A DNA stretch of 64,000 nucleotides, taken from contig CAWJKZ010000027.1 of NCBI GenBank assembly GCA_963843575.1, forward strand, positions 64,588 through 128,587, written 5' to 3'. The stretch is from an uncultured Acidobacteriota bacterium (GTDB lineage Bacteria > Acidobacteriota > UBA6911). The notes under the pieces were generated by a model. The model had not been told where the DNA came from, made no database searches, and saw only the letters and a program-made list of their open reading frames with translations. The position numbers were made by a program, and so were the translations under genes. This document shows positions 1-64,000 of the stretch, piece by piece. How positions within the stretch are numbered: the first letter of the stretch is position 1; each line of letters begins with the position of its first letter.

Positions 1-159
1 TGCTGGACCGAAGGGGTCGCGGTGGGAAGCGAGCCCTATGTCAAGCGGATATCGGCGGCGTGGTCCGGGCTTGGGAGCCTTCCCGAGCCGGTTCTCGAGA
101 CGAAGGGTGTCTGGGCGGTTTATGAGCTTGGGGCTGCTTCGGAGATATCTTACTCATAA
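1..159 (+). mobile_element. 3' end of probable REP-associated tyrosine (Y1/HUH) transposase, RAYT-like; partial at window edge
   Basis: Frame 1 reads CWTEGVAVGSEPYVKRI...VWAVYELGAASEISYS*. The WTE.(I/V)AVGS..(F/Y)V segment resembles C-termini of RAYT-like transposases, and a GGTCCGTCCCC repeat end follows 16 bp later. The catalytic HUH/Y region is outside the window. Confidence 0.5.
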
Positions 160-171
160 CGAACTACTTAC

Positions 172-3368
<3,197 letters not shown>

Positions 3369-3576
3369 CCTAACTCCTGATCGTAATATCCGCTTCCGCG
3401 CGCACTCGGCCCGGGATGCGTTGTTTTCTTTCCATGTCGGGTCTGCCGGAAAAACGAGCGCTATCATAGCCGCTTGCCCCCCCTCAGGCCACTGATTTGA
3501 CACATCGCGTCCGACGGGTGGCCGGATATCGGTTTTGCTTTTCCGGCCCCTGCGATACTGCTAAGCTCGGCACACT

Positions 3577-5143
<1,567 letters not shown>

Positions 5144-5350
5144 CGGTCCTGGGAGCGGCGAGAAACAATAACTCACCACGGAAGACACTGAAGGACCCAC
5201 CCGGCAAGTGTTGTCGCAGGCCGGCGCACGTTCGTCCGCGGCAAGGTTTTTGATTTTTCCCGTTCCTTGCATCCGGAAGGCCGGGGAACGGGGCGTCCTC
5301 GGCCGAAAACGTAAGTCCGCCAGGTGCTGAACGGCGGGATGGGAGAGAAC

Positions 5351-5746
5351 GTGAGCGAGACGCAAGAGACTGAAACCGGCACGATGTCGTGGGCGGACCT
5401 CACGGTCCCGGACGCCGCCGCGGTGCGGGATTTCTACCAGGCCGTGGTCGGGTGGAAATCGACAGCATTGGACATGGGAGGATACGACGACTACTGCATG
5501 AATCTCCCGTCCAGCGGCACCACCGTCGCCGGGATCTGTCACGCGCGCGGCGTCAACGCGGCGCTCCCGCCGGTCTGGCTCCTGTACATCACGGTCGCCG
5601 ACATCGACGCGAGCCTCCGCCGCTGCCTGGAACTCGGCGGCACGGTGATTGCCGGGCCCACGGACATGGGGAGCCAGGGCCGGTGCTGCGTCATCCGCGA
5701 TCCGGCCGGCGCGGTCGTCGCACTCGTGGGCCGCAGCGCTTCGTGA
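5351..5746 (+). CDS. VOC/glyoxalase family protein
   Basis: W.DL..PD....RDFY..V.GW, WLLYITVADID and VIRDPAGA motifs. Confidence 0.85.
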   Translation: MSETQETETGTMSWADLTVPDAAAVRDFYQAVVGWKSTALDMGGYDDYCMNLPSSGTTVAGICHARGVNAALPPVWLLYITVADIDASLRRCLELGGTVIAGPTDMGSQGRCCVIRDPAGAVVALVGRSAS

Positions 5747-5758
5747 CCCTGGGAGGCA

Positions 5759-5789
5759 GTGGGCCGCACCGACCCGCGCGGCCCGCACC
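5759..5789. repeat. GTGG-footed REP-like palindrome (family B), degenerate
   Basis: GTGGGCCGCACCGACCCGCGCGGCCCGCAC between VOC and MFS genes. Confidence 0.55.
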
Positions 5790-5908
5790 ACCGGGTGGTT
5801 TTCGCCTCTACTGGTCGCCCCGGGCGAGGGCGAGCCGCCCCGCCCAATTACAGAAACCTGTTGATCCCGCACGAAAACCCTTTATCGTGGACTTGGAGGC
5901 CAACCGCT

Positions 5909-7222
5909 ATGGAACTGTTCCGGGGTCGGGTCAGGTGGGTGCTCATATTCTGGATGTTCGTCCTCAGCGCGGTGGCATACCTCGACCGCGTCAATATCTC
6001 GATCGCGGCACGCTCGATAGCGCAGGAGTTTGAGCTGGACAACATCCGCCTGGGATGGGTCTTCAGCGCATTCGTGCTCGGCTACGCCCTGTTCCAGGCA
6101 CCGGGAGGCCGCCTGGCCGACCGTTTCGGGCCGCGCAGGGTCCTGGTGCTGGCCACCGTGTGGTGGGGTCTGTTCACCGCCCTGACGGCGGCGGTGCCGG
6201 CCGTTCCGGGCATCCTCGGTGTGTTGCTCGGGGTCCGTTTCCTCCTCGGCGTCGGGGAGGCGGTGGTTTACCCGGCATCCAACAGGCTGGTGGCCAACTG
6301 GATCCCCTCGCAGGAACGGGGCATCGCCAACGGGCTGATTTTCGCGGGGGTCGGGGCGGGCGCCGGGATCACGCCGCCGCTGATCACCTTCATCATGCTG
6401 AACTACGGATGGCGCTGGTCCTTCTGGATCAGCGCGATGATTGGGCTGGCCGTCGGCGGCGTCTGGTTTTTCCTCGCCCGCGACAACCCGGAGAGCCATC
6501 CGTGGATGAGCGAGGCCGAAGCGCAGCACATACGCTCGGGGCTGCCTCAATCCGGCGCGCGGGCCGGGGCGCCCGCGGCCCTGCCCTGGAGCGCCATCGT
6601 GGCCAACCGCGACGTATTGGCCGTCACGGCCAGCTACTTCTGCTACGGCTATGTCGCGTACATCTACTTCACCTGGTTTTTCATGTACCTGAGCACGGTG
6701 CGCGGCCTAGACCTCAAATCGAGCTCTTATTACGGCATGCTTCCGTTTGCCGCCATGGCGGTCTGCTCGCCGCTCGGAGGCATCATCAGCGACCGCGTGA
6801 CCAAACGCTACGGGAAACGGGCCGGACGCTGCGGCATCGCAGTGGTCGGGCTGGCCCTTTCGGGGGTCTTCATTGTCCTGGGGACGCAGGCGCAGGACGC
6901 CAGGCTTGCGAGCGTCGTTCTGGCAGGGGGTGCCGGGGCGCTGTATCTCTCGCAAAGCTCGTTCTGGTCCGTGACGGCCGACATCGCGGGGCGTTCCGCG
7001 GGATCGGTGTCCGGCATCATGAACATGGGAAACCAGATCGGCGGCGCGATCACCGCCTCGCTGACACCGCTGCTGGCCAAGTACTTCGGCTGGACCGCCT
7101 CGTTCCTGGTCGCGGCCGGGCTGTGCGTGGTCGGCGCCCTCGCCTGGCTCGCGGTCCACCCGGACAGGCAGATCCTGGTGGACAGGAGCGCGGGGGCCGC
7201 GGCGCGGACGCAGTCAACTTAA
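5909..7222 (+). CDS. MFS transporter, anion:cation symporter type (glucarate/galactonate-like)
   Basis: YLDRVNISIA, GRLADRFGPR motif A, many TM segments, SGIMNMGNQIGG. Confidence 0.88.
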   Translation: MELFRGRVRWVLIFWMFVLSAVAYLDRVNISIAARSIAQEFELDNIRLGWVFSAFVLGYALFQAPGGRLADRFGPRRVLVLATVWWGLFTALTAAVPAVPGILGVLLGVRFLLGVGEAVVYPASNRLVANWIPSQERGIANGLIFAGVGAGAGITPPLITFIMLNYGWRWSFWISAMIGLAVGGVWFFLARDNPESHPWMSEAEAQHIRSGLPQSGARAGAPAALPWSAIVANRDVLAVTASYFCYGYVAYIYFTWFFMYLSTVRGLDLKSSSYYGMLPFAAMAVCSPLGGIISDRVTKRYGKRAGRCGIAVVGLALSGVFIVLGTQAQDARLASVVLAGGAGALYLSQSSFWSVTADIAGRSAGSVSGIMNMGNQIGGAITASLTPLLAKYFGWTASFLVAAGLCVVGALAWLAVHPDRQILVDRSAGAAARTQST

Positions 7223-7243
7223 AGCTCTCACGGAGAAAACAAA

Positions 7244-7972
7244 ATGAAACGGAAAATCCTGCTCGGTGCCGCCCTGTCGGCCCTGGTCCTGGCTTTCGGG
7301 AGCTGGATCTTCTCGCAAGCGGCCGGGGATCCCCTGATCGAGGCGTTCCGCCACACCGAGGTCGCGTCGGTCGCCGATGCCATGGAGCAGCTGTATGGAA
7401 CCCAGGCCTACATGCGCCACGACATGCGCCCCCTCTTCAAGACCAAGTTCGCCGGTCCTGCCGTAACCGTCATGATGAAGCGGGAAGAGCACAAAGAAGG
7501 CGGGGCTGCCAGCACGGGCATGATCGACGCCATCGACACAGCACCCGAAGGGTCGGTCTACGTCATGGTCCTCGAGGAAGGTCTGGACTACGGCGCGGTC
7601 GGCGGCTTGATGGCCACCACCATGAAGTACCGCGGCCTGGCCGGGGCCGTGGTGGACGCCTCGATCCGCGACCTGCCGCAATTGCAGCGGCTGCAGTTCC
7701 CGGTCTTCAGCCGCGGCGTCTCGCCCGGCACGACCATCGGCCACTTCCGATGCACCGGCTTCAACGTCCCGGTGACCTGCGCCGGTGTCCAAGTCAATCC
7801 CAAGGACATCGTCACGGCCGACGAGGATGGCGTGGCGGTCGTGCCCCGAGAAAAAGCCGCCGAGGTGCTGAAGAAGGCCCAGGAACTCGACTTCACCGAG
7901 CACTCGACCTATCCCTTCATCGAACGGTTCAAGTCGCTGAAGGAGGCGGTGGCCAAGTTCGGCCGGATCTGA
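7244..7972 (+). CDS. RraA/HMG-aldolase family protein with N-terminal signal peptide
   Basis: SVADAM, FAGPAVT, GGLMAT, VVDASIRD and DIVTADEDGVAVVP motifs; MKRKILLGAALSALVLA leader. Confidence 0.85.
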   Translation: MKRKILLGAALSALVLAFGSWIFSQAAGDPLIEAFRHTEVASVADAMEQLYGTQAYMRHDMRPLFKTKFAGPAVTVMMKREEHKEGGAASTGMIDAIDTAPEGSVYVMVLEEGLDYGAVGGLMATTMKYRGLAGAVVDASIRDLPQLQRLQFPVFSRGVSPGTTIGHFRCTGFNVPVTCAGVQVNPKDIVTADEDGVAVVPREKAAEVLKKAQELDFTEHSTYPFIERFKSLKEAVAKFGRI

Positions 7973-8065
7973 CGAACTTCAGAGGCTGTTCTACGATTGA
8001 GGTTTTGAAAAAGCAAGTGCGGCCAGGCCGGGTGGTTCAACCGTCCGGGCTGAAGCCCGACGCAC

Positions 8066-9513
8066 CTATTCCTTTGCCGGGAGGAACGGCCGCGTCCAGT
8101 TGCGCCTCGCCAGGGCCTTCAATTCGTTTTTGACGTCGGCAAACCCAGGGCTCGCCGCCTTGTTCCGTTCTTCGCCCGGATCGGCATCGTAGTCGTAGAG
8201 CTGCTCGCCGAGGTTGCCGTCGTCCCCCACATCGTGTAGCGCCAGCGTTCGGTGCGCACGCTGTAGCCGCCGTAACTGGCGCGCCACACCTGGGTGAAGG
8301 CCGGCTTGTCCCATGGCGCCCCGGGATCGTCCAGCAGCGGTGTCAGGCTCTTGCCCGCGATCCCCAGCGGCGGCCTCAGGCCGCAGACCTCGGCCAGCGT
8401 CGGGTAGATGTCCAGCAACTCCACGGTGCGAGGCGAATGGCCTCCGCGGGTCTTCTGTCCCGGCACCGACAGGATCAGCGGGACGCGGGCTGAGTTCTCG
8501 AAATTGCTCTGCTTCATCCAGAGGCCCAGCTCGCCCAGGTGATAGCCGTTGTCGCCCCAGAAGACGACGATCGTGCTGTCGGCGAGCCCCAGCCGGTCCA
8601 GCGCGTCGAGCAAGCGGCCGACCTGGGCGTCCATGAAGGCAATGGCGGCGTAGTAGGCGCGGATCGACTCGCGCGCCTGCCGCTCGGTGACGCCGAACCA
8701 GGGCCACGGCTGGGTAGAGGCCAGCGCCCCTTCGGGCACCTGGCTCGGCAGGTCCTTCGGATACCGGGGGGCTGCGATCACCTCCAGCGGCACCGGGTCG
8801 AAGTACTTCTTCGGGGCGACATAGGGGGAGTGCGGGCGGTAGAAGCCGCAGGCGATGAAGAACGGCCGGTCCCTGTGCTCCTCGAGGAGTCGTACGGCCG
8901 CCTGTGCCCCGATCCCGTCGGTCTGCTCCTCGTCGGTTCCCTCGGCGGCCAGGAAGGAGAGCGAGCTCCCCAGTCCCCGCTTCGGCGTGTAGTTGACCAG
9001 CTTGCCCTCGTCGTCCTTGTCGCGGCCGCGCGGGTTGACAAACGCGTTCCACGAGGGCGGGTCGTCCAGCCCGCTGGTGCCGATGTCGCCGGGGACTCCG
9101 TAGTGATAGATCTTGCCGACACGGGCGGCGAAGTAGCCGTTGCGCATGAACATCTGCGGCAGCGTGACCACGTCCGGCAGCACCGAGCGGAAGTGCTTCT
9201 TGAGGTCGAACACCTCGGTGACGTCGGGCCGCAGCCCGGTCATGAGCGAGGTGCGGCTGGGGCTGCACAGCGGGAACTGGCAGTACGCGCGCTGGAATAG
9301 GGTCCCGCGCGCCGCGAGACGGTCGAGGTTGGGCGTCTTGACGAGCGTGTGCCCGTAGCAGCCGAGGCTGCAGTTCAGGTCGTCCGAGGCGATGAACAGC
9401 ACGTTGAGCCTGCCGCCCCCATGCGCGGCGACGGCCCTTCTTTCCGGGAGGGTCAGGGCGGCTGCGCCGGCTCCCGCCAATTTCAGCAGACCGCGCCTCG
9501 TTATAGTACCCAT
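8066..9513 (-). CDS. Tat-exported sulfatase (iduronate-2-sulfatase/choline sulfatase-like); frameshift near 8230
   Basis: TRRGLLK Tat motif, NVLFIASDDL, CSPSR formylglycine motif, GKIYH, GDNGYHLGE. Confidence 0.9.
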
Positions 9514-9616
9514 GGTTTCAGCTCCCGATCTTATTAGATTTCGCGATATTCCGTGACTCTCCGCGGCAAGGTTGGCACTGGCCCGGGCCGAGTCCTCCGG
9601 TGATTCTTCCGACAAC

Positions 9617-11038
9617 TCACCGCAGCACGATTTTCCCGAGCGGATACCAGCCTTCGGGTGTCCGGCCGGAAATGGCGAGGTTCACCTTGGGCGCCTTCAG
9701 ATCGAAGTCCATGATCGCCAGTTCCAGGTCGTACCCCCCGGCCGCGAGGTTCGGCGGGATCTTGACTTTCCCGTCAAACAGGCTGTCGCCGGGAAGCCAG
9801 GTCGTGATGTCCCCGTCCGTGCGCAGGACAGCGGCCTGCGATCCGTTCCTGAGTCGCAGGGCCACCGGATATTTCCGGTAACAGGGTGCGACGCCCTTGT
9901 TTTCCCACCAGGAGGTAAACGACAGCTCGCCCCCGGGCTGCACGGCCGCGGGGTAGGTGAATTTGCGGAGCACGAACCGGTACCCCATCCTCTTCAGCCA
10001 GCGGTTGACCTGGGGCCACCAGTCGTCGGGCACGGGCGACGACTTGGCGTTGAACGACGAGATGTGCCACTTGAGCGACTGGTCGATGATGTAATCCACG
10101 TCCCACCCTTTGTTCTTCCACTGCTGCATCACCCAGCACACCTCGAGGGACACCGGGGCCTTCTTCCAGGCGTCCTGCATGCCGAAGTAGATGATGTTCT
10201 CCGGGTAGTAGTCGAGCATATGGGACCACGTGGGGCTGAAGCCACCCATGTCGCCGAGGCAGTCGACGCGCCAACCCACGGCGCGCCTCGACAGGGCATA
10301 CTGGTTCGTCTCGCGGTCGGTGAGCTGCATCAGCAAGGGGGTTTTTTCGAAGGTGTCGAGATAGCAGTCCAGCAACGCGCGGCGGGTCGCCGGCGTGAGG
10401 CGTTCGGAGCCTTCCCCTTCGCCCCAGGCGCCAACGATGGACACGTCGATCGCTTCCACGTCCGGGTGGCCGTCGTAGCGCAACCCCAGTTGCCGGATCA
10501 TCCCGCCGAAGTGTTTCGGGTAGCGCGGATCCTCGGGATTAGTGCGCCACTTCTTGACCGGGAGCACGTCGGCCTCGCTTCCCAGCATCTTCCGATACCA
10601 GTCGGGCACGTCGTTGTTGGCGTCGGTCCCGTACGGGGCGAGGCGCAGCAGCAGCGCCTGCCCGCGCGCCCGGGCGGTTTTCAGGGCCGTGTCGATGAGT
10701 TCCCACCGGTATTTCCCGCTCTCCGGCTCGATAAACTTCCAGTACACGCGGAAGTATGCGATGGAGGTCATGGGATGGTTCTTGTTCTCGAGGCTTCCCG
10801 TGGGGGCCTGGTAGACGATCGGGTATCCCTCGGTCCACCCGAGCCCCTGGTTCAGATCGTCGCCGTTGAAACGCTGAAACGTCATGAACCCGATCCCGGG
10901 ATTGACGAGGACGTCGTCGATCTCGCTGGGCCGGGTCGTAACGGCATCCTGCGCGGGCGCGACGGCGATCCCGGCTGTGAGCAGCGCGGTCAAAGTCCAT
11001 GACGCAAATCGCGCGCACCTGCCCGGCTTCGGCTGCAT
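9617..11038 (-). CDS. Secreted DUF4832-type/GH42-like putative glycoside hydrolase
   Basis: Signal peptide, LVNPGIGF, YFRVYWKFIEPESGKY, GAWGE, KRMGYRFVL and WENKGVAP motifs. Confidence 0.7.
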   Translation of the reverse strand: MQPKPGRCARFASWTLTALLTAGIAVAPAQDAVTTRPSEIDDVLVNPGIGFMTFQRFNGDDLNQGLGWTEGYPIVYQAPTGSLENKNHPMTSIAYFRVYWKFIEPESGKYRWELIDTALKTARARGQALLLRLAPYGTDANNDVPDWYRKMLGSEADVLPVKKWRTNPEDPRYPKHFGGMIRQLGLRYDGHPDVEAIDVSIVGAWGEGEGSERLTPATRRALLDCYLDTFEKTPLLMQLTDRETNQYALSRRAVGWRVDCLGDMGGFSPTWSHMLDYYPENIIYFGMQDAWKKAPVSLEVCWVMQQWKNKGWDVDYIIDQSLKWHISSFNAKSSPVPDDWWPQVNRWLKRMGYRFVLRKFTYPAAVQPGGELSFTSWWENKGVAPCYRKYPVALRLRNGSQAAVLRTDGDITTWLPGDSLFDGKVKIPPNLAAGGYDLELAIMDFDLKAPKVNLAISGRTPEGWYPLGKIVLR

Positions 11039-11105
11039 CCTGACCTCCCGTCATCGTTTGAATGCAATCCTCCGCCGTGTCCCCCCTTCCGCGCAAACAA
11101 AAAAG

Positions 11106-11140
11106 GGGGTGGGCCGCGTCGGGCCGACGCGGCCCACCCC
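11106..11140. repeat. GTGG-footed REP-like perfect palindrome (family B)
   Basis: GGGGTGGGCCGCGTCGG-G-CCGACGCGGCCCACCCC. Confidence 0.8.
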
Positions 11141-11237
11141 TGGGTCCGGTGTACTCTGGCAGCCGACGGAAGCTATTTAGTTGAAGCCCCTCCCGACCTG
11201 GTTCTATGATCCGTCCACCGCCACCAGTGGAGGTCCT

Positions 11238-12602
11238 ATGAAAAGCACGCGGCGCGAATTCATGAAATCCGCGGTCGCGGCGCGGCCCGCAGCTTTCCTG
11301 TTCCCCACCATGGTCACCCGCCCGCTGCGCGGCGGCGCCGCCCCGGGGAGCCTGATCAACGTCGGGGTCATCGGCTCCGGCCGCATTGCCCGCGAGCACG
11401 ACATGCCGGGGATCATCAAGCACGACAAGACCGCCCGGATCACGGCGTTGTGCGATCTCGACGCCGACCGAGTCGAAGAAGGCCGTCAGTTCGTCCAGGA
11501 GCGCTACGCGCAGAAAGGGATCCCGCTGACGGTGCGGACCTACGCCGACTATCGCGAGATGCTGCAGAACAAGGAACTCGACGCGATCGTCATCTGCACG
11601 CCCGACCATTGGCACGCCAAACCGGCCATCGATGCGGCCCAGGCGGGCAAGGACGTCTACCTGGAGAAGCCAACCTCGCTCACGATCGCCGAAGGCCGCA
11701 CCATGAGCGACGCCATCATGCGTACCGGCAGGGTCTTCCAGATGGGAACGCAGCAGCGCTCCTGGGAACAGTTCCGGGTCGCCTGCGAGCTCGTGCGCAA
11801 CGGCAGGATAGGGAAGCTGCACACGGTCCGCATCGGCTTGCCCGGGGATCCTTCGGGCAAGCCCGAACCCGAGATGCCCGTCCCGAAAAACCTGAACTAC
11901 GAGATGTGGCTGGGCTCCACCCCCTACGTCTACTACACCGAAAACCGCGTCCACCCGCAAAAGGGCTACGACCGCCCGGGCTGGCTGCGCTGCGAGCAGT
12001 TCGGCGCCGGCATGATCACGGGCTGGGGCCACCACCACGTCGACATCGCACACTGGGGTATGGACGCCGAGTACTCAGGGCCCGTCGAGATCCAGGCAAC
12101 CGCCGATTTCCCGAAGGGCGGCCTGTGGGACGTACACGGGGACTTCCAGGTAGAGGCGCTTTACCCGGGCGGGGTGACCATGTTCATCAGCGGCAAGTAC
12201 CCGAACGGGATCCGTTTCGAAGGCTCCGACGGCTGGATCTTCGTTACTCGCGGGAGCTATACGGCCACCGCCAGCGACCCGGTCAACAGCGCCGCAGGCC
12301 AGAGTCCGCTGTCGGCAAGCGACCCCAGGCTGCTGAAATCGCAGATCGGCCCCGACGAGATTCACCTGTACCCGAGCAATGACCACCACGGCAACTGGCT
12401 GGACTGCATCCGGAACCGCCGGCCGACGGTCTGCCCGGTCGAGATCGGGCACCGAGGCTGCACCACCTGCCTGCTCAGCCACATCGCCATGAAGCTGCCG
12501 CGAAAACTCTACTGGGATCACATCCGGGAGAGATTCAGAAACGACGACGAGGCCAACGCGCTCCTGGCGCGCGCGCAGCGCTGGCCATACCAGATCGGCT
12601 AA
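11238..12602 (+). CDS. Tat-exported Gfo/Idh/MocA oxidoreductase
   Basis: STRREFMK, VGVIGSG, TPDHWH, DVYLEKP, QMGTQQRS. Confidence 0.92.
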   Translation: MKSTRREFMKSAVAARPAAFLFPTMVTRPLRGGAAPGSLINVGVIGSGRIAREHDMPGIIKHDKTARITALCDLDADRVEEGRQFVQERYAQKGIPLTVRTYADYREMLQNKELDAIVICTPDHWHAKPAIDAAQAGKDVYLEKPTSLTIAEGRTMSDAIMRTGRVFQMGTQQRSWEQFRVACELVRNGRIGKLHTVRIGLPGDPSGKPEPEMPVPKNLNYEMWLGSTPYVYYTENRVHPQKGYDRPGWLRCEQFGAGMITGWGHHHVDIAHWGMDAEYSGPVEIQATADFPKGGLWDVHGDFQVEALYPGGVTMFISGKYPNGIRFEGSDGWIFVTRGSYTATASDPVNSAAGQSPLSASDPRLLKSQIGPDEIHLYPSNDHHGNWLDCIRNRRPTVCPVEIGHRGCTTCLLSHIAMKLPRKLYWDHIRERFRNDDEANALLARAQRWPYQIG

Positions 12603-12639
12603 CACCCGCGCCATTTCCCCGCCCTGCCGGCCTGCTGTC

Positions 12640-13605
12640 GTGCCTGCGATCGGAGGGAATGTGAACCGAAGAATCGTGCTCCGCGCGTCCCTGTTCGGCC
12701 TGGCCGCCGCCGCGGGCCGCGCGGGCGGGATCGGACCGGGGGCTTGGCCGCAGACCGCCGCGGATGCCCAGAAAGGGATGGACGCCGAGCGGCTCGACGA
12801 CCGGATCGTGGTCAGAGTCGACGGCGAAACCTTCACGTGCTATCGCTTCGGTCCGGGTCAGAAGTATCCCTACTTCTACCCGGTGAACGGCCCGGCCTCG
12901 GGCCGCTCCGTCACGACCGAATCCTCGCTTCCCTACCCCCATCATCGCTCCCTCTTCTTCGGCTGCGACCGGGTCAACGGCGGCAACTACTGGCAGGAGG
13001 GGAACGAGCTGGGGCAAATCGTCTCCGGAGGAGCCGTGGTGGCTACAAACGGCCCGCACGTGGTCGAGATCAGGGACAATTGCCAGTGGCGCAAACCGGG
13101 TGAAAAGCCCGTGATCGCGGACCGTCGCGAGATCCGCATCGAGGCGCCCTCGCGCGCGCTGCGACTCATCGATTTCACGGTCACGCTGACCGCCTTGACC
13201 GAGGTCCGGATCGAACGCACGAACCATGCCCTGTTCGCCGCCCGCGTCGTCCCGGAGCTCTCGGTGAAAAACGGCGGCACCCTGGCCAACGCCGAAGGCG
13301 CCCTCTCGGAGAAAGGCACGTACGGGGTGCCGTCCGCCTGGTGCGATTATTCGGGCCGCCATTGCGGTGTCGGGGAAGGAATCGCAATATTCGATTCCCC
13401 CGCCAACCCGTGGTTCCCGTGCACGTGGTTCACCCGCGATTACGGGTTCTTCTCTCCGACCCCGATGGAATGGCTGGGTCAGGAAGGTTACCGCCTCAAG
13501 CACGGAGAAGACCTGCGGCTGCGGCATCGAGTCGTCGTGCACGCCGGCACTCAGGGGCGGGGCACAATCGCAGACCTGTTCCAGCAGTGGAAGAAAACAC
13601 CCTGA
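12640..13605 (+). CDS. DUF6807 (so-called PmoA-like) periplasmic protein
   Basis: KYPYFYPV, PYPHHRSLFF, DSPANP...WFTRDYG. Confidence 0.75.
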   Translation: MPAIGGNVNRRIVLRASLFGLAAAAGRAGGIGPGAWPQTAADAQKGMDAERLDDRIVVRVDGETFTCYRFGPGQKYPYFYPVNGPASGRSVTTESSLPYPHHRSLFFGCDRVNGGNYWQEGNELGQIVSGGAVVATNGPHVVEIRDNCQWRKPGEKPVIADRREIRIEAPSRALRLIDFTVTLTALTEVRIERTNHALFAARVVPELSVKNGGTLANAEGALSEKGTYGVPSAWCDYSGRHCGVGEGIAIFDSPANPWFPCTWFTRDYGFFSPTPMEWLGQEGYRLKHGEDLRLRHRVVVHAGTQGRGTIADLFQQWKKTP

Positions 13606-13621
13606 AATCTGGGAAACCGAC

Positions 13622-14620
13622 ATGAGCTGGCTCCCCATCTGCATGTGCGCCACCGTCGTCGCCTGCGCCCTCTTCCCTCGCCCGGGCGCGGCGCCGGCCG
13701 CGCGGAACCCCGGCGGAGGCCAGGCACCGCCGTTCGAGTGGTGGCGGGGTGCCGACACGGTCGCGCTCGTCAAGGACGGCAGGCCCGTCTGGCAGTTCAA
13801 CTACTCGCCCGCCCTTTCGAAGCCTTGCTTCCACCCCCTGGCGCTCCCGGGCGGTTCCGATCTGACCTGGCTGAGCCCTAGGGACCACCCGCATCACCTG
13901 GCGCTCTTCTTCAGTTGGAAGTACCTGAACCGCGTCAATTACTGGGAGGAGCCCGGCGGGATTCCGGAAGGAACCACAAGGTGGTCCAACGTCGAGATTG
14001 AAACCCGTGCGGACTTCGCGGCGCGCATCAAGCTCGCGCTTCAATATCGGCCCCGGGGAGCGACAGCCGACGTCCTCAACGAGAAACGCGCCCTTGCGAT
14101 CTCGCGTCCCGCCGGGGACGGGGCTTATTCCCTCGACTGGGACATGGAGTTCACGGCCGGTCCCGCGGACGTCGTGCTCGACCGCACGCCACCGGACACC
14201 ACTCCCGACGGCAACGCGCGCGGGGGCTATGCCGGGTTGTCGATCCGGCTCGCCGCAGGTCTGTCGAGTCCGCGGGTCGCCGCCACGGCCGACACCGGGC
14301 CCCTGGCAAAGGATCGCTACGGTTTCGCAGCCTCGGCGGCCGAATTCAACGGGGTGATCGACGGGGGGGAGGTTGGCGTCGCCATCCTCGACCACCCCTC
14401 CAACCCGCGCGCACCCACGCGCTGGTACGGCATCATGGCCCGGTCCGTTCCCTTCTGGTACCTTAATGCCAGCCTCCTGCAACTCGAGCCCTATTCCCTG
14501 GCCGCGCACCAGCGGATGACGCTACGGTATCGCATCGTCGTGCACCCTCTGCGCTGGTCCCCCTCCCGCCTCCAGGAAGAACACGCCGGATATGCCCGGG
14601 AAAACGCCCGGACGAAGTGA
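13622..14620 (+). CDS. DUF6807 (so-called PmoA-like) periplasmic protein, second paralog
   Basis: KPCFHPL, DHPHHLALFFSW, GGYAGLSIR, DHPSNPR. Confidence 0.75.
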   Translation: MSWLPICMCATVVACALFPRPGAAPAARNPGGGQAPPFEWWRGADTVALVKDGRPVWQFNYSPALSKPCFHPLALPGGSDLTWLSPRDHPHHLALFFSWKYLNRVNYWEEPGGIPEGTTRWSNVEIETRADFAARIKLALQYRPRGATADVLNEKRALAISRPAGDGAYSLDWDMEFTAGPADVVLDRTPPDTTPDGNARGGYAGLSIRLAAGLSSPRVAATADTGPLAKDRYGFAASAAEFNGVIDGGEVGVAILDHPSNPRAPTRWYGIMARSVPFWYLNASLLQLEPYSLAAHQRMTLRYRIVVHPLRWSPSRLQEEHAGYARENARTK

Positions 14621-14640
14621 TGGTCCAGAGGGACACAGCA

Positions 14641-14720
14641 GGACGCGGATCTCCACGGATGTCCAGGATTCGCGGATCATCACCAGTTAAACCTGCGTAT
14701 ACCCGCGCAAACCCGCGTCC
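14641..14720. repeat. Palindromic element built from short tandem units (family C)
   Basis: GGACGCGGAT-CTCCACGGAT...ATACCCGCGC-AAACCCGCGTCC; related to 47199-47302. Confidence 0.5.
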
Positions 14721-14779
14721 TGGAAGGGGTGACCACTTGCCCCCGGCCGGAGGAAGCCGCAGCGAGGAACGATACGTCC

Positions 14780-14807
14780 GGGGCCGCGTCGGGCCGACGC
14801 GGCCCAC
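14780..14807. repeat. REP-like palindrome (family B)
   Basis: GGGGCCGCGTCGGGCCGACGCGGCCCAC, same core as 11111-11137. Confidence 0.8.
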
Positions 14808-14863
14808 TTCGGCCGTATTGTGGTAGTGTTTACCGCGGGGACGATGGGCGCGGGAGGGAAAAG

Positions 14864-15502
14864 GTGCGCAACGCTTCGACAGTGTGGCTCCGGCCCGGGG
14901 ACGCGGCCTGCCTGTTCGTGTTCGCGCACGGTGCAGGGGCGGGCATGCGTCATCCGTTCATGAAGGACGTCGCGGAACGGCTGGCCGCCCGGCGCGTGGC
15001 CACGATGCGTTACCAGTTTCCCTACATGGAGCGGGGCAGCGGCAGACCGGATCCGCCGCGCGTCCTGATCGATACCGTGCGCGCGGCCGTCGACGAGGCG
15101 CGCCGCGCAGAGCCCGGCCTCCCCGTTTTCGCCGGCGGGAAGTCGATGGGCGGGCGGATGACCTCGCTAGCGGCCGCACAGGAACCCCTGCCCGGGGTGC
15201 GCGGCCTGGTGTTTCTGGGCTTCCCTCTGCATGCCCCGGGAAAGCCTTCGGCGGACCGCGGGGCGTACCTCGGGAGTGTCGGACTGCCGATGCTCTTCCT
15301 GCAAGGGACGCGCGACAAGCTCGCGGACCTCGGCCTGCTCCGGCCCTTGTGCAACGGGCTGGGTGCGCAGGCCCGTCTGCATGTCTTCGAGGGAGCGGAT
15401 CACTCCTTCCATGTCCCCAAGCGGTCCACCCCGGGCGACTTCGACATTCTCGACGAACTCGCGCGCGTCGTCTCGCACTGGGCGACCGCGGTCACTGGAT
15501 AG
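14864..15502 (+). CDS. Alpha/beta hydrolase (KANL3/Tex30-like); start uncertain
   Basis: FAHGAGAGM, GGKSMGGR nucleophile elbow, QGTRD, GADHSF. Confidence 0.85.
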   Translation: MRNASTVWLRPGDAACLFVFAHGAGAGMRHPFMKDVAERLAARRVATMRYQFPYMERGSGRPDPPRVLIDTVRAAVDEARRAEPGLPVFAGGKSMGGRMTSLAAAQEPLPGVRGLVFLGFPLHAPGKPSADRGAYLGSVGLPMLFLQGTRDKLADLGLLRPLCNGLGAQARLHVFEGADHSFHVPKRSTPGDFDILDELARVVSHWATAVTG

Positions 15503-15547
15503 TCCGGCGCCCCACCCGGGGGTTGCCGCACATGGAGGTTGGGAAAG

Positions 15548-16978
15548 ATGGACTCTGCAACGTTCCGCAGCCTGGGGCACGAACTTGTGGACTGGGTGGC
15601 CGATTATCGGGAGCGGCTGGAGTGCCTGCCCGTAATGAGTCAGGTGCGGCCGGGCGAGATCCGGGCCCGCCTGCCCCAGGATCCGCCCATCCAGGGAGGA
15701 GGACTGGCCGAGGCCGTGCGTGCCCTGGACACGGACATCCTCCCGGGCATCACGCACTGGAACCACCCTTCTTTTTTCGCCTATTTCCCCAGCAACACCA
15801 GCTACTCTTCGATCCTGGCGGACCTCGTCGCCTCCGGCCTCGGGGTGCAGGGAATGAGCTGGCAGACCAGCCCAGCGGCCACGGAGGTCGAGGAGATCGT
15901 CATGGAGTGGCTGCGCCGGATGGTGGCGCTCCCGCCGGCCTGGACCGGGGTCGTGCACGACACGGCGAGCACGGCGACGTTGTGCGCCCTGCTCTGCGCC
16001 CGCGAAAAGATCTCCGGGTTCGCGCAGAACGGCCCCGGCCTCCAGTCCGGGGAAGCCCCGATGGTCGTCTACGCGTCCAACCAGAGTCACAGCTCCATCG
16101 AGAAAGGGACGCTGCTGGCTGGCTTCGGCAGGAATCACCTCCGTCTCATCGACACCGACGGCGCCCACGCGCTCCGGCTCGACCTGCTGGAACAGGCCGT
16201 GCAAGTGGACCTCGCGGCGGGGTTGCGTCCCGCGGCCGTGGTCGCGGCCGTCGGCACCACCGCCACAACCGCGCTCGACCCCCTGAAGGGGATTGCCGCG
16301 CTGGCGCAGAAGCACGGGATGTGGCTGCACGTGGACGCGGCCATGGCGGGCACCGCCATGGTCCTCCCCGAGTGTCGCTGGATGTGGGAGGGCATCGAGG
16401 AAGCCGACAGCGTCGTGTTTAATCCCCACAAATGGATGGGGGTCGGCTTCGACTTCAGCGCCTACTTCGTCAGGGACCCGCAGCACCTCGTACGGGTGAT
16501 GAGCACCAACCCCAGCTATTTGCAGACTGCCCAGGACGGCCAGGTGAAGAACTACCGGGACTGGCACATCCAGCTGGGCCGCCGGTTCCGTTCGCTCAAG
16601 CTGCTCTTCTTCCTGATGGACGTGGGCGTCGAGGGGCTGCAGGCACGCATACGCCGGGATCTCGACAACGCACGCTGGCTCCGCGACCAGGCCGCGCCCG
16701 ACCCGGAGTGGGAGCTGATGGCCCCGGTGCCCCTGCAAACCGTCTGTTTGCGCCACGTCCCCGCGCGGCTGCGCGGGGACGAGCCGGGGCTCACCCGCCA
16801 CAACCGGGACATCGCCCTGCGGGTCAACGACAGCGGCCGGGCCTACCTGACCACCTCCGAATTGAAGGGGCGGCAAATTCTCCGGGTAAGCATCGGGGCC
16901 GAAGCGACCGAGCGCAGGCATGTTGCGGCCCTCTGGACGGCGCTCCGCGAGGCGGCGCGGCCGGCGGCGGCATCGTGA
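15548..16978 (+). CDS. Group II PLP-dependent aromatic-L-amino-acid decarboxylase
   Basis: PGITHWNHPSFFAYFP, SPAATEVE, LHVDAA, NPHKW (PLP Lys), LGRRFRSLKL. Confidence 0.9.
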   Translation: MDSATFRSLGHELVDWVADYRERLECLPVMSQVRPGEIRARLPQDPPIQGGGLAEAVRALDTDILPGITHWNHPSFFAYFPSNTSYSSILADLVASGLGVQGMSWQTSPAATEVEEIVMEWLRRMVALPPAWTGVVHDTASTATLCALLCAREKISGFAQNGPGLQSGEAPMVVYASNQSHSSIEKGTLLAGFGRNHLRLIDTDGAHALRLDLLEQAVQVDLAAGLRPAAVVAAVGTTATTALDPLKGIAALAQKHGMWLHVDAAMAGTAMVLPECRWMWEGIEEADSVVFNPHKWMGVGFDFSAYFVRDPQHLVRVMSTNPSYLQTAQDGQVKNYRDWHIQLGRRFRSLKLLFFLMDVGVEGLQARIRRDLDNARWLRDQAAPDPEWELMAPVPLQTVCLRHVPARLRGDEPGLTRHNRDIALRVNDSGRAYLTTSELKGRQILRVSIGAEATERRHVAALWTALREAARPAAAS

Positions 16979-17048
16979 GCCGGCTTGCGCGGACCGCAAC
17001 CGCCCGCGGGTGTGCTAGAATCGGCTGGAGATCCGAGAGGTATCCGCA

Positions 17049-18647
17049 TTGACGAACCAGTTCAGGACCGCGCTCGAGAAGGGTGAGTTTGTCTACACGG
17101 CAGAACTGGTGCTCGGCAGGGACCACTCGGTGCCGGAGGCCGAGGAGTTCGTCCGCGCCGCGGCACGGGAGCCGCGAGGCGTGCGGATCGTCAGCGTCAC
17201 CGATCTCCCCGGCGGGAACCCAGCCCTACCACCCGAGGCGTTCGTCCCCTTCCTCCTAAAAAACGGCCTCACCCCCATCGCGCACCTGACAGGCAAGGAC
17301 GGCAACCGGGCCGCAATCGAGAGCCGTCTCCACGCGCTGGCGCGCCTGGGGGTCGACAACATCCTAGCCCTGACGGGCGATGCGCCGCGCAGCGGGTTCC
17401 TGGGCAGACCGAAGCCGGTCTTCGATCTCGATTCCGTCCTGATCCTCCGGCTCATCCAGGCCATGGGCTCCGGGATCCGATTCGAGGTCGGTTCCAGGAC
17501 GGCACAGACCACACCCTTCGAGTTCTTCGCCGGCGCCGTGGTCAATCCCTTCAAAGGACGGCAACCCGACCTCATGATGCAGCTCTACAAGCTGGAGCTG
17601 AAGATCAGGGCGGGCGCCGCGTTCGTCATCCCGCAGATCGGGTACAACCTCCGCAAGTTATACGAGGCCAGGCAGTACATGATGCGGGAAGGGCTTGCAG
17701 TGCCCGTCCTCGCCAACGTGTACGTCCCGACGGCCGCCATCGCACGCCGGATGAAGGAGGGTGAGATCCCAGGCTGTGCCGTCGGCGATGCGCTCATCCG
17801 CCGGCTGGAGGGGGAAAAGAAGCCGCAGCGGCTGGAACGGGCGGCCCTGATGGTCGCAGCCGCCAGGACGCTGGGCTTTGCCGGGGCGCACATCGGGGGG
17901 TTCGGGCTCAGCCACGGCGATTTCCTCCACATCATCGACCGCTCGCTCGAGATCGGGCCCGACTGGAAAGGCCGCATCGACGAACTCCTGTTCGAGACGA
18001 CGCCCGACGAATTCTATCTCCTCCCGGCGGCGGCCGACGGTCTCAGTGACGGCGCGGGACGGTATCGGCTCCCGGCCCTCCCCGCGCCCACCTTGAACGC
18101 CCGGGTCGGTGACCTGGTCCACCGGCACCTGATCGACCCCAGCTCGGCTCCAGCCAGGTTCCTCTCCCGCCGGTTCGGCGGGCGCGAGGGGAACGGCGCG
18201 GGCTGGAGGACCGGTTTCTGGTACCGGATGCTCGGCCTGGCGACCCTTTACCGCAAGGCGGCCCTGGGCTGCGCTGGGTGCGGCGACTGCGTTCAGGACC
18301 ACCTCGGTTACGCGGGCTGCTCGATGCGCTGGTGCTACAAGAACCTGCGCAACGGCCCGTGCGGCGGCTCGCGCCCCGACGGCTCGTGTGAGGCCGTCCC
18401 GGAAAACCCCTGCATATGGAACCGGGTCTACCTGAACACGCTCGGGCTGAAGCGCGACCCCGGCAAATTCGCCTCCACCCTCGTCCCGCCGCGCGACTGG
18501 GGCCTGGACCACACCAACGCGCTCGCCAACCGGTTCGCCGGCATCGACAACCTCGAGCGCCGGGCCAGGCTGGAGGCACCGGGGACAGAACACCGGGAAG
18601 ACGACCGGAGTGAACTCGACGGGGCGGATGAAACCCGCCCCCGCTAA
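17049..18647 (+). CDS. Methylenetetrahydrofolate reductase (MetF-type) fused to a C-terminal MetV-like Cys-rich domain
   Basis: VTDLPGG, HLTGKDGNR, NILALTGD, KIRAGA; C-terminal CAGCGDC...CSMRWCYKNLRNGPCGGS...CE...PCIW. Confidence 0.85.
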   Translation: MTNQFRTALEKGEFVYTAELVLGRDHSVPEAEEFVRAAAREPRGVRIVSVTDLPGGNPALPPEAFVPFLLKNGLTPIAHLTGKDGNRAAIESRLHALARLGVDNILALTGDAPRSGFLGRPKPVFDLDSVLILRLIQAMGSGIRFEVGSRTAQTTPFEFFAGAVVNPFKGRQPDLMMQLYKLELKIRAGAAFVIPQIGYNLRKLYEARQYMMREGLAVPVLANVYVPTAAIARRMKEGEIPGCAVGDALIRRLEGEKKPQRLERAALMVAAARTLGFAGAHIGGFGLSHGDFLHIIDRSLEIGPDWKGRIDELLFETTPDEFYLLPAAADGLSDGAGRYRLPALPAPTLNARVGDLVHRHLIDPSSAPARFLSRRFGGREGNGAGWRTGFWYRMLGLATLYRKAALGCAGCGDCVQDHLGYAGCSMRWCYKNLRNGPCGGSRPDGSCEAVPENPCIWNRVYLNTLGLKRDPGKFASTLVPPRDWGLDHTNALANRFAGIDNLERRARLEAPGTEHREDDRSELDGADETRPR

Positions 18648-18662
18648 CGCGGAGGTCTCACC

Positions 18663-19466
18663 ATGCTCGTCATAGGCGAGCGCATCAACGCGACGCGCAA
18701 ACGCATCCGGGAAGCGGTGCTTGCCGGTAACGCGGATCTGATCAAAGAAGAAGCGCGCAGGCAGGTCGAAGCCGGCGCCCACATGCTCGACGTCAACGGA
18801 GGCATCGAGGGGAGGGAGCCGGAACTGTTGAAGTGGCTCGTCGGCATCGTCCAGGGCGTGACGGACGTGCCGCTGTGCCTCGACAGCGCCGACCCGGACG
18901 CGCTGCGCCAGGCCCTGCCGCTGTGCCGCGGCCAGGCGATGATCAACTCGGTCACCGACGAAGACGCCCGCTGCGCGGCCCTTCTGCCGGTGATCCTGGA
19001 AGCGCGCACGAAGGTGGTCGCCCTCTGCATGTCCGCCTCCGGGCCGCCATCGGGCGTGGACGACCGCGTGACCACCGCCGTCCGCCTGGTCGACAGGCTC
19101 ACCTCCGCGGGCGTTCCGCCGCAGGACATCTACGTCGATCCCTGCGTGTTTCCCACAAGCACCGGGGGTGCGCATGGCCCCGCGCTGCTGGAGGCCGTTG
19201 GCCGGATCAGGGCACTCTGCCCCGAGGTCCACACGACCTGCGGGGTGAGCAACGTCTCGTTCGGGCTACCGGCGCGGAAGCTGCTGAACGAGGTCTTCCT
19301 CATGATGCTGCTCGGGCGCGGCCTCGACGCCGCCATCATCGACCCGTGCGACACCGGACTGATGGCCCGCGTAACCGCCGCCGAAGCCCTTATCGGGCGC
19401 GACGATTTCTGCGAAGCCTACCTGCTCTCCTACCGCGCCGGCAAGCTCGGGGAGGTCTCCAGGTAA
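18663..19466 (+). CDS. acsE: Methyltetrahydrofolate:corrinoid methyltransferase (pterin-binding, AcsE/MT2 type)
   Basis: IGERINATRK, LDVN, PLCLDS, MINS, YVDP, CGVSNVSFGLP.RKLLN, LDAAIIDP. Confidence 0.82.
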   Translation: MLVIGERINATRKRIREAVLAGNADLIKEEARRQVEAGAHMLDVNGGIEGREPELLKWLVGIVQGVTDVPLCLDSADPDALRQALPLCRGQAMINSVTDEDARCAALLPVILEARTKVVALCMSASGPPSGVDDRVTTAVRLVDRLTSAGVPPQDIYVDPCVFPTSTGGAHGPALLEAVGRIRALCPEVHTTCGVSNVSFGLPARKLLNEVFLMMLLGRGLDAAIIDPCDTGLMARVTAAEALIGRDDFCEAYLLSYRAGKLGEVSR

Positions 19467-19822
19467 GGACCGCACTGGCCGTCGCGCGCGCCTCCTCTTT
19501 TTTGCTGACTCGGTTTTGGCACTCCTGCTATGCTCTCGCATCACCCTGTTTACCCTCTGTCGCATGCACCTCTCAGGGCGCGCCGGTCACGGTCCCGCCT
19601 GGGGCCGCATCTACCGAAGTACCAGGGTGCTTGCCGCGCCGACACCGTCAGGCTTCAGGTTGGCGTGGTGGCACGCAATGCCGCGATTTCGGGGTTGCGC
19701 CGAGGCGCCGGGCATCTCGGCCGCAGGGCAAGAGAGAGCGGCGTCAAGGCGCCGCACTCCGGATTGCGGACCCAAGAACTGGAGGAACCGCCCGGGGCGC
19801 CGCGTCGGCAATCGGAATCGTC

Positions 19823-21331
19823 ATGGTCAACAAAATAAGCTACAAGCTCATCCTGGCCGTGGGCGGCGTGGCGCTTGTCATCGTAAGCGCCTACGCCTTC
19901 GTGACCCTCAGGGCCCATCACGCGCAGCTTATCAGCGAGTTGCGCCGTAGCGCGAATCAGCTCAGCGAGACGATCAAGAGCAGTACCCGATACGACATGC
20001 TGTTGAACCAGCGGGAATCCGTGCACCGCATCATCAACACCATCGGCACACAGGAGGGCATTCAGAAGGTCCGCATTTTCAACAAAGAGGGGGCGATCAT
20101 CGTCTCGACGGATTCGGCCGACATCGGCCGGATGGTGGACAAGAATGCGGAGGCCTGTTACGTCTGCCACGCGGCGAATCAGCCTATCGAGAGACTGGGG
20201 ATACCGGATCGCACCCGCATTTTTCAGCCCGCGGGCGGCGATCGGATCCTGAGCATCATCAACCCCATCTACAACGAGCCGACCTGCTGGCAGAGCGACT
20301 GCCACGCACACGACCCCGCCAAGAAGGTGCTGGGCGTGCTGGATATATCGATGTCGCTGCGCGACGTGGACCGTGAAACGAGGGCCAGCGAGAACCGCCT
20401 GGTGCTGTTCGGCCTCGGAGCCATCGCCGCCGTAAGCCTGATCATTTACCTGTTGGTCGACCAGATCGTGCTCAAACCGGTGCACAAGATCGTGGACGCG
20501 ACCCGCAAAGTGGCCGCCGGCGACCTCCACTACAAGATTGCCCTCGAGAAGCGGGACGAGATCGGTCAACTGGCGAGTTCCTTCAACGAGATGACGCAAA
20601 AACTCGCGGAAGCGCAGCGCCAGGTCTATCAGTCGCAAAAGCTCGCGGCCGTCGGCCAACTGGCCGCGGGAGTTGCGCACGAAATCAACAACCCCCTCAC
20701 AGGGGTGCTGAGTTACAGCAGTTTTCTGCTCAAGCGCGCACAGGACAAGCCCGAGTTCAAGGAGGACCTGGAGGTGATCGTGCGCGAGACCAAGCGGTGC
20801 CGCGGAATCGTGCAGGGTCTGCTCGACTTCGCGCGCCAGTCGCCGCCGGAAAAACACGAGAGCGACATAACAGATATTTTCGAGCGCGCGCTCCGCATCG
20901 TGCAAACCCAGATCGACCCGCTTCGCGTCGAGCTGAAGAAGGACATCCGCGACGACCTGCCCAAGATCTACGCGGACGCCAATCAAATCCAGCAGGTCCT
21001 GGTCAACCTGCTGCTCAACGCCAACGACGCCATGGCCGCGGACGGCGGTACCCTTTCGGTCTCCGCCCGTCTCGCGGGGGACGGGGGCGTTGCGGCTGCA
21101 CAGTCCGGGAAGATCGAGATCCGCGTGAGCGACACCGGGTGCGGCATAGCGCCCGAAAACCTGCAGAAGATCTTCGATCCATTTTTCTCGACCAAAGGGC
21201 CAAAGGGGACCGGCCTCGGGCTGGCGGTGGCGTGGGGCATCGTGGAAAAACACAACGGACGAATCGAAGCCGAGAGCGAATTGGGCAAGGGGACAACCTT
21301 TCGGGTTGTGCTGCCGATAGGCAGGGGCTAG
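19823..21331 (+). CDS. Sensor histidine kinase with periplasmic heme-c motifs, HAMP, HisKA and HATPase domains
   Basis: Two TM segments flank CYVCH and CWQSDCH; DEIGQLASSFNEM HAMP; AHEINNPL H-box; GTGLGL G-box. Confidence 0.92.
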   Translation: MVNKISYKLILAVGGVALVIVSAYAFVTLRAHHAQLISELRRSANQLSETIKSSTRYDMLLNQRESVHRIINTIGTQEGIQKVRIFNKEGAIIVSTDSADIGRMVDKNAEACYVCHAANQPIERLGIPDRTRIFQPAGGDRILSIINPIYNEPTCWQSDCHAHDPAKKVLGVLDISMSLRDVDRETRASENRLVLFGLGAIAAVSLIIYLLVDQIVLKPVHKIVDATRKVAAGDLHYKIALEKRDEIGQLASSFNEMTQKLAEAQRQVYQSQKLAAVGQLAAGVAHEINNPLTGVLSYSSFLLKRAQDKPEFKEDLEVIVRETKRCRGIVQGLLDFARQSPPEKHESDITDIFERALRIVQTQIDPLRVELKKDIRDDLPKIYADANQIQQVLVNLLLNANDAMAADGGTLSVSARLAGDGGVAAAQSGKIEIRVSDTGCGIAPENLQKIFDPFFSTKGPKGTGLGLAVAWGIVEKHNGRIEAESELGKGTTFRVVLPIGRG

Positions 21332-21345
21332 GCATAGACTTTGCG
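21330..21345 (+). promoter_or_regulatory. Possible sigma-54 -24/-12 promoter
   Basis: AGGCATAGACTTTGCG has GG-N10-GC spacing, ~120 bp upstream of the receiver-GcvH-like gene. Confidence 0.3.
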
Positions 21346-21466
21346 GCCGGCGACGAGCGCTTTCCTGGATCGTGCCCCGACGGTATCCTCGCGTGGACCG
21401 TTCGGCGCGCCGTCGTGCGGACCTCATCCATGGCCGGCGGTTGTCCGGCTTCGTAGAGGCTGAGAG

Positions 21467-22627
21467 GTGGAAAACATGGTTCCTATTCTCGTCGTGACGA
21501 TGATCGCGGCGTTCATCGTCGTCGATCTGCTGATCAGGTATGTGTCGAACCGAATGCGCAAGGCCAAGGAACTCAAGGAACGCCTTGCCGCACTGGATAC
21601 GGGCCTGCGCCTCGATTTCACCCACGAAGCGAAATCACTCAAGCGGGTGGAGGTGGCCAAGCCGTACGCGCGCATCCTCGCCGTCGACGACGAGGCGATC
21701 GTCCTGGACAGCTTCAGGAAAATCCTCGTCGCGGCCGGATACGCGATCGACACGGTCGAGAGCGGCCGCGAAGCGCTCGGGCTGGTCCAGAGAAACAAGT
21801 ACGATTTCGTCTTCACCGACCTGAAGATGCCGGAAATGGACGGCCTCGACGTGGTCAAGGGGGTGAAGCACTTCAGCCCGGAATCGGACATCGTCGTCAT
21901 CACGGGCTATGCGACGATAGAATCCGCCGTCAATGCGATGAAATACGGGGCGATGGACTACGTGCAGAAGCCCTTCACCGAAGACGAGTTGGTCGAGTTC
22001 ACCAGGAAGTGCCTGATCCGCAGGCACGACCGCCTGCAGAAAGGGCTGGCCCCCACCGTGCGCGTGGTGACGACAGACCGGCTGCGCGCCAACGAGTTCC
22101 GCATCCCGGGGGGCGTGTTCATCTCCGGCGGTCACGTCTGGGTGAGTGTCACGGTGCCGGGGATCGTGCGGGTGGGGATGGACGATTTCGCGCGCAAGAT
22201 GATAGGCCACATCGACGGAATCGAACTGCCGGCCGAGGGCGCCGCCCTGAAGAAAGGCGATCCCCTCTTCAAGGTGAGGCAAGGGGGACGCGTGGCCACC
22301 TTTCACGCGCCGGTCTCGGGTGTCGTCCAGAACCTCAACACCGACTTGCCGCGAAACCTGGACTGGCTGGAACGGCACACCTACGAAAACGGGTGGGTGT
22401 GCTCGATGAAACCCGATCACCTTGCCGACGAGCTCGCGCAGATGAACATCGGCGACAAGGCCGCGGCCTGGTACCAGTTGGAGATCGCGCGTCTGCAGCA
22501 ACTGTTTGCACCGCCGCTCGACGACCCGTCCTCGGGGCTCGCGCCCGTCACGCTCGTGGAAGGCCAGTTGCAGGAGGCCGATGACGACCTGTGGGCCAGG
22601 TTTGCCGGGACGTTTCTGCAGCCGTAG
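21467..22627 (+). CDS. Membrane-anchored response regulator receiver fused to a GcvH-like domain without the lipoyl Lys
   Basis: N-terminal TM (ILVVTMIAAFIVVDLLI); VDDE...FTDLKMP...ITGY...KPF receiver; GHVWV...VRVGMDDFA...APVSG...YENGW GcvH fold. Confidence 0.85.
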   Translation: MENMVPILVVTMIAAFIVVDLLIRYVSNRMRKAKELKERLAALDTGLRLDFTHEAKSLKRVEVAKPYARILAVDDEAIVLDSFRKILVAAGYAIDTVESGREALGLVQRNKYDFVFTDLKMPEMDGLDVVKGVKHFSPESDIVVITGYATIESAVNAMKYGAMDYVQKPFTEDELVEFTRKCLIRRHDRLQKGLAPTVRVVTTDRLRANEFRIPGGVFISGGHVWVSVTVPGIVRVGMDDFARKMIGHIDGIELPAEGAALKKGDPLFKVRQGGRVATFHAPVSGVVQNLNTDLPRNLDWLERHTYENGWVCSMKPDHLADELAQMNIGDKAAAWYQLEIARLQQLFAPPLDDPSSGLAPVTLVEGQLQEADDDLWARFAGTFLQP

Positions 22628-22729
22628 GCTGCCGACTCGTCCAGGAACGGCGTGAACCTCCCGGAGCATTTGCGCACGCGGCCGACCGTGTATGAACCCT
22701 AATTCCTTCAGCAATCGTAGGTGATTTTT

Positions 22730-23669
22730 ATGGAAAAGAAGCTGCACCGCCGCACGCTCCTCAAGCTGGGCCTGGCCGCGACCGCCGGGGGTTCGACTCC
22801 CCCGCTGGCGCTGGCGTCGTCCCAGCCGCAAGGGCAGAATCAGCCCCCTCCGGACCACGCGGGCGTGCTCGTGGACACGACACTCTGTATCGGGTGCCGG
22901 AAGTGCGAGGAGGCGTGCAATCGCCGGAACAACCTGCCGCGCACGGCCGACGTCCTTTTCAGACCGGGAGGTCCTGCGCTCGTTCCGCCGGCCCAGCGAA
23001 ACCGCGTTCACCGTGGTGAACCAGTTCCCGGGGAGCCCTTCACCCGACCAGGCCGACCTGCCGCAGACATATGCGAAGGTCCAATGCATGCACTGCCTCT
23101 ACCCGTCCTGCGTCTCGGCGTGCATCGTGGGGGCGCTGACGAAGTCGGCGGACGGCGCAGTGGTCTACAACCCCACGATCTGCCTGGGCTGCCGCTACTG
23201 CCAGGTCGCCTGTCCCTTCGAAATCCCGGCATACGAGTTTCATGAACCGCTCGTGCCGCGTGTGCGCAAGTGCGAGTTCTGCACCGACCGCGCGCGGGGC
23301 ACCGGGGCCAATCCCGCCTGCGCCGCCTCTTGCCCCACCGAGGCCCTGGTCTTCGGCCGCAGGGCGGAGTTGCTCGCCATGGCCAAGGAGCGCATCAAGA
23401 AACGCCCCAACCGCTACGTCAACCACGTGTATGGCGAGACGGAGGCGGGGGGGACCGGCTGGCTCTACCTGACCGGGCGGCCGGTGCAGGAGGTCGGACT
23501 GCTGAATCTCCCGAGCAAGGCTCCGCCGCAGCTGACCGAGACCATTCAGCACGGCATCTTCAGATTCGGCATGATCCCGATCGCGTTCTATGGCCTGCTC
23601 TCATACCTGTGGCACCGCAACATGCAGCGGCCCGGCGATGCCGGCACGACCGAAGGCGGTGCGGAATGA
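22730..23669 (+). CDS. Tat-exported 4x[4Fe-4S] ferredoxin, HybA/NrfC-like, with C-terminal TM; frameshift ~22955
   Basis: HRRTLLK; CIGCRKCEEAC, CMHCLYPSCVSAC, CLGCRYCQVACP, CEFC...PACAASCP; YGETEAGGT. Confidence 0.9.
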
Positions 23670-26600
23670 CCCCCAGACTTCACGACGAACACGGCCACCG
23701 CGTCACAAAACCCTTCTTCACCTTCGGCACGTTGACCCTCCTCATTTTCATGGGCGCCGGGTTTGCCTTCGGCATCACGCGCCTGTTTCTCGGGCTGGGG
23801 ACCGTGACCAACCTGGACAACCACAACCCGTGGGGGATCTGGATTGCGTTCGACGTAGCGTGCGGCGTGGCCCTGGCCGCCGGCGGGTTCACCACCGCCG
23901 CCCTGGTCGATATCTTCGGCAAGAAGAGATACAAAGTCCTGCTGCGCCCGGCCATCCTCACGGCATTCCTCGGTTACCTTTGGGTGGCTATCGCGCTGAG
24001 CTTCGATCTCGGCCGGTACTGGAACATCTGGCGGCCCATCTTCAACTGGCAGGGGAACTCGGTGCTCTTCGAGGTGGGCATGTGCGTCACCGCCTACCTC
24101 ATGGTGTTGACCGTCGAGATGAGCCCGGCGTTTCTGGAAGGGCTGAAAGCCCGCATCGACCGGGACGAGTGGGGCGCGGCGCTGCTGCGCAGAGTGGAGA
24201 AACCGCTCCTCACGCTTCACGCCGCCGTCAAGATCGCCCTGCCGATGTTCATCGTCGCCGGTGTGGTGCTCTCGTTCATGCACCAGTCATCCCTGGGGAC
24301 GCTCATGCTGATCGCCCCCAGCAAGATGAGCGCCCTGTGGTTCACCCCCATCCTCCCGCTCCTGTTCCTGCTGTCGGCGATCATGGTCGGGTTCCCGATG
24401 GTCATCCTGGAGTCCATCTACGCCAACATAAGTTTTGGCCGCAACCCGGAAATGGATCTCCTGACCCCGATGGCCCGCATCATCCCCTGGTTCCTCGGGC
24501 TCTACGGCGTGGTGAAAATCGGCGACCTCGTCGTCCGGCATAATCAACTGAATTTCCTCGAGCACCCCGCATCCACCACCGCCCTCGCGATCGAGATCCT
24601 GCTGGGCGTCGTAGCCCCCTTCCTGCTGTTTCTCAGCAAGGCGGTCCGCCGGTCCATGGGCTGGATGTTCTTCACCGTTTGCCTGATCATCTTCGGCGTC
24701 GTGCTGAACCGGCTCAACGTTTTCCTGGTGGCCTACAATCCCCCGTACTCCACCAAGGCTTACTTCCCGTCGATCGGGGAGATCGCGATGACCATCGCGA
24801 TCGTTTCCAGCATATTGTTCTGCTACCGCTTCTGCGTGACCTTCTTCCCGATCCTGCCGGGCTACGTGCCGAGCGTCGAGGTCCAGATCGCACGCATGCG
24901 CGAGGAACGCGAAACGGCCGTGAGCCCGTTCTGGACCTGGGCGATCCGCGGTGCCGCCATAGCGTGCCTCCTGACCTTCATCGGCCTGTACAGCTTTGTG
25001 CACATCGAGGCCATCCAGTCCTCCGTAAAAACCGTCCAGGAGGTGCGGCGCGTTCAGACGCAGATGCGCGTCTCCGCCGCCGGCGCGCCGGGGCCTTCCT
25101 ATCCCCAGCGTCCCTCGGGCTACAAGAACTTCTACCTGCTGGACAGCCCCCTGCTGAAGGCCAGGGCGGACGACTACGAGCCGGTGCGCTTCTCGCACCG
25201 CATTCACGATGGCTTGACCGGGGGGGACTGCGGAATCTGCCATCACCGTTTTGCGGGCGACGAGAAGGATCGGCTGGGAAACGACGTCAAGGAGCTGCAC
25301 GCGTCCATAGACGTCAAGCTGGGCGGTCCCTGCTCTTCCTGCCACGACAACATGGAACAGAACCCGCCCCAGAGCTGCACCCGCTGCCACGGGATGCCCA
25401 ACGAGCCGGACAGCCCCTCACGCCTCGGGCTCAAGGGCGCCTACCACCGCCTCTGCATCGGCTGCCACGAACGCCAGGTCAAACCGACCTCCGCGCCGAC
25501 GGAGTGCGCCGCCTGCCACCACCCATGGACACCGGATCATTCCAAGCTGGTCACCCTCGGAGCGAAGCCCAGCCCCCAGGACGTGACGCGGGCGTGCCTG
25601 AGCTGCCACGCCAAGGCGGGGCAGGACCTGCTCAAGACAGCCCACTGGAACTGGAAGGGCTCCTCTCCCACGCTGGCGGGCTACGAGCGCCGCACCGACA
25701 TCAGCCTGAAGCTCATGGTGAACAACTACTGCGTCGCCATCGGATCCAACCAGCAGCAATGCATGTCCTGTCACATCGGCTACGGCGGCATGGATGACCG
25801 CTACGATTTTTCCAACCCGGCCAACATCGATTGCCTGATCTGCCACGACACGACCGGGAAGTACAGAAAGGATCCAAGCACGGGCGGACTGCCCGATCCG
25901 TCGGTCGACCTGGTCGCGCTGTCGGCCAGGGTGGGCCGCCCCTCACGGCAGGCCTGCGGTTCGTGCCACTTTTATAGCGGCGGAGCTCCCAATGCCAAAC
26001 ACGGGGACCTGGAGCCGGCCTTGACCGACTCGAACGAACCGATCGACATGCACATGGGTACCCTGAATATGCGGTGCCAGGATTGCCACACCACCAGCGA
26101 ACACAGGATCGCCGGGATGTCGCTGACTGCCCCCGCCGTCGAAGGGCGCATAAGCTGCGACAAGTGCCACGGCCTCACGCCTCACGGGGTTGCCGGCTCG
26201 CTGAGCCGCCACCTGGACGATCACATCGCGAATATCGCCTGCGAAACCTGCCACATCCCTAGCTTTGCCCATCGCTCCCCCACCCTGCTGCGGCGCGATT
26301 TTTCCACCGCAGGCCAGAACCGGCCCGAAACCCTCGACCGGTACGGGATGCCAACCTACGACAAGAAGTTCGGCGCGCTTACCTGGGGGAAGGACTTGGT
26401 GCCCGTCTATCTCTGGTACGACGGGACGCGCAACGCCTCCCTCGCCGGCGGCCGCATCGACCCTTCCTCCCCCGTCCTTCTGAACGCCCCGGTCGGGGAA
26501 AAACGCAGTCCCGTGGCGCGCATCTTCCCCTTCAAGGTGCACGCCGGGGTCCAGCCCTACGACACCGAAAACAACACCCTCGCCTTGCCCGATTTCGTCG

Positions 26601-26959
26601 GGAACTACTGGGTTAACTTCGATTGGGCGAAAGCCCTCGTCGCCGGCATGAAGCGCATGGGCCTACCCTATTCGGGCAAGTACGCATTCGTGGAAACCAA
26701 GATGTACTCCTCCATCCACCACCAGGTCGCACCGGCGAAAAAGGCGCTGGGCTGCACCGATTGTCACAGCGCGGCGGCCGTCACGTGCGCGCGTTGCCAC
26801 AAGGGAGCTGCGGGGACCGCGCTCCCGTCGCACCGGCTCGCCATGTACCCCGAAGTAAAGAACCGGATGGATTTCAAGGCGCTCGGCTACACCGATGATC
26901 CCGCCCTCACGGGCGGCCGCTTTCACATCACCATCGGCCGTGGCTCGCCCGCACAATAG
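23666..26959 (+). CDS. NrfD/HybB membrane quinol-oxidoreductase subunit fused to cytochrome c3-like and octaheme tetrathionate reductase-like domains (14 CxxCH)
   Basis: ATGA overlap with the ferredoxin gene; PWGIWIAFDV, GVALAAGGF, DLGRYWN, HQSSLG (HybB/NrfD); PVRFSH...LKGAYH (c3); HWNW...NNYC...SN...CxxCH.GYG, DCLICHD, DMHM, CETCHIP, IFPFKVH (OTR). Confidence 0.9.
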   Translation: MTPRLHDEHGHRVTKPFFTFGTLTLLIFMGAGFAFGITRLFLGLGTVTNLDNHNPWGIWIAFDVACGVALAAGGFTTAALVDIFGKKRYKVLLRPAILTAFLGYLWVAIALSFDLGRYWNIWRPIFNWQGNSVLFEVGMCVTAYLMVLTVEMSPAFLEGLKARIDRDEWGAALLRRVEKPLLTLHAAVKIALPMFIVAGVVLSFMHQSSLGTLMLIAPSKMSALWFTPILPLLFLLSAIMVGFPMVILESIYANISFGRNPEMDLLTPMARIIPWFLGLYGVVKIGDLVVRHNQLNFLEHPASTTALAIEILLGVVAPFLLFLSKAVRRSMGWMFFTVCLIIFGVVLNRLNVFLVAYNPPYSTKAYFPSIGEIAMTIAIVSSILFCYRFCVTFFPILPGYVPSVEVQIARMREERETAVSPFWTWAIRGAAIACLLTFIGLYSFVHIEAIQSSVKTVQEVRRVQTQMRVSAAGAPGPSYPQRPSGYKNFYLLDSPLLKARADDYEPVRFSHRIHDGLTGGDCGICHHRFAGDEKDRLGNDVKELHASIDVKLGGPCSSCHDNMEQNPPQSCTRCHGMPNEPDSPSRLGLKGAYHRLCIGCHERQVKPTSAPTECAACHHPWTPDHSKLVTLGAKPSPQDVTRACLSCHAKAGQDLLKTAHWNWKGSSPTLAGYERRTDISLKLMVNNYCVAIGSNQQQCMSCHIGYGGMDDRYDFSNPANIDCLICHDTTGKYRKDPSTGGLPDPSVDLVALSARVGRPSRQACGSCHFYSGGAPNAKHGDLEPALTDSNEPIDMHMGTLNMRCQDCHTTSEHRIAGMSLTAPAVEGRISCDKCHGLTPHGVAGSLSRHLDDHIANIACETCHIPSFAHRSPTLLRRDFSTAGQNRPETLDRYGMPTYDKKFGALTWGKDLVPVYLWYDGTRNASLAGGRIDPSSPVLLNAPVGEKRSPVARIFPFKVHAGVQPYDTENNTLALPDFVGNYWVNFDWAKALVAGMKRMGLPYSGKYAFVETKMYSSIHHQVAPAKKALGCTDCHSAAAVTCARCHKGAAGTALPSHRLAMYPEVKNRMDFKALGYTDDPALTGGRFHITIGRGSPAQ

Positions 26960-27008
26960 CCGGAGGGATTACCCGGGGGGTTCGCACAGGCCCGACCGCC
27001 CCGAAGGC

Positions 27009-27113
27009 GTTATTTATAGAAAATGGGCCCAAAAATTCAAAATAGGGCCTGTTTTTTTGGGCCTAGTTAACGTCAACTCTCTGCAAATATAGTACTTCAT
27101 CTGGTCCGTCCCC
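27009..27113 (-). repeat. Half copy of family A AT-rich element, overlapping the GH78 stop
   Basis: GGTCCGTCCCC at 27103-27113; reverse complement GGCCCTATTTTGAATTTTTGGGCCCATTTT matches the 60305 and 63509 copies. Confidence 0.75.
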
Positions 27114-29775
27114 GGAACTCATATAGGCCGGAGGGGGCCTCCAGCACGGCCTTGGCCCCGGCGACGCGCAGAAACCTGGTGCCTCTAATGCGGGCGTCGG
27201 GGTCGGGAACGTGCACCGTCGCGGTGGTGTTTGGGGGGACCCGGAACCGCCAGAAGAAGTTCCCCCCGTCTCTTTTCCAGGAGCTGCCGATTTCGCCGTA
27301 GGGCGAGTGAAACGTCGCCTCGACCCATTGCACGTCGCCGGCGAGGGCGGGGGCGAGGATGAAGCGCTTGTATCCCGGGGCCGAGTCGTCCGGCCGGATA
27401 CCGGCGAGACCTTCGGTAAACCACTGTCCGGCGCCCATCAACGTGGAGTGCAGCCTCGAGTTTGCGCCGTTCCACTCCTCCCAGACGGTCGTGGCACCCT
27501 GCTCGATCATGTGCCCCCAACCGGGGAACGTGGTCTGGGTCATCATGCCCGCCAGCAGATCGTCGCGCCCGATCCCGTTCAGATAACGCCACAGCAGCCA
27601 GGTGCCGTGCATGCCCGCATTGACGTGCCCGCGGTCGGTAACGCTGATGCGCCGCTCGAGCCGTTCCGTCACATCGGCGCGCAATTCCGGGGGGACCACT
27701 TCGAGCAGGAGGGGAAAGGCGAGGTAGGGCTGCTCGCCGTTGACATAAGTCTTCGTCGCCGGATCGAGATACTTCCGGTTCACTTCGGCAGCGACCTGCG
27801 CCGCCCGCTCCCGGTACCGGCGCGCGTCTTCTTTCAACGCGAGCGCGTCGGCGCAGTCGGCGGCGATCTTCAGGTTCAGGATCCAGTAGCAGTTGTTGAA
27901 AAAATGAGTGGATCGTTCGTCGACTCGATCCCCGGGATCTTGTCCGCGGCCGGGCGGGACCCAGTCTCCCAGAAAGCTCCAGACCGGGGTCCCCGGGGTG
28001 CTGAACGAGGTGAAGGGCCGCAGCAGGTCGCCGGCGGATTTCGAATCGAGGAATCCCAGCCATTTCTTTATCGACGGATACGACACCTCCAGGATCCGCC
28101 TGTCGCCGAAACGACGGTAGACCTCCCAGGGGAGGACGACGCAGATCCCTCCCCACGCCGGCCCTCCCCCGCCGTTCATCTGGGGTGCCGTGTGCGGCAT
28201 CTCCCCGGTGCTCTGCTGGGTGTCGCGCCAGTCCTCGAGCCACTTGGTGTAGAGTGCCGCGGTGCGAAACTGGCTCATGCCGGTTTCCATTGTGGCGTGC
28301 GCGTCGCCGCCGTAGCCGAGGCGCTCGCGGTGAGGGCAGTCGACCAGGTAGCCGCCCAGCGAAAGCGATTCGTAAGTCCACGCCGTCATCTGGTAGATCT
28401 TGTTCAGCAGGTTGTTTGAGCACGAAAAAGTCGCCGCCCTGTCGTAGCCGGTTCGGACCAAGTACCCCGAGATGTCCTCATCCGGGGGGACCCGGTCGAG
28501 GTTCCTGACAGTCACCCAGCGAAACGCGTGGTAATTGAATCGGCTCCGGAAAGGGGAGTCGTCCCTGCCCGAGCAGACGTAGACGTCGCGCTGCCCATAT
28601 GAACACGCCTCGTCCTCTCGCTCGGAATACTCGAGCGAGATCTCACGCCCCTCGGGGCCCCGCAGCGGCATCTCGAACCAGCCTGTGAGAGACCTGCCCA
28701 TGTCGATCCGCAAGGAGCCGTCCGGCTTCCGCTGCACGGAGGCGGGAACCAGTCTCTCGACCAACCGGTCCGGTTCGATGGTTTCGGCGGACAGCGTTTG
28801 TTGCCGGGGGCCGAAGACGCGCACCCGGTTCCAGTCCGCGTCGCTGAACGCGGCGGTGCTCCACCCCGGCTTCTCGATCCGGGCGTCGTAGCGCTCGCCC
28901 CCGAACTGCCGTGCTTTCCAGCCGCCCATCCCGGTGATGGGGCTCGCGTGCGTTTTCCACGAGCCGTCGCTCGGGACGGTTGCGCTCGAGCCATCCCCGA
29001 GGGTCGCTTCGATCTGCAGCAGGAACATCGCGCCGTCCGCGAGCTTGTACTCCGGGTGCGACGCCCACCCGTTGCCGAGCCACACGGCGACACAGTTCGC
29101 CCCCGGTTCCAGCAATTCCGTAACCTCGTAGGTCAGGTAGCGCACCCTGCGGCCCAGATGCGAGACCGACGGCGCCAGTACCGCGTCACCCACCTTTCTG
29201 CCGTTGACGTGCACCTCGTGATAGCCGATCGACGCGACATAGACGAAGGCGCTCCGGGGACGCGACGTGAGCGAGAACACCTTCCGGAACCACGGGGACG
29301 GCCTGTCTGGCCCGCCACCTGCCGGGGTTCCGACCCACTGTGCCCGCCAGTCTTCAGCTCGCAGCAGTCCCATGGTCCAGCGCGCGGAACGGCTCCAGGC
29401 CGACATCGCCCCGTCCTGGTCCCATACCCGCACCTTCCAGTAGCATTGCTGCTTCGACGGGAGCCTCTTGCCCGCATACGCCACGTTTACCGACTGGTCC
29501 GAGGCGATGCGGCCACTGTCCCACAGGTCGCCCTCGCTCGCTTCGAGCTTCTCGCGGCTGCTCGAAACCAGGATGCGATAGCCGGTCTGGCCAAGCCCGT
29601 GCGCATCGGCGCTCCCGATGAGTTCCCAACCGAGGCGTGGGCTGGCGATGTCGATCCCAAGCGGCCCATCCAGGTACTCGCAGCGGAGCCGAATAGGTTC
29701 CAGTTCTGCGCCGGCCGCAGGCCAGCAGAAAAGCAGTGCCTGCACGATGCTCGCCACGACAAGAATCGCTCTCAT
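27097..29775 (-). CDS. GH78 alpha-L-rhamnosidase with signal peptide
   Basis: LRCEYL..PLGID, GDLWDSG, DCPHRERLGYGGD, GDW, GATTVWE.W, SPYGEI.S.W. Confidence 0.92.
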   Translation of the reverse strand: MRAILVVASIVQALLFCWPAAGAELEPIRLRCEYLDGPLGIDIASPRLGWELIGSADAHGLGQTGYRILVSSSREKLEASEGDLWDSGRIASDQSVNVAYAGKRLPSKQQCYWKVRVWDQDGAMSAWSRSARWTMGLLRAEDWRAQWVGTPAGGGPDRPSPWFRKVFSLTSRPRSAFVYVASIGYHEVHVNGRKVGDAVLAPSVSHLGRRVRYLTYEVTELLEPGANCVAVWLGNGWASHPEYKLADGAMFLLQIEATLGDGSSATVPSDGSWKTHASPITGMGGWKARQFGGERYDARIEKPGWSTAAFSDADWNRVRVFGPRQQTLSAETIEPDRLVERLVPASVQRKPDGSLRIDMGRSLTGWFEMPLRGPEGREISLEYSEREDEACSYGQRDVYVCSGRDDSPFRSRFNYHAFRWVTVRNLDRVPPDEDISGYLVRTGYDRAATFSCSNNLLNKIYQMTAWTYESLSLGGYLVDCPHRERLGYGGDAHATMETGMSQFRTAALYTKWLEDWRDTQQSTGEMPHTAPQMNGGGGPAWGGICVVLPWEVYRRFGDRRILEVSYPSIKKWLGFLDSKSAGDLLRPFTSFSTPGTPVWSFLGDWVPPGRGQDPGDRVDERSTHFFNNCYWILNLKIAADCADALALKEDARRYRERAAQVAAEVNRKYLDPATKTYVNGEQPYLAFPLLLEVVPPELRADVTERLERRISVTDRGHVNAGMHGTWLLWRYLNGIGRDDLLAGMMTQTTFPGWGHMIEQGATTVWEEWNGANSRLHSTLMGAGQWFTEGLAGIRPDDSAPGYKRFILAPALAGDVQWVEATFHSPYGEIGSSWKRDGGNFFWRFRVPPNTTATVHVPDPDARIRGTRFLRVAGAKAVLEAPSGLYEFRGRTR

Positions 29776-29843
29776 GGAATCCTCTTTCCTGAGCGGCCGC
29801 ACCGGCGCCGGAGCGGTCTGAATTGTGTGAAGTGCGCGTGTTC

Positions 29844-30149
29844 TCACTCTCCGGCAGGGAGACCGAGCAGCGCTAGCTTCCGCCTGAAGCCCGACTCCTC
29901 GTTGACCGTGTGAAGAAACGTGCCGTCCGCGCGACGGTACGAAATCAGGCCGCCCCGGTCGAACGCAGCCACAAAGACCGTATCGCGGGCCCCCGGGGCG
30001 TTGAACACGGCAACCGGAACCTGGCCCCCGACGATCTCCTCGGGCGGCATGTGCGGCGGGCAGTTCGACAGGACATACCGGCCCGGGCAGTTGCGAATCG
30101 GCCGGCAGAGCCAGCGCGCCATCACCCCTTCCACGCTGATCCCTGTCAT
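29844..30149 (-). CDS. Small hypothetical protein
   Basis: Coding-like ORF directly upstream of GH78 (RPIRNCPGRY...GGLISYRRADG...SGFRRKL). Confidence 0.6.
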   Translation of the reverse strand: MTGISVEGVMARWLCRPIRNCPGRYVLSNCPPHMPPEEIVGGQVPVAVFNAPGARDTVFVAAFDRGGLISYRRADGTFLHTVNEESGFRRKLALLGLPAGE

Positions 30150-30382
30150 GTCGCGCTCCCACGCCGCGGACCACCGGGCTGCCGCACTCTAACCTACATC
30201 ACCCGAGCGGGTCCTGATCGAAAAATCACCGACCGTTCTCCGTACGCCAACCCGGGTACCTGGTCGGCGCTCCCTCGGCGTCCGTCGGCGTACGGGATGA
30301 GGGCGTCTTTGACCATGGACCGGACCGAACCAGGCCTGCTATCCTCGCCGCTGGTAGTCTCGAATGGGTGAATGAGGAGTCC

Positions 30383-31996
30383 ATGACCGCTGCCCGCTGC
30401 TCCAGGATGTTGGTCGCGCTGTGCGCCGCAGTTTGCTGCTGGCTGCCGCCGGCCGCGGCGGCAACCTTCTCGGTATCGTTCGATCCGGCGCTCGGCCCGG
30501 AGCCGAGGTCAGGAAGAATCATCCTGATGGTCTCGAGAACCAGCCGGTTCCAGCCGAACGAGACCGGCACCCCTTTCTTTGGCGTCACCGTCGATGACCT
30601 GAAACCCGGTTCCGCCGCGCTGCTGGACGAGAGCGCGCCGGGATACCCGGTCAGGAGTCTGCGCGAGCTGCCTCAGGACGAATACTACGTCCAGGCGTAT
30701 CTGAACGTGTACACCACGTTTCGCCGATCCGACGGCCACACGGTCAAGCTGCACAACGACCAGGGCGAAGGGCAGAACTGGCGCCGTTCACCCGGAAACC
30801 TCTACAGCGAGCCCCGGAGAGTCTCCTTCGACCCACGCGCGGGCGAAACCATACCCGTGGTGATGACGAGGGAAATACCGCCTGTCGAACTGCCCAAAGA
30901 TAACGAGTGGGTAAAGACCATCCGCATCCGGAGCGAGTTGCTTACCCGGTTCTGGGGCGTGCCCATGTACCTGGGGGCGCGCGTACTTCTCCCCAGGGGT
31001 TTTGACGAACACCCGGAGGCCAGATACCCCGTCATCTACACAATGGGGCACTTCTCCATGGGCAATCCCGGCGGCTTCCAGACGAGCGAAAACAACCCAC
31101 TGTACCAGGCCTGGACGTCGCCGGACATGCCCAGGATGCTCGTCGTGTCCATCCAGCACGCCTGCCCCTATTACGACGACTCCTACGGCGTCAACTCGGA
31201 GAATGTCGGACCGTACGGCGACGCGATCACCCGTGAACTCATCCCGTACCTCGAAACGAAATACCGGGCTCTCGGCAAACCTTATGCACGCGTGCTGACC
31301 GGTGGGTCGACGGGGGGCTGGATTGCCCTCGCGCAGCAGGTTTTTTATCCGGAACTGTTCGGCGGGGCGTGGTCCTTCTGCCCCGATCCGGTCGATTTCC
31401 GCAAGTACCAGATCGTCGACCTGTACGCGGACGCCAACGCCTACTTCCGCGAGGGCGAGTGGGTGAGGGTCCCGCGCCCCGCGCAACGCGACACGGACGG
31501 CAACGTCAGGTTCACGATGGAGCAGGAGAATCTGAAAGAGGAGGTCCTGGGAACCCGGTACCGGTCGGGAGGCCAGTGGGCCATCTGGAATGCCGTGTTC
31601 GCACCGGTCGCAGACGACGGGTATCCCAAACCGCTGTGGGACCCTCTCACCGGCAGGATCGACCACGGAGTCGCGGAATGGGCCCGGGAACGCTACGACA
31701 TCCGGTACTACCTGGAGAAGAACTGGCAGACGCTCGGGCCGAAGCTGGTCGGGAAACTCAACGTGTTCGTCGGCCGGATGGACAACTTTTACCTCAACGA
31801 GGCGGTGTACTACCTCGAGGAGTTCCTGGGCAGGACCGAAAAGCCCCGCTACCCGGGGCGCTTCGAATACGGCGAGCGCGGCCGCCACGGCTGGACCCCG
31901 TACAGGAACAACATCGAGTTGTATCGCGAAATGGCGGACCGGATCTCCAGGAACGCGCCCTCCGGCGACGACAGCGCATCATGGCACTACCGGTGA
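30383..31996 (+). CDS. Secreted esterase, alpha/beta hydrolase (Fes/putative esterase-like)
   Basis: Signal peptide, RYPVIY, TGGSTGGW nucleophile elbow, PDPVDF. Confidence 0.8.
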   Translation: MTAARCSRMLVALCAAVCCWLPPAAAATFSVSFDPALGPEPRSGRIILMVSRTSRFQPNETGTPFFGVTVDDLKPGSAALLDESAPGYPVRSLRELPQDEYYVQAYLNVYTTFRRSDGHTVKLHNDQGEGQNWRRSPGNLYSEPRRVSFDPRAGETIPVVMTREIPPVELPKDNEWVKTIRIRSELLTRFWGVPMYLGARVLLPRGFDEHPEARYPVIYTMGHFSMGNPGGFQTSENNPLYQAWTSPDMPRMLVVSIQHACPYYDDSYGVNSENVGPYGDAITRELIPYLETKYRALGKPYARVLTGGSTGGWIALAQQVFYPELFGGAWSFCPDPVDFRKYQIVDLYADANAYFREGEWVRVPRPAQRDTDGNVRFTMEQENLKEEVLGTRYRSGGQWAIWNAVFAPVADDGYPKPLWDPLTGRIDHGVAEWARERYDIRYYLEKNWQTLGPKLVGKLNVFVGRMDNFYLNEAVYYLEEFLGRTEKPRYPGRFEYGERGRHGWTPYRNNIELYREMADRISRNAPSGDDSASWHYR

Positions 31997-32020
31997 CGCC
32001 CTTCCTTCCGAACCGACGGG

Positions 32021-32449
32021 TCAGGACGCCAGCCCGCCGCCGTCCGACACGATGAAGGAGTCCCGCAACTCGGCGGGAATACGGCACGGTTTGCCCGTGC
32101 GGTTGTCGCAGAAAACCCAGAGGGTCTCTGCCCTCACCAGCACCCTCCGGTCCTCCGTCCTGAGGCAGACCGACTTTCTCGGCGATCGTGTCTCCCTGAA
32201 CCCCGCCACCCAGGTGCAGACGGTGACGGAGTCGCCGGCGAATGCCGGGCGCAGATACTCGATCGCGTGGGAACGGACGACCCAGGTGGAGCCGATCTCA
32301 CGGTACCGTTCCTGCGGCCACCCTTGAGCGGTGGAGTGCGCCACCGCCGCGTCGAGAATCCAGCGCAGGTACTCGAGATTCCCTACGTGGCCGTTCCAAT
32401 CGACGGACTCCTGGGGCACGACAAAGCTGCGCTCGAAAATCGCGGGCAT
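32021..32449 (-). CDS. Acyl-CoA thioesterase (hotdog fold)
   Basis: DWNGHVGNLEYLRW, WVVRSHAIEYLRPA. Confidence 0.88.
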   Translation of the reverse strand: MPAIFERSFVVPQESVDWNGHVGNLEYLRWILDAAVAHSTAQGWPQERYREIGSTWVVRSHAIEYLRPAFAGDSVTVCTWVAGFRETRSPRKSVCLRTEDRRVLVRAETLWVFCDNRTGKPCRIPAELRDSFIVSDGGGLAS

Positions 32450-32609
32450 GGCGTCTCCGGAAAGGCTGACTAGTCGTCGCGCACCGACCGCCGATGAGGC
32501 GGCGAAGTCGGATTATAAGGCGTGCGGCCGTGTCGAAAGGACGAAAGTTGCGCCCGAAATGGATTTGACCGGCCTGCCGCAGCCGGGATAGGTTTCAAGC
32601 GGTTGAGAT

Positions 32610-32840
32610 GGCCCGAGGAGTTCGGAGCGGGACTGGCCTGGATCGCGGGCCGCCGCGCCTTCCCCAATCGGCGGCCGCTATGGACCTTCGTATCGGGCGC
32701 CCTCGTGTGGTCGGTCGCCCTGCTCGTACCCCTGGCCGGAGGCGTCGCCTTCCTGGCGGCGCTCGTGTTGTCCATGGGCCTCGGGATAAGCGCCGACATG
32801 GGTGCCGGTCCCGACTGGTTTCACCGCACGGTGATGCGGC
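32610..32840 (+). pseudogene. Fragment of the C-terminus of a multi-TM membrane protein
   Basis: Hydrophobic stretch GLAWIAGRR...LVWSVALLVPLAGGVAFLAALVLSMGLG...GAGPDWF with no credible start. Confidence 0.35.
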
Positions 32841-32857
32841 GAGGGGAGTTGCACCAC

Positions 32858-33820
32858 TCACCCTTCCGATCGGGATGCGGCGCCCGCCGGCACCTCCCGC
32901 GCGATGAGCCCGAGATTTAGCAGCCCTTGCCGCACCTGCTCGTTCTCGGCGGCCCCGAAGGCCTCGAGGGGCTCCGCCAGCACACCGCTGCAGATGCCGA
33001 GCCACGCCAGCGCGCTCTTCAGCCCGCGCAGATAGCTCGATTCCGGTTCACCGAAGCCGTAGATCTCTGCTCCAAGTCGGAGAACCTGCTCGTGTAGAAG
33101 AGCCTTCCCCGGCCCGTCGCCCCCGGTCGCCGCGCGGTAGAGCTTCACGAACAGGGCGGGGCACAGGTTCGCGCCACCGCACACGCCGCCGTGCGCCCCG
33201 GAGGCGAGAGCGTCGGCCAGTAGCATCTCGGGGCCCATGAGCAGGGAAAACGCAGGGTGCCCGCGCAGAAGGCTGCAGACCTTCTTGAAGTAGCCCAGAT
33301 CCCCGGAGCTGTCCTTGAATCCGACCACACCGGGGATCCCTGCCGCACGCGCCACGGTCTCCGGGTCGAAGCTCAACTTGGTGTAGGCCGGCATGTTGTA
33401 GAGAAAGAGCGGCAGGGGCACCTCGGCGGCGAGGCGCCGGACGTAACGGAGCAAACCAGGCTGGCTGAGCGGGAAATAAAAAGGTGGCGCCGCGACCACT
33501 GCCGACGCGCCGGCCTGTCCCGCGGCAGAAGCCAGATCCAGGGATTCGGTGAAGCACGGGTCGGTGATGCCGACCAGCACGGGCACGCGCCCGCCGGCCA
33601 GGGCGCAAACCCTGCCAACCAGTTCATTCCGGAGCCGGCGGCTCAATCCCGGACCTTCGCCCGTGCTCCCAAGGATGAAGACGGCGCTCGCGCCGCCATC
33701 CAGGATGTGCTCCGTCAGTCGCTCCAGCCCGGCGCAGTCCAGGCGCGCCCGGTCCAGCAGCGGGGTGACCATCGGCGGCACTATCCCTCGAAGCAGCGGC
33801 GGGAGTTCGGGTCGTTTCAA
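32858..33820 (-). CDS. Dihydrodipicolinate synthase/N-acetylneuraminate lyase family protein
   Basis: GIVPPMVTP, LGSTGEG, LYNMP, GFKDSSGD. Confidence 0.9.
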   Translation of the reverse strand: MKRPELPPLLRGIVPPMVTPLLDRARLDCAGLERLTEHILDGGASAVFILGSTGEGPGLSRRLRNELVGRVCALAGGRVPVLVGITDPCFTESLDLASAAGQAGASAVVAAPPFYFPLSQPGLLRYVRRLAAEVPLPLFLYNMPAYTKLSFDPETVARAAGIPGVVGFKDSSGDLGYFKKVCSLLRGHPAFSLLMGPEMLLADALASGAHGGVCGGANLCPALFVKLYRAATGGDGPGKALLHEQVLRLGAEIYGFGEPESSYLRGLKSALAWLGICSGVLAEPLEAFGAAENEQVRQGLLNLGLIAREVPAGAASRSEG

Positions 33821-33862
33821 GTCGGCACCTCCCAGTGGCGGAAGAATGATCCTACCTTAAGA

Positions 33863-34031
33863 GGGGACGGACCTGAGCAAGTCTTTGCCCCCCTAGCCTT
33901 TAGGATAAAAAACAGCACCAAAACACCTCTTATTTGCCTGGCATCATTTTCCACGATTTGTGCAAGATACACACCTCGACGTGCGAGGTCGTGGCCAGGG
34001 TTGGACGCCTCGGCCCCAAAAACCTGGGCAA
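33863..34031 (+). repeat. 3'-truncated copy of family A element
   Basis: GGGGACGGACCTGAGCAAG followed by ~170 bp colinear with 34746-34920 (CTTATTTGC, GGCATCATTTTCC, GGTCGTGGC). Confidence 0.8.
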
Positions 34032-34746
34032 CGACCTGCGTTTCCTGGCCGCCTGCCTCATCCTCAGTGCCGCTGCGGCCTTGGCGATCATCGTCCGGCG
34101 TAGTCACCCGGTCGTCTCCTTCGGCTTGATCGCCCTGCTCGCCTCACCTTTGACAGCCTACGTCTTCATGCCGCTCGCCGACGTGGTTGCGGAGCACCGC
34201 GTTTACATTGCAGGACTTGGAATCGCACTGCTCGCGGCATGGTTCGCCAGTTTGAAACCCAGGCAGGGCGCCGTGGTGCTGACCGGCGCCGTGTTGGTTC
34301 TGTCACTCGTCACCTTTGAACGGAACGGGGTCTGGGCATCAAGTGAAACGCTCTGGCGGGACGCGGCGCGAAAATCGCCGCGGCTCGCCAGGCTGTACGT
34401 CAATCTCGGAGTCGCCCTCCAGTCTGACGGCCGTTACGACGAGGCACTCGCCGAATACGAGCACGCTCTGTCGGTCTACCCCGGCCTCGCGCTCGTATAC
34501 TCCAACATCAGTTCCATCTGGCTCCAAAAGGAAGACCTCGACGGGGCCGAGACCCTCCTGAACAAGGCTGTCGAGCTGTCTCCCGGCAGGGTGGGCGCGT
34601 ATGTCAACCTGGCAGGCATCAAGCTGATGCGGCACCAACCCGACGAGGCGTTGCAGATCCTGGACCAGGCCGCGAAATTCGGAAACACAGCGGCACTCGA
34701 GCAGCGGCGCGGTGAGGCGCTCGCCGCCGCGGGCCGCCCACGTTAG
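34032..34746 (+). pseudogene. 5'-truncated TMTC-like membrane/TPR protein
   Basis: AEHRVYI...RNGVW.S...LW.DA..KSP followed by TPRs; the N-terminus is replaced by repeat sequence. Confidence 0.7.
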
Positions 34747-34999
34747 GGGACGGATCAGAGTAAGTTATTGTTTCCCTTGCCTTTACGACAAAAAAAGGCG
34801 CTGACACACCCCTTATTTGCGTTTTTTTGGCATCATTTTCCGCGATTTGCGCAATACACAGATCTCTACGCGCGGGGTCGTGGCAATGGCGGATACCTTC
34901 GGCTCCAAAACACAGGCAAAAATCGCAAATAAGGCCGAATTTTCGGGTCTGAAATTCGTTAAGCAACTATAAACAATAAACTTCTCCAGGTCCGTCCCC
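34746..34999. mobile_element. Complete 254-bp MITE/REPIN-like element (family A)
   Basis: Ends GGGGACGGATC...GGTCCGTCCCC; internal inverted repeat CCTTATTTGCG/CGCAAATAAGG; AT-rich; lies between two convergent TAG stops. Confidence 0.8.
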
Positions 35000-35000
35000 G

Positions 35001-36419
35001 CTACACGTCTTGCGGGACCTGGTAGGGTGCTCGGTAGCCCCGCTCGCCTCCGGCGAGAAGGCGGTTGGCCTCGTCGTCGCCGATAACCATCTGGCTCTCG
35101 GGATCGAACTTGAGGGAGCGCCTCAGCCGGTACGACGCGTTTGCCAGGTGGACCAGGGCGGTCGAGATGTAGCCCTCGTCGATGGGCGCGTTCAGGTTTT
35201 CCTTTTTCCTGCTTCGGACGCAGTCTATGAAATTGCCGTAGTGGTCCCCCGCTGCCTGCCGATGCACGCCTGGTTCCTGCTTCTCCCCCATCCAGGTCTG
35301 GAAGGCGCAGAGGTCCTCGTCGCCGGTCGCGAGGTATCCTTTCGAGCCGTAGAAAATGTCGCCGATAGTGTTGCGGTCGCCCTGGATCGCGCCCATGCCC
35401 GTCGTCGGGATGGGGCCCTGAGGTTTGCCGAAGGCGGTGGAGCCGATGCCCGCCTCGCGATTGGTGATCCAGTGGCGGACCTCCATCTCGAGCAGTTTGC
35501 GTTTGCCGTCCGGCAGGTCGTATTCGAACGCGCAGTTGAGCGTGTTCGGGGTCTCCTGTTCGTCGTCGAACATGAAGTGGCCGCCGGAAGCGGAAACCCG
35601 GTTCGGGAACTTCACCCCGAGTCCCCAGCGCGCGACATCCACCTGGTGAATCCCCTGGTTGCCAAGGTCGCCGTTGCCGTAGTTCCAGTTCCAGTGCCAG
35701 TTGTAGTGGAAGTGGTTCTTGCTGAACGGCAGCAGCTTCGCCGGGCCGGTCCACAGATCGTAATGAACCCCCGCGGGGACGGGCTCCTCCGGCGTGCGGC
35801 CTATCGTGTTCCGCCACTTGAAGCAGAGGCCGCGTGCCATGTAGATCTCCCCGAGCACGCCTTCGCGCATCATGCGCACGGCCTCCTGCAACGCCGGAGC
35901 GGAACGGATCTGGCTCCCGTGCTGGACGATCCGGTTGTATTTCGCGGCCGCTTTGACCAGCTGCTTCCCTTCACACATGTTGTGGCAGCAGGGTTTTTCG
36001 ATGTAGCTGTCTTTCCCGGCCTGGCAGGCCCAAATGCCTATCAGGGCGTGCCAGTGATTGGGCGTCGCGATGGAGATCGCATCGATGGACTTGTCGTCCA
36101 GGAGCCTGCGGACGTCGGTGAAGGTCTTCGGCCTGGGGATGCCCATCTTTTCGATCTCGGGCAGGCGCTGCGCCAGGACGTTTTCGTCCACGTCGCAGAT
36201 GGCCGCGACCTCCACGTTCTTCACCTGACGAAACCCGTTGACGTGGTCCATCCCGCGGCCGTGAACCCCGCAGACCGCCACGCGGATGCGGTCGTTGGCT
36301 CCGAAAACACGCCCGGGATTTGCCATGAAGGCGACGCCGCCATACGCCGCCAGCCCCGCCGCCGATTCCAGCCCGCCCCTGAGAAACTCACGACGCGTAG
36401 TCTCCGACTGTCCGTCCAT
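35001..36419 (-). CDS. Tat-exported Gfo/Idh/MocA oxidoreductase
   Basis: TRREFLR, ANDRIRVAVCG, TPNHWH, YIEKP, GDLGNQGIHQVD. Confidence 0.92.
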   Translation of the reverse strand: MDGQSETTRREFLRGGLESAAGLAAYGGVAFMANPGRVFGANDRIRVAVCGVHGRGMDHVNGFRQVKNVEVAAICDVDENVLAQRLPEIEKMGIPRPKTFTDVRRLLDDKSIDAISIATPNHWHALIGIWACQAGKDSYIEKPCCHNMCEGKQLVKAAAKYNRIVQHGSQIRSAPALQEAVRMMREGVLGEIYMARGLCFKWRNTIGRTPEEPVPAGVHYDLWTGPAKLLPFSKNHFHYNWHWNWNYGNGDLGNQGIHQVDVARWGLGVKFPNRVSASGGHFMFDDEQETPNTLNCAFEYDLPDGKRKLLEMEVRHWITNREAGIGSTAFGKPQGPIPTTGMGAIQGDRNTIGDIFYGSKGYLATGDEDLCAFQTWMGEKQEPGVHRQAAGDHYGNFIDCVRSRKKENLNAPIDEGYISTALVHLANASYRLRRSLKFDPESQMVIGDDEANRLLAGGERGYRAPYQVPQDV

Positions 36420-36466
36420 AGTCGCTCCTTTTGATGCGACCCATTGTACCCCCTTTTTCTCCCGAA

Positions 36467-36489
36467 GTGGGCGGGGGCGACCCGCCCAC
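36467..36489. repeat. REP-like palindrome (family B variant)
   Basis: GTGGGCGGGGGCGACCCGCCCAC. Confidence 0.6.
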
Positions 36490-36545
36490 GCCCCGCGACG
36501 GCTGGAATACCTGGATCCTGAACCACAAGATCGGCCATCGACAAA

Positions 36546-37361
36546 TCAGGGCGCGAGGGAGTCCCGAAGGAACAGGAGCGTGTTCCTGATGATCTGTTTC
36601 GAGCGCGCGTCGTCGTCCAGGACGTCGAAGCCGTGTCGTCCGTCCGGGTGGTTCAACAGGTGAAGTGTCGCGCTCCTGGTCACCGCCGCCTGGACGAAGC
36701 GGTCGATTCCCGCATTCAGCCAGGGAAAGTCCAGGCCTGCCCGAGCAACGAGGATAGGAGGCGCGCTGCGCCCGTCTTCGCCCAGCCCCGAGATTGCAGA
36801 GAAGGTCCGCTGGAGAACGGCATCGATTTCGATGTTGCTGCCCGGTGGAGGTTGCTGCAGGTCCAACGCGGCGTAGTAGGCTACAACCGCGCGAAGCCAA
36901 GCCGGCCGCTCACGCAGGGGTGCGGCGAGGAACGGTCCACCTCCCGAGAATGCCCAGATCGCCAGGCGGCCCGGGTCGATACCCAGCGGGACGGCGTTCC
37001 GGCGGACGTGGGCAACCAGATCCGCTACATCCTGCGCCGCGTCGGTGATCCGGGCATAGGCCACGAATCGGTGATCGAAGGCGACTGCCGCGAATCCAGA
37101 GGCCGCAAGCAGTTCGCCATACGACACGAAAACCCCCATGTTCTTTGCGCCCGTCCGTGGGATCGGCCCGCCGTGAACGAGGATCACCACCGGTCGGGGC
37201 CCCGCGGAATCGTGCGGGGAGTAGAGATCCATCCGGAGCGGCTGTCCCTCGGCCACCTTGTATTCGAGGTCGCGGCGAACGCCGACGGCATCCATCCCGG
37301 GCACGGTTAACACGATCCGCATCCGGACCATCTCTTCCAACTGCGGCAACTTTTTCTCCAC
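36546..37361 (-). CDS. Alpha/beta hydrolase (BD-FAE/esterase-like)
   Basis: MDLYSP, ILVHGG, WAFSGGG, GRHGFD. Confidence 0.85.
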   Translation of the reverse strand: MEKKLPQLEEMVRMRIVLTVPGMDAVGVRRDLEYKVAEGQPLRMDLYSPHDSAGPRPVVILVHGGPIPRTGAKNMGVFVSYGELLAASGFAAVAFDHRFVAYARITDAAQDVADLVAHVRRNAVPLGIDPGRLAIWAFSGGGPFLAAPLRERPAWLRAVVAYYAALDLQQPPPGSNIEIDAVLQRTFSAISGLGEDGRSAPPILVARAGLDFPWLNAGIDRFVQAAVTRSATLHLLNHPDGRHGFDVLDDDARSKQIIRNTLLFLRDSLAP

Positions 37362-37439
37362 GGTTGTTCTCCTTGAATCAATAGAAGCCCGGCATTCTGA
37401 TTATTGCGCTGTGACTCGGCAAATCGCTCAGTATTCTTA

Positions 37440-37600
37440 TGCCCAACGCGGGGGCGCCCACGGAGACCCCGGAGGGCCTCTCGCTGTCGTCGCCTCGGTG
37501 CGCCGGCGGCTCGGGCTGGCGGTGTTCACCAACAGCGCCAACGGCCTTTCCATCATGCTCGAGGTTGTCGAAGCCGCCGTCGGCGGAATACCAGCGCTCC
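37440..37600 (+). pseudogene. Relic of the C-terminus of a serine hydrolase/beta-lactamase family gene
   Basis: HGDPGG...LGLAVFTNSANGLSIM, resembling H.G...G...G.VV.TNS.NG; no N-terminus. Confidence 0.5.
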
Positions 37601-37811
37601 ATAGAAACGGACCTCGACAGAAGTACGCGGCCGAAGGAAGGTCCCTGAGCAGCAGCAAAGCATAGTGGGACGCGGATAGACGCTGGCCGGACTTTTCAGG
37701 ACTCGACCTCTCGAGGGCCCGGAGATCCCGGGAATTGAAATCCCCCACGATTCCCCGTTCTTATCGCGGACGCGGCAATGTAGTATCGGGTTCGCGACAC
37801 GGGAGATCGTC

Positions 37812-38160
37812 ATGATCAGACTGACCTACGCGCCCCTCGCGGCTATCCTGATCCTTCCCTGCCTGGGACTGGCCCGGATTTCGGAGTCTGACGCAACGGC
37901 GCAGCCGGTGGTGAAGGCACGCCGCCTCCCCCTGGGCAGCGTGCGGATCCTGGAGGGGCCGCTCAAGCACGCCCAGGATCTGGATGGGAAGTATCTCCTC
38001 GAGCTTCAGCCCGACCGGATGTACATCTGCACGGGGGCACCGACCGACCGCGCGGCGGCCCGGTTCTTCTGGCACCAAGTCGCACAGCACCATAGCTTCG
38101 CCACGGGGGGGCACGGCAAAAACGAATACTTCGGCCCGGCTGACGGCGCCGGCCGCGCGA
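37812..38160 (+). pseudogene. Internally deleted GH127/GH146-like beta-L-arabinofuranosidase relic
   Basis: Signal peptide and PLGSVRILEGPLKHAQDLD.KYLLEL.PDRM joined directly to Y..TG....AARFFW..V..HHSFATGGHGKNEYFG. Confidence 0.7.
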
Positions 38161-38227
38161 AGGTGAGCGGCATGCAGCCGTTTCCATTCACCGACAGCGC
38201 GGCTTGTCGCAGCAATCGAGGTTCAGG

Positions 38228-39427
38228 ATGGCGAAGAGAAATTGGGTCCTGCTGGTGCTGGTGTCCCTGGCCTATATCGCGTTCGGGCTCGTCACGGCCG
38301 TGATCGGGGTCGTCATCAGCCGCTTCCAGGAGACGTACGGCGTCCCCCTCAGGGTGGCCGCGTTCCTCCCGTTTGCCTTCTACCTGGCCTACGGCCTGTG
38401 CTCGGTCCCCTTCGGGCTGGCGATGGATCGGCGTGGCGGCCGGCCCGTCATGTTGCTCGGCATGCTGCTCATGACGATCGGCTGTTTTCTCTTCTATTTC
38501 AGCGTCAGCTGGTGGCTGATGCTCATCATGGTCTTCCTGATCGGGGTCGGGGTGACCGCGATCCAGACCGCTGGGAATCCCATCATCCGGGACCTCGACG
38601 CCGTCGAACGCTACTCGGGCAATCTCACCCTCATCATCGGGATCGGCGCGTTGGGGTATGCCGTCAGCCCCATCATGGTCCCCTTCTTCGAGCTGAGGGG
38701 ATTCAGCTGGCAATCCGTCTACCTGGTGTTCGCGGGCATCAGCCTCGTGCTCACCGCGCTGCTGGCAGCGGCCCGGTTTCCACCGGCCCGGCCCGTCGAC
38801 GAGGAAAGGGTCAGGAGGGATGCGATCGCGGCACTGCTCAAGGACCCCGTCGTCTCCACCTACGCGCTCGGCATCTTTTTATATGTCGGGGCGGAGGTGG
38901 GCGTTTCGTCCTACATCGTCACATTCATGGAGCGGGTGCACGGGCTGGGCATCCAGGACTCGCTCTGGGCGAGGGATTCGTTCTGGTACGCCGCCTTCCC
39001 CTCCGCCTCCGCCTTGGCCGTGGCGCTTTTCTGGGCGCTGCAGGCCCTGGGCAGGATCGCGATCGGGCCGCTGATGACCCGTGTCAGGCCGAAGACTATT
39101 TTCGTGGCGTGCAGCGCGCTCTGCTGCGCCTCGCTCCTGGCTGCGATGATGGGTCCGTCCCGCGTCGCCCTTGTCTCCTTCGCCCTCTGCGGGCTCTTCA
39201 CCTGCGCCTCGTTCACCCTGATCTTCAGCGGCGCGATCCAGAGCATTCAGACCAATCACGGCACGGTCTCCGGAATCCTCTGCACCGCGGTTGTCGGCGG
39301 CGCCGTCATAGGCGGGTTGGTCGGGGCGGTGGGGGAAGCCTGGGGGATGAAGGCCGGCATGAGCCTCAACCTCGTGGCGTTAGTCTACGTCTTCGCCCTG
39401 GCCCTGTGGGGCCGTGGAAGACTGTAA
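38228..39427 (+). CDS. MFS sugar transporter (FucP/glucose-galactose type)
   Basis: IQTAGNP, IFLYVGAEVG, many TM segments. Confidence 0.85.
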   Translation: MAKRNWVLLVLVSLAYIAFGLVTAVIGVVISRFQETYGVPLRVAAFLPFAFYLAYGLCSVPFGLAMDRRGGRPVMLLGMLLMTIGCFLFYFSVSWWLMLIMVFLIGVGVTAIQTAGNPIIRDLDAVERYSGNLTLIIGIGALGYAVSPIMVPFFELRGFSWQSVYLVFAGISLVLTALLAAARFPPARPVDEERVRRDAIAALLKDPVVSTYALGIFLYVGAEVGVSSYIVTFMERVHGLGIQDSLWARDSFWYAAFPSASALAVALFWALQALGRIAIGPLMTRVRPKTIFVACSALCCASLLAAMMGPSRVALVSFALCGLFTCASFTLIFSGAIQSIQTNHGTVSGILCTAVVGGAVIGGLVGAVGEAWGMKAGMSLNLVALVYVFALALWGRGRL

Positions 39428-39433
39428 CGGAAA

Positions 39434-39500
39434 GTGGGCGGGGGCGGCCCCGCCCCCAATAGTATGCATCGCGAAGCCGCGCCGGGCCGGCGCGGCCCAC
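39434..39500. repeat. REP doublet (family B) between convergent genes
   Basis: GTGGGCGGGGGCGGCCCCGCCCCC...GCCGCGCCGGGCCGGCGCGGCCCAC. Confidence 0.6.
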
Positions 39501-39514
39501 TACTTCCGGCCGCA

Positions 39515-40600
39515 TCACTCGGTGGTGGTCACCTTGGTGGCCGATTCGAAGCGGCCCGCCTCGCGCCCTGCGAGCGCCGACAGCGCAAGCGTTACCATCT
39601 CGACGGGCAGTATCTCCAGGATCGGCCGGACGCTTTCCGGGGCCGCGGGGAGGCGCAGGGCGCGTGCCGTGCCGTCTTCTCCCGCCAGCTCCGCCTGTCC
39701 CTTCCTTTTCCGGACGTCGTCCCGCAGCCTTTTCTGAAGCTCCCGGGTCTTCCGGTTCCCCGAAAACAGCAGCACGAACGCCTCTCCGGTCACGATCTCC
39801 AGCGGCCCGTGCCGGAACGCGGCACTGCTCATCCCCTCGGCCGCGAAGTGATCGGACTCTTTGATGATCAGCCCTCCCGTCCCCACCGCCGCCAGCGACG
39901 CGCCGCGCCCGACGAGGTAGAGATAGCGGACCTGACCGAGCAAGCCGGCCAGGCTTTCGACGTGGGTTTGCCATCGCTTCAGGTATGCCGCGGCGGCGGG
40001 TGCCGCCTCCGCCAGTTCACGCCTCGTCCGGCGCAGGTCTGCGCCGCACAGGACCGCGGATACCCACGTCAGCGCCATCAGTGCGGAGACATACGTCTTG
40101 CAGGAGACGGAGAACTCTTGTCCGGCCCGGGTCAGCACGGCGGCGTCGGAGCGCCGCGCCAGCGGGCTGTCCGGCGTGTTGGTCACGGCCAGCACCGGGG
40201 CTCGGCGGCGGTTGGCCCTGAGCATGGCCACCGTTTCCGCACTCCTCCCGGATTGGGAGACCGCGACGATCAGGTTGCGCCGGTCGAACAGCCGGCGCTG
40301 GTAGTGGATCAGCTCGGAGGTTTCCACCATGACGGCGGCGACTCCCCGGGCTACCAGTTCGAGGTAAATCGGGTGAAGGCCGTGAAACGAGGACCCCATC
40401 CCGGTCAGCACGACCTGGCGAAAACCGCGGCCGTTCAACAGCCGGGCAATCCCCTCGATCGCCCTGGACGGCTCCAGCCCCTCAAGCGTTTCGGACAGCG
40501 CCCGCGGCTGATCGAGGATGTCCTTCCAGTACTCCCCCCGCACGACGTCGATTTCGGGATTCACGGCTCTCTCCGGGTCAAGCGGGGCGGAATCGTTCAT
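39515..40600 (-). CDS. Double SIS-domain sugar-phosphate isomerase/deaminase (GlmS C-terminal/FrlB-like)
   Basis: TGMGSS, VSQSGRSAET, VTN...SPLA, KE...AEG...FRHGP.E. Confidence 0.88.
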   Translation of the reverse strand: MNDSAPLDPERAVNPEIDVVRGEYWKDILDQPRALSETLEGLEPSRAIEGIARLLNGRGFRQVVLTGMGSSFHGLHPIYLELVARGVAAVMVETSELIHYQRRLFDRRNLIVAVSQSGRSAETVAMLRANRRRAPVLAVTNTPDSPLARRSDAAVLTRAGQEFSVSCKTYVSALMALTWVSAVLCGADLRRTRRELAEAAPAAAAYLKRWQTHVESLAGLLGQVRYLYLVGRGASLAAVGTGGLIIKESDHFAAEGMSSAAFRHGPLEIVTGEAFVLLFSGNRKTRELQKRLRDDVRKRKGQAELAGEDGTARALRLPAAPESVRPILEILPVEMVTLALSALAGREAGRFESATKVTTTE

Positions 40601-41507
40601 GCCACACCTGCGCTGCCCCGATCAGCGGGGTGTCTGAACCCAGGGAGGCGGCGGCCACGAGCGTCTTGTCGAACGGGACGAGGCCACAGCTCCCCCGTAT
40701 CACCTCACGTATGCCGGTCCAGAAGAGCGCGGCGCTATCCATTACGCGGCCTCCCAGCACGACGGCATCCGGGGCGAAGAGCGTGATCAGGTTGGCGACG
40801 CCCAGGCCCAGGTAATACGCCTCGCGCTGGACGCACCGGGACGCCAGCTCGTCCCCTTCGCGCGCGAGCGCGCAGATCCGTTCGGCGGTCAGGCCCGCCC
40901 GCCACGGCCAGTCCGGCGGCGCCTGTGCTTCCACCCACCGCACGAGCGCCGGTCCGCCCGCCAGGACCTCCCAGCACCCCCGGGCACCGCAGAAACAACG
41001 CGGGCCGGAGGGGTCGATCACGTGGTGGCCGATTTCGGGGTGCGACTGATCCACACCCCTGTAGAGCCTGCCGGAGAGTATGATCCCGCCGCCGATCCCG
41101 GTCCCCACCGTGACGTAGATAAACCGCTGTTTCCCTTTGCCTGCGCCCCAGTGAAACTCCGCGAGGGCTGCCGCATCGGCGTCATTCTCCATCGCGACGG
41201 GCACGCCGAATGCCCCGGAGAGGTCGGCGACCGGGTTCGCCCCCCGCCAGCCCGGGAGGAAGTCGACGTCTCCGATGGCGCCCGAAAACGGGTCGACCGG
41301 ACCGGTGCAGCCGATGCCGACGCCGTCCACCGTGACACCCGCCCCCTGCGCGCAACGCCGCAGCATGTCCACGATGCGGCGAAGCGCGTCCGCGTAGCCC
41401 TTCCCGGCCTCGGTCGGGCAATCGTGGCGCGCGACGACAGTGCCCCCGTCGTCCACGACGCCCGCAGCGATCTTCGTCCCGCCAACATCCACCGCCCCGA
41501 CCAACAT
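40578..41507 (-). CDS. ROK family sugar kinase
   Basis: DVGGTKI, ENDADAAALAE, GTGIGGG, EIGH...CFCGARGCWE. Confidence 0.9.
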   Translation of the reverse strand: MLVGAVDVGGTKIAAGVVDDGGTVVARHDCPTEAGKGYADALRRIVDMLRRCAQGAGVTVDGVGIGCTGPVDPFSGAIGDVDFLPGWRGANPVADLSGAFGVPVAMENDADAAALAEFHWGAGKGKQRFIYVTVGTGIGGGIILSGRLYRGVDQSHPEIGHHVIDPSGPRCFCGARGCWEVLAGGPALVRWVEAQAPPDWPWRAGLTAERICALAREGDELASRCVQREAYYLGLGVANLITLFAPDAVVLGGRVMDSAALFWTGIREVIRGSCGLVPFDKTLVAAASLGSDTPLIGAAQVWHERFRPA

Positions 41508-41559
41508 TCGTCCCCTTCCGCGGAAAACACATATTACGTCATACCCACCAAGGGTGGAA

Positions 41560-41580
41560 GTGGGCCGCGGCGCGGCCCAC
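41560..41580. repeat. REP-like palindrome (family B)
   Basis: GTGGGCCGCGGCGCGGCCCAC. Confidence 0.7.
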
Positions 41581-41624
41581 ACGGCGCCTTGAGTCTGCGG
41601 GGGGCCGGAGGTATCGTGGGGTGC

Positions 41625-42650
41625 ATGAGGCAAGCCGTGATGACTCGGCCGGGGATCATTGAGTTGCGGGAGGTGGCGCCGCCTGCCCCGCCTGGGTCTT
41701 GCGAGATCCTGGTGCGGGTGCGATGCATCGGCGTCTGCGGCTCGGACATCCACGTCTGGCACGGAAAGCATCCGTTCACCTCCTACCCGGTGGTCCAGGG
41801 ACACGAGTACAGCGCCACCGTCGAGGCAGTCGGCCCCGGGGTCACGGACATCCGCGTGGGCATGAAAGTCACCGCCCGTCCACAGGTGGCCTGCGGCGCC
41901 TGTGCCCCCTGTCGCAGGGGTGACTACCACATCTGCAACAACCTGAAGGTCCAGGGATTTCAGGCGCCGGGATGCGCGCAGGATCTCTTCGTCGTCCCGC
42001 AGAACAGGATCATCCCGCTGCCGGAGAGCCTCACCTTCGAACAAGGGGCTTTGATCGAACCCCTGGCCGTGGCGGCCCACGCCACCGGCCGGGCGGGGGA
42101 CATGCACGATCGCAACGTGCTGGTGCTGGGAGCGGGCACCATCGGCAACCTCGTGGCACAGGCGGCGCGCTGCAGGGGAGCAGGGAAGGTCCTCGTGACC
42201 GATACCAGCAGCTTCCGCCTCGAGAAGGCGCTCGCGTGCGGGGCCGACGCCGTCTGCAACGTAGCGGGCGAAAGCCTGTCAACCGCCGCTCGGAAGGTCT
42301 TCCGATCGGAGGGCATCGATGTTGCCTTCGAAGCAGCCGGTGCCGAATCCGCGCTGGACGACGCCGTCCAGAACCTGAAAAAGGGTGGCACGATTCTGGT
42401 TCTTGGGGTCTTCGCCGAGCGCCCGCGGGTGGACATGGCTGCCGTGGGGGACCGGGAACTGAACCTGGTTGGTTCCCTAATGTACAAGCACGAGGACTAT
42501 CAACAGGCCGTAGGGTGGATCACCAAACACGCGGTGAACACGGAGCCCTTGATCACCCGTCATTTCCCCCTCGAGCGCTACGCGGACGCCTATCGCTACC
42601 TCGAAGCGCAGGGCGACAAGACCCTGAAGGTGATGATTGATGTTAATTGA
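41625..42650 (+). CDS. Zn-dependent polyol/alcohol dehydrogenase (MDR family)
   Basis: GVCGSDIH, GHE, CGACAPCRRGDYHIC, GAGTIG. Confidence 0.92.
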   Translation: MRQAVMTRPGIIELREVAPPAPPGSCEILVRVRCIGVCGSDIHVWHGKHPFTSYPVVQGHEYSATVEAVGPGVTDIRVGMKVTARPQVACGACAPCRRGDYHICNNLKVQGFQAPGCAQDLFVVPQNRIIPLPESLTFEQGALIEPLAVAAHATGRAGDMHDRNVLVLGAGTIGNLVAQAARCRGAGKVLVTDTSSFRLEKALACGADAVCNVAGESLSTAARKVFRSEGIDVAFEAAGAESALDDAVQNLKKGGTILVLGVFAERPRVDMAAVGDRELNLVGSLMYKHEDYQQAVGWITKHAVNTEPLITRHFPLERYADAYRYLEAQGDKTLKVMIDVN

Positions 42651-42693
42651 GCCGCGTGTCCCTGTGGCAGCGCTTGGAACGGCTGCAGGCCCG

Positions 42694-42945
42694 TTAACCT
42701 GCCCCCGTGATGTACAGGATGCGGGCGACGGCCCACGAAAGGGAGAGCACGATCGTGCCCAGCAGCAGGACTGGTTCGAGCACGCGCGTGTATATCCTGG
42801 TCACCCGAACCCGCGCTCGGCCCGGCGCACTTCGCCCGCGGTGAAGGAGCGCGCACGCTTCCCTGCGCACGCGGTCGGCGGCTTCGGGCCTCGCATCGAC
42901 GCGGGGCAGGTGCGCAACCAGGTCCCCAATGTCGTAACTCATCAC
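42694..42945 (-). CDS. Small single-TM protein, putative anti-sigma factor
   Basis: Overlaps the ECF sigma stop codon; C-terminal TM helix. Confidence 0.55.
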   Translation of the reverse strand: MMSYDIGDLVAHLPRVDARPEAADRVRREACALLHRGRSAPGRARVRVTRIYTRVLEPVLLLGTIVLSLSWAVARILYITGAG

Positions 42946-43544
42946 CTTCCCTCCATCCGGCCCAGGTGGGCCCCGACCATTTCACGAGCCCGTGACAGCC
43001 GCTTGCGAAAAGCCTCGGGCCGTACCTGGCAGATAGCGGCCGCCTCGTCGTGCGGAATGCCTTCACTTGCCAGCAGCAGTGCCTCGCGATAGTGCACCGG
43101 CAGGATCGCGATGGCGCGCTCGAGCCTTCGCCCCGCCTCGTCCGCCGCGGCCAGGTCGAAGGGCGAATCCGCCTCACGACGCAGGGTAACCCGGCCGTAC
43201 TCGGCGGTGCGGTCGGCGTCCAGGAAACGGTTCCGGCAATAACCGGCAAACAGGTTGCGCGCCACCGTGAAGAGCCAGGCAGCCAGGCAGGTGTCGTCCC
43301 GCAGAAGAGGGGCGCAGCGCGCCAGCCTCAACCACATTTCCTGCAACAGCTCTTCGGCGACCTCGGCTCGGCGGCTCAAGCGGAGCAGGAATGAATAAAG
43401 CCTCGCCCTGTGGGCTTCATAGATCTCGTCGAAGGCCGCCTCGTCGCCTTCTTTCAACGCCCTGACCAGGTTGATCTCGTGCGCGCGGTCCACGCCATAA
43501 GAAACACCCGATGTCGAGAAATGTGACGCTTTTTTTCCTGTCAC
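42942..43544 (-). CDS. ECF RNA polymerase sigma factor; start may be further downstream
   Basis: GDEAAFDEIY, AEELLQE.W, AWLFTVARN, REALLL...EG...RKRLSRAR. Confidence 0.9.
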   Translation of the reverse strand: MTGKKASHFSTSGVSYGVDRAHEINLVRALKEGDEAAFDEIYEAHRARLYSFLLRLSRRAEVAEELLQEMWLRLARCAPLLRDDTCLAAWLFTVARNLFAGYCRNRFLDADRTAEYGRVTLRREADSPFDLAAADEAGRRLERAIAILPVHYREALLLASEGIPHDEAAAICQVRPEAFRKRLSRAREMVGAHLGRMEGR

Positions 43545-43589
43545 AGATTTCCCCGGCCGGCATTATACCTGCCACAAGGAGGAGACATC

Positions 43590-43931
43590 ATGATCGGTTT
43601 CATGCAGCAAGGCGGCACGTCGATGTGGTTGATCCTAGCCCTCGGGTTGCTCACCCTGGGGCTGGCCGGCTCATTCGCAGCGCGACCGGCGGAGCGCAAG
43701 CTGAGCATGATCCGGCCCCTGTCGCTCGCAACCGTGTTCTCGGTCCTGGGCGGCATTGCGGCGGACCTCGGTGCGACCATGAAAGCCGTGAGCGCCTCGC
43801 CCGAGCTGGCAGCCTCTCCCGCCGCTCTTCTGCAGGGAATCGGCGAATCCATGGTCCCGGCCATCCTCGGCTTCACCTTGCTCTCGCTGGCTTGGCTCGT
43901 GGCCACGGCCGGCTTGCGACGGCAACTCTAG
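43590..43931 (+). CDS. Small 3-TM membrane protein (MotA/TolQ/ExbB- or GldL-like fragment type)
   Basis: AGGAG RBS; FMQQGG..MW.IL, ...LLQGIGESM.P.ILG; divergent from the ECF sigma. Confidence 0.6.
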   Translation: MIGFMQQGGTSMWLILALGLLTLGLAGSFAARPAERKLSMIRPLSLATVFSVLGGIAADLGATMKAVSASPELAASPAALLQGIGESMVPAILGFTLLSLAWLVATAGLRRQL

Positions 43932-44208
43932 CAGCCGCCCCATCTCTGTCGCCCCCGTCACGCGGGGCACGACCCCGTCGCTCCCGGCAGGTGCGTCGTC
44001 GACACCCCGCGGCCGGCAATATGCCTCGAACCCGAGAGTGCATACGTAGATCTTCCCCGAGCGGCATTCGGCGACCAGGTTTCTGCGGGGAGCCGGGTTT
44101 GATGATATGGTTACGGCACCGACCGTTTCGCGTCAACGCAGGTAACCGGACTTGAACCGGGCCGAGTCGGTGCGGCGAGGGCGGGGAACACCTCTGGTGA
44201 ACCAGGAC

Positions 44209-44709
44209 ATGACAAATTCAAGACTCACGGGACTCGTTGCCGCTCCGTTTACGCCCCTGCGCCAGGACGGCAGCCTCAACCTCGACATGATCGGGCGCCA
44301 GGCCAGGGCCCTGGCCGACAATCATGTCAACGGCGCGTTCATCTGCGGGACGACCGGCGAGGGGCTTTCCCTCGCCACGGACGAGCGAGTTCAGGTCGCG
44401 GAAACGTGGATGGCCGCGGCCACACCCGCGCTGCGCGTCATCGTGCATGTCGGGCACAAGGGTAGGATTCTATTTTCCAATCCCGCCGGCGAGCGCCGCG
44501 AGAACATGACGGTGCGGGTCAGCTACGACGAGGGCCGGAGCTGGGCCGTGAGCAGGACGATCCACGCCGGGCCGGCGGCGTATTCCTGTCTGGCCGTGCT
44601 GCCGGACAAGTCTGTCGGGTGCCTCTTCGAACGCGGCGTGAAGAGTCCGTACGAAACGATCTCCCTCGCCCGCTTCCCGTTGAGCTGGCTGGAGGGCGCG
44701 CTCGAATAG
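44209..44709 (+). pseudogene. In-frame chimera: N-acetylneuraminate lyase N-terminus + sialidase C-terminus
   Basis: GLVAAPFTP...CGTTGEG...VIVHVGH joined at ~44457 to RILFSNP...SYDEGRSW (Asp-box)...AAYS. Confidence 0.8.
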
Positions 44710-44901
44710 CGAAGCGAGTCCGGGCCGAAGAGGCTGCCCAACGGTCGATCCTGGAGCTGCGGCAGCCAGGATTCACCAGGCCAAGGTTGCAGGGGCACGT
44801 CTCGCAATCTGGCGTGGCGCCGAGACGCCAGCCGCAGGACGTGAGTGAAAGCGACGCCGAGGCGCCGCACGCCAGATTCGGGGGTCGAAGCCTTGCCAGA
44901 G

Positions 44902-46161
44902 ATGCACGCCGAGCCGATTCCGCCCGAGGCGCCCGCCCGCTCCGCTTCCCTCGCCCGCACCGCCTGGCTTGTCGTGGGCCTGCTTTGGCCCGTGGCGCTG
45001 CTGAACTACCTCGACCGCCAGATGCTGGCGACGATGAAGACCTCCATGGTCTCTGACATCGCCGGCCTGACGACGGAGGCACAGTGGGGTTTCGTGCTGG
45101 CGTCGTTCAAGTGGGTCTACGCCGGGCTGAGCCCCATCGGCGGGTATATCGCGGATAGGTTCAGCCGGAAGCACATCATCGTCGTGAGCCTCTTCACGTG
45201 GTCCGCCGTGACGTGGTTCACGGGGCACGTTGCCAACTACGAACAGCTAGTGTGGGCCCGCGGGCTCATGGGCATCAGCGAGGCGTTTTACATTCCTGCA
45301 GCCCTGGCGCTGATTGCGGATTTCCACAGGGGAGAGACCCGGTCGCGCGCAGTGGGCATTCACCAGACGGGCATTTACATCGGCCTGATCCTGGGCGGCT
45401 ATGCGGGACACGTCGCGGACGCGCCCGATTTCGGCTGGCGCTGGGCGTTCAGTGCCGCCGGCATCGCCGGCGTGGCCTACTCCGTACCGCTGCTGCTTCT
45501 GCTGCGCCAGCCGCGGCGCCCGGCGGTCACGGCCGGGAAATCGCTCTCGCCGCTGCGCGCGATCGGCGAGTTGTTCGGCAACCGCAACTACCTGCTGCTG
45601 GTGCTTTACTTCACCCTGCCCGCCATCGCCGGGTGGGTGATCAGGGACTGGATGCCCGTGATCCTGAAGAACCAGTTTCACCTGTCACAGGGGCGCGCCG
45701 GGGTGATTGCGGTGCTCTACGTCCAGTTCGCCACGATCGCGGGTGCCCTGGCCGGCGGCTGGCTGGCGGACCGCTGGATGCGCCGCACCAGGCGCGGGCG
45801 GATTTACGTCAGCGCCATCGGCATGGTGCTGTTCTTGCCGGCGCTGTTCGGCCTCGGCGCTCCTGGAACCCTCTTCCTCGCCGTGGTGTTTCTAATCCTG
45901 TTCGGCCTCGGCTGGGGATTTTTCGACTGCAACAACATGCCGATCCTGTGCCAGATCACGCGCCCCGAACTGCGCGCTACCGGCTACGGCTTCATGAACC
46001 TGGTGAGCATCTCCTGCGGCGGAGCCGGCGACTGGGGCTTCGGCACCCTGCAGGACCGGGGCGTGCCGTTGACGCTGATCTTCGGCTGCTTCACGGGCGT
46101 CGCCCTGCTTTCGCTCCTCGTCGTCCTACTGATCCGCCCCGCCGAAAAATCCTCCTCCTGA
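44902..46161 (+). CDS. MFS transporter (possibly for sialic acid or another sugar acid)
   Basis: NYLDRQ, GYIADRFSRK, GISEAFYIPA; follows the nan relic. Confidence 0.85.
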   Translation: MHAEPIPPEAPARSASLARTAWLVVGLLWPVALLNYLDRQMLATMKTSMVSDIAGLTTEAQWGFVLASFKWVYAGLSPIGGYIADRFSRKHIIVVSLFTWSAVTWFTGHVANYEQLVWARGLMGISEAFYIPAALALIADFHRGETRSRAVGIHQTGIYIGLILGGYAGHVADAPDFGWRWAFSAAGIAGVAYSVPLLLLLRQPRRPAVTAGKSLSPLRAIGELFGNRNYLLLVLYFTLPAIAGWVIRDWMPVILKNQFHLSQGRAGVIAVLYVQFATIAGALAGGWLADRWMRRTRRGRIYVSAIGMVLFLPALFGLGAPGTLFLAVVFLILFGLGWGFFDCNNMPILCQITRPELRATGYGFMNLVSISCGGAGDWGFGTLQDRGVPLTLIFGCFTGVALLSLLVVLLIRPAEKSSS

Positions 46162-46173
46162 GTCCAGGCGGGC

Positions 46174-46201
46174 GTGGGCCGCGGCGGCCCGCCGTGGCCC
46201 A
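46174..46201. repeat. REP-like palindrome (family B)
   Basis: GTGGGCCGCGGCGGCCCGCCGTGGCCCA. Confidence 0.6.
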
Positions 46202-46279
46202 GGTTTGTCCGAATCAGCGTAACGAAGTTGGCAAGCCCGATGCCCAGACCGCACGATTCGCGTGCAGCGCCCCGACGAG

Positions 46280-47068
46280 TTATTGCGTCCACTCAACAAT
46301 GGCGCCTTCATACGGTCCGAGATCCATTTTCCATTTTTGCCCGTCATGCATCAGAGGCTGGGAACCTGCGGGAGTAATCTGGGCAAGCGAGCGGACCGGC
46401 AAGGTGGTGTCAATCACGACCGGCAGGGTCCGGCCGCTGTGGTTGGCGAGTATCGCGTATCCGCGGCTGTCGCCCTTCAGCGCGCCGATTTCGACCGAAG
46501 GTTGGTTGGTCCTGAACAAGGCGTGCACTCCCGCCCATTCCAGCAAGGCACGATAGATTCTGTGCGTGGGCTCATCGCGGTCGAAGGCGGCCGAAACACC
46601 CGACAAGTACATTTCGAGAGGATAGGCGCAGAGCAGGGTCTTCCCCGCTCCACGGCCTGAGGCCACAAGCGCCGGCCGGCCGTCCTGGTCGGTGGCGACG
46701 ACCGTGCCCCCTCGCACCTCCAGTGTCGCGCCCGGCTGCCTGCCGGCCTCGAAACTGAATTTGTCCCCGGGCCTCAGGTCGCCGAGCGGCGACACCACCG
46801 TCAGAGTGACGTTGCCGACAGATACGTGATCGGCAAGCCGCGCCCCGAACAGGTCTTCCATCTCGGGAATGGCGGCATCCGAACTCACCGAAGCGAAAAC
46901 CACGCCGCCCCGGGAAACATAGGCTCGGAGCTTGTTCCAGAAGTTGGTGCGAACATGCTGGAGGATCTGCTCGGTACCCGTCAGCGGCGAGGGCAACAGG
47001 ATCACGGGGTGACTGGTCCAATCGCTGTTCTCGCGAGGGAAATCGGCCCTGAAACCGGCCCGAGCCAT
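46280..47068 (-). pseudogene. C-terminal fragment of a GH42-like/beta-galactosidase trimerisation-domain protein
   Basis: LRAYVSRGG, DLFGA, DGRPALV...G.GK.LL..YPLE; no catalytic barrel upstream. Confidence 0.55.
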
Positions 47069-47198
47069 TATAGGACGGCGGCATTCGGGGGAGACAGCAG
47101 TTGCGCCAGTGGGGGGGGGCCGCGTCGGCGGTTTTTCTGAAAGACATGTCGATGTAGAGCTCGGGCGGCTACGAGAAATTCTTTCGGGCCGGCGGGCG

Positions 47199-47302
47199 GG
47201 ACGCGGATGCTCGCAGATCCACGCAGATCAAAAACAAGGGCATTGGTGGCCGGGCACGGCCGATCCGCGTGAACCCGTCAAATCCGCGAATATCCGTGTT
47301 CC
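47199..47302. repeat. Palindromic element built from short tandem units (family C)
   Basis: GGACGCGGATG-CTCGCAGATC-CACGCAGATC ... GATCCGCGT-...-AATCCGCGA-ATATCCGTGTTCC. Confidence 0.55.
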
Positions 47303-47325
47303 GCATTTGTCGTTCTGAATTCGCG

Positions 47326-48379
47326 CTATGGACGAAACTGGTCTAAAGTCATAACGGCCGCAAGGGCCGCCAGAACCTGTCTGGCTGCGTTCCCCACGTC
47401 AGAACGCTCGGGGATGTCCCCCTCGGAGTGGTAATTGGGATCGCCGTAGGGCCAGGACCCGATGAGGACGACCGCGGCGGGATAGCCGGCCTTCACGAAC
47501 GAACCGTCGTCGTCGCCGGGCGACGGCCGTTTGACCACGCGGTGTTCCAGCCCGATCTCGAACCGCGCGTTGACGGCCCCCACCAGTTCCGCCAGGCGGG
47601 CTCCCGCGGGCTCCGTGTACGCTGTCACGCTCGTCTGCTTGCCCGCGGCGGCGTCGGCCGCCGGCTTGGCCCCGATTCCATCGATGTTGAAAACGGCGAC
47701 GATCCTGTCGCCGCGCTTCCTGGCATTCTGCGCCGCGGTCACGCTGGTCCAGGGGGTGTGCTCCTCGTTGCAGAAAAGGAAGCGGATGGTGCGCTCGGGG
47801 GTGTGGTGCGCGAGCACTCGTGCCAGTTCCAGGACTCCCGCCGTGCCGATCGCGTTGTCGTTGGCCCCGGGGGAATCGATCCAGCTCTGCGAGTCCTTGT
47901 GCGCCACCACGAGGATGATCTCGTCCGGACGCGAGCGGCCCGTCTTCTCGGCGTAGAGATTGTAGGCCGTGTAGCCAGGGATCCTCGGGCATGGGCGGGG
48001 AGTACTGCGCGTGCTTCGGCTTGCGGGTGTCGCGGCGAAACGCCTGTACCCGGACCTCTTCTTTGTCGACGCGATAACCCCACGACTGCAGGTTTTCCGC
48101 CAGGTAGTCGTCGGCCTCGTGCAGCGTGTTTTTCGCGTGGCCGGGCAGGGTGAAGTTCAGCTTGCGAAAGGGAATGGTTTTGGCGAGGTGGAACAGGTGC
48201 TTCGAAATGCGCTCGGCATCAACCGCGCCCGTGAGGTTGCGGATGCTCTCCGCGGCCGCGGGCGTGTCCCACACACTCTCCCACCCGGCGCTTTGCGCCT
48301 TGCCGTCGAGTTGTAAGCCGGCGAAAAGGATAGTCGGCAAAATGCCCAGCCCGCCCAGGACTGCGATCCTGTGCACCAT
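47326..48379 (-). CDS. M28 family metallopeptidase with signal peptide; frameshift ~47970
   Basis: AHKDS, PGANDNAIG, FCNEE, NIDG, NYH across ORFs 47399-48535 and 47326-47910. Confidence 0.85.
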
Positions 48380-48446
48380 GGGTTCTTCTCCTTTGCAGGA
48401 AGCGCCGCCGGACAGCGAAAAGCTCCTCCGGTGGACCTCCGGCCTT

Positions 48447-50123
48447 TCAGCACAACCGGTCCGCCGCCTCGTTGAGACGCAACGCTTCGTCCTCGAGAGG
48501 TGCAACGCGCGCCGCCTGTTCGTCGAGACGGGCAAGCGGTTCCTTCAGATAATGGTCGAATTCGAGAAAGAGCCTGTCGAAAATGCCGGTGATCTCCTGG
48601 TCCAGCCTGCTCCGGAACTCGTCTCGCGACTTTTCCAGTTTCTGCGAGAAATCCCGCAGGATGGTCGACCGCTTCCAGAGCAGCGTAACGGCGACGAGGC
48701 CAAGACCCAACGCGGCAAGGACGCCGCCGGTAATGTCGAACACGATGAGCTTGGTTGCCAGGGCGATGACCGTGCCCAGCGCTGCGATCCCGCCTCCGGC
48801 GAGAGTCAGCTTGCCCAGGTCGGAGCCTTGAATGTCCTTGTCGCCGACGATATCGGAAAGGCGGAGCGCCTGCAGCTTGCCACGCAGGCGCTCCAGGAGG
48901 TCCGAGCGGTCGGACATGAGCGGCAGGGACCCCTGGCCTGCCTGCCGATGGGCGACGGCGATCGTGAGATCGTCGAGCATCGTGTTCATCTCCGCACAGA
49001 GGTCCTTCGACACCCGCGACGATTCCGCGGCGATCTCTTCGGCAGCCACCCTCTCGAACTGGGAGTACAAGTCCTTCATCCACGTCCTGACATCCTTGTC
49101 GCGAATCAGCGGCAGGGATCGCCACAGGATGTTCCCTACCCCCAGCCCTTCCGTAAAATCCGCCTCCAGCCGCGAGGACAGGCGGCCGTAGGAGACGCAG
49201 AGACTATCCACGATCAGCCGCTTCAACGAGAGAGCCTTCTCCCTGCGCGCCTGCACCTTGCCAAGCAGGCCCTGGTAAAACCCCTTGTCTTCCGCGATCG
49301 ACGCCTCTTCCTGGTGGAGCGCGGTCAGCAGGCCGTTCAAGACTTTCCTGGCGGTGTCGCGCCCGCCTTCCAGTTTCATGCGCCACACCTCGCCGCTCTC
49401 CACGGTCCGGCGGAAGTAGTCGCGGAACTCGGCAAACCCGCTGTCGGCGGCCCCCTCCATCTCGCGCTTCGCCGACACCGTGAACACCTCGGGGTTCTGG
49501 ACGTTGCGCTCGTGGGCATACTGCCGGACCCGCTCCTGGTTTACCGCGAGCTCGTGCCGGGTGGCGGTGTCGGACTGCTGCAGCACGAACACGGTCTTGC
49601 GCTGCCACTCCCTGCTTATCAGGGTTAGAAGATCCCACGCCGTCCCGGTGTGGGGATTCTTCGCAAACAGCACGAAGATGACGAGGTCGCTCTGCGGGAT
49701 GTAGTTCTCGGTGATAACCTGATGATTCCGGAGAATCGAGTTTGTCCCGGGCGTGTCGACGATCGAAACGTGGCGCAGGACCTCCTTGGGCAACTGCAGG
49801 CGCTCCCAGTGGTCCCCGAGGACGGTTCGTGTCCGCTCTTCACCGTAAACCAGTTCCTGAATCACGGACGTGCAGGGTTCCGGCGCGACCTCGCAGACGG
49901 TGTCCCCGAGGAACGCGTTGACGAAACTGCTCTTCCCGGAATTCACTTCGCCGATGACCACGATCAGCGCCCCCGACTGCAGATGCAGCAGCCGTTCGCC
50001 GAGAATCCGGGATGCGTCGGTGCCCGGGCATTTGTTTGCGAGGGCAAGGGAGCGCTGAAGGAGGTCCCGCAGCGACTCATACTGTTGCGTGAAGAGCGGG
50101 CTCAGGACAGGTTGTGGCGCCAT
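48447..50123 (-). CDS. Bacterial dynamin-like GTPase with C-terminal membrane hairpin
   Basis: GEVNSGKS (G1), PCT (G2), DTPG (G3), VSAK, coiled coils, hydrophobic hairpin. Confidence 0.85.
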   Translation of the reverse strand: MAPQPVLSPLFTQQYESLRDLLQRSLALANKCPGTDASRILGERLLHLQSGALIVVIGEVNSGKSSFVNAFLGDTVCEVAPEPCTSVIQELVYGEERTRTVLGDHWERLQLPKEVLRHVSIVDTPGTNSILRNHQVITENYIPQSDLVIFVLFAKNPHTGTAWDLLTLISREWQRKTVFVLQQSDTATRHELAVNQERVRQYAHERNVQNPEVFTVSAKREMEGAADSGFAEFRDYFRRTVESGEVWRMKLEGGRDTARKVLNGLLTALHQEEASIAEDKGFYQGLLGKVQARREKALSLKRLIVDSLCVSYGRLSSRLEADFTEGLGVGNILWRSLPLIRDKDVRTWMKDLYSQFERVAAEEIAAESSRVSKDLCAEMNTMLDDLTIAVAHRQAGQGSLPLMSDRSDLLERLRGKLQALRLSDIVGDKDIQGSDLGKLTLAGGGIAALGTVIALATKLIVFDITGGVLAALGLGLVAVTLLWKRSTILRDFSQKLEKSRDEFRSRLDQEITGIFDRLFLEFDHYLKEPLARLDEQAARVAPLEDEALRLNEAADRLC

Positions 50124-50204
50124 CGCGTTCTCCTAAACGAGGAATCGCGTTCAGTATAGACGCAGTTTCCGGCCGTGCAGTCGCTTTAATCCTCTAGTGG
50201 CCAC

Positions 50205-50232
50205 GTGGGCCGCGGCGGCCCACCGCGGCCCC
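50205..50232. repeat. REP-like palindrome (family B)
   Basis: GTGGGCCGCGGCGGCCCACCGCGGCCCC. Confidence 0.6.
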
Positions 50233-50341
50233 AAGCCTCATCCGGTTGGAGGCGCCCCGAATTCGAAACGGGCTAAAATCCGGGCGGGCCGATGATCCTA
50301 AGGGTTCGCGCAAGAATAAGTTCCCATTTTGGCGCGAGCGC

Positions 50342-50423
50342 CGGGCGGGCAGATGCCAGGCGCCGCGACGCAGGCGATGTGGTGACATCGTCGAGGAGCG
50401 GCAACGCCGCAGATGCCCGCCCG
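50342..50423. repeat. ~80-bp intergenic inverted-repeat element
   Basis: CGGGCGGGCA...TGCCCGCCCG ends, internal CGATGT/ACATCG hairpin, GCAGATGCC present twice. Confidence 0.4.
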
Positions 50424-50711
50424 CCGCCGCGCCCCGGAGGGCTGACGGCTCCGTCGATAGCAATCTCCTATCTTTGGTTGCCGCATGATCTGTTGGCTCG
50501 GGACCCGTCAGCAAAATGTGAAATTATTCTTGCGCGAGCCCTAAGCCGGCCGGGAAACGTATAAAGACCATGACGAAGGCCGAACCGGTGCCCGGGCCTT
50601 CGAGGGATCAGCCTGCGGGCATCGCGTTTAGTGGGCATCCGGGTGGTGTTTCGCATAGACTGGGCCTGATCGGTGGGCGGGCATCCGACGCCGCCTGTGG
50701 GAGACGACGCA

Positions 50712-51569
50712 ATGTCAGGCAACGCATCGAAGTGGCTGACCGGCTGCGGCATCGGTTGCGGTGTTGTGACGCTGGCTGTCGTCGCCGTCGCAACTGCCGG
50801 CTACATGTTTATCAAGAGCCGCACGCAGAGCTTCGAACGGGCCCAGGCCACGGCCTCGGAGCTGCGTGCGAAATACGGGGACATGACGGATTTCTGCCCC
50901 GATCCCGACGGCCGGATCCGTCCCGACCGGATGAAGATCTTCCTGGGCATCCGGGAAACACTCGCCCCGGCACGCAGGAAACTCGAGTCGTCCATGAGAG
51001 GCCTTTCCGAGGATATCAAGGCTGCCAATAAAGGGCAGGACTCGTTTCCCCGGATCATCGGCCTCATCAGCCAGGGGTTCGGGATCGTCCCCCAACTCGG
51101 CGAGTTCCATGAGACGCGGGTCCGAACCCTGCGCGACGCCGGCATGCCGCCCGGGGAATACGTCTATCTTTACGTCGTTGCCTACTACTCCTTCCTCTCG
51201 AAATCCCCGTCGGACGGCCCGGAATTCAAGACCGGCGCGCGGCACCGCATCCGCATAGGGAGCGGAGACGACAGCGGGGACGGCCCCGCACATGCCGTTG
51301 AACGCGTCCGCGACCTGCTGCTGCCGATGCTCCGCAACCAGCGCGCCGCGCTCGAGAAGGGCCGGGCGGAGGCCGTTCGCGACCCCTGGGCGGACGCGCT
51401 CGACGCCGAGATTCAGGCGCTGGAATCGAGTGAATCCCGCGTCCCCTGGTCGGATGAGCTGCCGAAACCGATCAAGGAGTCACTCCAACCCTACCGGGAC
51501 GAGCTCGAGCGCAGCTACGACCCGCTCGTCAACCCGCTCGAGCTGGAATTCTGGCAACACGAGGGCTGA
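50712..51569 (+). CDS. Hypothetical protein with N-terminal membrane anchor
   Basis: KWLTGCGIGCGVV...TM helix then helical domain; GGAG RBS. Confidence 0.7.
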   Translation: MSGNASKWLTGCGIGCGVVTLAVVAVATAGYMFIKSRTQSFERAQATASELRAKYGDMTDFCPDPDGRIRPDRMKIFLGIRETLAPARRKLESSMRGLSEDIKAANKGQDSFPRIIGLISQGFGIVPQLGEFHETRVRTLRDAGMPPGEYVYLYVVAYYSFLSKSPSDGPEFKTGARHRIRIGSGDDSGDGPAHAVERVRDLLLPMLRNQRAALEKGRAEAVRDPWADALDAEIQALESSESRVPWSDELPKPIKESLQPYRDELERSYDPLVNPLELEFWQHEG

Positions 51570-51611
51570 TACTCGCGGACTCCGTGTCCGATTTGGAGTA
51601 CCCAAAACGAT

Positions 51612-54171
51612 ATGGGCGCGCTTCTTCGCAACTTCCTGCCGGATGAATCCGAGCCGTCGGCCTCCGAGCTGCTCGACCGCTTCCTCGACTACACCACGAG
51701 CCTCGGGCTGACGCTCTATCCTCCACAGGAAGAGGCGGTCCTCGCGATCTTCGAGGACAAGAACGTCATCCTGAACACGCCGACCGGCTCGGGCAAATCG
51801 CTGGTGGCTTCCGCCATGCTGTTTGCGGCACTCGCGCACGGCAGGCGCGCGGTCTACACGTGCCCGATCAAGGCGCTCGTCAACGAGAAGTGGATGGCGC
51901 TCTGCAGGGAGCTCGGCCCCGAAAACGTAGGGCTCTCGACGGGCGACGCGAGCGTCAATCGCGACGCCCCCATCCTCTGCTGCACCGCCGAGATCCTCGG
52001 CAACATCGCCCTGCGCGCAGGCGAGAACGCAGAGGTGGACGACGTGGTGATGGACGAGTTTCACTGGTACGCCGATCGGGATCGTGGCGTGGCGTGGCAG
52101 ACGCCGCTGCTCACCCTGCCCCGCACCCGGTTCCTGCTGATGTCGGCCACGCTGGGCGACACGGCGTTTTTCCAGGAAGAACTCACCCGGCTCAACGGGC
52201 TCCCGACCCAGAGCATCAAGTCGGGCGAGCGCCCGGTGCCCCTGCAATTCAGCTACGCCGAGATTCCGCTCGCCCACACCATCGAGAAGCTCGCGGACGA
52301 GGGGAAGGTACCGGTGTACGTCGTGCACTTCACGCAGAAGGACGCCGCCGCAAGCGCACAGGACTTCACCAGCCTGAAGATCTGCACGCGCGAGGAGAAG
52401 GCCGCCATCGCCTCCGCGATCGCGGACTTCCGGTTCACGAGCCCTTACGGGTCGGACGTGCGTAAGTGGCTGCGCCACGGGATCGGCCTGCACCACGCCG
52501 GGCTCCTGCCCAAGTACCGGGTCCTGGTCGAGCGACTGGCCCAGCGCGGCCTGCTCAAGGTCATCTGCGGGACCGACACGCTGGGTGTCGGGATAAACGT
52601 CCCCATCCGCACCGTCCTCTTCACGCGGCTGTGCAAGTTCGACGGGCGGAAGACGGGCATCCTGAGCGCCCGCGACTTCCACCAGATCGCGGGGCGTGCC
52701 GGGCGCAAGGGATTCGACGACCGGGGATTCGTCGTCGTCCAGGCGCCCGAACACGTGATCGAAAACATCCGGCTGGGCGAGAAGGCCGCGCGGGAGGGCA
52801 AGAAGGTCGTGAGACGCAGGCCCCCCGAGCACAACTTCGTCAACTGGGACCTCAACACGTTCAAGCGACTCATCGCGGCGCAGCCGGAGCAGCTCGTGTC
52901 ACGCTTCCAGGTCTCGCACGGGATGCTCCTCAACGTGTTGAGCCGCCGGAGCGACGGCTGCGCGGCCATGCGCCGGCTGATCCACGACTGCCACGAGCCG
53001 GACGGGGCCAAGAAGGCACACGGGCGACGCGCCTGGCAGCTGTTCCGCGCACTTGTCGAGCGGCGCATCGTCGAGTTCATCCCGAAGACCGAGGACGGAT
53101 CCAAGCTGCGGGTGAATGTCGAGCTCCAGGACGACTTCTCAATGGACCAGACGTTGTCGCTCTTCCTCCTGGAAACCATACCCCTGCTGGACCCGGATTC
53201 GCCCGATTACGCGCTCGACCTGCTCACGCTGGTCGAGTCTATCCTCGAGGATCCCGAGATCATACTTCGCCGCCAGCTCGACAAGATCAAGGACGAAGCC
53301 GTCGCGCAGATGAAGTCCGATGGCGTCGAGTACGACCAGCGCATGGAGGAGCTGGACAAGCTCGAGTACCCCAAGCCGCTCCGCGACTTCATCTATGGGA
53401 CGTTCGACGCCTTCGCCGACAAGCACCCGTGGGTGGGCGAGGAAAACATCCGCCCCAAGTCGATCGCCCGCGAGATGTTCGAGCAGTTCAAGTCGTTCGC
53501 CGAGTATATCTACGACTACGAGCTGCAGCGCTCGGAAGGGCTGCTGCTCCGCCACCTCAACAGCGTCTACAAGGTGCTGCGGGCGACCGTGCCCGATTAC
53601 GCCAAGTCGGACGAGGTGGTCGACATGGAACAGTACCTGCACACGCTCCTGACCGCGGTCGATTCGAGCCTGGCCGAGGAGTGGGAAAGGATGCGGGACC
53701 CGGCCTACCAGCCTATCGGCACCGCCGCCGGCGCGGCAAAGGAGCTTCGGCCGCCGGGAGCCGACGCGGCGGAGGCCGGACGTCACGCGCGACACGAAAC
53801 GCTTCACCGCCGCCGTCCGCGCCCGGGTGTTCTCGTTCCTGCGGGCGTGGTCCATCGGCGACGTCGACGCCGCCATCGAGGCGCTCGACAGCCCCCGCGA
53901 CGGCGACGGGGAGCCGTGGACACCCGGGCGCCTGAAGGAGGCGTGGGAGGCCTACCGCACCGGGCACGCAGGCCTCCGTTTCGACCCGGAAGCGCGCAAC
54001 CTGCGCCACACGCACGTCACCGCGGACGAGAGGGCATGGAAGGTCGAGCAGATGCTGATCGACCCGGAGATGCTCAACGACTGGGTGGCGGAGTTTGCGG
54101 TCGATCTCGCCGCGTCGCGCGCAGCGAACGAGCCCCTGATCTTCCTCCGGCGCCTCGCCGGTTTTGTGTAG
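51612..54171 (+). CDS. Ski2-like DEAD/DEAH helicase with DUF3516; frameshift ~53780
   Basis: [40 protein letters not shown]; C-terminus in ORF 53827-54171. Confidence 0.9.
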
Positions 54172-54202
54172 ACAGGGGGGCGTTTCGAGCTGCAAAAGTC
54201 GC

Positions 54203-54250
54203 CTCGAAGTCTCGAAGGACTCGAAGGATCTCAAAGGATCTCAAAGGACT
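54203..54250. repeat. Short tandem repeat, about 5 units of 8-10 bp
   Basis: CTCGAAGT-CTCGAAGGA-CTCGAAGGAT-CTCAAAGGAT-CTCAAAGGA. Confidence 0.7.
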
Positions 54251-54280
54251 GTCCGGACGGATTTGTGGTTTAATTGGCCC

Positions 54281-55639
54281 ATGAAAACCAAAACTGTCCT
54301 CCTTATGCTCCTGACCATCGGCTGCTCCGTGGCATTTACCGGAGCGGCCGCCGCGCCCGAATGGAAGGCCGGCGTCGCCGCCATAAAAATCACGCCCGAG
54401 AAACCCGTCTGGCTCGCCGGCTATGCGGCCCGCAAGAAGCCCTCGGAAGGCGTCGCCCTGGACCTGTATGCCAAGGCGCTGGCGCTGGAGGACGAGCGCG
54501 GGAACCGCGCCGTGATCGTGACCGCCGACATCCTGGGATTCCCGGGGGCGATCTCGGATGCCATCGCCGAACGCCTGCGGGAGCGCCACGGGCTCAGCAG
54601 GGAGCAGGTGGTGTTCACCTGCTCGCACACCCACAGCGGCCCCGTCGTGCGCGACTCCCTGAAGATCGCGTACTCGCTGGACGAGGCCCAGGTGGCGGCC
54701 ATCCAGGACTACACATCGGTCCTGAGCGACCGCGTCGTGCAGGTCGTCGGCGAGGCCCTCGGCAAATTGACCCCGGCTTCGCTCGAGCTCTATTACGGCA
54801 GGGCGGAGTTCGGAGTCAACCGCCGGGAAAAGAAGGAAGGCGGCGTGGTCATCGGCGTCAACAGCGCCGGGCCGGTCGACCATGAAGTCCCCGTCCTTCG
54901 CGTCGTCGACGCTGCCGGCGCGACCAGGGCCATTTTGTTCGGCTACGCCTGCCACAACACCACCCTGGGGGGCGACCGCTACCTGTTCCACGGCGACTAC
55001 GCCGGAGTCGCTCAGCGGCAACTGGAGCAGGCTTGGCCTGGCGCCGTGGCGCTGTTCATGATCGGCTGCGGAGCCGACACCAATCCGAACCCGCGCGGGA
55101 CGATCGAGCTCGTCGAGACTCACGGCCGGGCGCTGGCGGCGGCCGTCTCGGGCGCCCTTTCGGGCGGCCACGGGCTGCCGGTGCATGCGCCGCTCAGGAC
55201 CAAATTCGACCGGGTCGACCTGCCCCTGTCGACGCCTCCCTCGCGCGAGGAGCTGCAGGCCCGCCTCTCCGACAAGGACATATACGTCCAGCGCCACGCG
55301 AAGATGTTGTTGTCGGTGCTCGACGAAAAGGGGCGCCTCCCCACGTCCTACCCCTATCCGATCGGCATCCTCGAGTTCGGACGGGACATGAGCATGGTCT
55401 TCCTGGCAGGCGAAGTGGTCGTGGATTACGATTTGCGGCTCAAACGCGAGTTGCCGCCGCCGGGGAGGCTCTGGGTGGTGGGCTACGCCAACGACGTCTT
55501 CGCCTACATCCCATCGAGACGCATTCTCGAGGAAGGCGGGTACGAGGCGTCGACCTCGATGATCTATTACGGCATGCCCGGCCCGTGGGCGCCCGAGGTC
55601 GAGGACACACTGGTGTCCAAGGTGAAACAGATTCGGTGA
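54281..55639 (+). CDS. Neutral/alkaline ceramidase N-terminal domain family protein, secreted
   Basis: ITP...LAGYAAR, SHTHSGP, YACHNT, GDYAG, GEVVVDY, GYANDV..YIPS, EGGYE. Confidence 0.85.
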
Positions 55640-56076
55640 AGAACGGGGAAAATCAAAAACCTTTCGTGGCAAGTCCTTGATTTGTATGGTTCAGATGTTT
55701 GGCATCCCAGGATCGATTCGTGCCTGCCCCGTTCTGCAACCAGAACAATTGCGCCACCGCTTGTGCAAATAATCCCGCACACCCACTTCTAACGGAGTAG
55801 AATCACTGCATCGGGTAACAAACATCACCCCCAGCTAGAACAAACGACTTAACGCCGGCGCTATAACGCCGACATTCCCGGGATTCAGAAGACCGCGTCG
55901 CGAACGACGCCCGAATCGGGTTCGCGAGGCGTTAGACCGTCGCCATACGACGATCCAACGTCCTGAGTGCGCAGTCCCCAGGGCGCGTGGCTGAGAAAGT
56001 GAGTCCCGCTGCGGCAAGGGAGATTGGACGAGAGTTTTGAACTATCCACAGTTTGTTTTCTGAAAGGACACAGCCT

Positions 56077-56754
56077 ATGCACAGAGTTTTGGCTTTGTTT
56101 GCGTTGGCAGGTTTTGCATCCACGACGGCATTTGCGCAGGACCCCGCAAAGGTGGCTCCGAAACAATGCAAAGTTGCGTTTGAAAATCAGTACGTGCGCG
56201 TTTTGCATTGGACGATTGGGCCTCACGAAAAGGTCTCGATGCACGGGCACCCCGCCCTCGTGTCCATATCTCTGTCTGGCAGCAAGAGCCGCTACACATC
56301 ACCCGACGGGAAGACGAGAGAGGTCGGGGGAAACGCGGGGCAGGCGGTTTGGAACGACCCCGAGAAACACGCCAGCGAGAACCTGAGTGACACTACGGGC
56401 GAAGTAATACAGGTGGAACTGAAAGAGAAGCCCGGAAGCGCCATAACCACCATTGCAGCCGCCGAAGACTCCGTCAAAGTGGATCCCAGGCATTACGCCG
56501 CCGAATTCGAGAACGACCGCGTCCGCGTGCTGCGGATCAAATACGGGCCGCACGAAAAGTCCGTGATGCACGCCCATCCGGCAAACGTCGCCGTCTATCT
56601 CACAGACGGACGGGCCAAAATGACTCTTCCGGACGGCAAGACAGGCGAGACAAACCTCAAAGCGGGACAAGTGAAGTGGGCTGACAAGGAGAAACACCTG
56701 CCCGAAAACGTCGGGACTGCCCCCTTCGAGCTGATCCTGGTCGAACTTCGATAG
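56077..56754 (+). CDS. Secreted tandem cupin-domain protein
   Basis: Two repeats of FEN..VRVL....GPHEK..MH.HP...H..EN.......I.VEL after a signal peptide. Confidence 0.8.
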   Translation: MHRVLALFALAGFASTTAFAQDPAKVAPKQCKVAFENQYVRVLHWTIGPHEKVSMHGHPALVSISLSGSKSRYTSPDGKTREVGGNAGQAVWNDPEKHASENLSDTTGEVIQVELKEKPGSAITTIAAAEDSVKVDPRHYAAEFENDRVRVLRIKYGPHEKSVMHAHPANVAVYLTDGRAKMTLPDGKTGETNLKAGQVKWADKEKHLPENVGTAPFELILVELR

Positions 56755-56860
56755 GCTGCGGGTGGTCCGGGGACCCCTGGCGCTGAAAGGGCGGCACACT
56801 CAGCGATGTCGCCCATTCAGGGCTCAGAGTGATGTATGATGGCTGCAACCGAGACGCGCA

Positions 56861-57562
56861 ATGACAGCCAGTCCCCATTACAACGGCCCCCGTTCCCTGC
56901 GGCTGATCGCCGTTCCCGCCGCTATTACACTCGGCGTTACCCTCCTGCGCCTGACCGGTGAGCTGCGGCACTGGCCGGCACGGTGGTTCAGCACCGATAC
57001 CGGCGGCCCCGTCCCCCAGGGCGTGAGCTGGATCGTAGGCATCACTTGGCTTGCCATTCCGTTCGGGATCTACTTTGCGTTCAAACTGGCCAGGGGCGGC
57101 GACGGGCCTCGCTCTGTCGGCAGAGCCCTGACGTGTGCCGCAGGCGGCCTGCTCATTTTCCTGGGTTCCAGGTATCTGCTCGCCCTCATCCCCGTGAAGT
57201 TCCCCGAAATCCTCATTTTCGTCTGGTTGTTCTGGGCGCTGGCGGCCGGGCTGCAATTCTACGGCTGGCCGAGCCTTGCCAGGGTGCTGCTGTGGTACGG
57301 TCTGGCTGCGCGCATTCCCGTGGCGATCGTTATGTTCTTCGCCATGCTGGGGAACTGGGGGACTCACTACGATTACGTGGGGATCCAATGGCCGTCCCAT
57401 TTTTCGCCCGGCTTCGCGTCGAGGTATCTCTGGCTGGCGTTCTTTCCGCAACTGGTTGCCTGGGTCGCATACACCACCACGCTGGGCTCCCTCGCCGGCG
57501 TCGTAGCCACGGCGCTGATCCGCCCGAAATCTTCCCGTGTCGAGTCTTCCGATACTGTCTAG
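56861..57562 (+). CDS. Hypothetical multi-TM membrane protein
   Basis: Several hydrophobic helices; GNWGTHYD motif. Confidence 0.7.
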   Translation: MTASPHYNGPRSLRLIAVPAAITLGVTLLRLTGELRHWPARWFSTDTGGPVPQGVSWIVGITWLAIPFGIYFAFKLARGGDGPRSVGRALTCAAGGLLIFLGSRYLLALIPVKFPEILIFVWLFWALAAGLQFYGWPSLARVLLWYGLAARIPVAIVMFFAMLGNWGTHYDYVGIQWPSHFSPGFASRYLWLAFFPQLVAWVAYTTTLGSLAGVVATALIRPKSSRVESSDTV

Positions 57563-57885
57563 GGGGAGACCTGCCAACCTACATTTGCACGTGCTGGATC
57601 GCGGAGAGCTTGCGGCCCGCGGCGGCATCGTCGTAGAACAGCTGGCGCGGGATTTCTCGGCTCCGAACCCGCTGCATGGACATGGATGGCGGGAGTCGCA
57701 GAGCTTCTCGGCACCCATGCCGCTTTTGAGTGAGAGCCGCGTCCGCCGCCGATCGGCGCACCCCATACTTCCGTGGACCGGCGCGGCCTCATCCCGCCAC
57801 ACCTCAGGCAAGTTGAATGTCCCGCGTGCGGGTATTTCAGACGCTTTCAGGGAACCTTGGCGAGGAACTTCTCGTTGAAAGCAGC

Positions 57886-60318
57886 ATGGAAACGGTCATG
57901 CAGGACATTCGCCAGAGTTTCAGGTTCTTCAGACACAACCCGCTCTATGCGCTCGTGATTATCCTGACCCTCGCGGTGGGAATCGGCGCAAATTCCGGGA
58001 TATTCAGCATCGTCAACGCCGTCCTGCTGCGACCGCTTCCCTACCGGGAGCCGGAGAACGTCATGCTGGTGTGGGAGTCCTTTCCCAAGCTCGGCTTCGA
58101 CCAGGTTCCTGCCTCGGCCCCCAATTACTTCGACTGGAAGGAACAGAACCGCTCCTTTGAAGACCTAGCGGCCGTGTTCGCGATGCCGGAGTATGGGTTC
58201 AACCTGGCGATCGACGGAGCCGCGGAGCGTGTGCCCGGGGGACGGGCGTCGGCCAACCTCCTTTCAGTCCTGGGTCTCCGGCCGGTGCTGGGCCGTTCGT
58301 TTCTCCCGGAGGAGGATCGTCCCGGCGGAGTTCCGGTTGCCCTCATCAGCCACCGCCTCTGGAAGGACCGGTTCGGCTCGGACTCGTCCATAGCAGGACG
58401 CAAGGTGTTGATCGATTCTCTGCCACACACGGTCGTGGGAGTAATGCCCGCGGAGATCCAGGCGCTGGGCACGGTGGACGTCTGGGTGCCGACCGCGCTC
58501 AATCGCAACGCCCCGCGCGGCGATCACGTCGTCGGCGTCATCGGGCGGTTGAAAGCCGGCGTGAGCGCGCAGGCGGCGCAGGGGGAAATAGAAATCATCG
58601 AGCGCCGCCTCGCAAGCGAGATGGGCGTCGCCCCCGATGCCGTGGGAATCAACATCATGCCCATCGCCAGGTTTTACACGGGCGCGATCGCCCCGGCCCT
58701 GCTCCTGCTCCAGGGGGCGGTGGCGTTGCTCCTACTGGTGGCGTGCGCGAACGTAGCGGGCCTGATACTTGCGAGGGCCGTCAACCGGACCCAGGAGGTC
58801 GCGATCCGGATGGCCCTGGGGGCGGGACGCGGCAGGATGGCCCGCCAACTGCTCACCGAGAGCATGCTGTTGGCGCTCGTGGGGGGCGGGGTCGGGCTCC
58901 TCATGGCGAATTGGGGCATTCGGCTGCTGCGCTCCGCACTGCCCGACCTCATCCCGCGGCTGAAGAGCATGTCGATCGACTCCAACGTCCTCATCTTCAC
59001 CGTTGGGATGTCGCTTCTGACCGGCGTGCTGTTCGGGTTGGTCCCTGCCTGGAAGTCCGGGCGCGGCGATCTCGCCTCGCAGATCAACGCGGGTTCAATC
59101 AGGCTTGCCGGGAGCAGATCCGGGCAGAGGGCCCGCAGCGTGCTCCTCACGGCCGAGATGGCGATGACCCTGGTCCTCGCCATCACCGCCGGGCTGCTGG
59201 TCAAAAGCTTCTGGAACCTGATGAGCGTGCCGGCGGGTCTGCGTGCCGATCATCTGTTGACGCTCGGGCTGAACTTGCCCGAGGCCAAGTACAAGGATCC
59301 TGCACAGCGCAGCCGGCTCCTGAAAGACCTGCTCGGCCGCCTGGAATCCTTGCCCGGGGTTCGATCGGCGGCAAGCATCAGCCTGCTCCCGCTGCGGGGC
59401 AATCTCCTGGTGAAGCGCTCCAACGTGGCCGGCTTTGCGGTGGAAGGACGCCCCGCCGTTCGGCCGGGAGAGGAACCGAATGCCGACTACAGGTTCGTAA
59501 CCGCGAACTATTTTCAGACAATGGAGATCCCCCTGCTGCAGGGACGGTTCTTCAGCGAGGCCGACACCCCCGAAAGGCCGCGGGTGGTTCTGATCAACGA
59601 GACGATGGCCCGAAAACACTTCGCCGGCGAGAATCCTCTCGGCAAGAAACTACGATTCATGCCCGTGACTTCGGAACCCTATGAGATCGCGGGCGTGGTC
59701 GGCAACGTTCACCTGGGAAGCCTCGCCGATCCTGTGGAACCCGCGATTTACCTGCACAATGATCAACAGCCGCGCCTCGTCATGAGCGTCGTGGTGAGAA
59801 CCGCGATGGACCCGGCCTCCCTCGCCGTCGCGATCCGCCGGGAGATCTTGGCGCTGGACGCCGAATTGCCGGTTTCGGACCTGCAGAGCATGGAAAACGT
59901 GATCTCGAACTCCCTCCTGCCACAGAGGCTGGCGATGGTCTTGATGTCGGCCTTCGCGCTGTTTGCCCTCCTGCTTGGGATTATGGGGATCTACGGCCTG
60001 ACGGCCATGCTCGTCAACCAGCGCATCCGGGAAATCGGGATAAGGATGGCGCTCGGCGCCGAACCGGGGGCCATATTGCGGCTGATCGTCTCGAGGAGCA
60101 TCGTCATTACCCTGGCGGGCACCTGCCTCGGGTTGCCCGGCGCCCTGCTCCTGGTCCGCGGGATGGGGAATCTCCTGTATGGGGTGACGGCGCGCGACCC
60201 CTGGGTCTTCGGAGGCGTTGCCGCCGTCATGGCAGCATCCGCCCTGCTGGCAGCCCTAGTCCCAGCCGCGCGCGCGACCCGCACAAACCCGCTGTCCGCT
60301 GTCAGGGGGCGGACCTGA
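57886..60318 (+). CDS. ADOP-type duplicated ABC transporter permease (MacB/FtsX repeats)
   Basis: QDIR...R...TLAVGIGAN..IFS.VNAVLLRPLP, LLVACANVA, EVAIRMALGA, REIGIRMALGA. Confidence 0.92.
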   Translation: METVMQDIRQSFRFFRHNPLYALVIILTLAVGIGANSGIFSIVNAVLLRPLPYREPENVMLVWESFPKLGFDQVPASAPNYFDWKEQNRSFEDLAAVFAMPEYGFNLAIDGAAERVPGGRASANLLSVLGLRPVLGRSFLPEEDRPGGVPVALISHRLWKDRFGSDSSIAGRKVLIDSLPHTVVGVMPAEIQALGTVDVWVPTALNRNAPRGDHVVGVIGRLKAGVSAQAAQGEIEIIERRLASEMGVAPDAVGINIMPIARFYTGAIAPALLLLQGAVALLLLVACANVAGLILARAVNRTQEVAIRMALGAGRGRMARQLLTESMLLALVGGGVGLLMANWGIRLLRSALPDLIPRLKSMSIDSNVLIFTVGMSLLTGVLFGLVPAWKSGRGDLASQINAGSIRLAGSRSGQRARSVLLTAEMAMTLVLAITAGLLVKSFWNLMSVPAGLRADHLLTLGLNLPEAKYKDPAQRSRLLKDLLGRLESLPGVRSAASISLLPLRGNLLVKRSNVAGFAVEGRPAVRPGEEPNADYRFVTANYFQTMEIPLLQGRFFSEADTPERPRVVLINETMARKHFAGENPLGKKLRFMPVTSEPYEIAGVVGNVHLGSLADPVEPAIYLHNDQQPRLVMSVVVRTAMDPASLAVAIRREILALDAELPVSDLQSMENVISNSLLPQRLAMVLMSAFALFALLLGIMGIYGLTAMLVNQRIREIGIRMALGAEPGAILRLIVSRSIVITLAGTCLGLPGALLLVRGMGNLLYGVTARDPWVFGGVAAVMAASALLAALVPAARATRTNPLSAVRGRT

Positions 60319-60425
60319 GCAAAGAGCTTAAATTACAGTAATTTAGCCTGAATTTCGACCTGAAAATGGGCCTTATTTGAGATTTTGGGGCCCCTTTTTA
60401 ATAAATAGGGGATGAGGAGCGCGGC
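60305..60425 (+). repeat. 3'-truncated copy of family A element, overlapping the permease stop
   Basis: GGGGGCGGACCTGAGCAAAGAGCTTA...GGCCTTATTTGAGATTTT, near-colinear with 63509-63630. Confidence 0.8.
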
Positions 60426-60518
60426 GCGCTTGCGTCGCGCAGCCTTGGGGACGTCTCCAGCGGTTTAGGTACGATCCTTCGTTCATCCCATGTGTAATCG
60501 TAGCTGCCCTATTGACGG

Positions 60519-60547
60519 TTGACCTCACATCTCTTCGCTCCTAACAT
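60519..60547 (+). promoter_or_regulatory. Probable sigma-70 promoter upstream of the CusB-like gene
   Basis: TTGACC-N17-TAACAT. Confidence 0.45.
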
Positions 60548-60686
60548 TGTGTTAACTGAGTGCGGTGTTCCTCCGGCTTCGGGTGACCGGAGATCAGACA
60601 ATCAACGGGAAATCGGTCTCGTGGCGGCGCTGCGGCTTTGCCTGCAATCGACTGCCGTTTAGAACCTCCAACTCGGGCGGTGGCAT

Positions 60687-62009
60687 GTGCGCGTCAAGAA
60701 CGCTGCACGACTCTTCGTCGTGCTTGGGTTGATGGCCGCAGCGTACCTGGCGGGATCGTGGAACGGTCGCCGTCGAAGCGAGGCAGAGCCGGGCGCAGCG
60801 GCAAAAGCAGCCCTGTATTACAGGTGCCCGATGCACCCCGGTATCCAGGCGGACAAGCCAGGACAGGCCCCGTGCTGCGGTATGAACCTGGAGCCAGTCG
60901 TTGCGGACGGATCGAGCTCCCTGGCAGGTGGAGATAAGGCCGCTCAACCTGCGATCGTCCACGTCAGCCCGGCGAAGCAGCAGATGATCGGACTGCGCTG
61001 CGGGACGGTGGAGAGGGCGCCCGCTGCCCGCAAGCTGCGACTGCTTGGGCGCATTGCCGCCGACAGCGCGCGTATCTATCCGCTACGGACTTCCGCGGAG
61101 GGTTGGATCCGCCGGACCTATTCCGACTCTGTTGGCAGCCTGGTAAAAAAGGGGCAAATCCTGGCGACTTTATATACCCCCGGGCTTCGGTCCGCCGAAC
61201 TCCATTACTTTCAGCTGCTGAACAACGTGTCCGACGCACAGCCGGAATCAGCCGCATCGAAGCCGTCAATACAGGCGCTGATGGACGCGCGCATGCAGCA
61301 GGCGGTGGACGGCCTCCGCACACTCGGGATGCCGGACGACCAGATCGAAGAGTTGGGCAGAGTCCGGCAGCCGGCTTCTGAGGTGATTCTCCGCTCCCCT
61401 CAAACCGGGTTCGTCCTGGCGCGCGAAGTTTTCCCGGGTTTGCGCTTTGAAAAGGGTATGGAGCTGTACCGGATCGCAGACCTGAGCCGGGTGTGGATCT
61501 TTGCCGATATTTTCGAGAGCGATACGGACCGTCTCCCCGCGCGGTTTGAGGCGCGGGTATCTCACCTGCTGCTGCGAAGGTCGTTCAACGCGCGATCAAG
61601 CGATATCCCGCCGCAGTTTGACCCGGCGTCCCGCACATTGAAGGTGCGTCTGGAGGCCGATAATCCGGGTTACTTCCTGCGGCCCGACATGTTTGTCGAT
61701 GTCGAGGTGCCCGTCGACGCCGGACCGGCGCTGGTAATCCCCGCAGAGGCCGTCCTCGACAGCGGTATGAAGAAGACGGTGTTCGTAGATCGGGGCAGTG
61801 GGTTTTTCGAGCCCCGGCAGGTGGAGACCGGCTGGAACGCGGATGGCCGCGTGGAAATCCGGAAAGGGCTCGTCGATGGTGAGCGCATCGTGCTCTCGGG
61901 AACCTTCCTGCTGGATTCGGAGAGCCGCATGAACGAAACGGCCTGGGGGCGTAAAGCAACCGGGGAATCTTCGGAAGGGGCCGGCCGGCTTGGACTGGCG
62001 ACCCCGTGA
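60687..62009 (+). CDS. CusB-like RND periplasmic adaptor with heavy-metal-binding domain
   Basis: YRCPMHP...PG..PCCGMNL, GWI...VKKGQ.L, IADLSRVW, LRPDMFV, FLLDSES. Confidence 0.88.
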   Translation: MRVKNAARLFVVLGLMAAAYLAGSWNGRRRSEAEPGAAAKAALYYRCPMHPGIQADKPGQAPCCGMNLEPVVADGSSSLAGGDKAAQPAIVHVSPAKQQMIGLRCGTVERAPAARKLRLLGRIAADSARIYPLRTSAEGWIRRTYSDSVGSLVKKGQILATLYTPGLRSAELHYFQLLNNVSDAQPESAASKPSIQALMDARMQQAVDGLRTLGMPDDQIEELGRVRQPASEVILRSPQTGFVLAREVFPGLRFEKGMELYRIADLSRVWIFADIFESDTDRLPARFEARVSHLLLRRSFNARSSDIPPQFDPASRTLKVRLEADNPGYFLRPDMFVDVEVPVDAGPALVIPAEAVLDSGMKKTVFVDRGSGFFEPRQVETGWNADGRVEIRKGLVDGERIVLSGTFLLDSESRMNETAWGRKATGESSEGAGRLGLATP

Positions 62010-62246
62010 TACTGGAGTTGCCGCTCCAGCGGAATCAACGCCACCAGTGGCGGGAGGGGAGGTCGTCGTATTGACTCGTCCGGAAGCGTGATACTTGGGC
62101 CATCGAGTGTCCCGCGACGGGTCCACACAGTCTGCTCGAAAACACAAATACGCGGCAGGATCTGAGCGCATGCCTCAAACGCTTTTTTGACCGATTCGCG
62201 AGTAGGGGGGGAAATGCAATTCGATCACGTGCATCAAACTGCCTGG

Positions 62247-63509
62247 ATGAAACTGTTCGTGTTGATGTTGCTGTCAACGACTGCTTTGGTGCCGGCGCGG
62301 CCCGCCGCCGCCGACAACGACGGTCAGAAGAAAAATAACAAAAGGGCCGAGGTCATGTACGTTTGGGCGGGCGACCAGGCCCGGATCGCGCCGGACTTTC
62401 TGGCCGTGATCGATTTCGACGAGAAGTCGGAGTATTACGGCAAAGTCATCAAGACAGTTCCCATCCCTACGCTGGGGAATTCCGGGAACGAGCCGCACCA
62501 CTGCAATCTCTCGGCCGACAAAAAGACCCTCGCCTGTGGTGGCCTGCTGAGCCTGCTGAAAGGGCAGCATGGCATCTTCTTTTTTGATGTCTCAGAACCC
62601 CAAAATCCCCAATTCCTGTTTTCCACCAGCACGCAGCAGTCGAGCATCACCGATGATTTTCTGCCGCTTCCCAACGGTGGATTTCTGGTCACGATGATGG
62701 GGTCGGCCGCCGGCGGGGAACCGGGCCGGGTCGCCGAGTTCGACCGGTACAATCACTTTGTCAGGGAGTGGCCCAACGATCCGCCGGCCGAGGGATTCAA
62801 TCCGCACGGCATTTCGGCGCGCTTCGACCGCAACCTGATGGTCACGAGCGACTTCATCAGTCCGGTGAGCACGCTGAATGTGTATCAGGGCGATCCGGTA
62901 CTACGGGGCGCAATCCGGGTTTGGGACCTGCAGCAGCGGAAGATCCTGCGGACCATCGAAATCCCCACGGCTGTCGGCACCATGGATGTCAAGCTGATAC
63001 CGGGGGATCCTCAGGGCCGCGGCTTCACTGCCGGCATGTTCGACGGTCTCGTATATCTCTTGGATACTGCCGCCGGCACCGCAAAGGTGGTGTTTGACTG
63101 TGAAGACATAGTCCCGCACGTCGAAGTGCCCGTGCGTGGGGGGATGACGCAACTGCTGGCAATGCCAAAGAGCGGTGACCGGTTGATCTTCAGCTCCTTT
63201 CAAGCCGGCCAGGTGGGAATGCTGGACGTCTCGGACTGCGAGCACCCCACGCAGTCCGGGATCGTCAATCTCGGGCTGGATGCGGGCCCGCATTACCTCA
63301 CCCTCACCGACGACGACAAGCGGCTCATTGTCACAGACTATTTTTTGGACGAAGACGGCTTCGGCAAGATTCACTTCGAAGGGGATCACAAAGTCCACGT
63401 AATCAAGGTATACAAGAACAAGCTGGAGCTTGATCCCGGCTTCAACCTCGACTTCAACACCGCGTTCGAAACCGGCCCAGCCCGCCCCCATGCAGTGCTG
63501 GTGAAGTAG
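62247..63509 (+). CDS. Secreted SBP56/methanethiol-oxidase-like beta-propeller protein
   Basis: Signal peptide, PDFLAVID...YGKVI, NEPHH, FNPHG, GPH, GPARPH. Confidence 0.75.
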   Translation: MKLFVLMLLSTTALVPARPAAADNDGQKKNNKRAEVMYVWAGDQARIAPDFLAVIDFDEKSEYYGKVIKTVPIPTLGNSGNEPHHCNLSADKKTLACGGLLSLLKGQHGIFFFDVSEPQNPQFLFSTSTQQSSITDDFLPLPNGGFLVTMMGSAAGGEPGRVAEFDRYNHFVREWPNDPPAEGFNPHGISARFDRNLMVTSDFISPVSTLNVYQGDPVLRGAIRVWDLQQRKILRTIEIPTAVGTMDVKLIPGDPQGRGFTAGMFDGLVYLLDTAAGTAKVVFDCEDIVPHVEVPVRGGMTQLLAMPKSGDRLIFSSFQAGQVGMLDVSDCEHPTQSGIVNLGLDAGPHYLTLTDDDKRLIVTDYFLDEDGFGKIHFEGDHKVHVIKVYKNKLELDPGFNLDFNTAFETGPARPHAVLVK

Positions 63510-63739
63510 GGGACGGACCTGAGCAAAGAGCTTAGGCTCAGTAATTAGCCTGAATGTGGGCTCTAATAGAGGCCTTATTTGAGATTTTCGGGCCCCCTTT
63601 TAAGAAAGAGGGAATGACGAGCGCCGCGGCAACGTGTTAATTCGAAAAAATGAGGGCAAAAAATCGAAATAAGGCCGTCTTTAGCGGTCGAATTTCACAT
63701 AATTCTATGCAAAAAAAGGGATAACCCTGGTCCGTCCCC
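63509..63739. mobile_element. Complete 231-bp MITE/REPIN-like element (family A)
   Basis: GGGGACGGACC...GGTCCGTCCCC ends; internal GGCCTTATTT...AAATAAGGCC inverted repeat; first G is the G of the upstream TAG stop. Confidence 0.82.
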
Positions 63740-64000
63740 GTCATACTTCGGGCCTGCACTGATCGGGATAGTCTCCAGCAAAAAGGGAAACGAAGCGCGT
63801 TCAGCACTCTGATCGATCACGCATGCTACTCCGCAAAATGCCGAAGCTCAAGCGCGAGAAACGCCGGCTCCTGTGCTTTTTCTGAGAGAATAGGGTACAT
63901 TGCACAAGCGGGCCAGGCCCGGAAGTGCTTCTGGAGGGGGTGCGCTTTGAGGACCCACGGAGTCATATTCGCTCTCGCCTCGGTGTTCTTGTGCTCCACT

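Follow-up and report, generated by a model that had tools for sequence, protein, structure and literature searches.

The locus examined here lies in a window of 64,000 nucleotides (the whole stretch of DNA analysed) from an uncultured Acidobacteriota bacterium, and raises the question of whether a single polypeptide joining an NrfD/HybB membrane domain to a long series of heme motifs, the last of them in the fold of octaheme tetrathionate reductase (OTR), is a respiratory enzyme or an electron conduit.

Architecture of the fusion protein and its partner

Translation of 23666-26959 (+) gave 1097 aa with zero internal stops, in which an NrfD/HybB domain, an 11th helix, a pentaheme c3-like domain, an OTR-fold octaheme domain and a ninth heme follow one another. 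All features described below likewise lie on the plus strand. The motif scan located 14 CxxCH motifs, compared with about 0.04 expected from the composition, at residues 522, 556, 571, 597 and 614, at 644, 699, 723, 764, 804, 831, 859 and 1030, and finally at 1041. Profile matches over the cut-off were obtained for NrfD PF03916 (47-356), Cytochrom_CIII (552-618) and Cytochrome_cB (877-1036), as well as for TIGR04315 (624-1037; 471 bits, cut-off 375). The single unbroken frame of about 1097 aa, the HybB/NrfD domain, the extra helix and the list of motifs given in the preliminary description were thus all found to be exact by translation, motif scan and profiles.

The HybB/HmcC-type NrfD domain (aa 14-398; 23705..24859), assigned by profile, hydropathy and comparison with HybB residues, has ten predicted helices, and is followed by an 11th transmembrane helix (aa about 426-446; 24941..25003), which was recognized from hydropathy (427-445), loop charges and a model helix (421-470) and is predicted to lead the chain back into the periplasm. 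The pentaheme c3/HmcA-like domain (aa about 485-625; 25118..25540; five CxxCH) was assigned by profile and alignment in a region of low model confidence; it contains five invariant His residues (511, 514, 527, 545 and 594) besides those of the motifs, and its top solved-structure match was the C-terminal part of HmcA (E 2e-13). The OTR-fold domain (aa 624-1037; 25535..26776), with eight CxxCH (644-1034), was assigned by TIGR04315 and by its match to 1SP3 (E 1e-113), and its predicted model was also in good agreement with 1SP3 in Foldseek (E 2e-33, TM 0.84 by target, rmsd 3.3). The C-terminal tail (26777..26956) carries the ninth heme motif, CARCH, found by motif scan. Two His residues absent from stand-alone OTRs, His849 (111/111 fused proteins) and His1056 (104/111), are candidates from the alignment for second ligands in the tail and ninth-heme region.

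Since 111 of the 121 homologous proteins (query included) were at least 1080 aa long with 13 or 14 CxxCH, an assembly artefact does not account for the fusion, and the architecture is common to 110 further full-length protein clusters besides the query. The preliminary description had held that stop codons separating the domains in relatives would speak against it; none separate them in these 111 full-length fused proteins. At the 25 GTDB loci, the fusion lay in one frame in 18, was cut by a contig end in one and was interrupted in six by scattered frameshifts at non-recurring places. Support across the c3-OTR junction, for which the preliminary description had also called, was provided by one public contig that runs continuously over 25259-25807. 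A read-through or assembly artefact as the source of the fusion was ruled out by these proteins, loci and contig together. The Nitrospirota loci L026-L029, considered as further carriers, were rejected as operons of unfused c3, HybA, NrfD and another cytochrome.

Directly upstream, 22730..23669 encodes a HybA/HmcB-like 4x[4Fe-4S] protein, recognized by profile and motifs, having a twin-arginine signal (RRTLLK) and a C-terminal anchor helix. The coupling to a Tat 4x[4Fe-4S] HybA-like gene noticed earlier was borne out by this signal and by the ATGA at 23666-23669, where the start of the fusion gene overlaps the upstream stop; the earlier reading had, however, missed that the HybA-like gene is frameshifted in the window by one extra base near 22950. 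A true frameshift would mean that the module is dead in the source organism, which we consider highly improbable: an otherwise identical 151-bp public contig has one base fewer at this place (one contig, depth 2, weak), the large fusion gene is intact, and scattered frameshifts also occur in other assemblies of the fusion family. Of the 24 relative loci extending into the HybA-like gene, 22 had it in a single frame, and it was directly upstream of the fusion in all 24 with enough DNA. The extra base is probably an assembly error.

The membrane subunit and known modules

The NrfD domain showed 32% identity to E. coli HybB (E 8e-54) and, in structure comparison, a TM-score of 0.69 by target with ActC. 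When compared with the quinone-site and proton- (ion-) path residues of HybB listed in PMC8076601, equivalents of E. coli HybB D58, R89, Y99, D109, S129, E133, E148, H184 and R329 were present, and D63, R94, Y104, D114, S132, E136, E151, H206 and R349 were at least 90% conserved in the fused family, while the positions of HybB S105, S190, R265 and E268 were replaced. With its domain, ten helices, site residues and adjacent Tat four-cluster iron-sulfur partner, the membrane part belongs to the NrfD-like HybB/HmcC/NhcC group. The earlier proposal of a compact complex of two gene products linking quinol to the periplasm was supported by these retained residues and by the invariable upstream position of the HybA-like gene.

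A three-gene module of a Tat tail-anchored iron-sulfur protein, a HybB-like quinol oxidase and an OTR-family octahaem cytochrome is already in print in the available part of PMC10924467 (Gallego-Parrilla et al., 2024, Fig. 3a,b), and the novelty of the present locus is therefore lower. According to that part, the published module, whose function is predicted, resembles the present one in its parts, their order, the lack of a catalytic hydrogenase and the variable flanking genes, and here too a Tat/C-tail iron-sulfur gene immediately precedes a HybB-like gene accompanied by an OTR-family cytochrome. In contrast, the cytochrome is not a separate third gene here but is fused to the membrane subunit via the 11th helix in 111 full-length clusters, has six additional hemes and is without the OTR lysine. 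The fusion itself was not found described in the literature searched, from which Mowat 2004, the Pereira 2011 Ohc/Nhc survey and most subscription papers fell outside, and Table S3 of PMC10924467 may list examples.

The core of Hmc (HmcABC), Nhc and E. coli HybAB are alike in having an HmcB/HybA-like iron-sulfur subunit and an HmcC/HybB/NhcC-like ten-helix NrfD protein, and the c3-type hemes are most like the C-terminal part of HmcA. Unlike in those systems, no HmcE/HmcF-like gene was present among the neighbours, no hydrogenase adjoined, and the scores stayed below the equivalog cut-offs (HmcC 288 vs 550, HmcA 60 vs 400; E. coli-type hydrogenase 2, HybOABC, 314 vs 450 bits, without adjacent NiFe subunits). 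Assignment as a hydrogenase 2 or Hmc subunit, as some labels have it, was rejected on these scores and the absence of adjacent partner genes.

A tetrathionate-induced 'otr' of Ca. Sulfomarinibacter, reported in the available part of PMC8528874, was also considered as a member of the fused family and rejected. Its forward primer matched in two of 119 genomes, both times in soluble OTR-like frames of 481-483 codons that keep the lysine, and so that experiment probably concerns another subfamily; the reverse primer had no match in either locus.

The OTR active site

We take the heme-ligating lysine of OTR to be residue 56 of 1SP3, and Cys64, Asp150 and Lys153 to be the pocket residues. Lys56 was K in 119 of the 120 stand-alone OTRs, the remaining one having no coverage of the site, compared with K in 3, R in 6 and L in 97 of the 111 fused proteins; Asp150 was kept in 119/120 and 0/111, respectively, in a control set that is the neighbourhood of one query, more distant OTRs varying at Cys64 and Asp150 and rarely at Lys56. 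Within the former active-site loop of the query (25706..25774), Leu681 aligns with position 56, and Cys689 (OTR Cys64) and the heme II motif CMSCH are kept; Pro775 (25988-25990) stands at Asp150, and Lys778 (OTR Lys153) is retained. Compared with the Shewanella oneidensis OTR (1SP3, TIGR04315), the domain thus shares the fold, eight CxxCH, Cys64, Lys153 and non-motif histidines, but lacks Lys56 and Asp150, has a changed Trp-rich segment and a ninth heme, and ends a predicted 11-helix membrane protein instead of being soluble and periplasmic. The catalytic heme of OTR is ligated by lysine according to the available parts of PMC11024163 and PMC12285233, and because this lysine is lost, the OTR-fold end is likely a wire rather than an enzyme. 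We give a probability of roughly 60% to the reading that the two genes encode a quinol-periplasm conduit whose OTR-fold end does not catalyse.

Several further features of the domain are consistent with the conduit. The cysteines of the heme II motif are gone in 18 of the 111 fused proteins, which retain the other 13 motifs; the trees placed this loss in at least two events, a single origin being rejected (p-AU 0.026, 27-row subset), with the gene order unchanged. Among stand-alone OTRs (n=118) the site rates of the loops 679-704 and 770-779 were 0.49 and 0.28 (domain mean 1.11), whereas among fused proteins keeping heme II (n=93) they were 0.86 and 1.11 (domain mean 0.92), close to average; the heme V-VII stretch was slower in the fused (0.62) than in the stand-alone set (1.16). 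A precedent is MmcA of Methanosarcina acetivorans, which the available part of PMC11024163 describes as a membrane-linked electron conduit, related to OTR in fold but without lysine and heme II. MmcA is, however, an archaeal seven-heme Rnf member, whereas the present protein keeps the heme II motif and is fused to NrfD; its score against TIGR04314 (MmcA) was 22 bits (cut-off 250), and no rnf genes were found among the scanned neighbours. The lysine loss here was probably independent of that in MmcA, which lies outside the trees.

The same site also yields evidence against the conduit, as the query has retained its heme II motif together with Cys689 and Lys778. In addition, lysine loss is not fatal to NrfA-family catalysis: the K134H variant of NrfA retains as much as 40% activity, and NrfAs with a natural CXXCH are active, according to the available parts of PMC8840924 and PMC12285233. 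The structure model of the 1097-aa fusion (pTM 0.47), which contains no hemes and gives no domain arrangement, likewise tempers this reading. The main alternative, possible but less probable, is a rebuilt enzyme, in which His703 of the CxxCH would ligate heme II and Cys689 would be its sixth ligand or a catalytic thiol, giving a TsdA-, SoxA- or MccSep-type heme; the 14-heme members would then be quinol-linked S/N reductases or oxidases and only the 13-heme members wires. A Cys-ligated active-site heme has been described for MccSep (available part of PMC13510729), His-ligated NrfAs are active as noted above, and His703 is invariant in the fused family. Furthermore, a cysteine at 688/689 was found in 91 of the 93 members with the heme II motif, compared with any cysteine in this loop in two of the 18 without it, and thus the cysteine still matters to heme II. 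However, His703 also persists where heme II is lost, and so may serve another heme, and Lys153 is retained in 16 of these 18, so that its retention does not point to catalysis. The loops next to the site have lost their constraint even in members that keep heme II, this heme was dropped at least twice without change of gene order, and the near-invariant Asp150, Arg at 698 and Trp at 876/877/879 and 1015 of stand-alone OTRs have disappeared, with few conserved residues close by to take their place. A further proposal, which is unlikely, is that heme II, after a switch to His703/Cys689 ligation, is a TsdA/MccSep-like sulfur centre on an OTR fold, joined within one chain to an NrfD quinol site that may be coupled to protons. 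On that view the 14-heme proteins would be respiratory sulfur oxidoreductases of a single-chain type so far undescribed and common among uncultured Acidobacteriota and further phyla, and their 13-heme sisters would be pure wires.

That the fusion is an OTR-type enzyme appears doubtful from the alignment, and an ordinary reductase of tetrathionate, nitrite, hydroxylamine or sulfite, with Lys682 in place of Lys56, seems very improbable. The TIGR04315 cut-off is passed and a lysine does stand one residue off; nevertheless, Lys682, which aligns with the variable OTR position 57 (K in 57/120), occurs in only 8 of the 111 fused proteins and was rejected as a substitute ligand. His675 (100/111) was likewise rejected as a new ligand, being Arg in the query and kept also in members without heme II. 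Even the Shewanella OTR lacks an in vivo role in tetrathionate respiration, the physiological role of OTR having been open since 2004, according to the available part of PMC12949373. In favour of such an enzyme, the distant fused protein P0245 keeps Lys56, Cys64, Asp150 and Lys153, and P0244 keeps Lys56, Cys64 and Lys153. Because these more distant relatives keep the OTR site, the family containing the fused proteins, as judged from its residues, appears to span enzyme to wire, and would have originated from a fused HybB-cytochrome-OTR enzyme still bearing the lysine. P0245 with the full site, the query without the lysine but with heme II, and P0093 and P0072 without heme II form a natural series on one scaffold. 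Such a series allows a direct test of what the lysine-ligated heme does, and would document a bacterial enzyme-to-wire change parallel to that of archaeal MmcA.

Genome context and electron flow

In the favoured conduit, menaquinone would be oxidised or reduced at the NrfD domain, and electrons would pass along the four iron-sulfur clusters of the Tat-exported partner. The fused heme chain would trade these electrons with carriers in the periplasm, its OTR-fold end acting as wire and docking surface. Electrons would run in the order quinol, iron-sulfur clusters, pentaheme domain, OTR fold, with the ten helices and the 11th placing the hemes outside, the remaining hemes presumably bis-His ligated, and proton coupling possible. 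Flow may be outward, to periplasmic carriers and outer-membrane conduits, which is somewhat more likely than inward flow (about two to one), since a periplasmic uptake hydrogenase that could feed the module was not found. The genome's three NiFe loci look cytoplasmic (two scored Vhu-like, the third judged from ORFs only), and no hydrogenase or molybdoenzyme subunit was detected by profile scan among the 23 ORFs at 13.4-36.4 kb, as the preliminary description had stated. Neither dsrA nor NrfA was found in the genome (88% complete). Of the two roles that description had offered, electron export is favoured, whereas reduction of an S or N oxyanion by an OTR-type enzyme is disfavoured by the absence of Lys56 and Asp150, here and in almost the entire family, and by the losses of the heme II motif (18/111).

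The genome holds an OmcA/MtrC, DmsE/MtrA and barrel-like locus, which supports the conduit, as does co-occurrence: OmcA/MtrC exceeded the cut-off in 10 of 12 fusion-bearing genomes compared with 7 of 29 others (5/6 vs 6/19 genera), although this is co-occurrence among kin, six of the ten being one genus. Against it, G006 (94% complete) has the fusion but no OmcA/MtrC over the cut-off, the Mtr-type locus adjoins its own Rieske/cytochrome b module, and the MtrB-family model had no match in the genome. If the conduit reading is true, the module is a candidate for the inner-membrane step at which electrons enter extracellular transfer in uncultured bacteria. Database labels call the fused proteins 'octaheme c-type cytochrome (tetrathionate reductase family)' or 'Ni/Fe-hydrogenase cytochrome b subunit', and conclusions about sulfur or hydrogen cycling that rest on them in genomes of Acidobacteriota, Binatia, NC10 and Aminicenantes are likely wrong for the fused clade.

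The probable Acidobacteriota host proposed earlier fits the nearest named homologs. No RNA data sets were listed among the public runs matching the stretch, which carry only small shares of it. The upstream MTHFR and methyltransferase genes did not recur beside relatives. A membrane-anchored response-regulator receiver with a GcvH-like domain (21476..22627) lies next to the module at 7 of the 25 relative loci, and a sensor histidine kinase whose periplasmic cache-like domain contains a CxxCH (19823..21331) does so at 5 of the 25.

Fused gene, relatives and neighbours

Translation of window 23666-26959 (+) yielded 1097 codons in one frame with 14 CxxCH motifs (about 0.04 expected from composition), confirming the single frame and the motifs of the preliminary description. 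Above cut-off, Pfam detected an NrfD domain (aa 47-356), a class III cytochrome domain (aa 552-618) and a Cytochrome_cB domain (aa 877-1036); among NCBIfam models, TIGR04315 for octaheme tetrathionate reductase (OTR) scored 471 bits against a cut-off of 375, and HybB (314 bits, cut-off 450) and HmcC (288 bits, cut-off 550) stayed below theirs. The hydropathy profile gave the NrfD part ten helices and put an eleventh, the extra helix claimed earlier, at about aa 426-446; the basic loops fell on alternating membrane sides by hydropathy and loop charges, a pattern that a cytoplasmic N-terminus with periplasmic hemes would fit. An AlphaFold model (pLDDT 72.7, pTM 0.47), whose pentaheme part is unreliable and which does not predict the arrangement of the domains, matched the OTR structure 1SP3 (TM 0.84 by target) and, less closely, the alternative complex III subunit ActC (TM 0.69).

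In a set made of the query and its best 120 of 689 protein matches, 111 of the 121 proteins, query included, were at least 1080 aa long; these form the fused set, the ten shorter ones being left out of all family counts, with 14 CxxCH in 92 members and 13 in 19. Of 25 closely matching loci in GTDB genomes (Acidobacteriota, Binatia, NC10, Aminicenantes and one deltaproteobacterium), 18 were single-frame, one was ended by a contig edge and six were frameshifted at varying places. The fusion occurred in 12 of 41 genomes searched as relatives (its own included), and its nearest named homologs among the matches listed (80-83% identity) make an Acidobacteriota host likely. The fusion is thus real and common. 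Neither it nor its lysine loss was found described in the literature searched, nor in the passages of PMC8528874, PMC10564751, PMC9250108, PMC11492766 and PMC13510729 covered. An unfused module of FeS, HybB-like and OTR-family genes has been described, with no function assigned (PMC10924467). The tests made here concern the stand-alone control, the difference in site rates, the graded series of active sites and the recurrent loss of heme II.

The proposed coupling to a Tat 4x[4Fe-4S] HybA-like gene held: a HybA/HmcB-like gene, which begins at 22730 and encodes a twin-arginine signal, four groups of cysteines and a helix at the C-terminus, overlaps the fusion start at its end, and lay directly upstream in 24/24 relative loci reaching it. 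In this assembly it carries a frame shift near 22950, which is likely an assembly error because an otherwise identical 151-base public contig (one contig, depth 2) has one base fewer there and the gene is single-frame in 22 of those 24 loci; that the module is dead in this organism is most improbable.

Further upstream lie a sensor kinase carrying a heme motif and a protein with receiver and GcvH-like parts, which are predicted to be optional regulators; they stand beside 5/25 and 7/25 relative loci, respectively (flanks of differing length). At window 19823-22627 and loci L044, L046, L047 and L050, HybA/HybB-like pairs without any cytochrome or catalytic subunit repeatedly have as neighbours a kinase whose periplasmic sensor bears CxxCH, together with one to three GcvH-like proteins, an association not found described in the literature searched. 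The window's GcvH-like domain seemingly lacks the lipoyl lysine. At window 17049-19466, an MTHFR fused to a DUF5981 domain precedes a methyltetrahydrofolate:corrinoid methyltransferase-like gene, a pair not conserved beside the module.

Active-site losses in the OTR-like end

The numbering of the OTR pocket residues Lys56, Cys64, Asp150 and Lys153 agreed with the 1SP3 alignment, where the fusion has Leu681 at Lys56 and Pro775 at Asp150 and retains Cys689 and Lys778. In OTR, a conserved lysine ligates the catalytic second heme, heme II (PMC11024163 and PMC12285233). In the control, for which a stand-alone OTR of locus L008 supplied its 120 best-matching relatives (one neighbourhood of OTRs), Lys56 was present in 119/120 (the remaining one not covering the site), Cys64 in 119/120, Asp150 in 119/120 and Lys153 in 120/120, as against 3/111, 86/111, 0/111 and 97/111 in the fused set drawn from the best 120 of 689 matches plus the query. 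Among the matches listed, both heme II cysteines were missing in 18/111 fused members, the heme II histidine was invariant, and Lys682, next to Leu681, occurred in 8/111. Judged by these residues, the OTR-like end has lost the hallmark of OTR.

Site rates on trees agree with this even among the 93 fused members retaining heme II: loops 679-704 and 770-779 had rates of 0.86 and 1.11 there (mean 0.92), versus 0.49 and 0.28 in 118 stand-alone OTRs (domain mean 1.11). The heme V-VII stretch had a rate of 0.62 in the fused set versus 1.16 in stand-alone OTRs.

A rebuilt catalytic heme is the main rival reading, less likely than the conduit described below: a cysteine stands at 688 or 689 in 91/93 members with heme II, versus any cysteine in this loop in 2/18 without it (among the matches listed), and His-ligated NrfAs stay active (PMC8840924, PMC12285233). 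That the fusion is an ordinary OTR is very unlikely, and even the Shewanella OTR is dispensable in vivo for respiring tetrathionate (PMC12949373).

Family history

A tree built from 135 OTR cores grouped the fused-set members sampled into one clade (support 0.998), whose early-branching group has K or R at the Lys56 place in 6/7 members. Lysine was kept in the more distant fused protein P0244, all four residues in another, P0245, and lysine again in three soluble 13-heme proteins (P0247, P0270, P0274) that have the c3-like, OTR and ninth-heme parts as in the fusion; in 75 distant representatives whose core is complete, lysine was mostly kept, Cys64 and Asp150 being variable. In trees without the heme II loop, the heme II-less fused protein P0072 stood apart from the other 17 such members, and a single origin of the loss was rejected (p-AU 0.026; 27 rows, the group named after seeing earlier trees). 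Heme II was, by these trees, lost at least twice.

Related NrfD fusions to a six-heme c3-like part, with no OTR part, were seen at L041:7426-9354, L042:7381-10242 and L045:5980-7830. Their operons are Hmc-like and include CCG or NarI-type genes, a setting that points to this lineage as the probable source of the fusion's front half. The L041 fusion adjoins aprBA-like genes. Tandem OTR-fold domains, or OTR with C-terminal membrane segments (12-22 hemes), occur in proteins P0242, P0248, P0250, P0251, P0258 and P0276, and a soluble OTR-like subfamily at loci L058, L059, L064 and L065 has seven CxxCH plus one longer-spaced motif, with lysine kept.

Quinone site, electron route and genome context

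The fusion aligned with E. coli HybB at 32% (E 8e-54). HybB D58, R89, Y99, D109, S129, E133, E148, H184 and R329 correspond to D63, R94, Y104, D114, S132, E136, E151, H206 and R349, each with a conservation of 90% or more in the fused family among the matches listed; other residues stand at S105, S190, R265 and E268. These nine belong to the HybB residues of the quinone site and ion path, and replacing R89, Y99, E148 or H184 impaired hydrogen oxidation (PMC8076601). Because these residues are conserved, the quinone site likely works and proton coupling is possible.

The preliminary description proposed a quinol-to-periplasm complex serving an S or N oxyanion or electron export. With the OTR lysine and Asp150 lost, we favour the two-gene module as an electron conduit from quinol to the periplasm (probability roughly 0.6), the electron-export option of that proposal faring better than the oxyanion one. 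Menaquinol would react at the NrfD site, and electrons would pass via the four FeS clusters of the partner and next the pentaheme domain to the OTR-fold heme chain, which would hand them to periplasmic carriers; outward flow is somewhat favoured. MmcA offers a precedent for a non-catalytic OTR fold.

The genome (88% complete) holds cytochrome c maturation genes and three NiFe hydrogenase loci, cytoplasmic in appearance; dsrA and nrfA were not found in it. An Mtr-type locus (G000:C13:183955-192440) encodes OmcA/MtrC, DmsE/MtrA and a barrel-like protein with no family match. OmcA/MtrC scored above cut-off in 10/12 fusion-bearing genomes versus 7/29 others, or by genus 5/6 versus 6/19, a co-occurrence that is a hint only, since kin are not independent, genome G006 breaks the pattern and the Mtr-type locus lies back to back with its own Rieske, cytochrome b and multiheme genes. 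Two further NrfD genes adjoin an ActA-like pentaheme gene and accompany a molybdoenzyme, respectively. At G000:C25:155200-159600, behind a TtrB-like FeS gene, a 1185-codon frame apparently joins NrfD to a Psr/Phs-like molybdoenzyme (fusion or read-through). Very large multiheme proteins are also encoded, and neighbouring frames at G000:C18:110882-116580 carry 23 and 43 CxxCH.
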